Source: Epiperipatus broadwayi
Taxonomy: Eukaryota > Animalia > Onychophora
Length of the DNA stretch: 64,000 nt
Assembly (NCBI GenBank): GCA_028023455.1
Contig: JAQFVV010000008.1
Coordinates: forward strand, 11,346,001 to 11,410,000
Reading direction: 5' to 3'
The stretch's first letter is position 1, and every line of letters begins with the position of its first letter. The position numbers and the translations under genes were made by a program. Positions 1 to 64,000 of the stretch are shown piece by piece. The notes under the pieces are model-generated. The model worked only from the letters and a program-made list of their open reading frames with translations, did no database searches and was not told the DNA's origin.

Positions 1-1439
1 TTAGAAATGAAATAAAATAATTAGAATAGAAAATAGGCATGGCCACAGATTATAAAAAGGTCAAAATTATAACTGATTACAGTTACAGGAAAAATTATTA
101 CAAAGTTACATTTATAAGCGAGACTGTAAGTAAATGAAAATTTATAGCTAGCTTCATTTAAATATTATAAGTTTTTAAACAGATTTATAGAGATCTGCGG
201 TGAAGAAATATTACCAATTTTCTTCCAGGCTGAGTTATCCGGCATTTGTAGTAGGCACTTGATGTTTGCAGCATAAAAATCCATTAAAAAGAACATTCAA
301 ATTTTGAGGCTTTTTGAATGACATTATTTAGAGCTTTTTTCAAACAGATTGCAGCACATTTTATTAATAACAACAGATTAAAGAAGGTAGTTCAACTGGT
401 TATTTGGTGGTTTAAAAAATACAACAGTGGTGGCAAAAGTTAACAGCGGGCTTTAGCAAACAAGTATTTAAAGAAGATAGTTCCGTAAAATATAACATTC
501 CAATGCAATTTAAGAGGGCAGAACACTTTTACTTTGGAAAAACTACATTGCCTCATGTTTTGTCTTTGGGAGATCCCAAAGTTTCATCATTTGAGTAAGA
601 AAAGAAAGTAAGACACTATTGTAATGGTATGAAAAGTAGAGCTGCTTTGATCTAACCTAGAGATGTGAGTAGAGGGGGTTCAAACCTCACCTACTTCTCC
701 AGATTGCTACTAAGTGACTTACTCCCCAAACCTCACTAGAATTGATTCTTTATGTACGCCCGGTGGTCAGGGAGAGATGAAATCCCAAAGGGGAATTTTA
801 ACAAAGAAAAATCAGGTTTAGACTATATAATGAAAACACAGACAATTAATATATAATTGGATTAGTGAATGATATTTTTATTAGATGAAATAACAATAGA
901 AACGACAATTTGAAGACTAAAAGATAAAAAAATGTTGCAAGTTATTTTCTTGCATCTACAAACATAGATATGTATAGATGATATACATTAGTAAGATCCA
1001 TTTAATGTATTTTATACAATTGTATTGTTATGTAATAACAATACCATACTTAGCCAACAGCTGGATGCTTTACATTAAAGAGAGACACATAAAAACATAA
1101 CTCGAACGTGTAATTGAGAAACAGAAAAACATAACTTGAGGGTGAAATTACAAAAATGGATAATTGGTTAAACTAGTTAAGTAGATTAAGGCCATGTTCA
1201 AATATAGCCTGCATTTAAATGGTAAAATGAAAATAAATCCCCACCAGTAGACATTTTTCAGATTTACTCGGTAATATTTTGAGCATATTACAAAGTAAGG
1301 TTTTATCTATAATGAAATTAAGAACTATCGTGGTCCTTGGTGATTCAATTGTGTGAGTTTAGAAGCAAGTCTCGGGGCACAAAGATTTTTTATACACAGC
1401 TAACTTGGGTCTGAATAGCATTCCAGGTCTAACACATAG

Positions 1440-1640
1440 AGAAATGGAGCTCTCGTTTGCCGCAGCATGATCCGAGCTCCGGGCCAGAGTATAAGTGCTT
1501 GTGTCCAGTAGTAATATTTGAAAAGGGGGTCAAGATCCACTTTATCTTCAATGGCCATCTTGGAGCGGTGTTAAGCCGATTCATCATGGACGACGGGAGA
1601 TGTGGATGTGCCGAGACACCTACGAATCATTGAGTGGCAC
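1440..1640 (+). mobile_element. Possible R1-clade LINE 3' fragment (zinc-knuckle region)
   Basis: Translates HFIFNGHLGAVLSRFIMDDGRCGCAETPTNH*, resembling the R1-type TGHG.F..YL.RF......C.CG....H motif. Confidence 0.35.
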
Positions 1641-1929
1641 AATATAAGAGAAAAATGCGGTCAAACGACCATTAAACTTTAAAAACCCTGAGTAAATATA
1701 GGTATATGAAATAATATAACTTCAAAATGTTTTGAGGCCGAGAAAATATCCACTCTTAAAAACAATTATTACTTTACCCCTTTTAAATAGGAATATATAT
1801 ATATGAAATTATGTATATTAATTAATAATTACTCACTATTTAAAATTTTAATTTATATATATGACTGTACTGTCTCCTCACTTACATTTAAAAACTATGA
1901 ACGCTTAAGCTATATATGTTATATACATT

Positions 1930-3306
1930 TTGTAACGTTTATTTATATACGTTACAAATATATTGGCATTTGGTAGAAGCTAAAAAATAAAAGTAAATTT
2001 AGATTTTTTTTGACTAATTTTTTTTTAAAAAAATAACGTACAATGAAAAATTAAATTATTCTTTCGGTTTTTTTTTATGTAATTAGAAATAAAAGTTAGA
2101 ATTGGAGAGAACAAAAGACACAAATTACCAATCTAGATAAGAGAAAGTAAAAATATTTCAACTAATTAAAGATGGCAGAATTATGCTGAAAAAAATAGAG
2201 ACTTTGTAACATAAATTTTATAAAGAATATATAAGATTATCAACAAATATTTTGGCAAACAAAAGATATGCGCAGAAGTCGGAAAACTGGGCCTCTAGAG
2301 AGTATAAAAGGCAGAGATCAGTTTGAAGGACATCTTGTTCGTTGGTTTCTCTAGTTGGTCTTGGATAGCAATAATATATCCAAGATCACTCTACGCTGAA
2401 GTAATTCGGCATGTCGTAGTGAACCGGAGCCTCTGAAGACATCGTGCCTGAAGATGTATACCAGAAAAGCTTTCGTGACCGACTAGGAGAATGGACCACA
2501 GGATCAAATAATAACCAAAAGGCCGAGCTCATTCTACCCAAAAAACTATGCATTGTTATCTACTACTGAATGCACAAAACTTACCGGTAAGTTATACTTC
2601 ATTACTCCTGATTGTGACCAAATTAAACGTTTTCAAACAATTTCTAAAAGTATGTTTAAACAATCCCGATAGAGACATTAATTTTCTTGTACAAGAGACA
2701 TTCAATTTTTTTAAGGAAATTTCTAGAAGAAATTTAGATATGAACAGTAATTGTAAAATTGTTTTTTATCAATTGATTCACGTCTGAGTTGTGTTCTCTC
2801 TAAGTAATTTATTTCAAATATTTTTTTAGTCTATTAGAATAAAATTATTTCCAATACCAATTTTCATTTGTGCGTTATTAATAATAGTTATTATTTTTTA
2901 TTATTAAATCTATTAGTAGTTTAATAAGATTTAAAAATGTAATTTACCTTTGCCAATATGTTTGAATAAGCCCAGGAATAATAATCTTAAAAAAATTAAT
3001 TCTCGTTACGGTAGGAGGTAATACCGATTTGTTTAAAAGCATTTTTTTTCTGTTTAGTTTACGAGTTACAATATGTTTGACGCCGACTCAGTGGGTCTAA
3101 CGACTCTGGCGCCCTCATGTAGAAATTAAAAACTGAGTCAGCTCACGATTGTACTTAGCAATAATTCTAGGCCGAGTTGATCAGGAAATATAGCTATGTT
3201 TTTGGAATAGAAATATAACTTTCTTCTTTTTTTGACATAGCTTGATCAACTCATGCGCAGTTTATATTAGCGTGTAAGAGGCCTAGCAAAACGAAAAACG
3301 TTACAA
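1930..3306. mobile_element. Putative TIR element of unclear superfamily
   Basis: 11-bp perfect terminal inverted repeat ttgtaacgttt / aaacgttacaa. tatacatt duplicated at 1922-1929 and 3307-3314. Confidence 0.55.
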
Positions 3307-4089
3307 TATACATTAGTAAAACCCAGGTTAACTTTAAAAAATGATAAAAATATAAAGTAGGATTGGATCTTTCTTTTAAAATACAGAAAATTTAATCTTT
3401 TGATAAATACACTCGTATACCTTTTATTGCCAAGTATAAATTAAAAGAAACACATTATTTTTCTAAAAGACAATTGTGTGCATTTCTCTCTCTCTTTCAT
3501 ATAATGTATCAAAAAAAAAAGTATAATACTAAGACAAATGCAGCAGAAGGGAATTGATAGAAGTTTTTACCAAAGAAGTTTTATAATAAATTTGAAATAT
3601 CTCCGTATTCACTGTAGCGGGTCAAATAAGTAGAAATAACTGAAATTAGATTGCTTCTCCCTTCCAGTTCCTCCTATATATCTATATTCCTGGCCATAAT
3701 AAAGAAATCACTTGTTTTTTTCTTTAAAAAAAAAAACAAAGGAAAATAAAAGCAAGTATACAATTCTAGAAGTGTATAACGGTGATCTAAAACAAAAAAC
3801 CAAAGATTTACGTACATATTGATAAGATTAAGAATTACCATTATACTTGTCAAAAAAAAAAAAACAATGAAAATATTAAAATATCAGGCTATAAATTTTA
3901 AATATATATACTAAATGACTTAAGTTTATGATTTAAGCCAAAATGAAGAATAAAATACAAGTGGAAGTTAAAGTTACCGGTAACCTTTTAAGATTGTGTA
4001 CGTCTTTATTAGATAGCCATGAAAACATTCTAGTCTGCAGTCATACTGATGGCTTATGGTAATTTCGGTCCTCAATTATCTATTAATAG

Positions 4090-4232
4090 CAGCAGGCATG
4101 GGTCAGGTAAAAATTGTTCTAGCACTCTACATTTCTTGGGTTACATCTTTCAGACTCCAGCAGGCACGGGTCAGGCAAAAATTGTTCTAGCACTCTATAT
4201 TTCTTGGGTTACATTTTTCAGGCTCCAGCAGA
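4090..4232 (+). repeat. 68-bp tandem duplication
   Basis: cagcaggca.gggtcagg.aaaaattgttctagcactcta at 4090 and 4158. Confidence 0.9.
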
Positions 4233-5212
4233 CAGGAAAATGACTGAGAGATAGAGAGAAAAGACTACTCAGCCATTTTACTTACAGCACCCATTTTAAG
4301 TTTTTGTTCTTGTCGATAATACACTGGTGGTTTACAAATTTATTCAGCAGGAAGCCAAGATATTTTCCTGGTTGCAGAGAGCTCTGTCCAAAAAGTTAAC
4401 TATATTTCTTCTCCAATAAAAAAAAATAATTCTGGCTGTTATTTTGGTCTAGGCAGTAGAGCTGAGCCAGGTAAAAGAGAGAGCACAAGACAAGTTCTTA
4501 ATTTATACTCAACTTCAAGGCTATCTTACTTTACAATGCCATTGTTCTACTATCTTATTTTTAATTAAAAAAATTTTTAATTAATTATTCCTATCTAACT
4601 AATCTTTTTCTCTAATGAGTTCTGTGATTCTAGAAATTTTATTGTTATCTAAAATAAAATCTGTTACCTTTATTTTATAAAATTTCTTGAATGTATTATT
4701 TTTTTATTAAATACTTTCAAGTTTCCGTTTAATTTAACCTACATTTATTGTGATTGGATTCAGGGTCTTTAGTTAAATCACAGTGAATGGTGAAGCATGC
4801 ATATATATATATTTAATATGTATATATGTGTGGCTTCATTATATCTACTTAAATTTCAGTGCGGGTTTTTGAAATGTTGCCTGAAAGTTTGTGTGGAAAA
4901 AAAATCCATATTAACACCGTCAAAAAATAAAAATAATACCAACAACTTACAATTAATACGTCATAATAAAACTAAGCAGATATTTCAAAAGACTAGTTCA
5001 GTTACATTTTGATTAAATTTGCTGGCCCAAGCAATAATATTTTTCATGTGAAAGGGTTATTAAACAAGCAATTGTGAGAAGTCTATTACATCAAATTTCA
5101 TTTTGTAAGTATAAACTGTGACACGTAATATGGTAGTGTGATTATATATATCTTTTTTAAATCTTTAATTTCTGTGTATCAATTTAATTATTTCCCTAAG
5201 AATCTCATATAA

Positions 5213-5614
5213 CAGAGGTGGGCAAATAGCTGCCTGCAACCCACATGCGGCCCGCTAAGATAGTCAGAAAAATCCGCCTTGAACTGAGATTTCCTTCCCG
5301 TGTGCAACTGAAGATTCGTCTCTTATTTTCCACTAGGACAGCCACGTCAATACATATGTGCAGTATAGATACGATGTGCAGTGCTTTCCGGTTGATCTGG
5401 TTAATCTCAGTTTTGTCTTTGCAATAGTAACTATATAAGTTTCCAACTTTAGTGAAACCACGAACCCTCCAAAAAAACGTAAAATCGGTGATGAATGTCA
5501 TGCTTATGTAGAATGGACAAACAAATATTTCTTTGATAATACAGGGAACAAAGCAGTGTGTTTATTGTGTCACGAAAAAAGGAGTGGCCCCGAGCCAAAA
5601 TAATTGCCCATCTG
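5213..5614 (+). mobile_element. Non-autonomous hAT (Charlie/SPIN-type) element
   Basis: Ends cagaggtgggcaaat ... aattgcccatctg. Perfect 8-bp TSD tcatataa at 5205-5212 and 5615-5622. Retains frameshifted RKIGDECHAYVEWT/KYFFDNTGNKAVCLLCHEK, the GTF2IRD2/SPIN-type transposase N-terminus. Confidence 0.88.
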
Positions 5615-6062
5615 TCATATAACATATATAACAAAATGTTCATGCAACTATTTATAAGTTTCTAACTTTTAAAATTGCATGTAGGTTGACTGTTAATTTA
5701 AAAATAACAAATTAAAGTAAATACGATCACGCAGAGCTATTTTCTATTCACTTAAGGATTGCAAGTACAAACTGGTGTGAATATGTTATAGTGCGATTAT
5801 ATATATCTTTTTAAATCTTTAATTTCTGTGTTTCAATTTAATTCATTATTTCCCTAAGAATCTCATATATGTAACATATATAACGAAATGTTTATGCAAC
5901 TATTTATAAGTTTCTAACTTTTAAAATTGCATATATATTTAGCTTTCTATTGTTAAATAACAAAAAACAATGACGATCCCTAAGTGAACAGAAAATGGCG
6001 GTGCTTGATTGTATTTACATCCACTTTAATTTATTTTTAAAATTAATATTTAACCTACACGG

Positions 6063-7100
6063 AATTTTAAAAATTAGACACTTATAAATAGTTGCATAAG
6101 CATTTCATTATGTGTTATATGAGATTCTTAGGGAAATAATGAATTAAATTGATACACAGAAATTAAACATTTAAAAAGATATATATAATCGCACTGTAAC
6201 ATTCTTCATGTCAGTTTGTACTTGCAAAATGAAATGTGATGTAATAGACTTCTCACAAATGTTTGCGTAATAGCCCTTTCGCATGAAAAATATAATTGCT
6301 TGGGACGATAAATTTAATCAAAATGTAACTGAACTAGTCTTTTGAAATATCTGCTTAGTTTTATTATGATGTATTAATTATTTTTTGATGGCAGTAATAT
6401 GGATTTTTTTCCCCCACGCAAACTTTCAGGTAACATTTCAAAAACCCGCGCTGAAATATAAGTAGATATAGGGTCTTACCATCTTTTCTACTCAAAATGA
6501 TGAAACTTTGAGATCTCCCAAAGACAGAACATGAGGCAGTAGAGTTCTTACAAAGTGGCAGTGGAGTTCTTACAAAGTGTTCTACCCTCTGAAATTGCAA
6601 TAGGATGTTATATTTTGCAGAAGTACCTTCTTTAAATAATTGTTTGCTAAAGCCTGCTGCTAAATTCTGCCGTCGCTATTGTATTTTTTAAACCACCAAA
6701 TAACCACTGTTGAACTGCCTTCTTTAATCTGCTGTTATTAGTTAAGGATTCTGCAATCTGCTTGAAAAAAGCTTCTCTAAATAATTTCATTGAAAAGGCT
6801 TCAAAATTTGAAAGTTCTTAATGGATTTTTATGCTGCAAACACCAAGTGCCTACTACAAATGCCAGACAATTCAGCCTGAAAGAAAATTGGTAATATTTC
6901 TTCACCGCAGATCTCTATAACTCAATTTTAAAAACATATTTAAATGAAGCTATCTATAAATTTTCAATTACAGATAGCCTCGCCTATAAATGTAACTTTA
7001 TAATAATTTTTCCTGTAACCATAATCAGTTATAATTTTAACCTTTCTATAATCTGCAGCCATGCCTATTTTCTATTCTAATTATTTTATTTCATTTCTAA
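6063..7100. repeat. Unclassified interspersed repeat, inverted copy of 1-619 + 4839-5930
   Basis: 6475-7100 is the reverse complement of 1-619. 6063-6475 is the reverse complement of 4843-5212 and 5760-5925. Confidence 0.8.
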
Positions 7101-7266
7101 ATTCATATGTTATGATATGCCATAATTTCAAAGCAGAGAATAAATTTTTTTTTTTTTTTTGGGGGGGGGGGGGGCAATTAGAAACTCTCCGGTGTAATGT
7201 TCTCATTACTTTTTAGCCAATATAAATCACTGCTTTGAATCTATTCTAAGAGATAACAACAGATCG

Positions 7267-7970
7267 CTATGAACTTGCTGTTATCTATATTTAATTACTT
7301 AATAAGTATTAATCTGTTATTAAGGTTTGTGAATTATTACACTCCTTGTAATAGTGTTGAAAGTCAGAGGAATTTTTTTAAAAATGTGCTACTGCATTCC
7401 TGCTATTAATTTGGTTTCGTTAAGATTTAGTATTATAGTTTTTGTTTAATTTCATAGGTCTTTATGATACTTTTTTTCTTTTATTTCATAGACATTTGAA
7501 AATAGCATTCATGATTTTTTTGGTTTTTGTAATTTGCATTTTCGAATTCTTCATGTGTGAGTGGGGTTGTTTTATATATTAGACCAATTTCTGTTTTTGT
7601 AATTTGTATTTTATACCTTCTATTTTTTAAGTAGCTATGAGCTTATTGTTATCTATATTCAATTACTTAATAAGTATTAAATCTGTATTAAGATTTGTGA
7701 ATTATTACACTCCATGTTAATAGTGTTGAAAGTCAGAGGAATTTTCTTTTAAAATGTACTGCATTCCCGCCATTAATTTGGCTTTGTTAATTTTTTTGAG
7801 ATTTAGTATTATAGTTTTTGTTTAATTTCATAGGCTTTTATTATAGTTTTTTTTTCTTTTATTTCATAGGCTTTTGAAAATAGCATTCATAGGATTTTTT
7901 GTTGTTTGTAATTTGCATTTTATTTATTTTTGATTGAATTCTTCGTGCAAGGAGTGGGGGCTGTTGCATT
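7267..7970. repeat. Diverged ~368-bp tandem duplication
   Basis: gctatga.ctt..tgttatctatatt.aattacttaataagtattaa recurs at ~7267 and ~7635. Confidence 0.8.
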
Positions 7971-10511
7971 TGACATATTTCACAGATTTCTGTTTTTGTA
8001 ATTTGAATTTCATGGCATTTTATTTGATTTCTTTTTGATTTGTATTTTAGAAGGATTTGTTCGCCTTGGGCGTTCACATTTTATGTCAATCTCAACAATT
8101 TTTGGGTAGAAATTTGTGCGGGGGCAGGATTAGTGAGGATTTGTTCAATTTGTTTGCCTTAGGCATTTTAATTTGCCTGTTTCTTACCTCGGGCATTTTA
8201 ATTTTACTTAGATTTCTGCATTTTTTGCATTTTAATTTTACATCGATTTTTGGATAAAAATTTATCGCTTGCAGGCTTCTTGATGGTGCTGCAGTGTCAC
8301 CTAGTGGCCACAGTACATATAACCAACCAGTACCATTTATATTAATTAAGGATAATATAATCTCATCATGCACCTGTGATTTCCACATCAGCAGTTTCGA
8401 TATGTGCATTAAAAAAACTAATAATAAAAATACATATATTTTTAATTTACAGGACATATAGCAATATGTTAGGTATGTATATGTTAAAATATTATAATTC
8501 TACTTATTTCCACTCCATGATTTTTTAATGTTTTATGTTGCAGCCTGAAACCAAATATTGTGGATAAATAAACTGATAATTTCTTGGATTTATAAAACTT
8601 TTGAAACCAATATTTATTTAAAGCAGAGACAATTATGCAATATGCATTTCACAAGATTTTGAGTATTACTAATAATGCATAACACAAAAAAAAAATTACA
8701 AACTTTGATTATAAGAGTGGCTTACAATCATATTGAAACCAGTCTTTATTAATCCAGACTACCAGATCAAGTCCAGTTAAAACATAAGTTTAACTAACAG
8801 ATAGTTGAATATGCACTAACAATTTTTTTTGTAAACATACATATATGTACATATACGCGATTATATGGTTGCTTTATTAAGGACTAAATTAAACAAATGT
8901 CACAATGAATTAATTTATTTTCTTTAATGAAAAGTAAAAAATAAGTTAAAGAAATCCTTCATATATACTAACAATGAGTTATTTATTAATGTGTTGAATG
9001 TCATGAATAAAGACTTAGACTTAGTAGTAAACATAGTGATGACCTAATGACAAATCAATCACTAGGCAACCAAGTATGGAAGATAAAAGTGGAATTCTAT
9101 TACATAATTTTATTTCTAACTGCAATCAATATAATACGCGCAACAATAGACAATTACAGCAAAAGAAAAGAAAATGCTCCTATACTAAATACCGGAAATT
9201 AAGCGGAGTATAAAAGCAAACCCAGTTCATTTCTGTCTTTTATTATTTTTTAAATGATACAAGAACTGTACAAAACCAACTTTTAAAGATCGAATATTTG
9301 AATCCAAAAGAAAATGGATGACTTGTTAGAACATTCCAAATTATTTGTATGATCTTCTTAGCGCAAAATTATAAGAAATCACAACCAATATTTAAGCAGA
9401 AAAAAGTTTCATAAATTTGTACGGTTTGATAAAAGAACTGAACTGATTTTAAATTGAAATTTAAAAATAAAAACTGGACTATCATTCGAACATGAGAAAA
9501 GAGAAGTAAAACATCACTAGCATATATATATAAATGATGAAATAACTTTTTTCTTATATAAGCCATTAAATGCCAAATAGTAAATTAAGAAAAAGTAAAT
9601 CTATTATGAACTACTACGCAATGTATTCCGGCTAAATTAATATTGCCATATAGCTGGATTGCTAGTCTACCATAGAAGTGCGATAATTTAATTTACTTGC
9701 CTATATAATGCCTAAAAAAACATCAAAAGTTCTACAATAAATGTCTAAATGGAGCCAGAAGGAAAGCAACTGCAGAAAATAGAAACATTGTTTCAAGCGC
9801 ATTGCCGAGGAATTTCTAGCGGGTGATGAATGACTTACCGAGGAAGGATGATTCAAAGAGATAGACTGTATCCATAAGAGATATTAATGCCAAACTTATG
9901 GTCAATAACCAAGATTAACTAATGAACATTTTGATTTATTATGTTTTTATATATATATGTTTGTAAAAATTCTAGTTTTGTTTTATCTTCATACTTGGAA
10001 GCGTAAATGTGTCTAGAACTTGGAAGAATCCATTATACTTGAAAGCAAAAAAGCGAAGGGGGGGGGGTAATTATTAAGTTAAAATATTTTTTTTATGTTA
10101 AATAAAGTTTAGGTCAGCTTTCCCTCCATAGTGACTTGACATTTGATCATCATTATATGGAATGAGGTAAGATTTTTTGATACTATATTAACACATGCAC
10201 TACTACAAGACAGAGTTTGTATTTTTTTTTTTTAATGTTAACAAATGATTGTTTATCTCTATTTTTTTTTTTTTTTTGGTATAAATGACTAATCTTCTTG
10301 TGCAGATGCTTTTTTCTTATCAACTTTAGGGAATTGTACATAGAGGGTCCCCAAAAAGATGGAACATTAATAAATGGAATTGGATGACGAGGTTATTCCT
10401 ATAAGCATTTGGAAATTGTACATATGGGGGGTGGGGGTGGCAAAGAAGATGGAACATTAATAAAATGGAATTGGGTGAGGCTATTATGGATATACTTGTA
10501 TATTATAAATT

Positions 10512-10595
10512 AGTTAGCTAGCTTCGTGGTCAATTTTACTTTGTAAATAATTAAGTTAGCTAGCTTCGTGGTCAATTTTACTTTGTAAATAATTA
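10512..10595 (+). repeat. Short tandem duplication (~42 bp)
   Basis: agttagctagcttcgtggtcaattttactttgtaaataatt occurs twice. Confidence 0.9.
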
Positions 10596-13500
10596 GTGCC
10601 ATGCTATGTATTTTTACCATAGTTAAGGGTTGGAATATTGAAAACATAGCTGATATGGTAGAAATACATTCTTGACACATACAATAATAATCTTTTTATC
10701 ATGTTAAAGAATTTTGAATTTTTATTTTGTAAATTAAATAAACATTGACTTGATTTAAATTACATTGATCTTTAGTTTATCAAAATCATTTATACATTCA
10801 CTCATCAACTTATAACCGGATATATATACCCACACATGTTTTTATTCTTATATGATAATATAGTAATATGTTTGCATGAATCTTTAAATCAATTGAAACC
10901 TGTATAGAGGTGCAGTAGTTGCTATCTAGTGTGAATTCATCCCTGAAGAAAGCCGAAGGCAAATCTCTCAATCCGAAAGAAGGATGAGGTAAGAATGAAC
11001 CCAAATTGTATCTAAACTTAATATGTTTTTCTTTTTGGAATGATTGTATTTATAGGTATTGTTATATTTAAACATTTTTATTAAGCTTATATTATTTGAA
11101 ACATGCATTTCTATATATAATTTAGTTTACTGTTAATAAATGAAACAAAGCTTTTTCATTATTCAATTTGGAGTAATATGATGGCAAATTTTTTTAAAAT
11201 ATATTTCTTTAACAATTTGAATTCAGATAATCTAATATTTTATAAAAACAGTTTTATTTCAAATACAAATATTTTCTGAGCATGCATGAAATCATTCTGC
11301 AATTTTAAAAATCTTACATTAAAATCCCTTTGAAATCATATCTTATTCTAGAATATATTTCATGAAATATAATTTGACAAGTAGTAAACAGAAATTATTT
11401 TGACATTCTTGGTTCATTGCACCCCCCCCCCCCCCAATTAAGCATCTGAAATTATATCACTTGAAATAATATAAGTACTGACTTTTTACTGATATTTACA
11501 AATATTGCTAATATTTATTTGTTTAACTTTTTTTTATTCTTTGTAAACAAGGAAAGCATAATTATTTTATTTAAAATATAGACTGCTAAATCATGCTTCA
11601 TTACATTATAATTGGTTGTATTTTTTTACATCTAATTCCCATGATAAATTGCAATTCTTATGAATCAGAACTGTTAATCTAAGAGAAATATCATTATTAA
11701 TTATTCTTGAAAATAGAACAGAGATTCAAGGTCAAAATTGAATAGTTAAAAAAAAAAAAATAATTTTATAAATAAAATAAGGATAAAATCTTATATCAGA
11801 AAAACTTTAAAACTTCCAAGATAAAACTGTACATAGATAATCTGTGAATAAGAAATATTTAAATAAAAACACTAATTTGTTTTGTAAAAAATAACGTTTA
11901 AAAAAAAAAGCATATCAATATACCACTTCTTAGATTATTAATCAGTTCTTGCAGAAGCAACATTGAGCAAATATTTCAAAAAAAAGTAAACACATAATCA
12001 CAATGAAGAAACAAGTAAATAACTTTTACTACTATCAAATAATAAACTTAAAAAATATGATTCAATTAACTAATGATTAAATTTCAAAATGGACATTTAT
12101 TTGTTTTAATATAATTATCATAAATGAAAACTTATCTGAATTAGAAAATAATTCTCTAAAAATGATATTTAAAAAAAAAGGCAAAAAAAATAAGATATCA
12201 AAACTTGAAGATAAAGTCTTACAGATCTAATATATAATTTAAAAATGTAATACATATATATATATATTGTAAATTATAAATGCCAAAGTTACATCATAAC
12301 ATGATATTTTATTTAGTTAATTTTCCTTTTGTTAAAAAAAAAAAGGATATTTTAAATTCATTATATAGATGACCCCCAAAAGTTATAAAAATAGCTAAAG
12401 CTTTAATATGTGAATGAAGTTGAAAAATATTAAAATGAAATGGAAATTTTTTTCTCCACTCTTTTTTGAAAGAGAAAAATAAAGCAAAATAAATTATCTA
12501 TCAAGTAAAAGAACAAAAAATACACAAAAATTAAAAATTTATAATTATTATTTTAATTTACTTAAAGTGATGAAGATACTCTTTGAACTAAGGCTTGCAT
12601 AAAAGACGAAATGCTAATTTACACATGGCCAGAGAAAAAATAAGGATACTAATGCCTTGGGTAATTGCCTTTAATATTTTACTTAATGATACTGAAACGA
12701 AAAAATAAAAGATTTTCAAGACAGTGATAAGATATTTTAAGATCAGAACTTTTAATGCTTTGATAGTTGTTGTTTTTTTTTCTTTGTAAATATTCAGGGC
12801 AAATAAATGATAAGAATAATATTGAACTTTTAAAAAAACTAAAGACTGAAAACTATTTTGGAACTTGTCAAAAATGACATTTTTTTTTATTCATGAAGGA
12901 ACTATAAGAATATAATATTTGAACTTGAATTATTTATAGCACACTGTATTGTAATTCCTAAAAAAGTAAATGAAATTATTTCCAGAAAATCTAGCTAGAA
13001 ATAAATGATGATAATTCTTTTTTTTAATATGAGTTGTTTCAATGTCTTTACTGATTTATTATCTTATTTTGTCATATCATTAACATATATTTTCCATTAG
13101 ATGTTATTATTTGTTAAATGTTTAGCTTCATGTAAGCTTAAAATTTATTAATACTAATCTGTAGTTATCCAACCTTTACTTTGTAAAATATTCATTTATG
13201 TGGATTATTTTCCAAAAAAAAAACTCAAGAACATATGTTTTATTTGATTCCAATGTTTTCATGAATATTTCACATCCATACAAATGTATATGCTTATAGG
13301 TAATTATTTATTAGTTATGTACATTTTTGTAATTCAAATGCGGAAACTGTGTCTTAGTTGTGGAAAATCTTTTAAATCGTGAGAGTAGTGGAGTCATGAA
13401 CTAAAACTAACATAATCTACATATCCTAATGTTTCCAATGAAAGTCTACTACAAGAATTTGAAATACAGAAGTAGCTTCCTCTCATAATTTTTTTTATTT

Positions 13501-14656
13501 TTTTTATGTCTTCTACATGTGTAAATCATAAGAATAATTGTCTTTTTTACGTATGCTAATTTCAAATTTATTACTAACAAACATATGTAAATTTGATTAT
13601 TCAAATAAAGCTATAGTAAAAGTTTTTTTGGTAATCCATTGCAGAACAAATGTCTCTTCATTACACTTTCCACCAAATAAAAAATAGTGAAGGAGAGGTG
13701 TTTACATATCAGAAATGCCAACTTTGTGATATTGCAAAATTCTTGTTTTACCTGAAGCTACATTAAAATCAGCTATTTAAAATAATAATAAATTTAAGTT
13801 TGATTAGAAACTGAAATAAAATTCCAAGTGTCAATTGACTTGGGTTTGAAATGAAGGTCATAGACATGGCAGGTAGATGTGTTAATCATTATACAATAAC
13901 ATTCTTCTACTATACATAGAAAACTATAATAATAAAATTGTTTGGTATCAAAAAAAACTAAATATTTATTCCCAGAAATAAAAAAGCTATTAATGCATTA
14001 GATAATCAAAAATTTTAGTTACATATTTTGAGTATTTCAGAACTAAATTTCAGAAACTCTCTTACTGGTTTTATAATTTCAAAATTATACATGTTAAAAT
14101 AAATAATTTATTTAAAAATCAGTCAAGATTATTCAGTAATATCAAAATCCCAACTATAAGATAATTTGTAATTTATTTATATATATATATTAAAATAAAT
14201 AAATTAGGACTGAGATTAGGCTTTCATGAATATTAATTAGTTGTCTTATAGTTGTGATTGCTGTGAAAAATTTTATATGCCAGATATGCAGTTGCAAAAT
14301 AATTCAGATAGCATTTCTTTTATTATTTTTTTTAGCAAATAGGCTTTTATGAGTTTGGTTAGTAAAAAAAAAAAATAGGGTTTTAGTTTTAAAAAATGCT
14401 AAAATCAAGGAGGTTCAATGAAAAAAGTTTTATCAAATATTCCCAGAAAATCAGCATATAATTTTGGAAATAAAAATGTTTCAAAAAAATTAATCCCATT
14501 CAGCCCTGGATTGTGGTTGGCCAGATCTATATATATTTATATACTTATGTGTATATATAAAAACACATCTACATTCTCTTCTCATATATAAAATGATTTC
14601 TCTATAATTTGTTGAACCTGATTTATATAATCAAAATAAAAAAGAATACTACTTAC

Positions 14657-14715
14657 GCTCAACTGCTTCAAATGCATCACTACGATTCACAAAAGTTACA
14701 AAACTGTAATTATCC
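14657..14715 (-). CDS. srl/PPARGC1: PGC-1-family RRM exon (RNP1)
   Basis: tattttcag|G GAT AAT TAC AGT ... GAG C|GTAAGT, 59 nt, encoding (G)DNYSFVTFVNRSDAFEAVE. The first base completes the GG| codon of the previous exon. Matches the family GDNYGFVT....DAF.A.E motif. Confidence 0.92.
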
Positions 14716-15329
14716 CTGAAAATAATAAAAATATGCATGGTTAAGAAAATTATTTACAAGCAAAACAAAATTATAAATTGAAAAACAATAAAATAAAAAA
14801 CATTTAAATAAACTATATACAATTTCCAAAAACTCAAAGCTTGTTAATTTCAATTAGCTTCTAAAAAGTATTATTTATTAAATCTATTTTATCTAAATTA
14901 CATATTTTACATGGTTTGCATAGCATGAATATAAGCACATTTAGAAGTCTGACAATCTCGTTTCCTACCACACAATTATGAATATTTTTTCAATGTCATT
15001 TGTGTTGACCAAATTCATTTTTAGTCCCAATTATTATAATCTTTGAAGTGTTAAATGTAAAGTCAAGCCCTTTTATATCAAATGAAAGCATCTCAAGCCA
15101 TTTTCCTGAGCTTATTAATTTCACTGTCCATTTCATATAATATATATTTTATCATTCAACTATTATCTCTTTTCTTTAAATAAACATTACCTCAATCTGT
15201 TTCACTGCAAATATTTCAATAATTCCATGAGTATTAAAATTGTATTTCATTTAACTTATATATAAAATTAATACATTAATAAGATTATTTACAAATGCAA
15301 TAATATTATAAACTAAAAAAATGTAAATC

Positions 15330-16560
15330 TCAAACACTAAGCTCCCATTAAACAGGAAGTTTTGCAACAAATTAATTACAATCAGCAAAGGAAAGATTTC
15401 ATAAGCGAGATTTTGAAGTGGATTAACAACAAAATAATAGCTTGTGCCAAGGGCAAATTTTATAAAATGACAAGTGGATAGTCCATGGGACTTCCACTCA
15501 GCAGAATTATCAGCAGTCTGGTACTCTCAAAATTTGAAAGCCTCATCCTATCTAAATCAATAAATGACATCATATATTAAATACATAGACGATATATTCA
15601 TATGTGCTGCAAAGAACAAAATTATTAATATTCGCACAGAACTAAACAGAACATTGCTTCTTGAATGGATCACTGAAGATGAGGACATAAACCAAAGTAT
15701 ACATTTTTTGGACTTACATATTCAAAGAAAGAGCAATGTGCTTGACTTTAAGATGAATGTAAAACCAATTCAAGTTAAAACAATTATCCATCCTCAATCT
15801 AACGTTCCATTCGAGCACAAAATAGTAGGTCTTAAGGTACGCAGAAACAGAAAATTATGTAATTATGAGGCCAAACAGAAAAGCTGACATTGAATTATAT
15901 TAAATATTTAACGGACATTGGATATAATCATAAAACTGTAAAAAAAATTTACAAAGTTCCCAAAAACAACTCCCCCCCCCCCTACACCATAGATCAACCT
16001 TTCTTATATCCACATTCCAACAAAACTACGAAAAATCTGCATGGACAGATTCAGAGTAGGATTTAGATTATCTCTTTCTTTCAACAATCTTCTAAATAAC
16101 ACCAAAGATAAAAATCCTTTCAAGCATGCTACCCAGATCATATATAAGATCTCATGCCCTGCCCCTGCCTACTATGGAAAATCTCACGCTAGTAGGTCAA
16201 CGAGAATTGCTTAGCATACCTATTTATATAAAAAAGCAAAATTAAGTCACGAACACAAGTTGGCTACAAGACACATTTTTTCTCCCTCAAATGTTAAAAC
16301 AGTTTGCACAGAGAGGGATGATAGAAAAAGAAAATTTTAAGAAGCATGGGCAATTGCAAAGAACCTGCATGCAGGACTCTTGCATCCCACTACCAAAGAA
16401 ATTGAACAAATAACTGGGACAAATTTACATATTTCTCAACCACTACATATTCAGACTCTCAACTGCAAGATTTTATTCTGCACTATGATTCTAGCGAAAA
16501 TTTGTCGAAAGCTGGCTTAGTGCTATTAAATACAAATTTTGTTTTCTTATACCCTTTTTC
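15330..16560 (+). mobile_element. Penelope-like fragment of a different subfamily
   Basis: MGLPLSRII, YIKYIDDIF, SIHFLDLHI...IIHPQSNVPFEHK and IIYKISCP...YYG (GIY-YIG). Confidence 0.85.
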
Positions 16561-19348
16561 ATATTAACTTGCATATCTCAAGTTTTCGAGTATTACAAAA
16601 CTAAAAGATTGTAAAATATAAAAAATAACATTTAAACAAATTGTACTCGTAACTTGCTAAAAATGCTAAACTAACTTGGCCTCTGAAAAGAAATTTATTC
16701 AAATGTAAGTCAAAATCACTAGGGGAATTCTTAAAAAAGTAATAGTATCAACAAATTTAAAGTTCTTTTAAATATGTTTTTGGAAATGCTTTATTCCAAA
16801 ATATTTTAACTGATTGATAATACAGTATATCATAATAAATCATATTACATGCAATGCAGAAAAATATTTTATTAATTTCAAATGATTCATAATAAGATTG
16901 GAGCATATTTATACATGAATAATGTTTGTATTTTATTTTTAAATGAAAAATTGTTTTAAGATTCAGATCCCGATATATATATAATAATCAATGTAGCACA
17001 AAATAATACTTATATCACAGTAAAATGAAATAATAATAATTACACTGAATTTTATAAAAAATGACACAAACTAGTGCTTAATTCCTAAATAGTAATGTTT
17101 TATTAATCTAAAAATAATTTGCATGGTTATTAATAATTCTTTTTAAGAATGACTTTCAAATTTTTTATTTTCGTCATTGCATACTGAATCTTTAAATGCA
17201 AAAATGTATTTTTATATTTTGTATCGATATTTTTTTGGGAAAACAAGCTGTTAATCACCAGCGTGAGAATTTAAATAACTATTGTAAGACAAATTTGAGT
17301 TTACAAACCTAACAGTATTGGCTAATTTTATTTTGAAAATTTTGTGCCATTTTATTACAATTATATTGTAATGGCACATCATAATTTATAATTTACAAAT
17401 GGTATAAAATGACAACAAAAAAAAGAATAATGTAAATAGCTAATAGATAGTAATAATAGATATCAATACTATAACTGAATAAAAATATGGTTCACACTGC
17501 ATCCTAAGTCACAGCCTAATTATCAGTTACCATTTACAACAGAATAAAATATGAACCAAGAAAGAACAATCCTAATTTAATAAGGCCTATGAATTATAGT
17601 GTCATTTATAACAGAATGAAATTAATAATCTAAGCTAAAGTGAATATTGATCAATGAATAACAATCTAACATTTAATTCAAATAGCATTTAGAACAAATA
17701 AATAACAAGCAAAATCATTATTTCAAACTACCCTAAAATATTAATGTTATTTGCAATAGATTAAAGATAAAACAAAAAAACCAAATATCATCTTACAAAT
17801 AATAATCTATGTCTATTATATAATCTGCTTATAATATAATAAAAATGATGACAAAGAATTAGACTGACAAATCTTAATACTCCTTATGAATCAAAACACT
17901 TTGTAATAACACAAACTTATTCATATTTATATTTATTCATATTTATATTTAGATGAAATAATTCATGGATGGATGAGATAATAATTTTAATATACCTTTC
18001 AAATTTGAAATATCAATGATATCTAAGTAAATATATTGTAAAATGTGGTCTCACATCTAATCAAAACTATTAAAAGCTTACCTAATACCTAATTCAAACC
18101 CGATACCCACATTAACTACATTCTCTACATATAATATAAAGCAAGCTATATATATGAAAATGCAAATCAAATGAAACTTATTATTGAAAGATAAAATTGA
18201 TCACAAGCACTGCAGCTGAAAAACAATTAATTGCTTCTATAATTAAATGTTTAATTATTTTTTTTATATAAACATTTAACAAACGTATGATGAATAAGTA
18301 ATCTAAACTATAAAATTTAGACATTAATACTTACCTTTATTGTAAAAACTTATCAATTGTTGTGTAATTTGCACACATTACAACAATACAAGAAAGGATG
18401 ATCAAATTTAGACGCAAGCAAAAAAAAACTTAAAGGAAAGAAATAATATTTTTTTTATTATTACTCCACCATATATATATATATAAGTGAATCATAAGCA
18501 TTGACATAAATAATTAATTCAATGCATGGATACAAATCTGCTGTTTGAAAACATCAAATTCACATCAAAAAGAACAACCTCGTTTTGGTAATCATCAAAA
18601 TATATAAACAAACGACCTCAAAAATCAGATAAAACACTCTTATCAGCTAGCCAATATGTACATTTTGTGATTGGAAAATTGAACTTGCAGTTCAGACAGA
18701 AAAGTCTGCCGCCATCAAAATAAAAACATTAACAAGAATATCTCATTGGATACAAATTAAAGCTAGATTAAAGGCGTATGAATTTAAATTCAGACAACTA
18801 AGGGATTTTGAATTATAAATCCCAAAAATAGTTTTAAACTAATCAATATTTTAAGAGTATTTTCATCTTGAGTCGGAAAGTGGATCAACTCTAACTTGAG
18901 ATTCCCAACAGCAAATATCTTGCTTTTCAACAAATTTAATAACTTTTATCAACTATATATATAGAAACACAATCATGTGTTGCTAAAAGAGGAAGTTACA
19001 TCATGGGAAGAAAGCCGCCAACCATGGAAGTGTAACAGCCAAAACCAAGTTTGATTCGACCCAGCATCTATTCATCTATGCTGCGAATAACAACTTTATT
19101 ATTTGAATGTGAAGCTGCAAACTCAAAGATCTCATAGCAGGCCATACAAAGAGAGAAATTATGATCACCACCATGTATGTTCTAGAACACTTGAACTCCA
19201 TCAACAGAAACATGAAATGGATTGAGGACATTTATAATCCTTTTAGGACATTTTTCTTATGGACTCTTAATTGATCTTAGATTGATGTCATATATTTATT
19301 ATATATATATTTTGTTTATTTCTTTCCTTTATCATAGATTGAAGGGGG

Positions 19349-19520
19349 TGTAAACTCTTAATATGTTAGAAAAGGAAAAAGCATTATTAGCTTCATTTTT
19401 AAATTGAAATAAGATATAGGTTCAGGTGTGAACTTACTTGCGGATGAATTTAATCATCACCAAGGGAGAGGTAAGAATTTATTTTATTATACATTAAATA
19501 CCAACACTTGCACAGTTACA
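19349..19520 (+). mobile_element. Possible short LTR preceded by a polypurine tract
   Basis: gaaggggg followed by TGTAAAC at 19349, ending ...attaaata...agttACA near 19520. No partner LTR seen. Confidence 0.3.
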
Positions 19521-21839
19521 CTGTTATTTGTTATTTATTTATTATTACTAATCACTTTATCATTCACTTGTTTTTCAATATAGATGATTAATAATCTCAT
19601 GTGGTCTTTCCTATTTTTGTAAAAACAAACTACAATAGAAGGGAGATCTCATACCATCACCATGTTATTGATATGAACTAATCAATAAACTTATTCAGAT
19701 AATGAATTACAATTTTGATAAAGTTTAAATTATCAAATAAGTGTAAACATAATATGATAACAAGTTTTAATATTTTTTTTGTTAGTACTGATATTGAATG
19801 ATTATTCTTTGAAGGGAAATGGGGATTGGATTAATAAATATTAACTGTAATAATCAAAGAATATTCATCGATATCTAAATAAATTATTTACTTTTGTTAT
19901 AACCTTGCTGCCTAAATTATGTTAATTGTAGATAAATTTGTTAAATATAAGATTTTTAATTAAAGACTGCCATAAATGTTTTTCTATATTCAGTTCTCAA
20001 TTTATAATATGCTCTCACATTATAGATAGTGATATTGATATTCCCTGAAGTAGAATATTCTCCCTATGTTTGAATTCAGGGACTAATGGAAGTTAAAGAT
20101 GAAAAAAAGAATATATTAATACATCATCTAGGAATGAGATCGGAATGGACATGGGTCTATATATTTAAAAATCCTAGATAAGCTTTCTCACCCACTCTGA
20201 CAGCCTATTATAATAGTCTATTGTCATGTAAGGTCAGGACCTGTTCTGTTACAGTATGTAACTCACTAATTGATTTCTAAATTATAACTAAATAAAATAA
20301 AAATAATGTTAATTCAGTCATGCCATTCCACTAATATCAATATACTCTTATTAATTAAGTCAATCATAATAAGATTAAATATTTAATAATGATACAAAAT
20401 CAACTAATCTAACATCTCTCTCCACTTTCAGTAATTTATAGTACTATAAAATCAAATCATCTTATTAGATAACATTAAAATTTATAATATCTAATGCTTA
20501 TTCTAACACAATTGACAAATCATATTAATTACTCCTCAGTTTAATAAAGCTAAATTATTAAATCTTTTAGACTATAATTGTCAAAGCTTATTACTGTTTA
20601 TTATAACCCAATACTAATATTAAAATTTAATATTTAAACTGAATCGTTCACATTAATGAACTTTAAATATAATTAATGCAAATCAATCTAATTTGTAACA
20701 GAATAAAGTATATTACTATTACCAGCTCTATAACTGAATAAGATTATGATCTTTATGGTTGTATTCTGACTTAATATAATATTCATTTTTAATCAATAAT
20801 GATTTAAAATAAAATACGTGAACATTTAATTGCAATTACCTTTACTCATCTTCAATGATTATCCTACTTGTACTTTTATCAATAACCAAGTCAATTCATG
20901 TATAATTTCTATCTTAATATAACTGTTACTTGTTACTAACAAAATAATTACAATAAACTTCTAATTACTTATTAAATATTTTTAAAATGTCAAATCAATT
21001 AATTTATTAAAAATTAAAATCTATACCTGGTCAGATAATGAACATTAAATTTAATATAAACAAAATGATCTGTAATTATACTATCTTACCCATCCTATAA
21101 TTGGATTTTCAAACTATTTTGTAACTGCTTCTAAGGAATCGTGTATTATAGTCCAATCGTGAATTATTATCCAAATACCATTAACCAATAAATTGGCATT
21201 GTAAAATTAAATGATAAACAAGCAAGTTTACTTGTTTTTAATTAATTCAAAATTTAACAAATAAATATAAATTATCAAAAAAAAATATATGGCAATTAGA
21301 CATTTAAAATATACACCTATGATTCGATTATGCTTTATGAAATAGGTTTTCAATTGACATTAATTCTTTTAAATTAAATAGATGATTGTATATCGAACTT
21401 CACCTATAAAATGCTAAGACTGTACAAAGTATACTTATGTAACACAGACAGTTTGTAACACATATGCATTTTTCAAATTATGAGACAAATATATTCTTAA
21501 TATTCATATATATATATATAATAGTTAATGGAAATAAAAATATCCTTAAGGTGAATCTACTTTTTCATTCATATTGTTTTAAGAGAACAAAATAAAAATA
21601 AATACTTGAGATTAATTTATGATCAAATAAGAAATATTTTTTAAAATTAAAATCATAATCACTCATCTATAAAATAAAAATTTGAATTTAGAAAAACATA
21701 ATCTCTTATACTTCAAGCATGTAAAAGAACTTTCTACTTAATTTAAATTATATTACTGTTTATATTAATATATACTAGTTATATAAAAAATAATAATAAT
21801 AATATATATGGCAAACAACCTAAATAATTGTCTTCAAAT

Positions 21840-23480
21840 ATGATATTCCCAAAATATTATCAGTTCTTGAACCATGATCCGATAATATCTCATTATTCCA
21901 GAGAAGGTATAAATATCACGAAAAGCTATCATTCAGAGCATACTTTGTTCATTCTATATATTTAAATTATCTTTTCATTTAGCAGATATTTGATCTATAT
22001 AACATTATAAGTGTGCAAACACTAATTTATATTCACAGTGATGCAATGTAGATATCCATTCATTTAGCAAGTAATTAATTCATAAAACATTACAAGTGAA
22101 CAGATACCAAGTTTCATCCATGACAATGCTATGGAAATAGAACTCGTTTATTGCATATAAATATTTCGTAGAATTACATTTCCAGGTGAACATAATCTTT
22201 GTATACATTTTATGTTGTTAGCATTCAGACTTCAACATTGAAAAATACATAATACCCTTTTTTTAAAAGCAAATAAATATTCAGATGGTTTTTTAATACT
22301 ATGCATTAATTTTCATTCTTTCCTTAAATTATCATCTACAAATTCCCAACAATTCTGTCCGATTAATTGATGAATACTATTGCTTTCACTCCATCGTTAT
22401 ATCACTTTAATAATCATATACTTTTAAAAATAAATATAAAAAAAATCACATGAAATAAGATACAAGAGATAAGTTTAGACTGTTCCATCCTAATTTATAA
22501 TTTTTTTTTAATTGATGTCAGAGAAATTATAGCAATGTTCCGTATAACTCTTTGGTCAATTCCAGCCAACGTTACACAAATCTCATTACAACCATAATAA
22601 TAAATAAAAAAAATATTTCATATTACATATAACAAACATTTACATTTTCAAAATAGAAATAAGATTCTTTCACTTCAACATAAATTAAATAACATAACAC
22701 TTCATTTTTCCATACTACAATGGAATCATGCTTTTATACATATTTTCCAACACAATATTATACAAATAAAGTAACAAATATACTCGAGACATTAAATATT
22801 TAAGTGTATTATTTGTAACTTACTATTACAAATGCAGTAATAAAAATACATATAATAAAGAATAATAATTTCATCACTACTATAAACTTTATTATTTTCA
22901 CATTCATTTTTAAAATGAATAAAGTCAATTCACAATTTTTTTACAAACTACAAACAAACATTAACATTTCTTCTCCAATATTAGGGTTGTCATAGCAACA
23001 TAATCCAATACTCCCCAGGTTAATATATTCCCTATTAATATCAAACAAAAAAAAAATACCTTTTTTTTACAATTGACATCACACCACATTCGGTAGATAC
23101 ATCTCTCTCTACTTTTTTTAAAAAAAATTAAATAATAACTTTACTATTACTTTTAATGTACACACAAACCATTTTCACCAAAAAATATACAAATGTCTAT
23201 TTATTCTTCTCATTTTTTAGGTAGGTTTAACAATTTAATCATCATGAATCCTGGATACCTCATCAGTATATTCCCATTAAAATGAGGCAAAACTTAATTA
23301 CTCTTTTATTTCCTTCTTCTTTACATATTTCTATTACTTTATTGTATATCTCTATAAATAATACCCGAAAGACACCTTTACTAACAAAGAATTTGCTCAC
23401 CTAATGTTTCATTAACAGTGTACCATAAAATATAATTATATATCTGTATTCTTTTTAACCTTCATAAAATTTGTCAATTA
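21840..23480 (-). mobile_element. Older, highly decayed Gypsy-like pol remnant
   Basis: EILSDHGS (integrase DNG-like motif, ~21865-21895) and a frameshifted LTxGYW-like RT motif near 23000. Interrupted at its right edge by retrozyme B. Confidence 0.45.
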
Positions 23481-23482
23481 TA

Positions 23483-24091
23483 AATAGTCAATAAAAAATT
23501 AGTCATATATTACATGACCTAATCTTTTTAAGCTTGTAAATAAAAAACAATGAGTCCTATGCTAATTGCTCTAACAAGCTTTATTGATTAATGCCAGCAA
23601 GAGAAAGCATTTTAAAATCTCTATCTAGAAACCACACCCAAACCTCAGACCAATGGTTTCATGCTTTGGCATTCCTCAGTGAGATGCTAGGGTAGTTTCA
23701 GACATGATCTAAAAATACCAACCCAAAGCCAGTATTTATTGAAAAGTTATCTATTGAGCGGAAAATCTGAAATTTTCAGACACTTACATGTCTTCAAACC
23801 CAGCTATCCAACTCAAATAGCTATATGGGGCTGAGAGATCAGCCAAACCATATATTAATAGCCATAGCAATATAACATTGCTTAAGACTTTAATGCAAAA
23901 AACTGAAAGTTATATATCACATGACCTAATCTTTTTAAGCTTGTAAATAAAACAATGAGCTCTGTTCTAATAGCTCTAACTAACTTTATTGATAAATACC
24001 AGCAAGAGAAGGCAGAGATTTTAAAATGCTTTTTCTTGTTGGCATTTATCAATAAAGCTTGTTAGAGCAATTAGCACAGAGCTCATTGTTT
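23483..24091. mobile_element. Hammerhead retrozyme-like insertion B (~407-nt unit)
   Basis: Minus arm 23483-~24010 (acatgacctaatctttttaagc recurs at 23512 and 23919, period 407) plus an inverted arm ~24014-24091. Exact 13-bp direct repeat tttgtcaattata at 23470-23482 and 24092-24104. Confidence 0.82.
23644..23683 (-). ncRNA. Type I hammerhead ribozyme (family B), fully canonical core
   Basis: CUCA-CUGAGGA-AUGC-CAAA-GCAU-GAAA-CCAUUGG-UC^UGAG. Stem I extends through AU/GU, an internal loop, ACCC/GGGU and GAAAC/GUUUC. Predicted cut between 23648 and 23647. Confidence 0.9.
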
Positions 24092-24929
24092 TTTGTCAAT
24101 TATAGTTGCTAAAGCTTTACTATAAATTTGAAAATAACACTTTATATCTTTATCTCTTCCAATACCTTCTTATCAAAAATATAACCTGAAACTTATTATA
24201 ATTGATCGATATGATGTACTATATTTTCATATATTGAAACCAACTAACTTGTTCTTATATCACCAAAACATTAATAATGTTTCTTTCATATAACATGTTT
24301 CCAACTGGTTTATCCAATTTAGTATTCCATTTAAGATTACCTCCACTAATGATCCTTTGAAAATAAATTTATCATCCAGAACTTTTATTCATAAAGCAAA
24401 TTATTCAGTAGTCCTACTGAAAATTATTTAAGATCAACTATTGCTAATACCTTATAGTTATAAATTTTCATCATTTATTATATTTGCATTGTTACACAAA
24501 TATTTATATATCTCCTTTAAGCGATTTCAAAATATTCCTATCTTTAGGATTACATAACACTTCAAAATAATACATAAGGAGCTATGAACATAAATATTTA
24601 CGAAATCATTTATTCTTACCATATCTCATGCTATTTATATTCTATAATACTATATTTTTATCATTAATTAGTTCTGGTATCAAGTATTTCCACAACACAC
24701 AAAAATAGTATCAATATACTACTATTTCATAAATAACTTTTGTTCAACATGTTATATTTTAATCATATCCAAATTACAAAGATCTCACACCTATTTCTTT
24801 TTAAATATATACAGTATATTATCAACAACTAATATTGGGTTCAAGTTCAAACACTAAAGCATCATTTATTATATATATATAAGGTAAATTATACTCTAAA
24901 ATTTTTCTTTTTTCTTTAATGTCATGTCC

Positions 24930-27350
24930 GTTCAGGTAGTGCTAGTGGCTTTAAACTCAAGGCGTTGAAGTACCTCTATCACTTCAGGAGTTTTTAAAAG
25001 AAATGCATTCTCCCCAACTTTTCTCTTTACTTGGAACGATCCTTCATATATGTTTAAAAACCTTTTAAAACTATATTTCTTCGGATCACTGGCTTCAGGA
25101 ATCTTTACAAACACAAAATCTCCTTTAAATATACAAGACTTACAAGAGGCTTGGTCGATTCTTTTCTATCTCATTTATCTCAAATTTAGCTTTTGATAGA
25201 TCACTATCAAAGCTTATCTTTTCTTCAGATATAGTTGGTAATGAAATCTTAATTAATATAGATTCCCTATATCCGAAGTACAGATACATTGGGGTAAATT
25301 TAGTTGACTTGTTTTGAGTTATTAATGTAAAGTGAATATTTTCTGGGTATATTCCAAACAATCTACCCAACTCATACATAAATCTTTCTTATGGGTTAGA
25401 CTGTGAACTCCCAATTGAACACAAAATATGCTTTATATTGTCGTTCAATCCAACTTTCCACTCCTTAGACAGGAACGATATAGCCTGATCTATAAAAATA
25501 GCCCCAGGCCTCCTTATCATTACAAATTGCAATTCCTATAAACACCTAATTACATTCCTAGGATTGATTTTGGTTACTGGATACACCCCCAATGAGTTTA
25601 GAAAAAACATTGTAAGTGACCAAAATAAGCTTAAACTTCTTAAACAGTGGTAAAGGTCTATAGAAATTTATGACTAAAAGATCATTGAGACAGCTAGCTA
25701 AAATTGGTCATAATGTCCAGCTTACGATTTGTTGGCATACTTTGATCTTAACCAGATCTCACAATATTTGAATCTGTTCACTATGGGCACATATATATTC
25801 CATCTTTCTAGGACTAGTGCTCATAAAGACAGTGCATGTAATAAATTAGTTGATTTCAATTGTACCACTATCCTTATGATTGTTCATGATCTATCCTAAT
25901 TTTATAATGCAACTAATTTTGAATTAACCTATACCTTAGTATTATTTTACTTTCAATCATTTTTTTAATAGTTAGATTCTATCTCCTAATTCAAATATTG
26001 AATAGTAGCATTCAATTTTGAATCTTGCAGTTGTAAAGCTGATAAATTTTTTTAATCATTTTCAACCGCATCAACTCTCAGAGAGATTACTGTAATGAAA
26101 ATATTATCTATACTTATATGACAATGGACTATTTTGACAGAATTCCTACTTAACGCATTTTCTACATATTATTTTTTCTTTTACAATACTCCTATGATGC
26201 GGTTTTATTCCATCAGATCCTACAATGTGCCCCCAAAAAGCTATCTCCTTAGCTATACTACTCTTTTTTAAATTTATCTTGATATCTTTTTCTTCACATT
26301 CTCTTTAAAAAATATATTTAGATGATGAAAATGTTCCATGTTCTCCGGAGCGATTATATCATCCACATATATGATTATAATGTCCTTGAATCAGATAATA
26401 CATTATCCAAACATCTAAGACCAGCTCCACTGTTCTCAAATCCAAAGGCATTCTTTCAAAAACAAACGAGTATCCTTCATATTTAAATGCAGTACACTTC
26501 TGATCATCATCATGCAAGTATACCAGCCAATAACTAAGTGTTAAGTCAACTGTAGAAAAGATATTTTTGTCTTTAAATCTAATTAATAATTCTTGCTCTG
26601 TAAGAGGGACAACACATTCTGAAATGTTAATTGATTCAAGAACTTTGCATATAAGAAAATGCATACGGACACAACCTTTTTACGGATGACCACCAATGGA
26701 TTATTATATACTGAGGGGCATTTTCTGATCATTTTTCCAGTTGACCATTTGATTGATTTGCCTCTATACCTCAGCTTTGTACTAGTAAGAAATAGGATAG
26801 CTTTTACATTGAAGACAACTATAGTCATTCAAGTATATTCTATGCACCTATCCCTTTATAACACTAGGTTTCTTAGAAAGTACAACCTTACATCTACAGA
26901 GTAACAGGAAAAACTTTTCCTTAAAAGTTGTCATTCAATTCAGTATATTTTTATTTGTAAATCTAACTCTGTAGAGTTACTTTAGATAGCTAATAAATTG
27001 AAATTTTGACTGGGTTGTCCACATTAAACTTACATCTTACCCTTTTAAAATCAGTTCTTGATTAACGTGATCAATAACATATCCAAATTGATTCATGAAA
27101 TCAGATCCTATTATAACCTCATGAATAAGTCTAGACACGATTAAAAATATTTACTGTTGTTGAACTAATCCTAACGCTTAACCATACCTGGTGGGCAAAC
27201 AATTTTGCCTTATGACCATTGGCCACAGTAATTTCAGTTTGCCTCAATGGTAGCACGAAGATTTCAAACTCTGCTTCAGTAAGTTTAATATACAATCTTT
27301 TTGATATAATCGAAATTTGGCTTCCTGAATCCAGTAATGTCTTTACTAAC
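24930..27350 (-). mobile_element. Decayed Ty3/Gypsy pol (PR-RT-RH-INT)
   Basis: LLDSGSQISII (protease, ~27310-27345); YNNPLVV and STVDL..YW...TAF...FERMP (RT); QSNP*ERF and STKFTP..L.FG (integrase); YEGSF (GPY/F motif). No LTRs identified. Confidence 0.85.
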
Positions 27351-27430
27351 GTATGCTAAATAATATTAATTATCTTTAGTTTAAAAATTCAAGGAGGTTA
27401 AATAATTAACAACTTTATTCAATTATAGAC

Positions 27431-28980
27431 CAAAATCAGAGGTCGATCTCATACATATCAGTAGAGAAATATACAATTATATCTTGTATACATTAATATT
27501 TTTTGATAGTTGTAATTTATTTCAAAAAAATTTTAAAAATTTATTTGGATAGTAAGTGAAGAAATATTAAAAAATATTAATTTCATTATTACTGTCGTTC
27601 TCTCACAGCTTTTTATCGATGACTGGAAGGTTGAATGGTTAAATATGTTATCTCAAATATTAAGTATTTATGTTTTGATTAAAGAGAGCATATTGTTTTT
27701 GGTGAAAAAAAAAAAAGCAAATATGGAAACCCTAGTGTCTAGAAATGTTGAAATAATTGATGGAAAAGATGGAATCATTATAAAGAGAGGATATTGTTTT
27801 TGCTGTTAAAAAAAAAAGTAAATATGAAAACCTTAGTGTTGAAAAAATTGATGGAAAAGATGGAGAATCATTATAAAGAAGTGAATAATAAATTTGATAG
27901 TCATATTAAAGAATTAAGAGAAATGAATAATAAGTTTAATGTTCAAAATGAAAAGTTAGAAGAAATGAGCAGATTAGATAATCAAACTAAAGAATCTAAA
28001 AAAAGTAAAAATAGAATATCTTAAAATATCAGAAGAGGTTTCTTTAGAAACAATAACATCAACAAAAGTTGGAAAAAGTAGAAATAAATTGTTCTGATGA
28101 TTTAGTAGAAATAGAGTATATAAATAACAGAAAAGCTTAGATATGAATCTTTCAAATGTTGAGCAATTACAACAAAGTGAAAAGGTAAATGCTAAAGATA
28201 GAGAATTATAAATATTACTAAAGTTCCAAAGGAGTTAAAAGAAGAGCATACCCTCATATTTATTAAGTTACAAATGGTGCAACCAACTCTGGCTCGATCC
28301 AAAACCAAAATCAAAGATCAGAATCTCATATATATCTGTAGAGAAATATAAAATTATATCTTGTATATGTTAATAATATTTTATAGGCAATCGTAATCCA
28401 TCAAAATTTTTTAAAGAATTTGTTTGAATAATGGGTGAAAAAATATTTTCTACGCTTAAAAAAATAATAATAATTCGTTATTATTGTTGTTCTTTTGCAG
28501 GTTTTTATCGATAGCTGGAAAGTTGAATGAACGAATATTTTACGTCAAATAGTAAAATAATTTTTTTTGGTTAAAGAGAGAATATTATTTTTAACTATAT
28601 ATATATAAAGTAAATATGGAAGCTGATAGTGCTGAAACATTAGCAGGACCTGAAGATGGTATTCAGGGAATTTTGGAAAAAATGATAGAAGATATAAATA
28701 GAGAAATGAATAATAAATGTGAGATTCAAAGTAAAAAGTTTAGAAAAGATATGAAGAATAAATTTGATATTCACATTAAAGAATAATAAAGAGAGGTTCA
28801 AAATGATAAAATAGAAGAAATGAGAAGATTAGATAATCAAAATAAAGAATCTAAAAAAGTAAAAATAGAAAATCATTAAGTAATAGAATAGTTATCTTTA
28901 GAAACAATAACTATGACTGAAAATTTTGAAAAGATAGAAACAAATTGTTCTGATGATGTAATAACAATAAAGTATATAAA
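27431..28980 (+). repeat. Two tandem ~875-bp copies encoding a coiled-coil, possibly gag-like
   Basis: ccaaaatca..gatctcata.atatc.gtagagaaatata recurs at ~27431 and ~28306. Lys/Glu-rich heptad ORF 27794. The gag identity is inference. Confidence 0.5.
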
Positions 28981-29883
28981 AGAGCAAAAAAGCAATCACA
29001 AAATTTACTGGGCATAGTACCATGTGAAAATATAAACTTAAAACCAACAGAGATTTCAAATAGTTATGTATATACAACATGAAATTGCATGCAGGCAAAA
29101 AATCAAATTCTGATTCTTGCCTATGCCTTGGTACTCATGCTGTGGAGTCAGTAGTTTTCTCACATCTTGCATCACATTATTTTCAATTCTATAGCTAACA
29201 AATGAGGTGTATGCAAATAAATTATATCTCTATGGGACAATAAACATAAAGATAGCATCACTGGAATGCATAAAGAATATAAACATCACTGATGTACACA
29301 AAAAATATAAAATGAAGAGATGAAACTCATTTTATCAGTGATACAGACAGCAAACTACAATTTTTAGTTTTCAATAGACAAGGAGACAATTGCTATGATA
29401 ATAAATGCAAATCCATCTTCTGGAAATGATTTGTTTTGTATCTTTTATTAGGATGAATCTTTTTCTTATAGATGCCTTTGAGATTTGCTAACTTTTGGGG
29501 TACAAGATAAAAATGAAGAATTCATATGCAATTTATTTTGGAGATGCTGAAGCTATGGATTATCTCAGGTAAGAAGTATTATATAAGGTTTGAAATATAA
29601 TTTTGTGACGAATACAAAGAAATTATCAAGGAAGATGCAATGTAAACTTAGTTAATGATAATTTAGAAATTATGAACAAACAATAAAGTAATAATTATAT
29701 CGGATGTTGAAATTTCTTTTTTTTTTCCTTATTTTTTCTTAGCCTTATTATTTTCCTTAGTTTTTCTAGTTTCTATCAATGTAAAGCTTTTTGCTTTAAC
29801 ATGATTAAAACTGAAGTTATTGTGAAAAGTGTGTCTCAAATTAGTTTTTTAAAATTCAGTATGGCAGCCTGGACATTAAACAA

Positions 29884-31226
29884 ATTAAAAGCAGGTGAAG
29901 AAATACAAAATTTTTTGGCAAAGTTATATACCAAATGTCTAAATGATAAACATGTACCAGATGATTGGACAAATGCAATATTAATATTTAAAAAATGTGA
30001 TAAAAAAGATATTAAAAATTACAGACCTTTCAGCCTTTTATCAATTGTATACAAATTTTTTTCCCAAGATAATTACAACTCATCTTTAGAGAACATTGGA
30101 TTTCCACCAACCAAGAGAACACGCTGGATTTAAAAGTGGTTTTAGTGCAGTAGATCACATCCAGGTATTGAGAGAAGTTATAGAAAGAACAAATGAATAT
30201 GAGTTGCCATTATGCTTTGGATTTGTAGGTTATGAAAAGGCATTTGATTCTATAAACATTTCTCCAGTGATTAAAGCATTGGACCATCAAGGTATAGATT
30301 CAAGATATTGTTGTATTTTAAAGAATATTTATAAAAATGCAACAACAACAATTAGATTACCTAATGATACTAGGAAAGTCAACATTGAGAAGGGTGTAAG
30401 ACAGGGTGACTCCATATCTCCAAAACTTTTTACAGCAGTGCTGCAAGAAGTATTTTGTGGATTAAAATGGGAAGCTAAAGAGTGAAAGTAAATGGAGATT
30501 ATTTAAGTCATTTAGATTTTGCAGATGATGTAGTTGTTTTTGCAAATAATGCTTTAAAGCTGCAGGAAATGTTGCAAGAGTTATCAGATGAAAGTAGGAC
30601 TAAAGATAAATGTTAAAAAGACTAAATTAATGTTTAATGGATTTTCTCAAAATATGAAAATAAAGATTGATTATGATGAGTTAGAGGAAGTTAACAGCTA
30701 CAAATACCTTGGTCAGATTATTAATACAGGTGGAAACATAATGGATGAAATTAATCATAGAATTAAACGTGTTTGAAAAGGAAGGTTTTTAATAAATGGG
30801 TTTCACCAGTTGTAACTTATGGATCTGAGACTTGGTCACTTAATAGAAGAGTAATATAGAGACTTCAGACCACTCAAAAAAGTATGGAGAGATGCATGTT
30901 GGGAGTAAAAAGAAGAGATCAAAAATGCAATATATGGGTAAGAGAACAAGTGTTATTGACCTCATTGAAAAAATTAAAAGACTGATGTGGAGGTGGGCTG
31001 GATATATTGCTAGAAGAGATAATAGATGGACAATTGAAACCATAAACTGGATTCTAAGAGATTGTAAAAGACCCAGAAAGAGACCACATGTGAGATGGAT
31101 GGATGAAATAAGAAAGTATGCAGGGGTGATGTGGAGAAGAGCAGCTAAAGATTGGAGAAGATGGAATGAACTTGGAGAGATCTTCATCCTGCAGTGGATT
31201 GATAATGGTTGATGGTGATAATGATT
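29884..31226 (+). mobile_element. 5'-truncated RTE LINE of the same family as 53902-57127
   Basis: ORFs 29801, 30096, 30588 and 30892 match the minus-arm RT and C-terminus (...FILQWIDNG). GAT-type tail at 31201-31226. Frameshifted. Confidence 0.92.
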
Positions 31227-31844
31227 AAGTGAAAATCTTAAAATTTAGGACTTTTAACCATTTCTACTTTATATGCATTTCACATTTAGTGACTTTATGC
31301 AATAGTCAGGGTCTATGGTTTGCAGGCTATCTATAATTTCCAGTGCTCAAACTTCTTATGAAATCCAGAGCAATAATTTTTTGATTATATATTCATTTAT
31401 TAAATAGTTATCTATAAGATTGATTGATGGTTTCCCCATATTCTATCCTCTTCAATGATGGATAGAGATAAAAATTTAACTAACACTATTTTATATGGGT
31501 GTGATTAAAATAAGTTAACAAATGTTATTAGGAGAAAAAAAAAAAGTTTTTATAAAATCCATTTTTAAGGTTTATTTATGTTTAATATTTCTCAAAAATT
31601 ATAAGATAAAAATTAAATATAATTATGTATCATGTTTGGCACCAATATTCCATTCAAAGGAAAAGGGACCCCCCCCCCCCCGAGATATTCTTATTTTTAT
31701 ATATAATACAATCCATTTCATTAAGATAACATTTACAAATGGGGGAGGGTGAATTTCAAGAATACAAATTAGTAGCCGAAAGCTTTGTATCCTTGAAATT
31801 TCTTTTTAAAAGATTTTTTTTTTTTTTTAAATTATATTAATTAC

Positions 31845-32440
31845 ATGCTGTTTCTCATTACAATGTTTTATCGAGCAGATTTGCATTTTTCGCCCTCTAT
31901 TAAAAAATTTTGCGAACCTATTTTTTTTTTTTACAGATTTAAAATTCATGTATATTTTTTCTAATACTTTAATTTCAAAAAAGATCAGGAAAATCGAATA
32001 AGCAAGTCTTCAAAGTTCCTTAAACTCTACGATGTTGGATACCTATTATATATTTGGCGATCTCAAACTTTGCGAGATTACTTTTGTATTGTAATTTTAG
32101 AATAATTATTAGAAATCAAAAATATATATTATTACATATTTATTTTTTATAGAAATATTTTATTTTTAAATATAAAAGCATATATTCTTCTGAGTAACAT
32201 CACTATGGAGACTACAACCACGGAAAATTCAACAATCTAGAAAATGTTGTCACTAAACAATCTGTAATAACATTTAGCGATATTATAAAAATTATTAAAA
32301 AATTGTAAATATTTAAAAGTATAATTTGATTGATTTACTAATTATTGAAAATAATTCATTTCAAATTTTTAAAATAAAGATTTAGTTCATTTTGCAAATT
32401 AAATCTGCTCCACCTAACATTTGATGATGAAACAGCATCT
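31845..32440. repeat. Degenerate inverted-repeat pair (old MITE)
   Basis: catgctgtttc...gagcagattt at ~31845-31885 versus its reverse complement at ~32395-32440. Confidence 0.4.
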
Positions 32441-33617
32441 TGTTTTGATTATAATCTAATTTTTAAAATAATTCTGAAAATCAAAGGTTTTTTTTTTTTA
32501 ATTTATTTAATTTCTGATAAATAATAATTCTGATAAATAATAATGGTTTCATATTGAAGTGAAAGCTTAAAGGAAGAACAAAAAAATCTGTCACAGTACA
32601 GGACGGTTAATAAAAATGATAATTTTCAACTAATATCAATTAAGAAAATATTTTCTTGGACAAATTTATAAAAATGTAAATATCTACAATTATCTTTTTA
32701 TATTGTTTAATTAAGTAATTTTATTAAATCCCCTTTAACAATAATTTTTCAAGGTGAAACAATATTTATTATCAGGTGTATCATTTTTTAAAACTATGAA
32801 TACTAAAACAATTTTTATCTGTATTTAATAGTTGTAGTTATATTTTAATGGAAAAAGCTAAACTTTTACATAATTTAATTGGATTTCAATTTTAAAAAGT
32901 TCTGAATATGCAAAAAAAAAAAAAAGGTAACTAAAAACAGGAAAAGATTTGAGAATTAAAAAGATTTTTAAAACACAGACAGATACATAAGATTCCAAAT
33001 ATGCAGCAGGTGAGTTTTTTGTTGTGATTACAAATAAAAATAAATGAGTTTTGTTTAACTATATCAATTCATAAATACTGATTTCAATTTTCTTTTAAAA
33101 TCAAACTACAAGATCATCAATAAAAAATGTTTTTAAAAATTATCATTTTTAAATAAAAATTTATCAAACCCATTGAAGATAATACAATACAAATTAATTA
33201 GTATTTCTATTTCCATTTTAATAGTGGTTCAAAATATAGTCGTAGTATTTTCATCTATATGCGCTTACAATTTATTTCTCAATAATTATAAAAATGTAAT
33301 GAATATATTATAATTTTATATGCACGATAGTTATCTCTTTATATATGGATATAGAAAAACACTATTTTCCAAAGAATAATATGTTAAACTATAAAATTCC
33401 TTTTGACAATTATTTTATATCTCTAATTCTTGTAACAAATTCATATAACTCTTAAAAAATGGTCACTCCGCCATTGTTTTAGGGAACAAAGTAAATAAAT
33501 ATCAAACTATTAATTATAAATACTTATAGTAAAATTTTTGTTTTTGCCAACAAAATTTGGAACATATATAATACAGAATGCTTAAACTTATAATTTAATA
33601 TTTTACTTCTTAGAAAA

Positions 33618-34954
33618 GGTTGTCGTCGAATAGCCACTATATCCCTCTCGATGGTGCAGTTTTCACGCTTAAACTATAAAATATGATCATTCCCGGGCCA
33701 TTAATTATAATCATTTCGATGTGTTTTTTGTAATGCGAAAATAAAATCAAAAGAAAATCGTCTTTTTTAAATATTATTTAATTGTAAATATTATTTTTTA
33801 TTAACGTATACAAATTAAATGATAATAATAAATATAAAATAAAATAAACAAATTACAATTTGATTTGTCTTTTTTAGTTTGCTTTTTAGTAGAAAAATCA
33901 ATTTTCTATCAGAGATTTTTTTACTGGGGTTTATGGCTTTTTTTTTTTTGTAGTTTAAAAACTCATAATCGGAATAAAAAGTAAAAATTCTTAGTCTTCC
34001 TTTTACATTTTATTTCTACAGAGAAACAGATATTATTGTGTTATTGCTATTTTTTACTTTTTTAGTCTTTGTTTTACTTTTTTTTTTTTTCATAGATGTT
34101 ACAGCTATTTTTTATTTCAAATAGAATGACAACTAAAAGTAAAAGTTGTTACGGTTAGGTTTAGGGTTAGTGTTCTGTTGTTTGTAATGCTAAAATAAAA
34201 ATATCAAAATCGTATTTTTTGTAAATATTTTTTTTTACTAACATATCTATAAAATAAATGATAACAATAAACGTAAACTATATTCAACAAAGTATAACAG
34301 TAGTCGGAGAAAAGAAACAAACTTTTTTAAACAACAACAAATATATATGTAAAATGTCTTCTTTACTTATTAAACGTGTTTATAATATATGCTTTTTATG
34401 ACATTTAAAAAAACAGTGTACAATTGTACTTTTCTTACTGGATATTTTTGTGTTAACGCTCTTTTTTATTTCAAAAATATACACACGGTACAATCTTCTT
34501 TGTCTCGTGGAATGTTACAAACAGTACGTTACTTGACGCGTTACCTAATTCCAAATCACTTTATAATATATCTCGTCAACATTTACCGCTTAAAACTTCA
34601 ATACACTACAGTGTAAAAAGTCTGTTAATTATTACTTTACAAAATCTGAACATTTCAATACTTTAAAATAAAAACAAATTCAATGAAAACAACATTTCCA
34701 TCCAATTCAAAAAAACACACCCTCTGACCAGGCCATAACCATTTTATAAACTGTGCGAATTCGGAAAATGTATTTGCTGCGATGCGACATACATGCTTTA
34801 CTGCGACGCGACATAGCAATCTGTAGCACAACAAAAAAACTGTATTATAAAAAACGCAGGTTCGAACGTGCCGGCCGTGGAAACGGCATTTTTAAGTGTT
34901 TTAGCGCGAAAACGGCACCATCCAGTGGGATATGGTGGCTCTTCTACGACTATC
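33618..34954. mobile_element. Non-autonomous TIR element (long imperfect TIRs, 8-9-bp TSD; possibly MULE-like)
   Basis: ~85-bp inverted repeats (gtcgt.gaa.agccac.atatccc.ct.gatggtgc.gttt...). (c)ttagaaaa duplicated at 33609-33617 and 34954-34962. Confidence 0.7.
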
Positions 34955-36100
34955 TTAGAAAATACAAATGATTATCACATCCATCACTACTAAGGAAGTA
35001 TATCTGCTACTGTCTAAAATAGTAAAACTTGTTATGTCATAAAACTCTGGGATTCTATAACTTATCTTATTACTAGATGCACTTTCCCTTTAACTGAGAT
35101 AATCAGCAAAACTGCCTACCAAATGATTTCTGTTTTTCTTTGCATTCCATAATCAATCACAAATCAAGAAATGGTTTTTCCTCCACTTTTATACATACAG
35201 ATTGATACCAAGTCAGACAGATATTTGCAAACAAATAACATCAATTATTCTGTCCTAATTAGATGATTTATATCACATAAAAAAATAAAATCATCTTTAT
35301 GAAGAACTTAAGGGAAAAATATTCCATTTTATAATAAAAATTAATCTTCTAATATCTCAAAATAAAGTGTCAACTTCAAATTTCATAAGTATTCAAATCA
35401 AATAAATCTCATGCAAGAACAAATGTTTCCATAAAAGCAAAACTATACTGCATGTAAGCATATAATTTATTAGATAACATCACATTTTCTTTTTTTCTAC
35501 AAAAGCATTCCAAATTCCTTCACTCATAATGGAAACAATAAATACAAGATTAAAATGAATTATTATAATTAAAAAAAAATTAAATATTTATTAATTAATT
35601 AATATGCTTATAAAACCAGGTGAAGATAATTCATGCGCAAAACTACACATGGGAATTTTGAAATAATCAATATTCCCAAGTGTAATTTTGCTCATATCAA
35701 CTAAAAATAAATTAGCACTAATTCATCTACAAAGGTATGTACCTGTAACATTGATTAAATTATCTATTACTTGAATTATTTTGTAAATAGTAAAACTGTA
35801 TTTCATTCATTTTATAATTATTATGTTCATCTCAGTGGTTTTATGAAAATTTATCTTAAAAATCGCAGTTATTGTTAAATATATTTAAATTAAACATACA
35901 ATATTGAGACTATAGTACTAGCAACAACAAAGATGATGTATTTCTGTAAGTATATTGTGGCCAATACAATTGTGTCTGAATTAAAATAAGTGCCTGTCAA
36001 TTAGTGTTCACTTGTCCACACAAGTAATGATAAACAGCCTTCAAATGGCCGACTGCAAACCAAAGGCTACTTTAAGAGCCTCTCTTATAGGCACAGTGAA

Positions 36101-36240
36101 GAGAAAGACAATCCTTACCAAGAACTGGCATTTGCTGGGCTATAAGAGTTTGAACAATTTTCCATTCTTGAGAAAGACAATCCTTACCAAGAACTGGCAT
36201 TTGCTGGGCTATAAGAGTTTGAACAATTTTCCATTCTTGA
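36101..36240 (+). repeat. Perfect 69-bp tandem duplication
   Basis: gagaaagacaatcc...ccattctt at 36101 and 36170. Confidence 0.95.
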
Positions 36241-36703
36241 TTTATCCTCTACAATAATAGTGTCAACTTTCTGAAAAAAATATTTTAAACCTGGTTTTAA
36301 ATTTTAGCTAATCTGAACTTGAATCTCAGGTTCTGAGTATTTGCTTTAACAGAAAGATGATTGCATAATTAAAGGTTTTTTTTTTACCATTCTTTTTTTT
36401 GTTTAAAACAAAAAGATCCAGTATTAATACTTAATATTGGGGCCCATAATAAAATGGTATGGAAATTCCTGCTTCAACATAATAATAACTGAAATATCTT
36501 TCTGTTTACTGTCAATTTGCATTAATCATCAATTTACTTTTCCAAAAACTATGATTATATTAATTTTTGGCATCTTCTAATAATATTATTCAAAATTCTA
36601 AATTAATTTACTGCTCTGCAGAACTTTTTAGACATTTGTTTTAGTAGTTTTTAATAAATTATTAACATGAATATTTTCAAACTATTTCAATTGACATAAT
36701 TAC

Positions 36704-36825
36704 CCATGTTGTCGAAAATGAACACTGACTTCTTCAATTGGTCCAAATTTAACAAAACGTCTATATATTTCATGCTTTGTAGTTCCCGAAAGAATATTTC
36801 CTATATATACAACCCTACGTTCATC
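36704..36825 (-). CDS. srl/PPARGC1: PGC-1-family RRM exon (RNP2)
   Basis: ttttatatag|GAT GAA CGT ... CAT GG|GTAATT, 122 nt, encoding DERRVVYIGNILSGTTKHEIYRRFVKFGPIEEVSVHFRQH(G). Matches the PGC-1/spargel EERRVVYVG...RF..FG.I...SVHFR..G motif. Confidence 0.93.
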
Positions 36826-36914
36826 CTATATAAAATAAATAAAAATAATAAGATTATCATCAATAATCGCAATTAAAAGACAATTATATGGGAAAAATTT
36901 TTTTATTCAATTAC

Positions 36915-36972
36915 AATTTGTTTTTTCTTTTCCAGCTCCTTGTTGGATTTAATTTTTTCAACTGAACATGAC
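36915..36972 (-). CDS. srl/PPARGC1: PGC-1-family exon preceding the RRM
   Basis: ttttttacag|G TCA TGT ... CAA ATT|GTAATT, 58 nt, encoding (R)SCSVEKIKSNKELEKKKQI. Phase 2 start matches the CG| end of the 58543 exon; phase 0 end matches the next exon. Resembles the family's EKxRQI-EERRV junction. Confidence 0.85.
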
Positions 36973-38000
36973 CTGTAAAAAAAATAAAAATCCATAAATA
37001 TATTTCTGCTAGAGAATATTGTATAAATTTAATAAATCTCAAATTAAAATTAAAAAAAAAAAATTCAACTGTTTTCTCACAATATTTTGTAATGGTTTCC
37101 ATAACAATAAATACTTTTCACTTAAAGATTTAATTTAAAATCATCTTAATTATTTTAATAATATATTTATATACTTTATTGTGGGATATGGATTTCTGTA
37201 TTCTTGTTCTATTAAATTTTAAATCCATAATATTTATTGAAAACTTTTTTTTTTCATTTTCTTTTAAAATAAGAGGCTATTTCCATCTTCAGTATTCTAT
37301 TTAACCTTTATTTCCTCTCTTTTTTTAAGTCATTGAATATTAATGCTTTCTATCATTAGTTCTATTTTATTGTTCTCATCTGATAGCTCTGTACATTTTC
37401 TAAAAAGCTGAACCATTAAAAACCAATCACATCATAAATCTCTATCACTGACACATTATTTTAAAAAAACAAAGTGTGAAATGGAGCTTTAGTCAGAACT
37501 ATCACTACAAGATGTGACAGTAAAAGGCAAATTAAAGTTTTAAACTAGATCCCCTCCCCCAAGATCTTATAGAAAAGATTATATGTGAGCTGGATGGGTG
37601 AAATATGTTAAGTTTGCTGATGTGATATAAAAAAAAACTTATGAATAGGGGACAAAATTATAAAAAGAATATTAATTCTATATTTTCTCCATATAAATAT
37701 ATAAAGCCAAAATAATATTACAAAAGGCAATATACAATTAGAAATGATTTTAAATATTTCAAAAATATCTTATTTCCAATAAATAATACATCAAAAGCAT
37801 TAAAAATATAGGTAAAGTAAAATAAGATTATAAAAAAAAAAAGTTTGATGTAAATTCTAGATCAATGGGAAGTGTTGATTATTTTGATAAGCAGTCATAC
37901 CAAAGTTCAGAAGTATAATTTTGGAACTATAATAGCAAGTTATTTTATGCTCACAGAGTTTTAAAACTCATAGTAGATGAAATATAAAATCATGATTAGC

Positions 38001-38600
38001 TACGGAAATTACATGGTACTGGTAGAGATAGTGTACTGCCACTGATTTAAAAAAAAAAAAAAAAATTTAGAAAAAATAAATAAAAAAAAAAGATCGATTT
38101 TTAAAAAAAATGAATGTAAAATACATGGATTTATGACACGACGAAATTGCATGTAACAATATTAATAACCAATGCAGATTTAAATAGATGTGGCTTGTAT
38201 ATTATTGTACATTATTGACACCTTTATATTATATGCTATCTATCTTTTAAGTAATATGTGCGTAGACGTTAATCTTGCGGTTAGAGAGCACAGTTTCTCT
38301 GTGCGTAGCGTGGAAAAACAGCGCCGTGTAGTGGGCCTGAATCTTGGTAGTCGCTGTTAGCAGACGACATAAGTTAAATGGGCTTACGCATGGCAACCAG
38401 CACCACCAAGCGGGCAGCTTTGGTGCCAGCTAGCTGGTGGAATGTTCCTGTGCTTACGCATGGTGAACAGCGCTACCCGGTTACTGAAACAAGCACTGCT
38501 GCTTTTGGGCCCCTACTGTGGATATTTCTGTGTGTTTAAGCAGAAATGACGTCTCTAGCAGTGGCAGTACTCTATCTCCACCAGTACCGTATTTTTGGTG
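38001..38600. mobile_element. MITE-like element with inverted termini and a GC/CpG-rich core
   Basis: ggtactggtagagatagtgtactgccactg (38015-38044) is the near-perfect reverse complement of 38559-38588. TSD not found. Confidence 0.6.
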
Positions 38601-39641
38601 TTTGTTAGTATTCAAGACCACCATAAACACAGTTGCATGTAAAGAGAAATAGAAGAGATTTCATTTGCCAGTTCTAAATGATGACAATAGATGATAATAG
38701 GGATATTGTATCAAATGCTGGTATGGTAAATCACAATAAAAGATCGTATTTCTAAATGATGCAGGGTAACTCACAAGTTTAAATATATCCAAATCAGAAA
38801 ATGAAATAAAAACTGCATTAATAGATTAAAGAATTCACTGCCAATTATAAATACTTTGGCTTTTTAATAAAAACAATATAATTAGGAATATCTAAATGAC
38901 TATAAATGACATTTTAAATGGAAACATTTATTGTCAATAAAGGCCATCAAAAAGGAAAACAGAAAAACTAAATATAAATATACAATAAGGGATAAATAAA
39001 TTCAGAATTCTGAAGTGTATTTCCTATTGTTCTTGGGTAATAATAATAAATTCACTTTAATGAAATTGGCAAATGTAAAGGATCACTCCATTCATTTCAT
39101 ATATAATATTATTGAAAAATGATATATTTTTACATCACTCCTACATATCTTCCATCCCCATACTTTAAAATTTATGCATTGTAAAAAAGTTTTATTGTAC
39201 TACTTCGTGATCCATGATGTTTTTATTTTGTGAAACTGCAAAATTATTTTACAGTTACTCAGTTGTAATCTTGCACAATAATGTTCAATGAAAATAGGAT
39301 AAATGAAAATTCTCCCTCTCCATTCCATTAGTTTTTAAACTTGATATATAAATCTAAGCTATTCAATCAAATACACCTCTATTACAAAAATGTAATACTA
39401 AATAACTTTTGTCAAATAAAATTTTTCACAAAATACAGAGCTAACATGTTATCACAAATTCTAAGTTTTGCCGTTTATTCAATATATTTCAAACTATTGA
39501 ATTTTTAAGAAAACTATTTCCGATAAAAATGTTTTGTATTTGTATGTTACATTAGTTTTTGAATTATTGGTAAATTGGGATTTCAGGTGCATCAAACTAG
39601 AAATTCCCATCAACGAATAATGTTGCCCAACAATACACATC

Positions 39642-41183
39642 TAACCCAATAAATAGTGGTAGTTGACTATGCTGGAAAGATTATAAATTTATTATTCTTT
39701 AAAATTTACAGCTTAGCACTGCTTTCGACTAGGTCAATCAGATTCATAGAATTAATATGGGATTTTAAAAAATAGAATTTATAAGTTAAATGAGTTTATA
39801 AATTTAAATATATCATTTGCATAACAATGCAATGCACGAGTCTTTCTTGTTTATCACGTTCATGTTATTTGCAATAAACCACACATCTTTATGTTTTCTT
39901 TTGTGATCATTTGCGTTCAGCGCAAACGACTTTAATATTAAAAATGGATCGAACTTGTGGCCCAGCCAATCTCATGTTCCAAAAATATGGATTTGATGTT
40001 TTAGCATGATTGTACATATATATTTGTGTTGCGCTAATCTTATAGCGCTGTTAGCACGAGACTCATCATAGTAAATTGCTTTTTGCGGATGGTTCATTGT
40101 ATTTAAATTTTATAAATTATTTGGGAAGTTTGGTCTGGAAATAATTCATCTTTGGTATTGTTCAAGGTCTGGTTGAGATGGGGGGGGGTGTCTAAAACTG
40201 ATGTTGAATTTGTTTGGGCAGACTGTTTTCATCTTTTTGGATGTACCGGTATAAAAAGAAGGCTGATTCATACATTAATGTTGTTGTTATTTATGTGTCT
40301 GGTATTTAAAGGGGAATAGATTTTTTTATAAGCTTTATTTAATTTTTTATGATCATATCCTGAATTGACAAGATCTTTTATATAGTTTCTGTACAAAACA
40401 CATTTGAAGCCAGCTAATTTGTGTGAAATTGGAGTGTATGAATGTGGGTGAATCGCATTGCATACATTGAGGGTTTTATGATCATTTTGTAATTTATTTG
40501 TGTGTTTGAATGTTGGATATATATGGTCTAAGACTTTTGTACCATTTGATGCATCTTCGTTTTCTATTGTCCATGCTAAAGAAGATAATTGATTTAGCTC
40601 ATCCTGTACATCAATCAATAATGGTTCTTTTCTTCAGGGTAGATGAAGTCTATGTAGCATATGAAAGTGATGTTGTTGTAGCAAACTTTTTTGAAATGAC
40701 TGCCAAGAGAAATTTGTTTAGTACTATACTACAAATTATTCCACTTAAGGGTAGCCCCATAGGCCATGATCTGTTGCTTCTGTTGAAAAAGGCCGTAATA
40801 TTCACATCCATCCACTTTAGAGCACCAACTATAAAATTGGTTTTGTGCTTATTGAAATTTAATTCAACTAAAATGTCATAAATTATGTCAACAAATAACA
40901 GGTGTGATACTGAACCATAAAGCTCCACTTTATCTAATGAAGCAAGTCTATTGTGAAGGTTATATATCTGAGAATATAAAAATTGTGCGCACTCGAAGAT
41001 TTGATAGGAAATTTGCCCAAACCTAAATGATTAATTAACCATTTGGCTATTAATTTGGTTGTTGTATTAGAGTGCCCCCCAAGATCTATTATAAGTCTAA
41101 GAGGTTGATTTACTTTATGCATTTTTAAACATTTGCGAAAAAGCTGTTGAATAAATCCTTTTATATTCAAAGTTATTAATTGC
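39642..41183 (-). mobile_element. Penelope-like element, 5'-truncated, same family as 49006-51380
   Basis: KMHKVNQPLRLIIDLGG...KLIAKWL, MGLPLSGII and KVLD motifs in ORFs 40934, 40650 and 40268. The 3' end matches 51240-51350. Appears to continue briefly after 41721. Confidence 0.85.
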
Positions 41184-41720
41184 CACAAACTAGAAATTAG
41201 TCTGGGGACATTAGGTACAAGATGGAGATTTTATGGCCATACCTTCCTGCAGTGGGTGTCACCATTATATAGAAAGTTTGCTACTGCATAGGAAATAGCC
41301 ATCGTGAGGTTTGGGTGATTTTATACCGTTCCTGCATATGGTATGATGATAACTATGGTTTTTTGAAAAACCCAAGGCACCAAAATGTATGGATACTGAA
41401 CTGGGTTCAGGTTTCTATGACTAAACAAGCAAATAAGCTTCGATTGAAAACTAATAAAAGTATTTTCATCTTGAGCTTCTAGCTTTATAGTTAACTAAAT
41501 AGGTAAGAGGTAAGTGCATGAGAATTGCATTAGCTCCTTGGATCTAGATGCAGTGCACTCAGATCCAAAGCTCTTCACTGATGGAAGCCACAAGCTAGAA
41601 ATTACTCTGGGGATATTGGAAAAGTAAGCGCTAGATGAGGATTTGATGCACAAAACTTTCTGCATGCCTAACCTACTATTGACAGTTTGCTACTTGATAT
41701 CCTTGCTGTGCTAATGTGGC
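41184..41720 (+). mobile_element. Older, diverged family-A retrozyme copy C, inserted in a Penelope-like element
   Basis: Aligns by eye to 45300-45670. Partial HHR at 41182-41207 and degenerate HHR at 41573-41612. Removing it restores tattaat-tgc-tttgtt, which occurs intact in the Penelope copy at 48128-48143; tgc is duplicated at 41181-83 and 41721-23. Confidence 0.72.
41573..41612 (+). ncRNA. Degenerate type I hammerhead (family A)
   Basis: CUUCA-CUGAUGG-A-AGC-CACAA-GCU-A-GAAA-UUAC-UC-UGGGG. Stem II is AGC/GCU versus GGC/GCC in the other copies (compensatory pair). Core position 9 and the stem III palindrome are mutated. Confidence 0.6.
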
Positions 41721-42900
41721 TGCTTTGTTCCGCAAAATAAGTTAAAGTTTATATATTTTTTTAAATATAATCTGAAAAAAATTTTGTTGCTACAGAATTT
41801 TTTCCCCTTAATGTGTGGAGGTAAAAAAAAAAAAAATTGGAGTTAAGAGAAATAAATTTAATTGAATTTGGAAAGATATTGATAAGTTTGGAAAGCGAAT
41901 CATTATGCGATTTTAAATATAAGGAGGAAAAATATTTTGTTTGTGTTACTGTAAGGAGGCTTTAAAATTAAGTTGTACATAAGATTAATTGGTTTTTTAA
42001 TAGATTTTCTACTAGAAATTTTCAATTTAAAAAAAAGATTTATTTGAGAAAGAAGATAACATTTGAGGTATACGTGTTTATCAATCGCCATTAAAAAAGT
42101 TTTTCTCCTTTTGTATAAAGAGGTTTGAAATGTAGTAGAAAATAAAATTAAATATAAAATAGGAGAATTGAAAAATAAGGAATATGGTTTGTATTTCTAT
42201 CCCATAATGTCTACATAATGGTCAGAAAGTAATTTCGCATGTTATGGTAAAGTATACCGTATGTAATAAGGTTTATCATTTGAAATGCTTAAATAATCTT
42301 AAAAGGATGTTAATAGGTGTATGGTTATGTAGATCGTGTGCAAATGTGATAAAAGATGCGAAAAAGAGGTGAAAAAATGGAGCAAAAAGTAGTCGAAGAA
42401 GATAGAACAGAGTACGTTTTTATTGGAATGACAAGAAATCTAAATGACAATAAATAGTGCAATGGAGATGGTAAAGGATGTAGAAACAAAATTAAAATTG
42501 TTAGAGATGAGGTGTGAGCAGATTAAGGAATTAATAAATAAAAACAATAAGTAAGAACTTGATAATGAAGCCCAGAAGTTGGAAGAGAATAAAATGAATG
42601 AAGTAGGGAAAGTAAATTATGAGACAGTATTGATAGGAAACTCACTAATTAAGAGGATGTGGAGATGTAATTGTAAAAGAAAATAGAAACAGGCATGTAA
42701 GAATATGTTTGTATGGAACTAGAATTAGGGATATCACAGATAAGGTAAAGAAACAAGGGAGTAGAGATGTTTATGTTATGGTAGGGACAAATAATTTGTC
42801 AGAGCCATCAAAGAGAGTAATGGACAAGTGCATAAAATTGATTAGTAATTTGAGTAAGATTAAAGGAAGTGTAGGAATAGTTGGATTATTATCAAGATTC

Positions 42901-43450
42901 GACAATAGGTATATGTTAGTTAAAGCATGTTCTATAAATGAGATTGAAAAAATTATGCAAGAAATAATGTTGTGTTGTGGGTATGTGGGATTTTTTTTAT
43001 TAGCAATAGGGAGTTGTATAGTAAAGATGGATTGCACTTAGCACAACAAGAAGGTATAATACTAAGGAGGTTGATTTATAAAAAATATAATTCAGGAAAC
43101 TTATAAAGAAAACTAGGGCTTTAAATGGTAGCATTATCAAAAAGAAGAAGAATGAATAGGATGTAAGAAATAAACAATCGACAATAGATATATGTTAGTT
43201 AAAACATGTTCTATAAATGAGATTGAAAAAAATTATGCAAAAAATAATGTTGTGTTTGTGGGTATGTGGGATTTTTTTTATTAGCAATAGGAAGTTGTAT
43301 AGTAAAGATGGATTGCACTTAGCACAACAAGAAGGTATAATACTAAGGAGGTTGATTTATAAAAAATATAATTCAGGAAACTTATATAGAAAACTAGGGT
43401 TTAAATGGTAGCATTATCAAAAAGAAGAAGAATGAACAGAATGTAAAAAA
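42901..43450 (+). repeat. Recent 279-bp tandem duplication inside the LINE ORF1
   Basis: gacaatag.tatatgttagttaaa recurs at 42901 and 43180; the copies are nearly identical. Confidence 0.92.
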
Positions 43451-44564
43451 TAAACAAAGGTTAGCTGATTTACATATAAATAAAGTAGTGGAGAAGGAAT
43501 ACATCTGTAAAATTAATGATTTGTAAGTTACTTACAAATGTATTTACAAAAGAGTTAAAAGAATTTTATAAAAGGGTAGTAAGAAAAAAGAAATTGTTAA
43601 AATTGGATATTTGAATATGCAAGGTGATAGGAGACCAGAAAGTGGCTAGAATTAAAAAAAACAGTTAAAAATAAAAAACTTGATGGATTATCCAAAAGAA
43701 CCTACACTGGAAGACTTGGTATGGGAGGGTATAAATAGAAAAGAAAAAATGTGGTTGTATAGGAATTATGTCCAAAAAAAAAATTGAAATATTGTTAAGT
43801 GTCAAGAATATTTGTGGTTTGAGATAATGTTAGGAAGACAAGAAATGGATGGTGGCTATAATGTGTATGACCCCTGGGCGTAGTCAAACTATAATGGCTT
43901 GGAACAAAAGCTAAGGATACACAGAGTTTCAAAAAAAAAAATGTAGAAAATAATGGTTATAGGGGATATGAATGAGCATATTGAAGAAATTGATGACATG
44001 GATAACAAGAATGGATAGCTTTTGAAGCCATTTTTGCCAGAGAGTGAATTTGAGCAAATATTACAATCTAGAAATAATATATTTCACACAATAGATTATG
44101 TATTAGTAAAGAAAAAGGAAATGAATAAAGTATGAAAAATTAAAGTGTTTGATAATGAAGAGATAGTATATGTAATAGTGATCATAACTTCTTTAGAATA
44201 GAAATGTGAGGGAAAATAGTAATAAAAGTAGAAAGGATAGTGAAAGATTTGGATGGAGACTGAACGATAAGAATAAGTTAGAAGACTATAAAATAAAAGT
44301 AGAAGAAATCATGGAAAACTTTGGTTGAGGGTGAGTGTAAGGACAGGTGTGATGAAGTAGAAAAAGTGGTAAATAGGTTTTATGCGAGAATACTCAGAAG
44401 AATAAAAAGTCAATAAACATCACATGACCACCTCCTCTTATGCTTGTGTATAAACAGGCAAAACTCACTATATATATATTACCACAGACAGCAAGCTAGA
44501 GTAAGCAATGGATGCCAGAAGGCTTGTGCATAAAATCCCCATCTAGTGCCTACTTATCCAATAT

Positions 44565-44604
44565 CCCCAGACTAGTTTCTCACTTATGGCCTTCGTCAGT
44601 GAGG
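44565..44604 (-). ncRNA. Type I hammerhead ribozyme (family A), stem II damaged
   Basis: Same core, but the stem II 3' strand reads GUG instead of GCC. Lies 451 nt from the 45016 copy. Confidence 0.7.
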
Positions 44605-45015
44605 AGCTTGGATCTGAGAGCACTGTACCTAGATCTTAGGATCTAATGCAACCTTCCAGCAACCACCTTTTATCTCCATTTAACTACAAAACTATGGGTT
44701 TTAAATTGAAAACACCTTAATGTTTTCAATCCAATCCCATTAGCTTATAGTCATATGGGTCTGAACCCAGTTCAGTACCCATACATTTTGGTGTCTTTGG
44801 TTCTTAAATAACCATAGCCACCACTATCCTATTAGGCAGGATTGGTTTAAGCCAATAAACATCACATGGCCACCTCCTCTTATGCTTGGGTATAACTGTT
44901 GTTAAAACAGGCAAAACTCACTATATATATTGCCACAGACAGTAAACTAGAGTAAGCAATGGATGCCAGAAAGCTTGTGCATAAAATCCCCATCTAGTGC
45001 CTACTCATCCAATAT

Positions 45016-45055
45016 CCCCAGACTAGTTTCTGGCTTATGGCCTTCGTCAGTGAGG
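45016..45055 (-). ncRNA. Type I hammerhead ribozyme (family A), sense to host pre-mRNA
   Basis: Reverse complement is identical in the 40-nt core to 45549-45588. Predicted cut between 45021 and 45020. Confidence 0.82.
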
Positions 45056-45548
45056 AGCATTGGAACTGAGAGCACTGCACCTAGATCTTAGGATCTAATG
45101 CAACCCTCCAGCAACCACCTTTTATCTCCATTTAACTACAAAACTGAGTCTTAAACTGAAAACCCTTCAATGTTTTCAAACCAAGCCCATCCATTGCTTA
45201 CTCTAGCTTGCTGTGTGTGGCAATATGTATAGTGAGTTTTGCCTGTTTTAACAAGTTATACACAAGCATAAGAGAAGGTGGTCGTGATGTTTATTGGCGT
45301 AAAACCAATCCTGCCTAATAGGATAGTGGTGGCTATGGTTATTTAAGAACCAAAGACACAAAAATGTATGGGTATTGAAATGGGTTCAGACCCATATGAC
45401 TATATAAGCTAATAGGCTTGGATTGAAAACATTAAGGTGTTTTCAGTTTAAGACTCATAGTTTTGTAGATAAATGGAGATAAAACTTTTTTGCTGGAGGG
45501 TTGCATTAGATCCTAAGATCTAGGTGCAGTGCTCTCAGATCCAAAGTT

Positions 45549-45588
45549 CCTCACTGACGAAGGCCATAAGCCAGAAACTAGTCTGGGG
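45549..45588 (+). ncRNA. Type I hammerhead ribozyme (family A)
   Basis: CCUCA-CUGACGA-A-GGC-CAUAA-GCC-A-GAAA-CUAG-UC^UGGGG. Stem I CCUCA/UGGGG, extended past an internal loop by AUCCAA/UUGGAU. Stem III is the palindrome ACUAGU. Predicted cut at 45583/45584. Confidence 0.82.
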
Positions 45589-48127
45589 ATATTGGATGAG
45601 TAGACACTGGATGGGGATTTTATGCACAAGCCTTATGGCATCCATTGCTTACTCTAGCTTGCTGTGTATGGCAATATATATAGTGAGTTTTGCCTGTTTT
45701 AAGAATAAAAAGTAATAGAAAAGTGAGACTTAGCAAAAGTGTAAAAGGGGAAAAAGCATGCAGATAATATAAATGTGCCATTTAAAACAAAGAAGGTGGA
45801 AAAGATGATAATATTAAATGGAAAAAGTATTTTTAAAAAAAGAGGTTGGCTAATATTAAATGGAAAAAGTATTTTTTAAAAAAGAGGTTGGCTAAATAGA
45901 TAATTATAGAGTATGAAATTAAATAAATTGTTGGAGGATATTAATAAAAATGGAAGAGATGGTACTAAGAAATGTTGGAAATATATTAAAAGAAGGAATG
46001 TAGGGGAGAAAAAAATAGTATTACTAGAAAATGAAGAAATGAAAGGTAGCTGTTGAGAGGAATTAGAGATTATCTTAAATATGTAATAGATATAAAAAAG
46101 ATGTTAGGTGTGAAGGAAAGAGTGATAACTAGCATAAAAGCATATAGTAATGGAAATATTAGATTTACAGAAAATAAACTGAATGAAGCAGGAAAAAAAT
46201 TCGGAAAAATGGAAAGGTAAGAGGTTTAGATAGATGGATAGAAGAGATGGTGGATGATTTTAGGAAATAGGGCAAAATTAAATCTATTGTCATGTTTTAA
46301 TAAGATGACACTGAAGAGAGAATTTTCAGATAGCTGGAATAATAGAAGAGCAAGGCTGCTATTTAAAAAAAAGGGTAAAAATCATAGAAAGTTAAACAAT
46401 TATAGACCGATAGCAGTAACGTCAGTGTCATATAAAGTTTTTGTATTTATTTGTTGCAAAATGGATGGAATAAAATAATGTAATGGAAGAAATGCAAGAA
46501 GCATTGGATAGGGGTGTAGGAGATAGTTTATTTGTAGTCACACAAATAGATTATGGATAAGTTTAATAAATTTGGGAAAGGATGGAACTTTAGTGGATCG
46601 TATTAAGAGATTGTATGAAAATAATTAGTAAATGTATCAATTAGGAAATATAGAATCAGTTTAAGTTAAAAATGGGGTGGGACTAAGGCAAGGATGCTAT
46701 ATGTCACCTATTTTGTTTTTCTTATATTTGAGAGAAATGGTGAGAGCAGTAGAAAGATAGATAGTGGGGTAAAGATACCATTAATAGGTGGCAAAGAAGT
46801 ATATACATTATCAGGTCTTTTATTTGCAGATATCTTCTTGTGCATAGAAAATAAGGAAGATATGAAAGTGATGCTGAAGACATGCGTAAGGGTGAGTAAA
46901 AAGTTAGGGATTAAATTTAGTAAAGAAAAATCAAAAGTAATGATGATAAATGCTGGGAAAAGAGAAGAGAAAGAATTTTTATTATGGGATAAAGTTAAAT
47001 GTGGTGAGCAGGTATAACTATTTGGGAATCATCTTAAATCACAGAACTTGCTTGGATGAATGAGAGAAAAAATTGATAGATGTAGCAAAGACTGATAAAG
47101 AAATTAACAGTGTTTTCATATAATAAATATGATGTAGCTAGAATTGTATGGAAGAGAGTAGCAGCAACAGGATTAACATATGATAAATGATGTGTTAGTA
47201 AAGGGGTATTAGATTACTTAGAAAAAGTACATAGAAGTAGGAAGAAAGCCTTAGATGAAGATGTGTGGACAGCAAAGATAATTCAAGAAAAAATGGGATG
47301 GTCAAGTTTTTATATGAGAGATGCAAAAAGCAAAATGAAAATGTTCGGTAGACTGCAATTTATGGATAATAAGAGAATAGCCAAAATAGTATTTAATTGG
47401 GTTATGAGTAAAAGTCAGGCAACAGGATGGGTAAGTAGGATAGTACAGCATGGAGATTTTGGATGAAGAATTTATGTCCGTATACTTACACAAATGGTGG
47501 GGTGATTGTGTTAGAATTGTTGTGTTATAGTGGCAAGGAATGGGATAGAAGAATAGATGCATTAATAATAAAAAAAAAGAGAATTGGAGAGATGAACTAG
47601 TATGGCGAATAAAAAACTTTAAATATATATATAGAAGTGAACAGAATATTGGGTGCGAGATAATTTATGATAATAGCAAGGAAAGTAGTTTATTGTTTAA
47701 GGATAAAACAGAATCTTTAGCAACAAGGAATTATACACATAAATGGAAAAATATGGGTGATTTAGATTGCAAGTTATGTAAGAAAGTCTTAGAAAATATT
47801 ATACATCTGTTAATTGAATATAAATTGCCTGCAAGCAGAAACGGTTCAATAATGAAGTTGTGGGATAATAAATATAAACGAAGTGATTATACAGAAAGTG
47901 GATTCTTGGTTTTTATGCTAGGTTTGGGAAAAGGGGGATTTAGATATAAAGGCCATAGAATTGAAAAAGATTATGTTGTGGAAATAGGAGGGAGCAGAAT
48001 AGAAAAGAACATAGGAAAAACTTAGGATGAGAAAGGGAAAAGGTAAGGTGGCTAACAGGTTTCTCTGGGCAAAATGGCTGTGAGTTTCCATATTTCGAGA
48101 AAGAAGAAGCCACAGTGCATCACATAC

Positions 48128-49005
48128 TATTAATTGCTTTGTTTTGATAATGTCTTAATATTGAAACCATAAATTTATCTTTTTCTCTTTTTAAATTTAA
48201 TTTTGTAATTTTTCATTAACTTAATTTTCTTAATCTTCGCATATCCTTCTTTAAGCATTTAATATTATTTAATTGTAAAAGTGATTTTAATGCTTTTATT
48301 TTGTTAGACCAATTGCATTTGTTTTAATTCATTTTAGGTGAATGGAGGCGTAATATCTGTGCAATTTTACCTATAACAATCTCTTTGTTGACCTTTGTTT
48401 TCATAGTTGGCCTTAATATTGACGATTGTTTTTCTAAATATGGATTTTTCTAATTTCCAGCAACCAACTTTGTGTCGAAATTGAAAAAACGTTTAATATT
48501 TTGTGGAATAAAGAATTTAGTTAAATTAACACATTCATTGCCCTCTGCCTTAGGCAATTCTATATCCTGTTTGTCAGCTAAAAATTTTAATTTTTTATTG
48601 TATTTTAGCTAATTTCGAGCATTTGCCATTTATACTTTTGGAAATTTTATAATATTTTTGTAAATTCTTTAGTCATCGAAGCTAATTTTTAACCACCTTT
48701 TTGCATTCAGTAATAATCAATCAGTGCAACTGCTTCTTTAAGCAAAAGCCTCTCTGAAATACAGATTTATCAATTCATGATTTATTGCAAATAACATTCA
48801 GGCAATAAACAAGAAAGACTAATGCTTTGTATTATCATGCCAATGGTATATTTAAATTTATAAACTAATTTAACTTATAAATTCTATGAATATGACTGCT
48901 AAGCTATAAATTTTAAATAATAAATTTTTCTGGCATAGTGTACCATCACTATTTATCGAGTTATATACAAATAAAGAAAAAATAAAATCTGATTTACAAA
49001 TTTAT
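48128..49005. mobile_element. Penelope pseudo-LTR (48786-49005, plus) and inverted 5' segment (48128-48785, minus)
   Basis: 48786-49005 repeats the element's 3' end (~51105-51380). 48128-48785 is the reverse complement of ~49130-49790. This tandem/inverted arrangement is typical of PLEs. Confidence 0.8.
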
Positions 49006-51380
49006 AATGAATGACTATATTATGTATAAGACAGTATTGAAAATATTGAAAGCCATTACCATTAGAATGAAAGAATTATAATTTTAGAGCAGTGCTAACA
49101 TTTTCAAATTTTTCCCAACTGCGGCAAAATTTGAATTGATAAATCTATATTTCAGAGATAAAGTAGTCTTTGGTGCTTAAAGAAATAACTGCTCTGAATG
49201 ATTATTATCAGATGCAAAAAAGCAGTTAAAAATAAACTTGCAAATTAAAAAATTTATAAAAACAATATAAAATTCCCTAAAGTATAAATGATAAATGCTC
49301 AAATTAGCCACAACATTAAATCAAAACAATAAAAAATTACATAAGGTAGAGGGTGTCGAATTCATTAATTTAACTAAATTCTTTATTCCACAAAATATTA
49401 AACATGTTTTTGACTGCAGCCCAAAATTTGTTGCTAGATATTGGAAAAATCCATATTTAGAGAAACAATCACTGATATTGAGACCAACTACGAAAACAAA
49501 TCTCAATGAGAGGATATTATAGGCAAAACTGCGTAAGTATTATGCTTCCATCCATCTAAAATGAATAAAAACAAATGCAATTGGTCTAACAAAATAAAAG
49601 CATCAAAATCATTTTCATAATCCAATAATATTAAACGCTTAAAGAATGATAAGGGGAATAGATTTGTTCTCTTATCAAGCAAAGATTAGGAAAATAAAAT
49701 TTAAATGTTGAGAAGCATATAATTTAAAAAGAGAAAAAGATAAATTTATTGTTTCAATATTAAGACATTACCAAAACAAAGCAGTTACTAAATTTGAATA
49801 TAAAAGAATTTATCCGATAGCTGCCATTCCCCCAAGAATTTTTGCAAACGTAAAAATGATTAAAGTAAATCAACTTCTTTGGCTTTTAATAGATTTTGCG
49901 GGCACTTACTTTTATAAAACAGCCAAATTAATAGTCGAATGGTTAATTGATCACGTAGGTTTTGGAAAATTTGCTATCAAATCTTCATTTGAGTAAGAGC
50001 AATTTTTATATTTCTCACAATAGGCTTGCCTCATTAAATGTTGTGGAGCTTTATGGTTCAGTATCATACCAGCTATTTATTGATATAATTGATGACATTT
50101 TAGTTGAATTAAATTTCAATAAGCACAAAGGCAATTTTATAGTTGATACTCTAAAATGGACGGATGGATGTACAATATTATGACCCTTTCCAATGGGTTT
50201 TATACAATGGAACATGATTGACCTATGGGGCTATCCTAAAGTGAAATAATTTGTAACACAATATTGAACAAATTTCAATTGGCAATCATCCCAAAAAGGT
50301 TTGCTATAGCAACATCACTTTTATATATACACTACATAGTTATCTATGCTGAAGAAAAAACCATTATTGATGTATGGAAGATATCTTCTTTAGCATGGAC
50401 AATAGAAAATGAAAATACATCAAATGGTACAAAGGTCTTAGACATACATATCCAACATTCTTCAAAGACCCCCAACATACATGGTGCAATTCACTGACAT
50501 TTATACACTCCAATTTTGCACAAATTAGATGCCTTCACAAATGTTTCTGTACAGAAACTATAAATTATACAAGTTTAAAACAGACAGAAGAGACATCGAA
50601 AACTATATAAAAGATCTAGTCCATTCAGGGAATGATTATAATATATTAAATAAAGCTTTTAAAAACTCTATTCCTCTTTAAATACTATGCACCTAAATAA
50701 CAACAACATTAATCCATGGATCAGCCTTTCTTTTATAATGGGTATATCTAAAAAAGATGGAAACAATCTGCTCAAATGAATTCAATATTAGTTTTAGAAA
50801 CCCCCGTCCCCCTAATCGCAACTAAATGTTGAACAATTCCAAAGACAAATTAACTCCAGACCAAGTACTCCAAATAATTTATAAAATTAAATGCAATGAC
50901 CCAACCTGCAAAGCAATTTACTATGGTGAGTCTCGTGCCAACAACACTATAAGATTAACACAGCACAAATATATATACACATGCGCTAAAACAGGTCCAA
51001 ACATCAAATCTATAGTTTTAGAACATGAGATTGACTTGGGCCACAATTTCGATAAATATTAAAGTCATTTGTGTCGAGTGCAATGATAAAAAAATATATA
51101 AAGAGGCGTGGTTTATTGCAAATAACATCAATGTAATGAACAAGAAAGACTCGTGCATTGCATTATCATGCAAATGATACATTTAAATTTATAAACTCAT
51201 TTAACTTATAAATTCTATTCTCTTTAAAGCCATATTAATTATATGAATCCGATCAACCTGATCGAAAGCAAAGCTAAGCTGTAAACTTTTTAAAAAATAA
51301 TAAATTTATATCTTTCCGATATAGTATATAATCACTATTTATTGAGTTATATACAAATAAGAAAAAAATAAAATCTGATT
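49006..51380 (+). mobile_element. Penelope-like element, near-complete decayed ORF (RT + GIY-YIG)
   Basis: RT remnants (TAKLIVEWL, LNVVELYGSV, GL..GL.LS). IIYKIKCNDPTCKAIYYGESRANNTIRLTQHK is a GIY-YIG motif (ORF 50826). Confidence 0.85.
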
Positions 51381-53901
51381 GAGTTACAACACACATCTAA
51401 GTTATGGCTTGAAAATTTCATTGCAAAATTTAATTTTGTTCCGAGTTATTGTGAAAACAAAATTCAGTCAAACACTAATACACAGACATCATTAGAATTG
51501 CTGAAAGATATTTTAAAAGCTTTAATTGAAAATAAAAATCGTTTTCTGGCATAATAACAGTGTTTCAACTTCTGCTACTATATTCCATATATTGGAAAGT
51601 AATAGCTTTTATTACGTTTCGCCCATTAGGAAGCTTGGAGAAATCCATGTGCCCTATAATCAGAAAAGTTTCGTTCTTTCATTTTACTATCAAAAAAAAA
51701 ATTAATATCTGATGAAATTGTTTTTTTTTTTTCCTTAGAAAATACTGTTTTAAAAAAAAAGAAAATTGTAATTCTGAGTAAATTTCTTAATGTTTGATTT
51801 ATATCAACAACAATTGGTCAGTTCTAAATTACAGGGCATTCTTTTTATGTTGGCAATTGCCATAGCTTCTTAATGCTAATATATCAAACTATTATTATGC
51901 ATCCAAAAGTCAGAAGTAATTTTTTATTACATCTTGTAATAATAATATTATAATGAATAGAACATAATTGAAAATTGTTTTTATTAAACTTCAGCAATTC
52001 CTTTGCATTTAAGACAGATATGGGATTGTAAAATTCCAAGACATTGTCCAAAACTGTGCTTGTTTTGAATTAACAAGTGATTGAAACAACTATATATTTT
52101 AATGATGTTAGTAGATCTATTTTTAAAATATATGCAAATAAAATTTGAATTTAAATAATTTATAAATAAAACAATAAATACCTAACCTTTAATAAAAAGA
52201 ATCTGTTAGTAAATTCTTAAGAATAATTTGGAATTTTTATAAAAAATAAAAAAAAAAAAACATTATCGTATTTTTTTTTTTTTTAATTTTTTAAATTAAC
52301 ACATTCGTATTTTTAAATAAAACTTTGCAGAGTTTACAATTGATGAGAAAAGATTTGTACAATTACAAATTTTTCACAAATTTATGAAAAACTGATTATT
52401 CATATTCTGAAAATAAAAATATTTGCAATTAGGATTTGGGTTTATTTGTATGTACACATATGGAATATACACTTCATGTTGTATATTGCTGTCATCAGAT
52501 GTGGAATACTTACATTCAGGCCAAGTTATATAAAATGTCCTTATTCAGTATAGCTGCAAATAAGAATCATTAATGCCCATTACAATATATCATCTAAAGA
52601 GATGTTTGGTAGCAATCAAAAGAAAAACTTCCACAAGTTATAAAAGACTAAGATGGAAGATCTAGTTATGAAAAAAAATATATTTCATATTAAGAAATTA
52701 TATTTATATTCATGACCTGAATCTTTGTTTTGAGTACATATAATATGTATTTTCATTTTCTTTTGAATTACTGGTCCTATGAATCTGATATATACTAAGA
52801 TCAGCTAGAAATTTTAACGATTTTTGGGTAACTTCCTATATTTATCTTACAATAGTATATTACAAATAAAATTATTTAGATGGAAGCAAAAGTCTCAAAT
52901 GTACAGTATTTATCAATCAAAGTTTAAACAAATAAAAAATATTTAAAGGCCTAGAAAAGAGGCTCCTCTTTTACACTCTAAAATTTTTATTAGTTATCCT
53001 GAAGATACTATAACAACAAGAATTCATATTGGTGTAATTTGCCAATATAGCTTCGCAATATAGATCAAAAATTCTTTCAAAATTATTTTCAATAACATTC
53101 AATTACAGCAATTTTTCAATCAGCAAGTTGTCAGTAAAGCTCTATCACAGAATGAAAAGAATAACTACTGGATAGGCAACACAAATCAATTCCTATAAAT
53201 CCTTATTAGAAATACATTTCCACTTTGTTAATGCAGCCCAATTAGTTATATCAAATTAGATACTTATTTTTTGATTTTGCATGCGATCTACTTTTCAGTT
53301 TTATATTTAATTATACATATATGTATATATTCTTAAAATATAAATTTCAATTAACTGAAAATGAATATAATGAAAAAAATAAATAGTTGCCTAGTAATTC
53401 AAGTGATAATATACATTTTTAAATCCATTTTGCATTTTTAAATATATATACACTGTATGACTTTCTTTTTGTTATTTTCCTTTTAAATGGAATATTTTTT
53501 TTCTTCTATAAATCACCCCCCCCCCCTTTTTTTTTGTTCTTCACAATTACTTGTTTCATAAACCATACATGAATATTTCACTAAATTTTTTACATCTGAA
53601 AAAAAATAATCAAACAATGAAATATCCATCAAATTGTACATGCAAACTACAATAATTTTGTAATATTATTTCAATAACATGATAATAAATATGCTGTAAA
53701 GAAAATATAACATACATGAAATACATATTTCAGTCATAAGTTTCCTTGCAAATAGTTTCCACAAACTCTCTACTTCCATCCAATATTGCTAGCAATTACT
53801 TAAGTCTTGTCATAATGTAATGATTTTGAACTGAATTCTGTTTTGGTTTACGTGCATAAAGATTTTCCCACATTTACCATAATTATTAGGAAACATGAAA
53901 T

Positions 53902-56900
53902 CATCATCATCATCATCATTATCAACCATTATCAATCCACTGTAGGATGAAGGTCTCTCCAAGTTTAATCCATCTTCTCCGATCTTTAGCTTCTCTTCTC
54001 CACATCACCCCTACACATTTTCTTATTTCATCCATCCATCTTACATGTGGTCTCCTTCTGGGTCTTTTACAATCTCTTGGAATCCGGTTTAAAATTTCAA
54101 TTGTCCATCTATTATCATCTCTTCTAGCAATATGTCCAGCCCAACTCCACTTCAATCTTTTAATTTTTTCAATGAGGTCAGTAACACCTGTTTGTTCTCT
54201 TACCCATACATTGCGTTTTCGATCTCTTCTTGTTACTCCCAACATACATCTCTCCATACTTCTTTGAGTGGTCTGAAGTCTCTGTATTGATCTTCTATTA
54301 AGTGTCCAAGTCTCAGATCCATAAGTAAGAACTGGTAAAACACATTTGTTAAAAACCTTTCTTTTCAAACACATAGGCATATTTCCTTTTAGTATCAAGT
54401 TATTTCTACCAAAAGCACTTCCAACCAAGTTTAATTCTATGATTAATTTCCTCTATTATGTTTCCATCTGTATTAATAATCTGACCAAGGTATTTGTAAC
54501 TCTTAACTTCTTCTAATTCATCATAATCAATCTTTATTTTCATATTTTGAGCAAATCGATTAAACATTACTTTAGTCTTTTTAACATTTATCTTTAGTCC
54601 TACTTTCATCTGATAACTCCTGCAACATTTCCTGCAGCTCGGAAGCATTATTTGCAAAAACAACTACATCATCTGCGAAATCTAAATGACTTAAATAATC
54701 TCCATTTACTTTCACTCCTTTAGTTTCCCATTTTAATCCACAAAATACTTCTTGCAGCACTGCTGTAAAAAGTTTTGGAGATATGGAGTCACCTTGTCTT
54801 ACACCTTTCTCAATGTTGACTTTCCCAGTATCATTATGTAATCTAATTGTTGCTGTTGCATTTTTATAAATATTCTTTAAAATATGACAATATCCTGGAT
54901 CTATACCTTGATGATCCAATGCTTTAATCACTGAAGAAATGTTTATAGAATCAAATGCCTTTTCATAATCTACAAATCCAAAACATAATGACAACTCATA
55001 TTCATTTGTCCTTTCTATAACTTCTCTCAATACTTGAATATGATCTACTGTACTAAAACCACTTTTAAATCCAGCTTGTTCTCTTGGTTGGTGAAAATCC
55101 AAGGTTCTCTGTAGACGAGTTGTAATTATCTTGGTAAAAATTTTATATAAAACTGATAAAAGGCTGATAGGTCTGTAATTTCTAATATCTTCTTTATCAC
55201 CTTTTTTAAATATTAATATTATTACTGCATTCTTCTAATCATCCGGTACATCTTTATCATTTAGACATTTGGTATATAACTTTGCTAATATTTTTTCTGT
55301 TTCTTCACCTGCTTCTTTTAATATATCAATTATAATTCCATCATTACCTGGAGCCTTTCCTTTTTTCATACATTTAATTGCATTTCTCACTTCTTCATTT
55401 AAAATTCAGGGCAATTCGGAAGATGTAATAGATATAGGAGGTACTTGTTCTTTATTACTATATAATTCTTGATAAAAATCTTCTACCAATTTCATAATGT
55501 CATCCCTCTTTTAGTAATAATTCCATCTTTTTTCCTTATTGCAGATATAAATTTCCTACCAATACCAAAATGTTGTTTTACATTCTTAAGACTTTTATTT
55601 TCTTCTACAGCTTTTCTTGCTAGTTCACAGTTATACTTTCTTATATCATTTTCAACTCTTTTCCGCACCATTTTACAAAATTCGAGATATTCAATTCTTT
55701 TTAATGCATTATTCTTGCATATCTTCATATTCCTTCTTTTCTTCATAAATTCTCTAGTCTCAGTAGAAATTTTATTGGTCAATTGCTGCTTTTTTCTACC
55801 AGCTATCTTTGTTGCAGTTTTTAAAAGTGTATCAGTTATTTTCATATTAATTTCATTCAAATCTGAATCATGTTCAAAATCTACTAATACTTGAAACCGA
55901 TTTGTAAGTTCTAATTTAAATTCATTAGAATGTTTCTGAAGATTAGGAATATCAACTGTAAATATAGTTTTTCTTAATAATTTTTGTCTCTCTAGTTTTA
56001 CATTAACATGTATCTTACCCCTTACTAATCGATGATCACTTCCTGTGTTAAATTTATTAAGAACATTACAATCTTGAAATATGTATTTCCTGTTAGTCAA
56101 AATATAATCCAATTCTGCTGTACCTTCATTTGGATGCTTCCATGTCCATTTCCTTCTAACATTTTTCTCAAAAAAAGAATTCATAATATAAAGTTTTTCC
56201 TTCTCTGCAAACTCCACAAGTCTATGTCCTCTCTCATTTCTATTACCATAACCAAAATTACCTACAACACTTTCATCTTTCATTTGTTTACCAATTCTAG
56301 CATTAAAATCTCCCATAACAAGGAACCGAGCAGGGCAAATTCCTAATGTCCACTCCATACGTTCTTGTCGTTGCAGCTGTTATTACTATATGTTTATTCA
56401 TATAGTATACGAACATGGATGGGCTGCTCACCAATACGCATTAGCCAGCATGGTGAGTTTATTAGCTTTTTACCTCTGAGTTTAAGATCAAGAAACACCA
56501 TGGTCTTTCTTCTCAGTGCCTGATAAGGCAGAATGAATGTTTGTGTAAATGATAAAGATTTTTCCCAATTATACAATTATGATAGACAAAAATAAAGCAT
56601 GGCCCTTAATCCCAGGAGGCTGTAAAGTCACCAACCAAGGCAGCGGTTGGTGGCCGAAGGCGGAGGGTGCTAAGAATATCCTGGAGGCGGACCCAGGCTG
56701 CCATTTGATGACGACTTTTTATTTAGGTACTTACAACTGCAGATCACTTTCAAGTGAAGGAAGATTGCAAGAATTAGAAGAAGAACTCTCTTATATTAAA
56801 TGGGATATTATTGGACTTTGTGAAGTTAGAAGAAAAGGTGAAGAGACAATTGATTTAAAAAGTGGACATATGCTCTATTATAAAGGCACAAATATTGGAA

Positions 56901-57127
56901 ATACAAGTGGAGTAGGATTCATTATAAATAAAAAGTGGAAGAACAATATTGTGGAGATTGATGGTGTATCAGACAGAGTGGCAAGATTAGTTATACAACT
57001 TAATAGCAGATATCAAATGCAGATAATTCAGGTTTATGCCCCAACAAGTTCTCACAGTGATGAAGTAGTAGAAGATTTTTATATGGATGTACAAAAGGCT
57101 TTTGATCAGAGTAAACAACATTTTTTT
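53902..57127. mobile_element. RTE-clade LINE, near full length, with 5' inversion
   Basis: Minus arm ~56325-53902: VMGDFNARIG...SDH endonuclease C-half, RT (HQPREQAGF, GVRQGDSISPKLF, FADD) and a (GAT)n tail. Plus arm ~56326-57127: putative 5' UTR and endonuclease N-half (GTYNCRSL...IIGLCEVRR...QVYAPT). TSD aaacatgaaat at 53891-53901 and 57128-57138. Several stops and frameshifts. Confidence 0.93.
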
Positions 57128-57777
57128 AAACATGAAATACCTAGCAATATAAGTGAAAGTTTGATCTGCAAACTTAAATTTTCCCTCTAGTACCCAATAA
57201 ATACAAATTTTATTTTTTCTAATAATTTTATTCAAATTCAATATATGAAATGTCTATAATATATAAAGATCATTAATATCTGCAATTTCAAATTGCTAGA
57301 AATTTTTTAATAAAAAAAATCAGACTAATTTTTCCAAACTGGTAATAAATATCTCATTTTTACTGGAAATTTTAAAACCATGTAGTTATTATCAATAACC
57401 AAAAAAAAAAAAAATTCCTTATTGTTATTCTTTGATATTTTCAAACCATCTGAAAGTGGCATTGTTAAAATCAGTAAAAAGTCAATAATCAATAAAAGTG
57501 AAAACAAAAGGGGTAAATCCTCATGTCATTGTTATTGTACTTTTTATTCTATAAGACCATATGTAATATAGCTTAAATATGAAATGAAGTATAAATATAT
57601 TTGCAAATTAAATTTTCATTACGTAATTAGAAATTGTAATACACAAAAAATAGAAGCAAATATTATTACTAGCAGCAGCAGCAGCCGTTTATAAACAAGT
57701 ACGGCCAATTTAACAACAGGAAAAAAAAATTAAAGATAAAGAATAAAAAGTTGAATATGAGTTTTGTGCTGATTACA

Positions 57778-57853
57778 CAAATTCAAACCATAAGTACAAA
57801 TATATTCATGTATATCAAATTCAAACCATAAGTACAAATATATTCATGTATAT
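57778..57853 (+). repeat. 38-bp perfect tandem duplication
   Basis: caaattcaaaccataagtacaaatatattcatgtatat at 57778 and 57816. Confidence 0.92.
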
Positions 57854-58542
57854 TATAAATTGATCATTTAGCCCATTTACTTGACATTTTTTTGGATATC
57901 ATTTACTTCTGCAATAATCTTTACTTCAAGATCTTTTAATTGTAACTCACTATTGAATTCTATCCTCAGCCATATTTTACCAATGAAAATGATATTGTTT
58001 AAATAAATACAAAGTTTTATGAAATGACAAAAAAAAAAAAAGGCTCTCTCTGAGATTATAAATAATAAGTTTATAATTGTAAATAATGAAAAACATAAAT
58101 TATTTGCATTAAGAGGAAGTAAATAATTCTTCAGCAAAGAGTACTTTATCTCAATACTACTTCTAGTCAATGTCCAAAAACTAGTTTAGAGGTACAAATA
58201 TACAATTATTATCTATTTTCCAGTGGTTATTCTAATTTAGTTAATTAATGTCTCTAATAGAGATATTGAATTAAAATAGATAAAGCCATAGGTGCCTAAT
58301 TTGATAAAAAAAAAAAATTGATATTGAAAATATCATTTAAAAAAATGTATAATTTTATTAAATGCATGATTAAATGCTAAACATGAATATACTTTTATAG
58401 ACATAAAGTAAATGAGAACTTAGCCATATACATTAATCAAGCAATAAATAAAAATGAAATAATGGAGGAAGGAGCAAACCATAATATTTTACATACACAC
58501 ACATTAATTACATAAATATTTATAATAATTTCAAATATTTAC

Positions 58543-59566
58543 CGATGTTTTCTATGTTTCCTCGGAAAAGAAAGCGAAACTGATCTCTCGGCTGATCTTG
58601 AACTACTTCTGGAATGCGAATATCTTATTTTTTTTCTAGAATAATTCCTCCGATGTTTTGAAGAATCTGAACTAGATGAATATCTGCTTGATGATCGAGA
58701 ACGTGACCGTGAAGATTCTTCAGAATAACTGTGAGATTTATTACGATAAGAATGTTTTCTTTTTGAATTTCGTGAACGATGGTGACTATTTCTTCGAGAA
58801 TATCTATTTGACAATGAATCTGATCTACAATGAGACTTATAATCCGAAGAATTATCACTGCTACTATCGTGTTTAATATAATCTGAGTTTTCTGAATAAT
58901 AAGAATAAAAACCTGAAATTCTTTTATCATATTTTTCTGAATCTGAAGTATTAGATTCCAGACTGGTATCTAAAACTTCTCCATCTTCAATATCACTATC
59001 AGAACAATTTTTAATTTTCTGATATTGAATTGGAAGAATCTTTTTCTTAGGAACATTTTTTTCAGATAAATTTAATGAGAGATTTTTTTCAAGTGAATAT
59101 TCATTTTTTTCAATAATTTTATTTCTGCATTTTTGAACTTCATTTTCATTTGTTTTTAAAGTTTCAACTAAGCTGTCTTTAAGTACATTTAATGAAGGTC
59201 CTTTAACATCTTCACTAGATGTATTTGTATCACTTTCATTAATATTAAAAATTTCAGGTAATTTTGTGGATTCGTTTGTTAAGGCATTCAAAAAAGTACA
59301 TTCATTTTGAAAAAATTCATCAGGTTTTTGAAATGATGCCACTAAATCTTCAGGTGTAAAATTCTTAACTTCATCTTCTTCAAGTCCAACCACATCAATA
59401 ATTTCATCTTCTTCCTTTAAGTCATCAACAGATTGTATCCTTATTACATTTGAAATATCAATGGAAAATGGTTTCATTTCACTGGCAATGTGTGCTGTTT
59501 TACTTGAAATAGTTGCTTTTCTGCTAGTTATGCAAGATGTAACAATTTTTTTTTCAGATGGTTGCT
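58543..59566 (-). CDS. srl/PPARGC1: PGC-1/PRC (spargel)-family coactivator, large acidic + RS-rich exon
   Basis: Open frame of 1024 nt (2+340 codons+2) from acceptor ttattttag|AG (AG at 59568-59567) to donor CATCG|GTAAAT (GT at 58542-58541). Encodes ...SDSDIEDGEV...SRSRSRSSSRYSSSSDSS...RKHRKH(R). Family assignment rests on the downstream RRM exons. Confidence 0.85.
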
Positions 59567-61572
59567 CTAAAATAACAAAACAGATTATTACAAATAGGAA
59601 TAATATCAGTTTATTTATTCATTTAAATTATAATAATAACAATAGCTTACACTGCTTGCACATGCGCTTTACAGATAGAACGAATCTTTTTAATAATAGT
59701 TAAGAATAATCATTAATTAAATTATAGATTTATGTAGTTTCTAAACTTACATTTAATCTTTATTTAAATTCACTAAAATCAATATTTGTAGTTAAAACAT
59801 TAACAAAAAATTATTAATAAAACACTGGTAATATTCAATTTTTTTTTTTAATCAAAAATATAAACCAGAAAAATTCTAATTTATCATTGAATAAACTAAC
59901 ATTATTAAAATAATTCTAAAATGAGTTTAAAATATTAATTACGTAAAATTTAGAATCGGTCAATTGATTATTATAAGACTTACTTTATAATGTGTCAAAT
60001 TCAATTATTGATTTAACAACAGATTTAAAAAAATATACGAAGAAATTGGCTTAGATCCAAGACAAGTTGAAACAGGAAATAAAGCAAAGAACAATCTGAT
60101 TATGGGTTTTCAATATGTAGATATTTAAATAAAAATAACACAAAAAATTTAAATTTAAGATTATTATTATAAAACTGAATAATAATCGAAGGAAAAATTG
60201 GTATTTATCAGACCAATTTTAAAAAGAAATGTTTAATTTGGAAAGTAGTACTTGATAGAGCAAATATAAAATTAAGAGATTTAAAAAAGCTTGTGTAGAT
60301 AGTGAATAATAAAAAATAAATAAACTTACAGACAAAGATGAGTACAAAAAACTAAAAAATTATGGAAGGAGAAAAACATTAGCAGCATGAAAAAAGGAGA
60401 GAATGATCAAAAATACATATATATTTTAATATAGATAATTACAGTTGTGACCGATTATAAATTTTATTCTTAAAAATAAAGCAACATATGATATAGTTGC
60501 ATAAGTATAATAGACTAACTATTAAATACAATCATTTACAATAAATTTTTAACACTACTCAGCGTATTCAATATCAGAAATGTAATTTTTAAAATAATGA
60601 TATTGATACATATATTTTTTTAAATGATAGCCAGCATTATTCTATATCCCAATATTTCAAAGGCAAATGAATTTGATAAGAATCTTTTTCTATCAATTCT
60701 CTACCAAAACAATCATGAAACAATTGAAAAAAATTCTTTTTTTGAAAAAGTATAATAAATTATAAAAAAATAAAAATCATATATAAAAATGTATATATAT
60801 TATTAATTATATATATAATAGCCTTTTTGTCACATGGTTTTATGCCCTTATCAAATGTTAAACATATATTTAAATGTTATCCTATTATTGCACACAGAAT
60901 GCTATCTAGTGTTTATAATATATATATATTTTTTTATAATTTATATGAAAAAAACAACATAATGAACTTAATTAAATTCCATTTTTAATAATAACAACTT
61001 AGTAAATGTAACACATTCTAAAGTTTGGAAGTCAATAATTGGGTATAAAATATGCAATTAAAATATATTGCAAACTTGATGTGCCCCCTCCAAAGCTCTC
61101 TAAATATAATTTTATTCAAGTTATTTACACAAAAAAAATTCAAATTTGATTTAAAAACTTATCAAATGATTAAAAATTCCTTTTCTCTATCAAACTTTTT
61201 TTTCTCATTTATTATCATTTCATAATAATGGAAAGTAGATATTGAATTCCCACCATAAAAGAAATTAGTTTTTTCTTCCTCATACAAATGTTTATAATAA
61301 TAAGTTAATTTATTATATTATTAATTTATTTAACAATTATATTTCAATTATTTTATTAATACAATTAATAAAACATTTATAAACAACAGAATTGAAAGAA
61401 ATTTAAAAACATTATTAAAGTAATTACAAATAGCTTCAAAAATTTTTGCTTAATGTGATTTATACATTATAGGTAGAATTTTATTGCTGTGCTGTATTAA
61501 AATGCATCTTTCCTTTCCCTGATCATATTTCAAAAAGTCACCATACAGAAAACATTTTTATAAAGTCTATGG

Positions 61573-62016
61573 CAGGGGTGTCCAACAAGTCGATCGTGAT
61601 CCACTGGTCATTCGCAAAGCCATTTTTGGTCGATCGCGAGGCCAATCTGGCAAGAGCTATTGTGTAACGAGTGAAATAAATTAAGTCAAGATTTTCAAGT
61701 TTTTTTGTTATTTTTGTTCTAAATTTTTTTTCAATACTAGCTAGGTGAAGTCCACTAAGTCATATCATTATTGAAAATAATATTTTTAATCTTGATTTAA
61801 TGTAGTTAATTTGAATTAATAAATATTGTTAATAATTTACTCATGTTACTTTAATTCTCCAACATGAGTTTTTTGGCCCGTTATATAATTGTTATTTTTA
61901 AAAATATGTATTTCACACCTCCCTCCACTTAGACTACGCCTATGATAACAAGTCGATTGCAAAATATTTTTAAAATAAAAAGTAGATCTTATGAACATAA
62001 AAGTTGACCACCCCTG
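61573..62016. mobile_element. hAT MITE
   Basis: TIRs caggggtgtccaac / gttgaccacccctg (12/14 match). 8-bp TSD gtctatgg / gtctatag at 61565-61572 and 62017-62024. Confidence 0.88.
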
Positions 62017-63149
62017 GTCTATAGTATTTGTTAAACAAATAAAAGTGTATATTATTTGAAATATATTTTTAATAATCTATTTCTCTACTTCAGTTCTGCT
62101 ACCAAGTGTAAGCTTGACCAATCAAAATAAATGCTTACACAAATTAGAGTAGGAATATGTAAACAAATATCACATTATTTTATAGTTGTCATATTCCTAA
62201 TAGCTTTTAAAATAGCGAATAACTTATAATTAATAAAGTTAACTTTTTTTTAAAAAAAAATTCTATTATAAATCAAAGGTTATCTCCCTTCCATATTCTT
62301 TTAAAAGATAATTCAAAGAGAAGTAAAATAAATTTGCAACTAAAAACTTACGTTTCTGCTAATAACCCCACCACCACCACCACACACACACACACATTTA
62401 TACTGAATTAGTCTTCACTTCTGAATAACAATGTGTATTTAATATTTTGCATAATTTCTGTATACAAAATATACTGCCTGTTATAAATGCAATAAAAATA
62501 ATAAAATTCTTAGTTATATCATTTACAAACAAAGATATAGTTTGATATATGTATAATACGATAAACAGAATAATACACTGAAAAGAAAATGGCTTTCAGC
62601 CTAATGCATATTGCGGAAAAGTACAAATATTTATAATAGTTATAGGCAAAAACCATTATTGCAAGATGCTACTATACAGTTTCTCACACTATAATGTTTT
62701 ATGTAACTTAAATTAGTGATAGGCATTTCTCCAAAAATTTCTTATAGAAAACAATGAAAAAGATATTACTAGCTAGCAGTAAAAGAATATGATTTATGTA
62801 AAAATAATAAAGAGTTAATAATATTTCTTTCATTACTTAACATATGGATTTTTTTTATTACAGTTTATTTATTAATAAAACATCATAAAGGAACTCTGTA
62901 GAGGTTCCAACTAAAAAACAGACTCACTAGTGGCTTTATTATCCTGCCATTATATTTAGTTTTAACCGCCATTAGCTACATGATTCATGATTTGTATTTG
63001 ACCACATCTACAAATGTCAGTTATTGTTAAATTCCATTTATGAAATAGATTAATCCAAATGGAATGATTTATGAGTTGTCTTGAATATACTGAAGAGATT
63101 TTGATAATGATTAGGAAGATCAAATCTGGAAAAAGAAATTTGTTTTAAA

Positions 63150-63445
63150 TGTCATACCATGTCCATTTTTATTCTTTGGTTATTACTTCTTTTCTAATAT
63201 CTGAAGGAGCAATGTGAAATAACAGAAACCATTTCAAGTGAGTAGACTTGAATGTACTAATAATATTTCTCAAAATAATATTTAATTGAATATTTTTAAG
63301 TTTACTATAGGCATTTTTCCTCCAAGTTGAGGGACAGATTTCATCAATAGAATATGTCAGTGCTGAGGAAACTCTCCCTAAAATACTTGCAACACAACTC
63401 CAAGTAATACCAGCCAATTTTCCAATGAGATTATTCCTAGAAATT
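63150..63445 (-). mobile_element. I-group (Ingi/Vingi-like) LINE fragment, post-RT region
   Basis: SRNNLIGKLAGITWSCVASILGRVSSALTYSIDEICPSTW...KLKNIQLNIILR...HIAPSDIRKE, matching the RNNLL.KLAG.TWG....LR...LAL.YS..EYC..VW...IAPP.IRR pattern. Confidence 0.6.
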
Positions 63446-63450
63446 ATTGT

Positions 63451-63685
63451 AGATCTAATCTTATAAAGATGAGAAACTTAAGTTAAACTACAGTCTAAAG
63501 TTTAGAATTTTGTTGTGCCAGCCAGCTTTCCAGTGAAAATATTTATAAAAATTGTTAGATCTAACCTTATAAAAATGAGAAACTTAAGTTAGACTACAGT
63601 CTAAAGTTAAGTAGGATTTTGTTGTGCCAGCTAGCTTTCCAGAGAAAATATTTATAAAAATTGTTCTAGATCTAATCTTAGATAA
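63451..63685 (+). repeat. ~106-111-bp tandem repeat, ~2.2 copies
   Basis: agatctaa.ctta recurs at 63451, 63557 and 63668. Confidence 0.88.
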
Positions 63686-64000
63686 GAAAAACTGCAGTTC
63701 AAAATTAGACTTAGATAGCATTGAATAAATTATTTCATTTTGTTTTATAGAATGAAATAGTATTGTGTTTCAATCTATTGTTTTTAAATGGTTATATTCA
63801 GATGATGAGCTGTTTCCTTTATTTAGACAGGGATGGACAAGACCTTGATTGCAATCAACCAATGTCACCAGCTAGACCCAGAGAGAGAAACAGATCTTTA
63901 ACATTGTTCAGACAATTGAGAAAAGAATACAGACAAATATTAGCCAAAATAATTTTAAATAATTTCATAGTTTATTAAATTTATAATAATAAATTTTAGG

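Follow-up and report, generated by a model that had tools for sequence, protein, structure and literature searches.

A 5′-inverted RTE-type LINE insertion in the genome of Epiperipatus broadwayi: probable twin priming, and a comparison with neighboring retrozymes

Results

Anatomy of the RTE insertion

In the window, a stretch of 64,000 nucleotides of the Epiperipatus broadwayi genome, positions 53902–57127 form a single RTE-type LINE insertion. It is flanked by an exact 11-bp TSD, AAACATGAAAT, with the left copy at 53891–53901 and the right copy at 57128–57138, as a preliminary description of this DNA had noted. Element positions given below refer to L002, a natural full-length copy of 3289 nt. 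The left TSD copy adjoins a microsatellite tail (53902–53921; minus-strand sequence TAATGATGATGATGATGATG) that forms the entire 3′ UTR; the sequence and the end of the open reading frame place the stop codon at 53922–53924, and the tail repeat starts directly 3′ of it. Tail included, the direct (3′) segment occupies 53902–56321 on the minus strand and comprises element nt 873–3289 followed by (GAT)n. It encodes the C-terminal half of the endonuclease, the reverse transcriptase and the C-terminal region, with Pfam matches to the C-terminal part of PF14529/PF03372 and to PF00078 (RVT_1). Several frame breaks interrupt it, and it carries A4, a frameshift allele widespread in the family. Its identity to L002 is 99.5%, the differences being 11 substitutions and one inserted nucleotide at 54420.

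The remainder of the copy is an inverted 5′ segment of 805 nt on the plus strand (56320–57124, element nt 64–868). The preliminary description had placed the N-terminal half of the endonuclease here, and a match to profile positions 1–97 of PF03372 (Exo_endo_phos) at 56720–57127 on the plus strand bears this out; the segment also holds ∼390 nt of 5′ UTR, however, which is most of that region. Its first in-frame ATG lies at 56549 and its second at 56709, and the endonuclease half ends ...DQSKQHF. Four substitutions separate it from L002, so that both pieces are 0.5% divergent. In about 40 other copies, nt 64–868 lie directly upstream of the RTE body, colinear and on the same strand.

At the inner junction (56320–56321), nt 64 meets nt 873 and the two alignments overlap by 2 nt (AA/TT). 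Nt 1–63 of L002 are absent from the copy, and four nucleotides (AAAA, nt 869–872) are gone at the inversion point. At the outer junction, comparison with 38 other copies identified three extra T on the plus strand (57125–57127) that are foreign to the element: the site reads T4A4 in all 38, and only at the window locus is there a T7 followed by the AAA of the TSD. The break had been called almost seamless, a description that the missing AAAA and the added T residues correct. Similarly, the C-terminal half does resume on the minus strand as proposed, but the 'FL' of FLVMGDFNARIG, the point of resumption originally given, is a junction artefact; the body resumes at TTGTTATGG (56321), reading (I)VMGDF.

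The element ends were fixed by homology to about 40 other copies, independently of the TSD, and coincide with it exactly. For the local base composition, the computed chance of an 11-nt match at fixed positions is ∼2e-6, and in a mismatched-flank control direct repeats were seldom as long as 9 bp. The flanks, including the DNA beyond the right TSD copy, are single copy in the assembly. With its head inverted, its first 63 nt missing and its frame broken, this RTE copy is dead.

The RTE family

The full-length element (∼3.29 kb) encodes an APE followed by an RT in one reading frame (PF03372/PF14529, then PF00078) and has no ORF1. This frame spans ∼995 codons and was not open throughout in any fetched copy, being open from nt 293 to past nt 1924 in A5 copies and over nt 1699–3279 in many copies. 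The 3′ UTR is minimal, with TAA(TGA)n-type repeats alone after the stop codon, and 3–7 RAT repeats were present at the 3′ end in 29/29 copies for which that end was available. Pairwise identity between copies is 99.1%, 5′ truncation is common, and the genome holds thousands of candidate copies. APE homologues with 45–65% identity are named 'craniofacial development protein 2-like' (CFDP2-like); the craniofacial development protein 2 gene carries an RTE-1-derived endonuclease domain.

Normal copies have TSDs of 9–13 bp. Non-microsatellite TSDs range from 8 to 13 bp (median 11), and in 10 of 11 copies the TSD starts with A and is preceded by T. The window copy, with its 11-bp TSD and the context ggt|ATTTC, fits this footprint. 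On its architecture and the names of its homologues, rather than a tree with named references, the element is probably an RTE-clade non-LTR retrotransposon. It shares with RTE-1, BovB and their relatives a length of ∼3.3 kb, a single APE-RT frame, a 3′ UTR of little more than a short tandem repeat, and CFDP2-like APE homologues. Further shared features are the TSD length, for which the published RTE peak is 10–12 bp (PMC6007223, PMC4245944), and a first TSD base that matches the tail repeat (PMC6007223). The present family differs from these elements in that a 1-nt frameshift (A4) is found in most of its young copies.

Origin of the inverted copy

We consider it very probable that the window copy arose in one insertion of a young RTE-clade element by target-primed reverse transcription with twin priming, the origin that the preliminary description had suggested. 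A single TSD pair encloses two oppositely oriented RTE pieces that abut without overlapping, with both 3′ ends facing outward, again as first described. The same inverted geometry was found in two further copies, L036 and L037, with breakpoints at nt 543/568 and 644/667 and gaps of 24 nt and 22 nt, respectively; their 3′ ends lie beyond the fetched DNA, so that for these two the comparison covers orientation and breakpoints rather than TSDs. In a small and biased sample, inverted copies made up 2 of the 11 RTE copies picked by their 5′ UTR and none of the 29 picked by their body.

An inverted 5′ piece within an intact TSD does not by itself formally separate inversion during integration from inversion afterwards. 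A colinear insertion whose first ∼800 bp were later flipped at the DNA level would give the same arrangement, and neither an empty nor an uninverted allele is present in the assembly, leaving the single pre-insertion copy of the TSD unproven. Nevertheless, a later inversion is improbable. It would require one breakpoint to fall exactly at the boundary between TSD and element and the other to lose just 4 nt, and the breakpoints have no inverted repeats on which recombination could act. Two other loci also show this geometry, each with its own internal breakpoints and each anchored at the insertion boundary. Moreover, a missing 5′ end (63 nt here) and a 2-nt microhomology are what 5′-end joining in retrotransposition typically leaves. 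Two independent events, namely a 5′-truncated RTE (nt 873 to the end) and a separate fragment (nt 64–868) in the opposite orientation, are scarcely credible even though such truncation is common in the family and LINE fragments can nest, since the nt 64–868 fragment has neither a tail nor a TSD of its own, the pieces abut within 4 nt in element coordinates, both lie inside one TSD, they are equally diverged from L002, and no differing subfamily-diagnostic variants or separate TSD around either piece were seen.

Retrozymes in the same genome

The preliminary description had also read the 11–13-bp TSDs and divergent arms as an insertion signature common to the RTE and the hammerhead retrozymes, and had proposed the RTE enzyme as the mobilizer of the latter. 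The comparison retrozyme in the window (L043) spans 44398–45715 with its 13-bp TSDs, AAGAATAAAAAGT, the insert itself lying at 44411–45702. The left (minus-strand) arm extends 43 nt deeper into the unit than the right (plus-strand) arm. A hammerhead-like fold lies at 45538–45600, where a CUGACGA...GAAAC motif folds as expected, helix I being long and helix II short; a search of the window with Rfam gave no hammerhead match even at E≤10. Across the family, 28 of 30 loci have two arms, with the minus arm on the left, and both arms are tandem arrays of one and the same unit, exceeding a single unit in length. Within an insert the arms form inverted repeats that cover the same 3′ region and stop at two fixed sites: of 28 inserts, 25 have one end at unit position u445–453 and the other 37–54 nt further on. 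TSDs are mostly 12–17 bp, and identity is 90.5% between the arms of one insert and 93.8% between units of different loci.

There are points in favor of an RTE mobilizer. The TSD lengths overlap (9–13 bp for the RTE), outward-facing 3′ ends are possible in both kinds of insert, the RTE family is active and abundant, and the existence of a frameshifted subfamily (A4) suggests mobilization of RTE RNAs in trans. The remaining comparisons nevertheless make this account highly improbable, and the shared signature proved to be superficial. In blastn comparisons of the RTE with either retrozyme, the number of matches equaled the shuffle expectation and none lay at the 3′ ends. The tail, present in every RTE copy with an available 3′ end, has no counterpart in the retrozymes, where (GAT)3 or (ATC)3 was found near an end in 0/28 inserts. 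Whereas retrozyme arms stop at two fixed positions, the second arm of inverted RTE copies stops at variable internal sites; retrozyme arms are tandem multimers and RTE copies never are; and the two-armed form, nearly universal among the retrozyme loci, was found in 2/40 non-self RTE copies. The TSD median is 13 bp for retrozymes against 11 bp for the RTE (Mann-Whitney p=0.0013, small samples), and T precedes the TSD in 3/15 retrozymes against 10/11 RTE copies, also in small samples. In the sampled retrozyme family, finally, divergence is ∼10-fold that of the RTE burst (arms ∼90% identical, against 99.1% for the RTE). Because TSD length, nick context and age all differ, the comparison of profiles that had been suggested as a check goes against the proposed link for the window's retrozyme family. 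Mobilization by the RTE is thus not supported, and is largely refuted, for the sampled family.

These retrozymes instead carry a Penelope-like footprint of two strands, fixed start sites and tandem units. Among matches to the Penelope-associated GIY-YIG domain in the genome there were 20 minus-then-plus (head-to-head) pairs as well as tandem pairs, and no plus-then-minus (tail-to-tail) pair. The literature likewise places animal retrozymes with PLEs (PMC7761336; bioRxiv 10.64898/2026.07.22.740005).

Discussion

The order of priming events at the window locus, as we infer it, may be outlined as follows. Reverse transcription would have started from a bottom-strand nick at the T|AT site, primed at the RNA's (GAU)n tail, and run back to nt 873. 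A second nick 11 bp away would have freed a top-strand 3′ end (...CATGTTT), and this end could have annealed to the A4 run (nt 869–872) of the same RNA and been extended by copying nt 868 back to about nt 64. Joining of the two cDNA ends at the 2-nt microhomology would have left an insert with its 5′ quarter inverted, 4 nt missing where the orientation changes, and a single 11-bp TSD enclosing the whole. Pairing would be possible between the TTT at the end of the TSD and the A4 run, with the three extra T intervening. These T are not predicted at the outer junction by the simplest twin-priming model, and may stem from slippage in the U4 run or from untemplated addition. The microhomologies (3 nt and 2 nt) are AT-rich and could be due to chance.

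A close known parallel is the 5′ inversion of mammalian LINE-1 by twin priming (Ostertag and Kazazian 2001; cited after PMC4245944 and PMC6007223). The window copy shares with it one TSD pair, a tailed 3′ piece in one direction with the upstream piece inverted, a small deletion between the two, and a TSD of at least 10 bp; the short microhomologies at the inner junction and at the second priming site would be a further, possible resemblance. Unlike L1, the element belongs to the RTE clade, ends in (GAT)n where L1 has poly(A), and resides in an AT-rich, invertebrate-like genome of 5.6 Gb. Cell assays yielded 5′ inversions almost exclusively for human L1 tested in human cells (PMC4245944), and the RTE clade is therefore less documented for this phenomenon. 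The window locus is a clean, base-resolved twin-priming example in an RTE-clade element and is otherwise ordinary.

A 3′ overhang of at least 10 nt is thought to be required for 5′ inversion (PMC4245944). It is conceivable, though we would hold this only tentatively, that inversion is a regular outcome (several per cent of insertions or more) for this RTE-clade LINE with its ∼11-nt overhangs in a non-mammalian genome. If so, twin priming would extend well beyond L1, and the idea that second-strand priming on RNA depends on overhang length and not on the LINE clade would gain support. As an addition to this reading, RTE enzymes could lie behind a minority of atypical retrozyme copies, which is much less likely still.

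The window RTE copy itself is uninformative on retrozyme mobilization. RTE-dependent SINEs (Au-like SINEs, AfroSINEs and Bov-tA) are non-coding, are copied by RTE enzymes, have RTE-like TSD lengths and match their partner RTE in both 3′ end and microsatellite tail (PMC6007223); the retrozymes here match the RTE in neither. As candidates for RTE-dependent non-autonomous elements, they are mismatched in 3′ end and tail, in TSD and nick profile, and in activity period. The tempting but wrong link between the two kinds of element is thereby removed, and the comparison illustrates that outward-facing arms and TSD length are not enough to tell which enzyme moves a non-autonomous element. RTE and Penelope footprints can be told apart within one genome, the former by a tail repeat, variable internal end points and non-overlapping pieces, the latter by the lack of such a repeat, two fixed end points, inverted repeats and tandem units.

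Clean TSDs had been thought atypical of PLE insertions, a view contradicted by the 8–10-bp TSDs of PLE inserts with inverted pLTRs, an empty site confirming one of these cases (PMC3846280). For PLE inserts, the literature thus records short, clean TSDs together with inverted pLTRs and a tail on one side (PMC3846280, PMC8557442, PMC11167929), and the Penelope 'tail' footprint, an extension at one end, is likewise published (PMC8557442, PMC11167929). The retrozymes compared here resemble PLE insertions and animal non-LTR retrozymes (PMC8557442, PMC3846280, PMC11167929, PMC7761336, bioRxiv 10.64898/2026.07.22.740005) in their short TSDs, in partial tandem copies with an inverted copy placed head-to-head, and in a tail of tens of nucleotides on one side, corresponding to two RT start sites; the candidate hammerhead motif may be a further resemblance. 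Their tail is somewhat longer, at 37–54 nt compared with 30–40 nt in known PLE insertions.

A split RTE element within a single target-site duplication

In the AT-rich, 5.6-Gb genome that hosts the window, the RTE insertion at 53902–57127 is a two-strand structure lying as a single insert between exact 11-bp direct repeats (AAACATGAAAT at 53891–53901 and 57128–57138), confirming the target-site duplication (TSD) given in the preliminary description. Pfam also bore out the division of the endonuclease between the strands. Its N-terminal half is on the plus strand (56720–57127; PF03372 profile positions 1–97), while the body of the element, from 56321 down to 53902 on the minus strand, holds the C-terminal half (PF14529; PF03372 profile positions 145–225) together with the reverse transcriptase (PF00078). 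The stop codon of the frame is at 53922–53924 (minus strand) and is followed only by TAATGATGATGATGATGATG, which adjoins the left TSD copy. The residues FL in FLVMGDFNARIG had been taken for element sequence; they are actually the translated reverse complement of the 5′-UTR piece, and the element resumes at (I)VMGDF.

A genome-wide search with the window RTE stretch returned thousands of candidates, and about 40 scored copies showed 96–100% identity. In other copies, the sequence matching 56320–57124 (plus) lies directly upstream of that matching 56321–53903 (minus), on one strand and with 4 nt between them. Comparison of the upstream flanks of copies placed the true 5′ end 63 nt further out, at GGCTGCAGAAAGG... 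Element positions (nt) are therefore given on a natural full-length copy, L002:629–3917 (3289 nt plus tail), which is a single copy and not a consensus. In these coordinates the window copy lacks nt 1–63, carries nt 64–868 inverted, and continues with nt 873–3289 in direct orientation. The AAAA of nt 869–872 is missing at the inversion point, and three extra T lie between nt 868 and the TSD. The window copy reads T7 where 38 of 38 other copies have T4A4, and its inner junction has a 2-nt AA/TT overlap. Searches of the assembly with both flanks matched the window alone and found no empty site, so the flanks are single copy.

Twin priming as the probable origin of the inverted 5′ piece

Two independent insertions can be rejected, as the two pieces abut within 4 nt in element coordinates, share one TSD, and have diverged equally from L002 (0.5%; 4 of 805 positions in the inverted piece and 12 of 2417 in the direct one). 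Inversion of the head after insertion was likewise rejected, since the same geometry occurs with other breakpoints at two further loci: at L036 nt ~29–543 are inverted and nt 568 onward direct, and at L037 the inverted part comprises nt 64–644 with a variant 5′ end and the direct part begins at nt 667. Both loci were chosen solely for holding the 5′ UTR, and the geometry was found in 2 of 11 non-self copies from this selection, against none of the 29 selected for similarity to the body. With the 805-nt 5′ piece as a query, which is blind to inversions, 19 further copies were colinear at least through nt 868. At L037:1860–1895 (body orientation), a variant of the first 30 nt of the element follows the inverted 5′ end and is preceded by TACCCCCCCCTCGC, which may reflect either extra nucleotides gained at the 5′ end of the RNA or divergence between subfamilies.

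The upstream TSD copy of the window insertion ends in TTT in element orientation. This end could pair with the A4 of nt 869–872, and extension from there would start at nt 868 and reproduce the inverted piece exactly as observed, as expected under twin priming. The three extra A/T at the outer junction may have arisen when reverse transcription slipped on the U4 run, or may have been added without a template. In one proposed model, a 3′ overhang of 10–20 nt must pair with the RNA for 5′ inversion to occur, and in the same study 5′ inversions were almost confined to human L1 (PMC4245944); the 11-nt overhangs of this RTE fit the model. With the abutting pieces, the single TSD, and the recurrence at L036 and L037, the twin-priming reading offered earlier holds: the structure is genuine, and twin priming of an RTE-clade LINE explains it well. 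Twin priming itself is a known mechanism; the RTE clade is where it is little documented.

Family features of the RTE element

The element is 3.29 kb long, with a single frame of ~995 codons encoding AP-type endonuclease (APE) and reverse transcriptase (RT), and its 3′ UTR consists only of a trinucleotide repeat. Its architecture is that of RTE in length, single APE-RT frame, repeat-only 3′ UTR, and 10–12-bp TSDs, and the probable placement in the clade is based on this architecture and on homologue names. RT homologues (45–57% identity) come from insects and have names that are uninformative for clade. The APE homologues reach 65% identity, derive from scorpion, coelacanth, Lepidoptera, beetles, echinoderms, and cnidarians, and are widely named "craniofacial development protein 2-like", after a gene that carries an RTE-1/BovB-derived endonuclease domain.

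Outside microsatellites, the TSDs of normal family copies are 8–13 bp long (median 11), and in 10 of 11 the TSD starts with A straight after T. The window copy fits this profile: its TSD is 11 bp long and, in element orientation, the site reads ggt|ATTTCATGTTT. These normal copies match the published RTE profile, in which TSDs peak at 10–12 bp in length and begin with a base linked to the microsatellite-like tail (PMC6007223; PMC4245944). Nearly all TSDs begin with AT immediately after the ...GATG tail and about one third of the sampled copies lie within (AT)n microsatellites (L003, L006, L009, L015, L019, L021, L025, L028, and L030), which suggests that pairing between tail repeat and target helps choose the priming site.

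An A-run at window 55509–55512 (element nt ~1682–1685) divides the young copies among L002–L042 into two groups. The A4 allele is present in 25 copies, the one in the window among them, and its frameshift leaves two partial ORFs of 469 aa and 526 aa; in 12 copies an A5 allele keeps the frame open. Relatives of the window copy are over-represented in this sample. The A4 copies are numerous and very young; either intact relatives would therefore have copied them in trans, or frameshifting lets the ORF be read through.

Features of an HDV-like 5′ ribozyme are partly visible by eye. Within L002:629–790 (nt 1–160), nt 1–7 (GGCUGCA) can pair with nt 116–122 (UGCAGCU), beginning with a G1-U wobble, and a perfect 9-bp hairpin lies at nt 128–151. 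Rfam returned no match on full-length L002, including no ribozyme. The window copy begins at nt 64 and so lacks the 5′ strand of the first helix (nt 1–7).

At 58539–59477 on the minus strand, 1.4 kb from the insertion, lies an ATG-started ORF of 312 codons (open frame 359). It had no Pfam match and matched only itself in a whole-genome search, and may be a single-copy host gene or exon.

Retrozyme inserts and their likely mobilizer

The window holds two retrozyme-like inserts, at 44411–45702 and 23470–24104. Rfam found no hammerhead in the window, either at the gathering threshold or at E≤10; the retrozyme label therefore rests on motif and fold. The first insert, which has a 13-bp TSD (AAGAATAAAAAGT), was compared with 29 other members of its family from elsewhere in the genome. 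Twenty-eight of the 30 loci are two-armed, and in these the minus arm always occupies the left side and the plus arm the right. A 449-nt unit is repeated in tandem along each arm, and the same 3′ region is present in both. The ends are coupled across L043–L072, one short and one long and almost never two alike: in 25 of the 28 two-armed inserts one outer end falls at unit position 445–453 and the other 37–54 nt further. Bases just outside the 13-bp TSD look G/C-enriched (~55–60% vs ~27% G+C in the window), in a small sample. Among sub-threshold Rfam matches in the window, mir-3618 scored best (23976–24065; 39.9 bits, E=3.8e-5, gathering score 99); it falls on the head-to-head arm junction of the second insert. 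Most likely it is the hairpin of the inverted arms and not a microRNA gene.

The preliminary description had proposed that RTE machinery mobilizes these hammerhead retrozymes. RTE-dependent SINEs have the 3′ end and tail repeat in common with their RTE partner (PMC6007223), whereas the retrozymes here share neither. Similarity between the two families did not exceed the shuffled-sequence level, with none at the 3′ ends, and terminal (GAT)n or (ATC)n runs were found in 0 of 28 retrozyme inserts vs all 29 RTE copies with an available 3′ end. Counting TSDs of at least 9 bp that exceeded a mismatched-flank null (19 of 28 inserts), the retrozyme mode and median were 13 bp vs 11 for RTE (Mann-Whitney p=0.0013), and a T preceded the TSD in 3 of 15 retrozymes vs 10 of 11 RTE copies, both small samples. 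The ages do not match either. Arms within one insert have a median identity of 90.5% (maximum 94%) and units are 93.8% identical between loci, vs 99.1% pairwise for RTE copies. Because of this far greater divergence, the sampled retrozyme family is concluded to have been active long before the present RTE burst. The partnership is therefore not supported, the likeness being limited to TSD length and outward-facing ends.

Every discriminating feature points instead to Penelope-like machinery. The published footprint of Penelope-like elements (PLEs), partial tandems plus a head-to-head inverted copy, is the arm anatomy of the retrozyme family. Purified PLE protein nicks and extends both strands, and the two neighboring internal positions at which it begins reverse transcription set the limits of the tail (PMC11167929). 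The premise that PLE insertions lack clean TSDs was wrong, because published inserts have a 31-bp tail and 8–10-bp TSDs around inverted pLTRs, one of them checked against an empty site (PMC3846280). PLEs have already been named as likely retrozyme mobilizers (PMC7761336; bioRxiv 10.64898/2026.07.22.740005).

The genome contains at least 10,242 candidate GIY-YIG matches (for example, G000:C6351:2388234–2389184 and C12394:20942626–20950119), and the 150 that were scored all exceed the Pfam cut-off. The longest open frame has 901 codons, and because some matches sit in frames of 870–901 codons, intact Penelope-like elements are probably present. Among GIY-YIG pairs within 5 kb, 20 were minus-then-plus (head-to-head) and 0 plus-then-minus (tail-to-tail); same-strand tandem pairs ~3.1 kb apart are also present.
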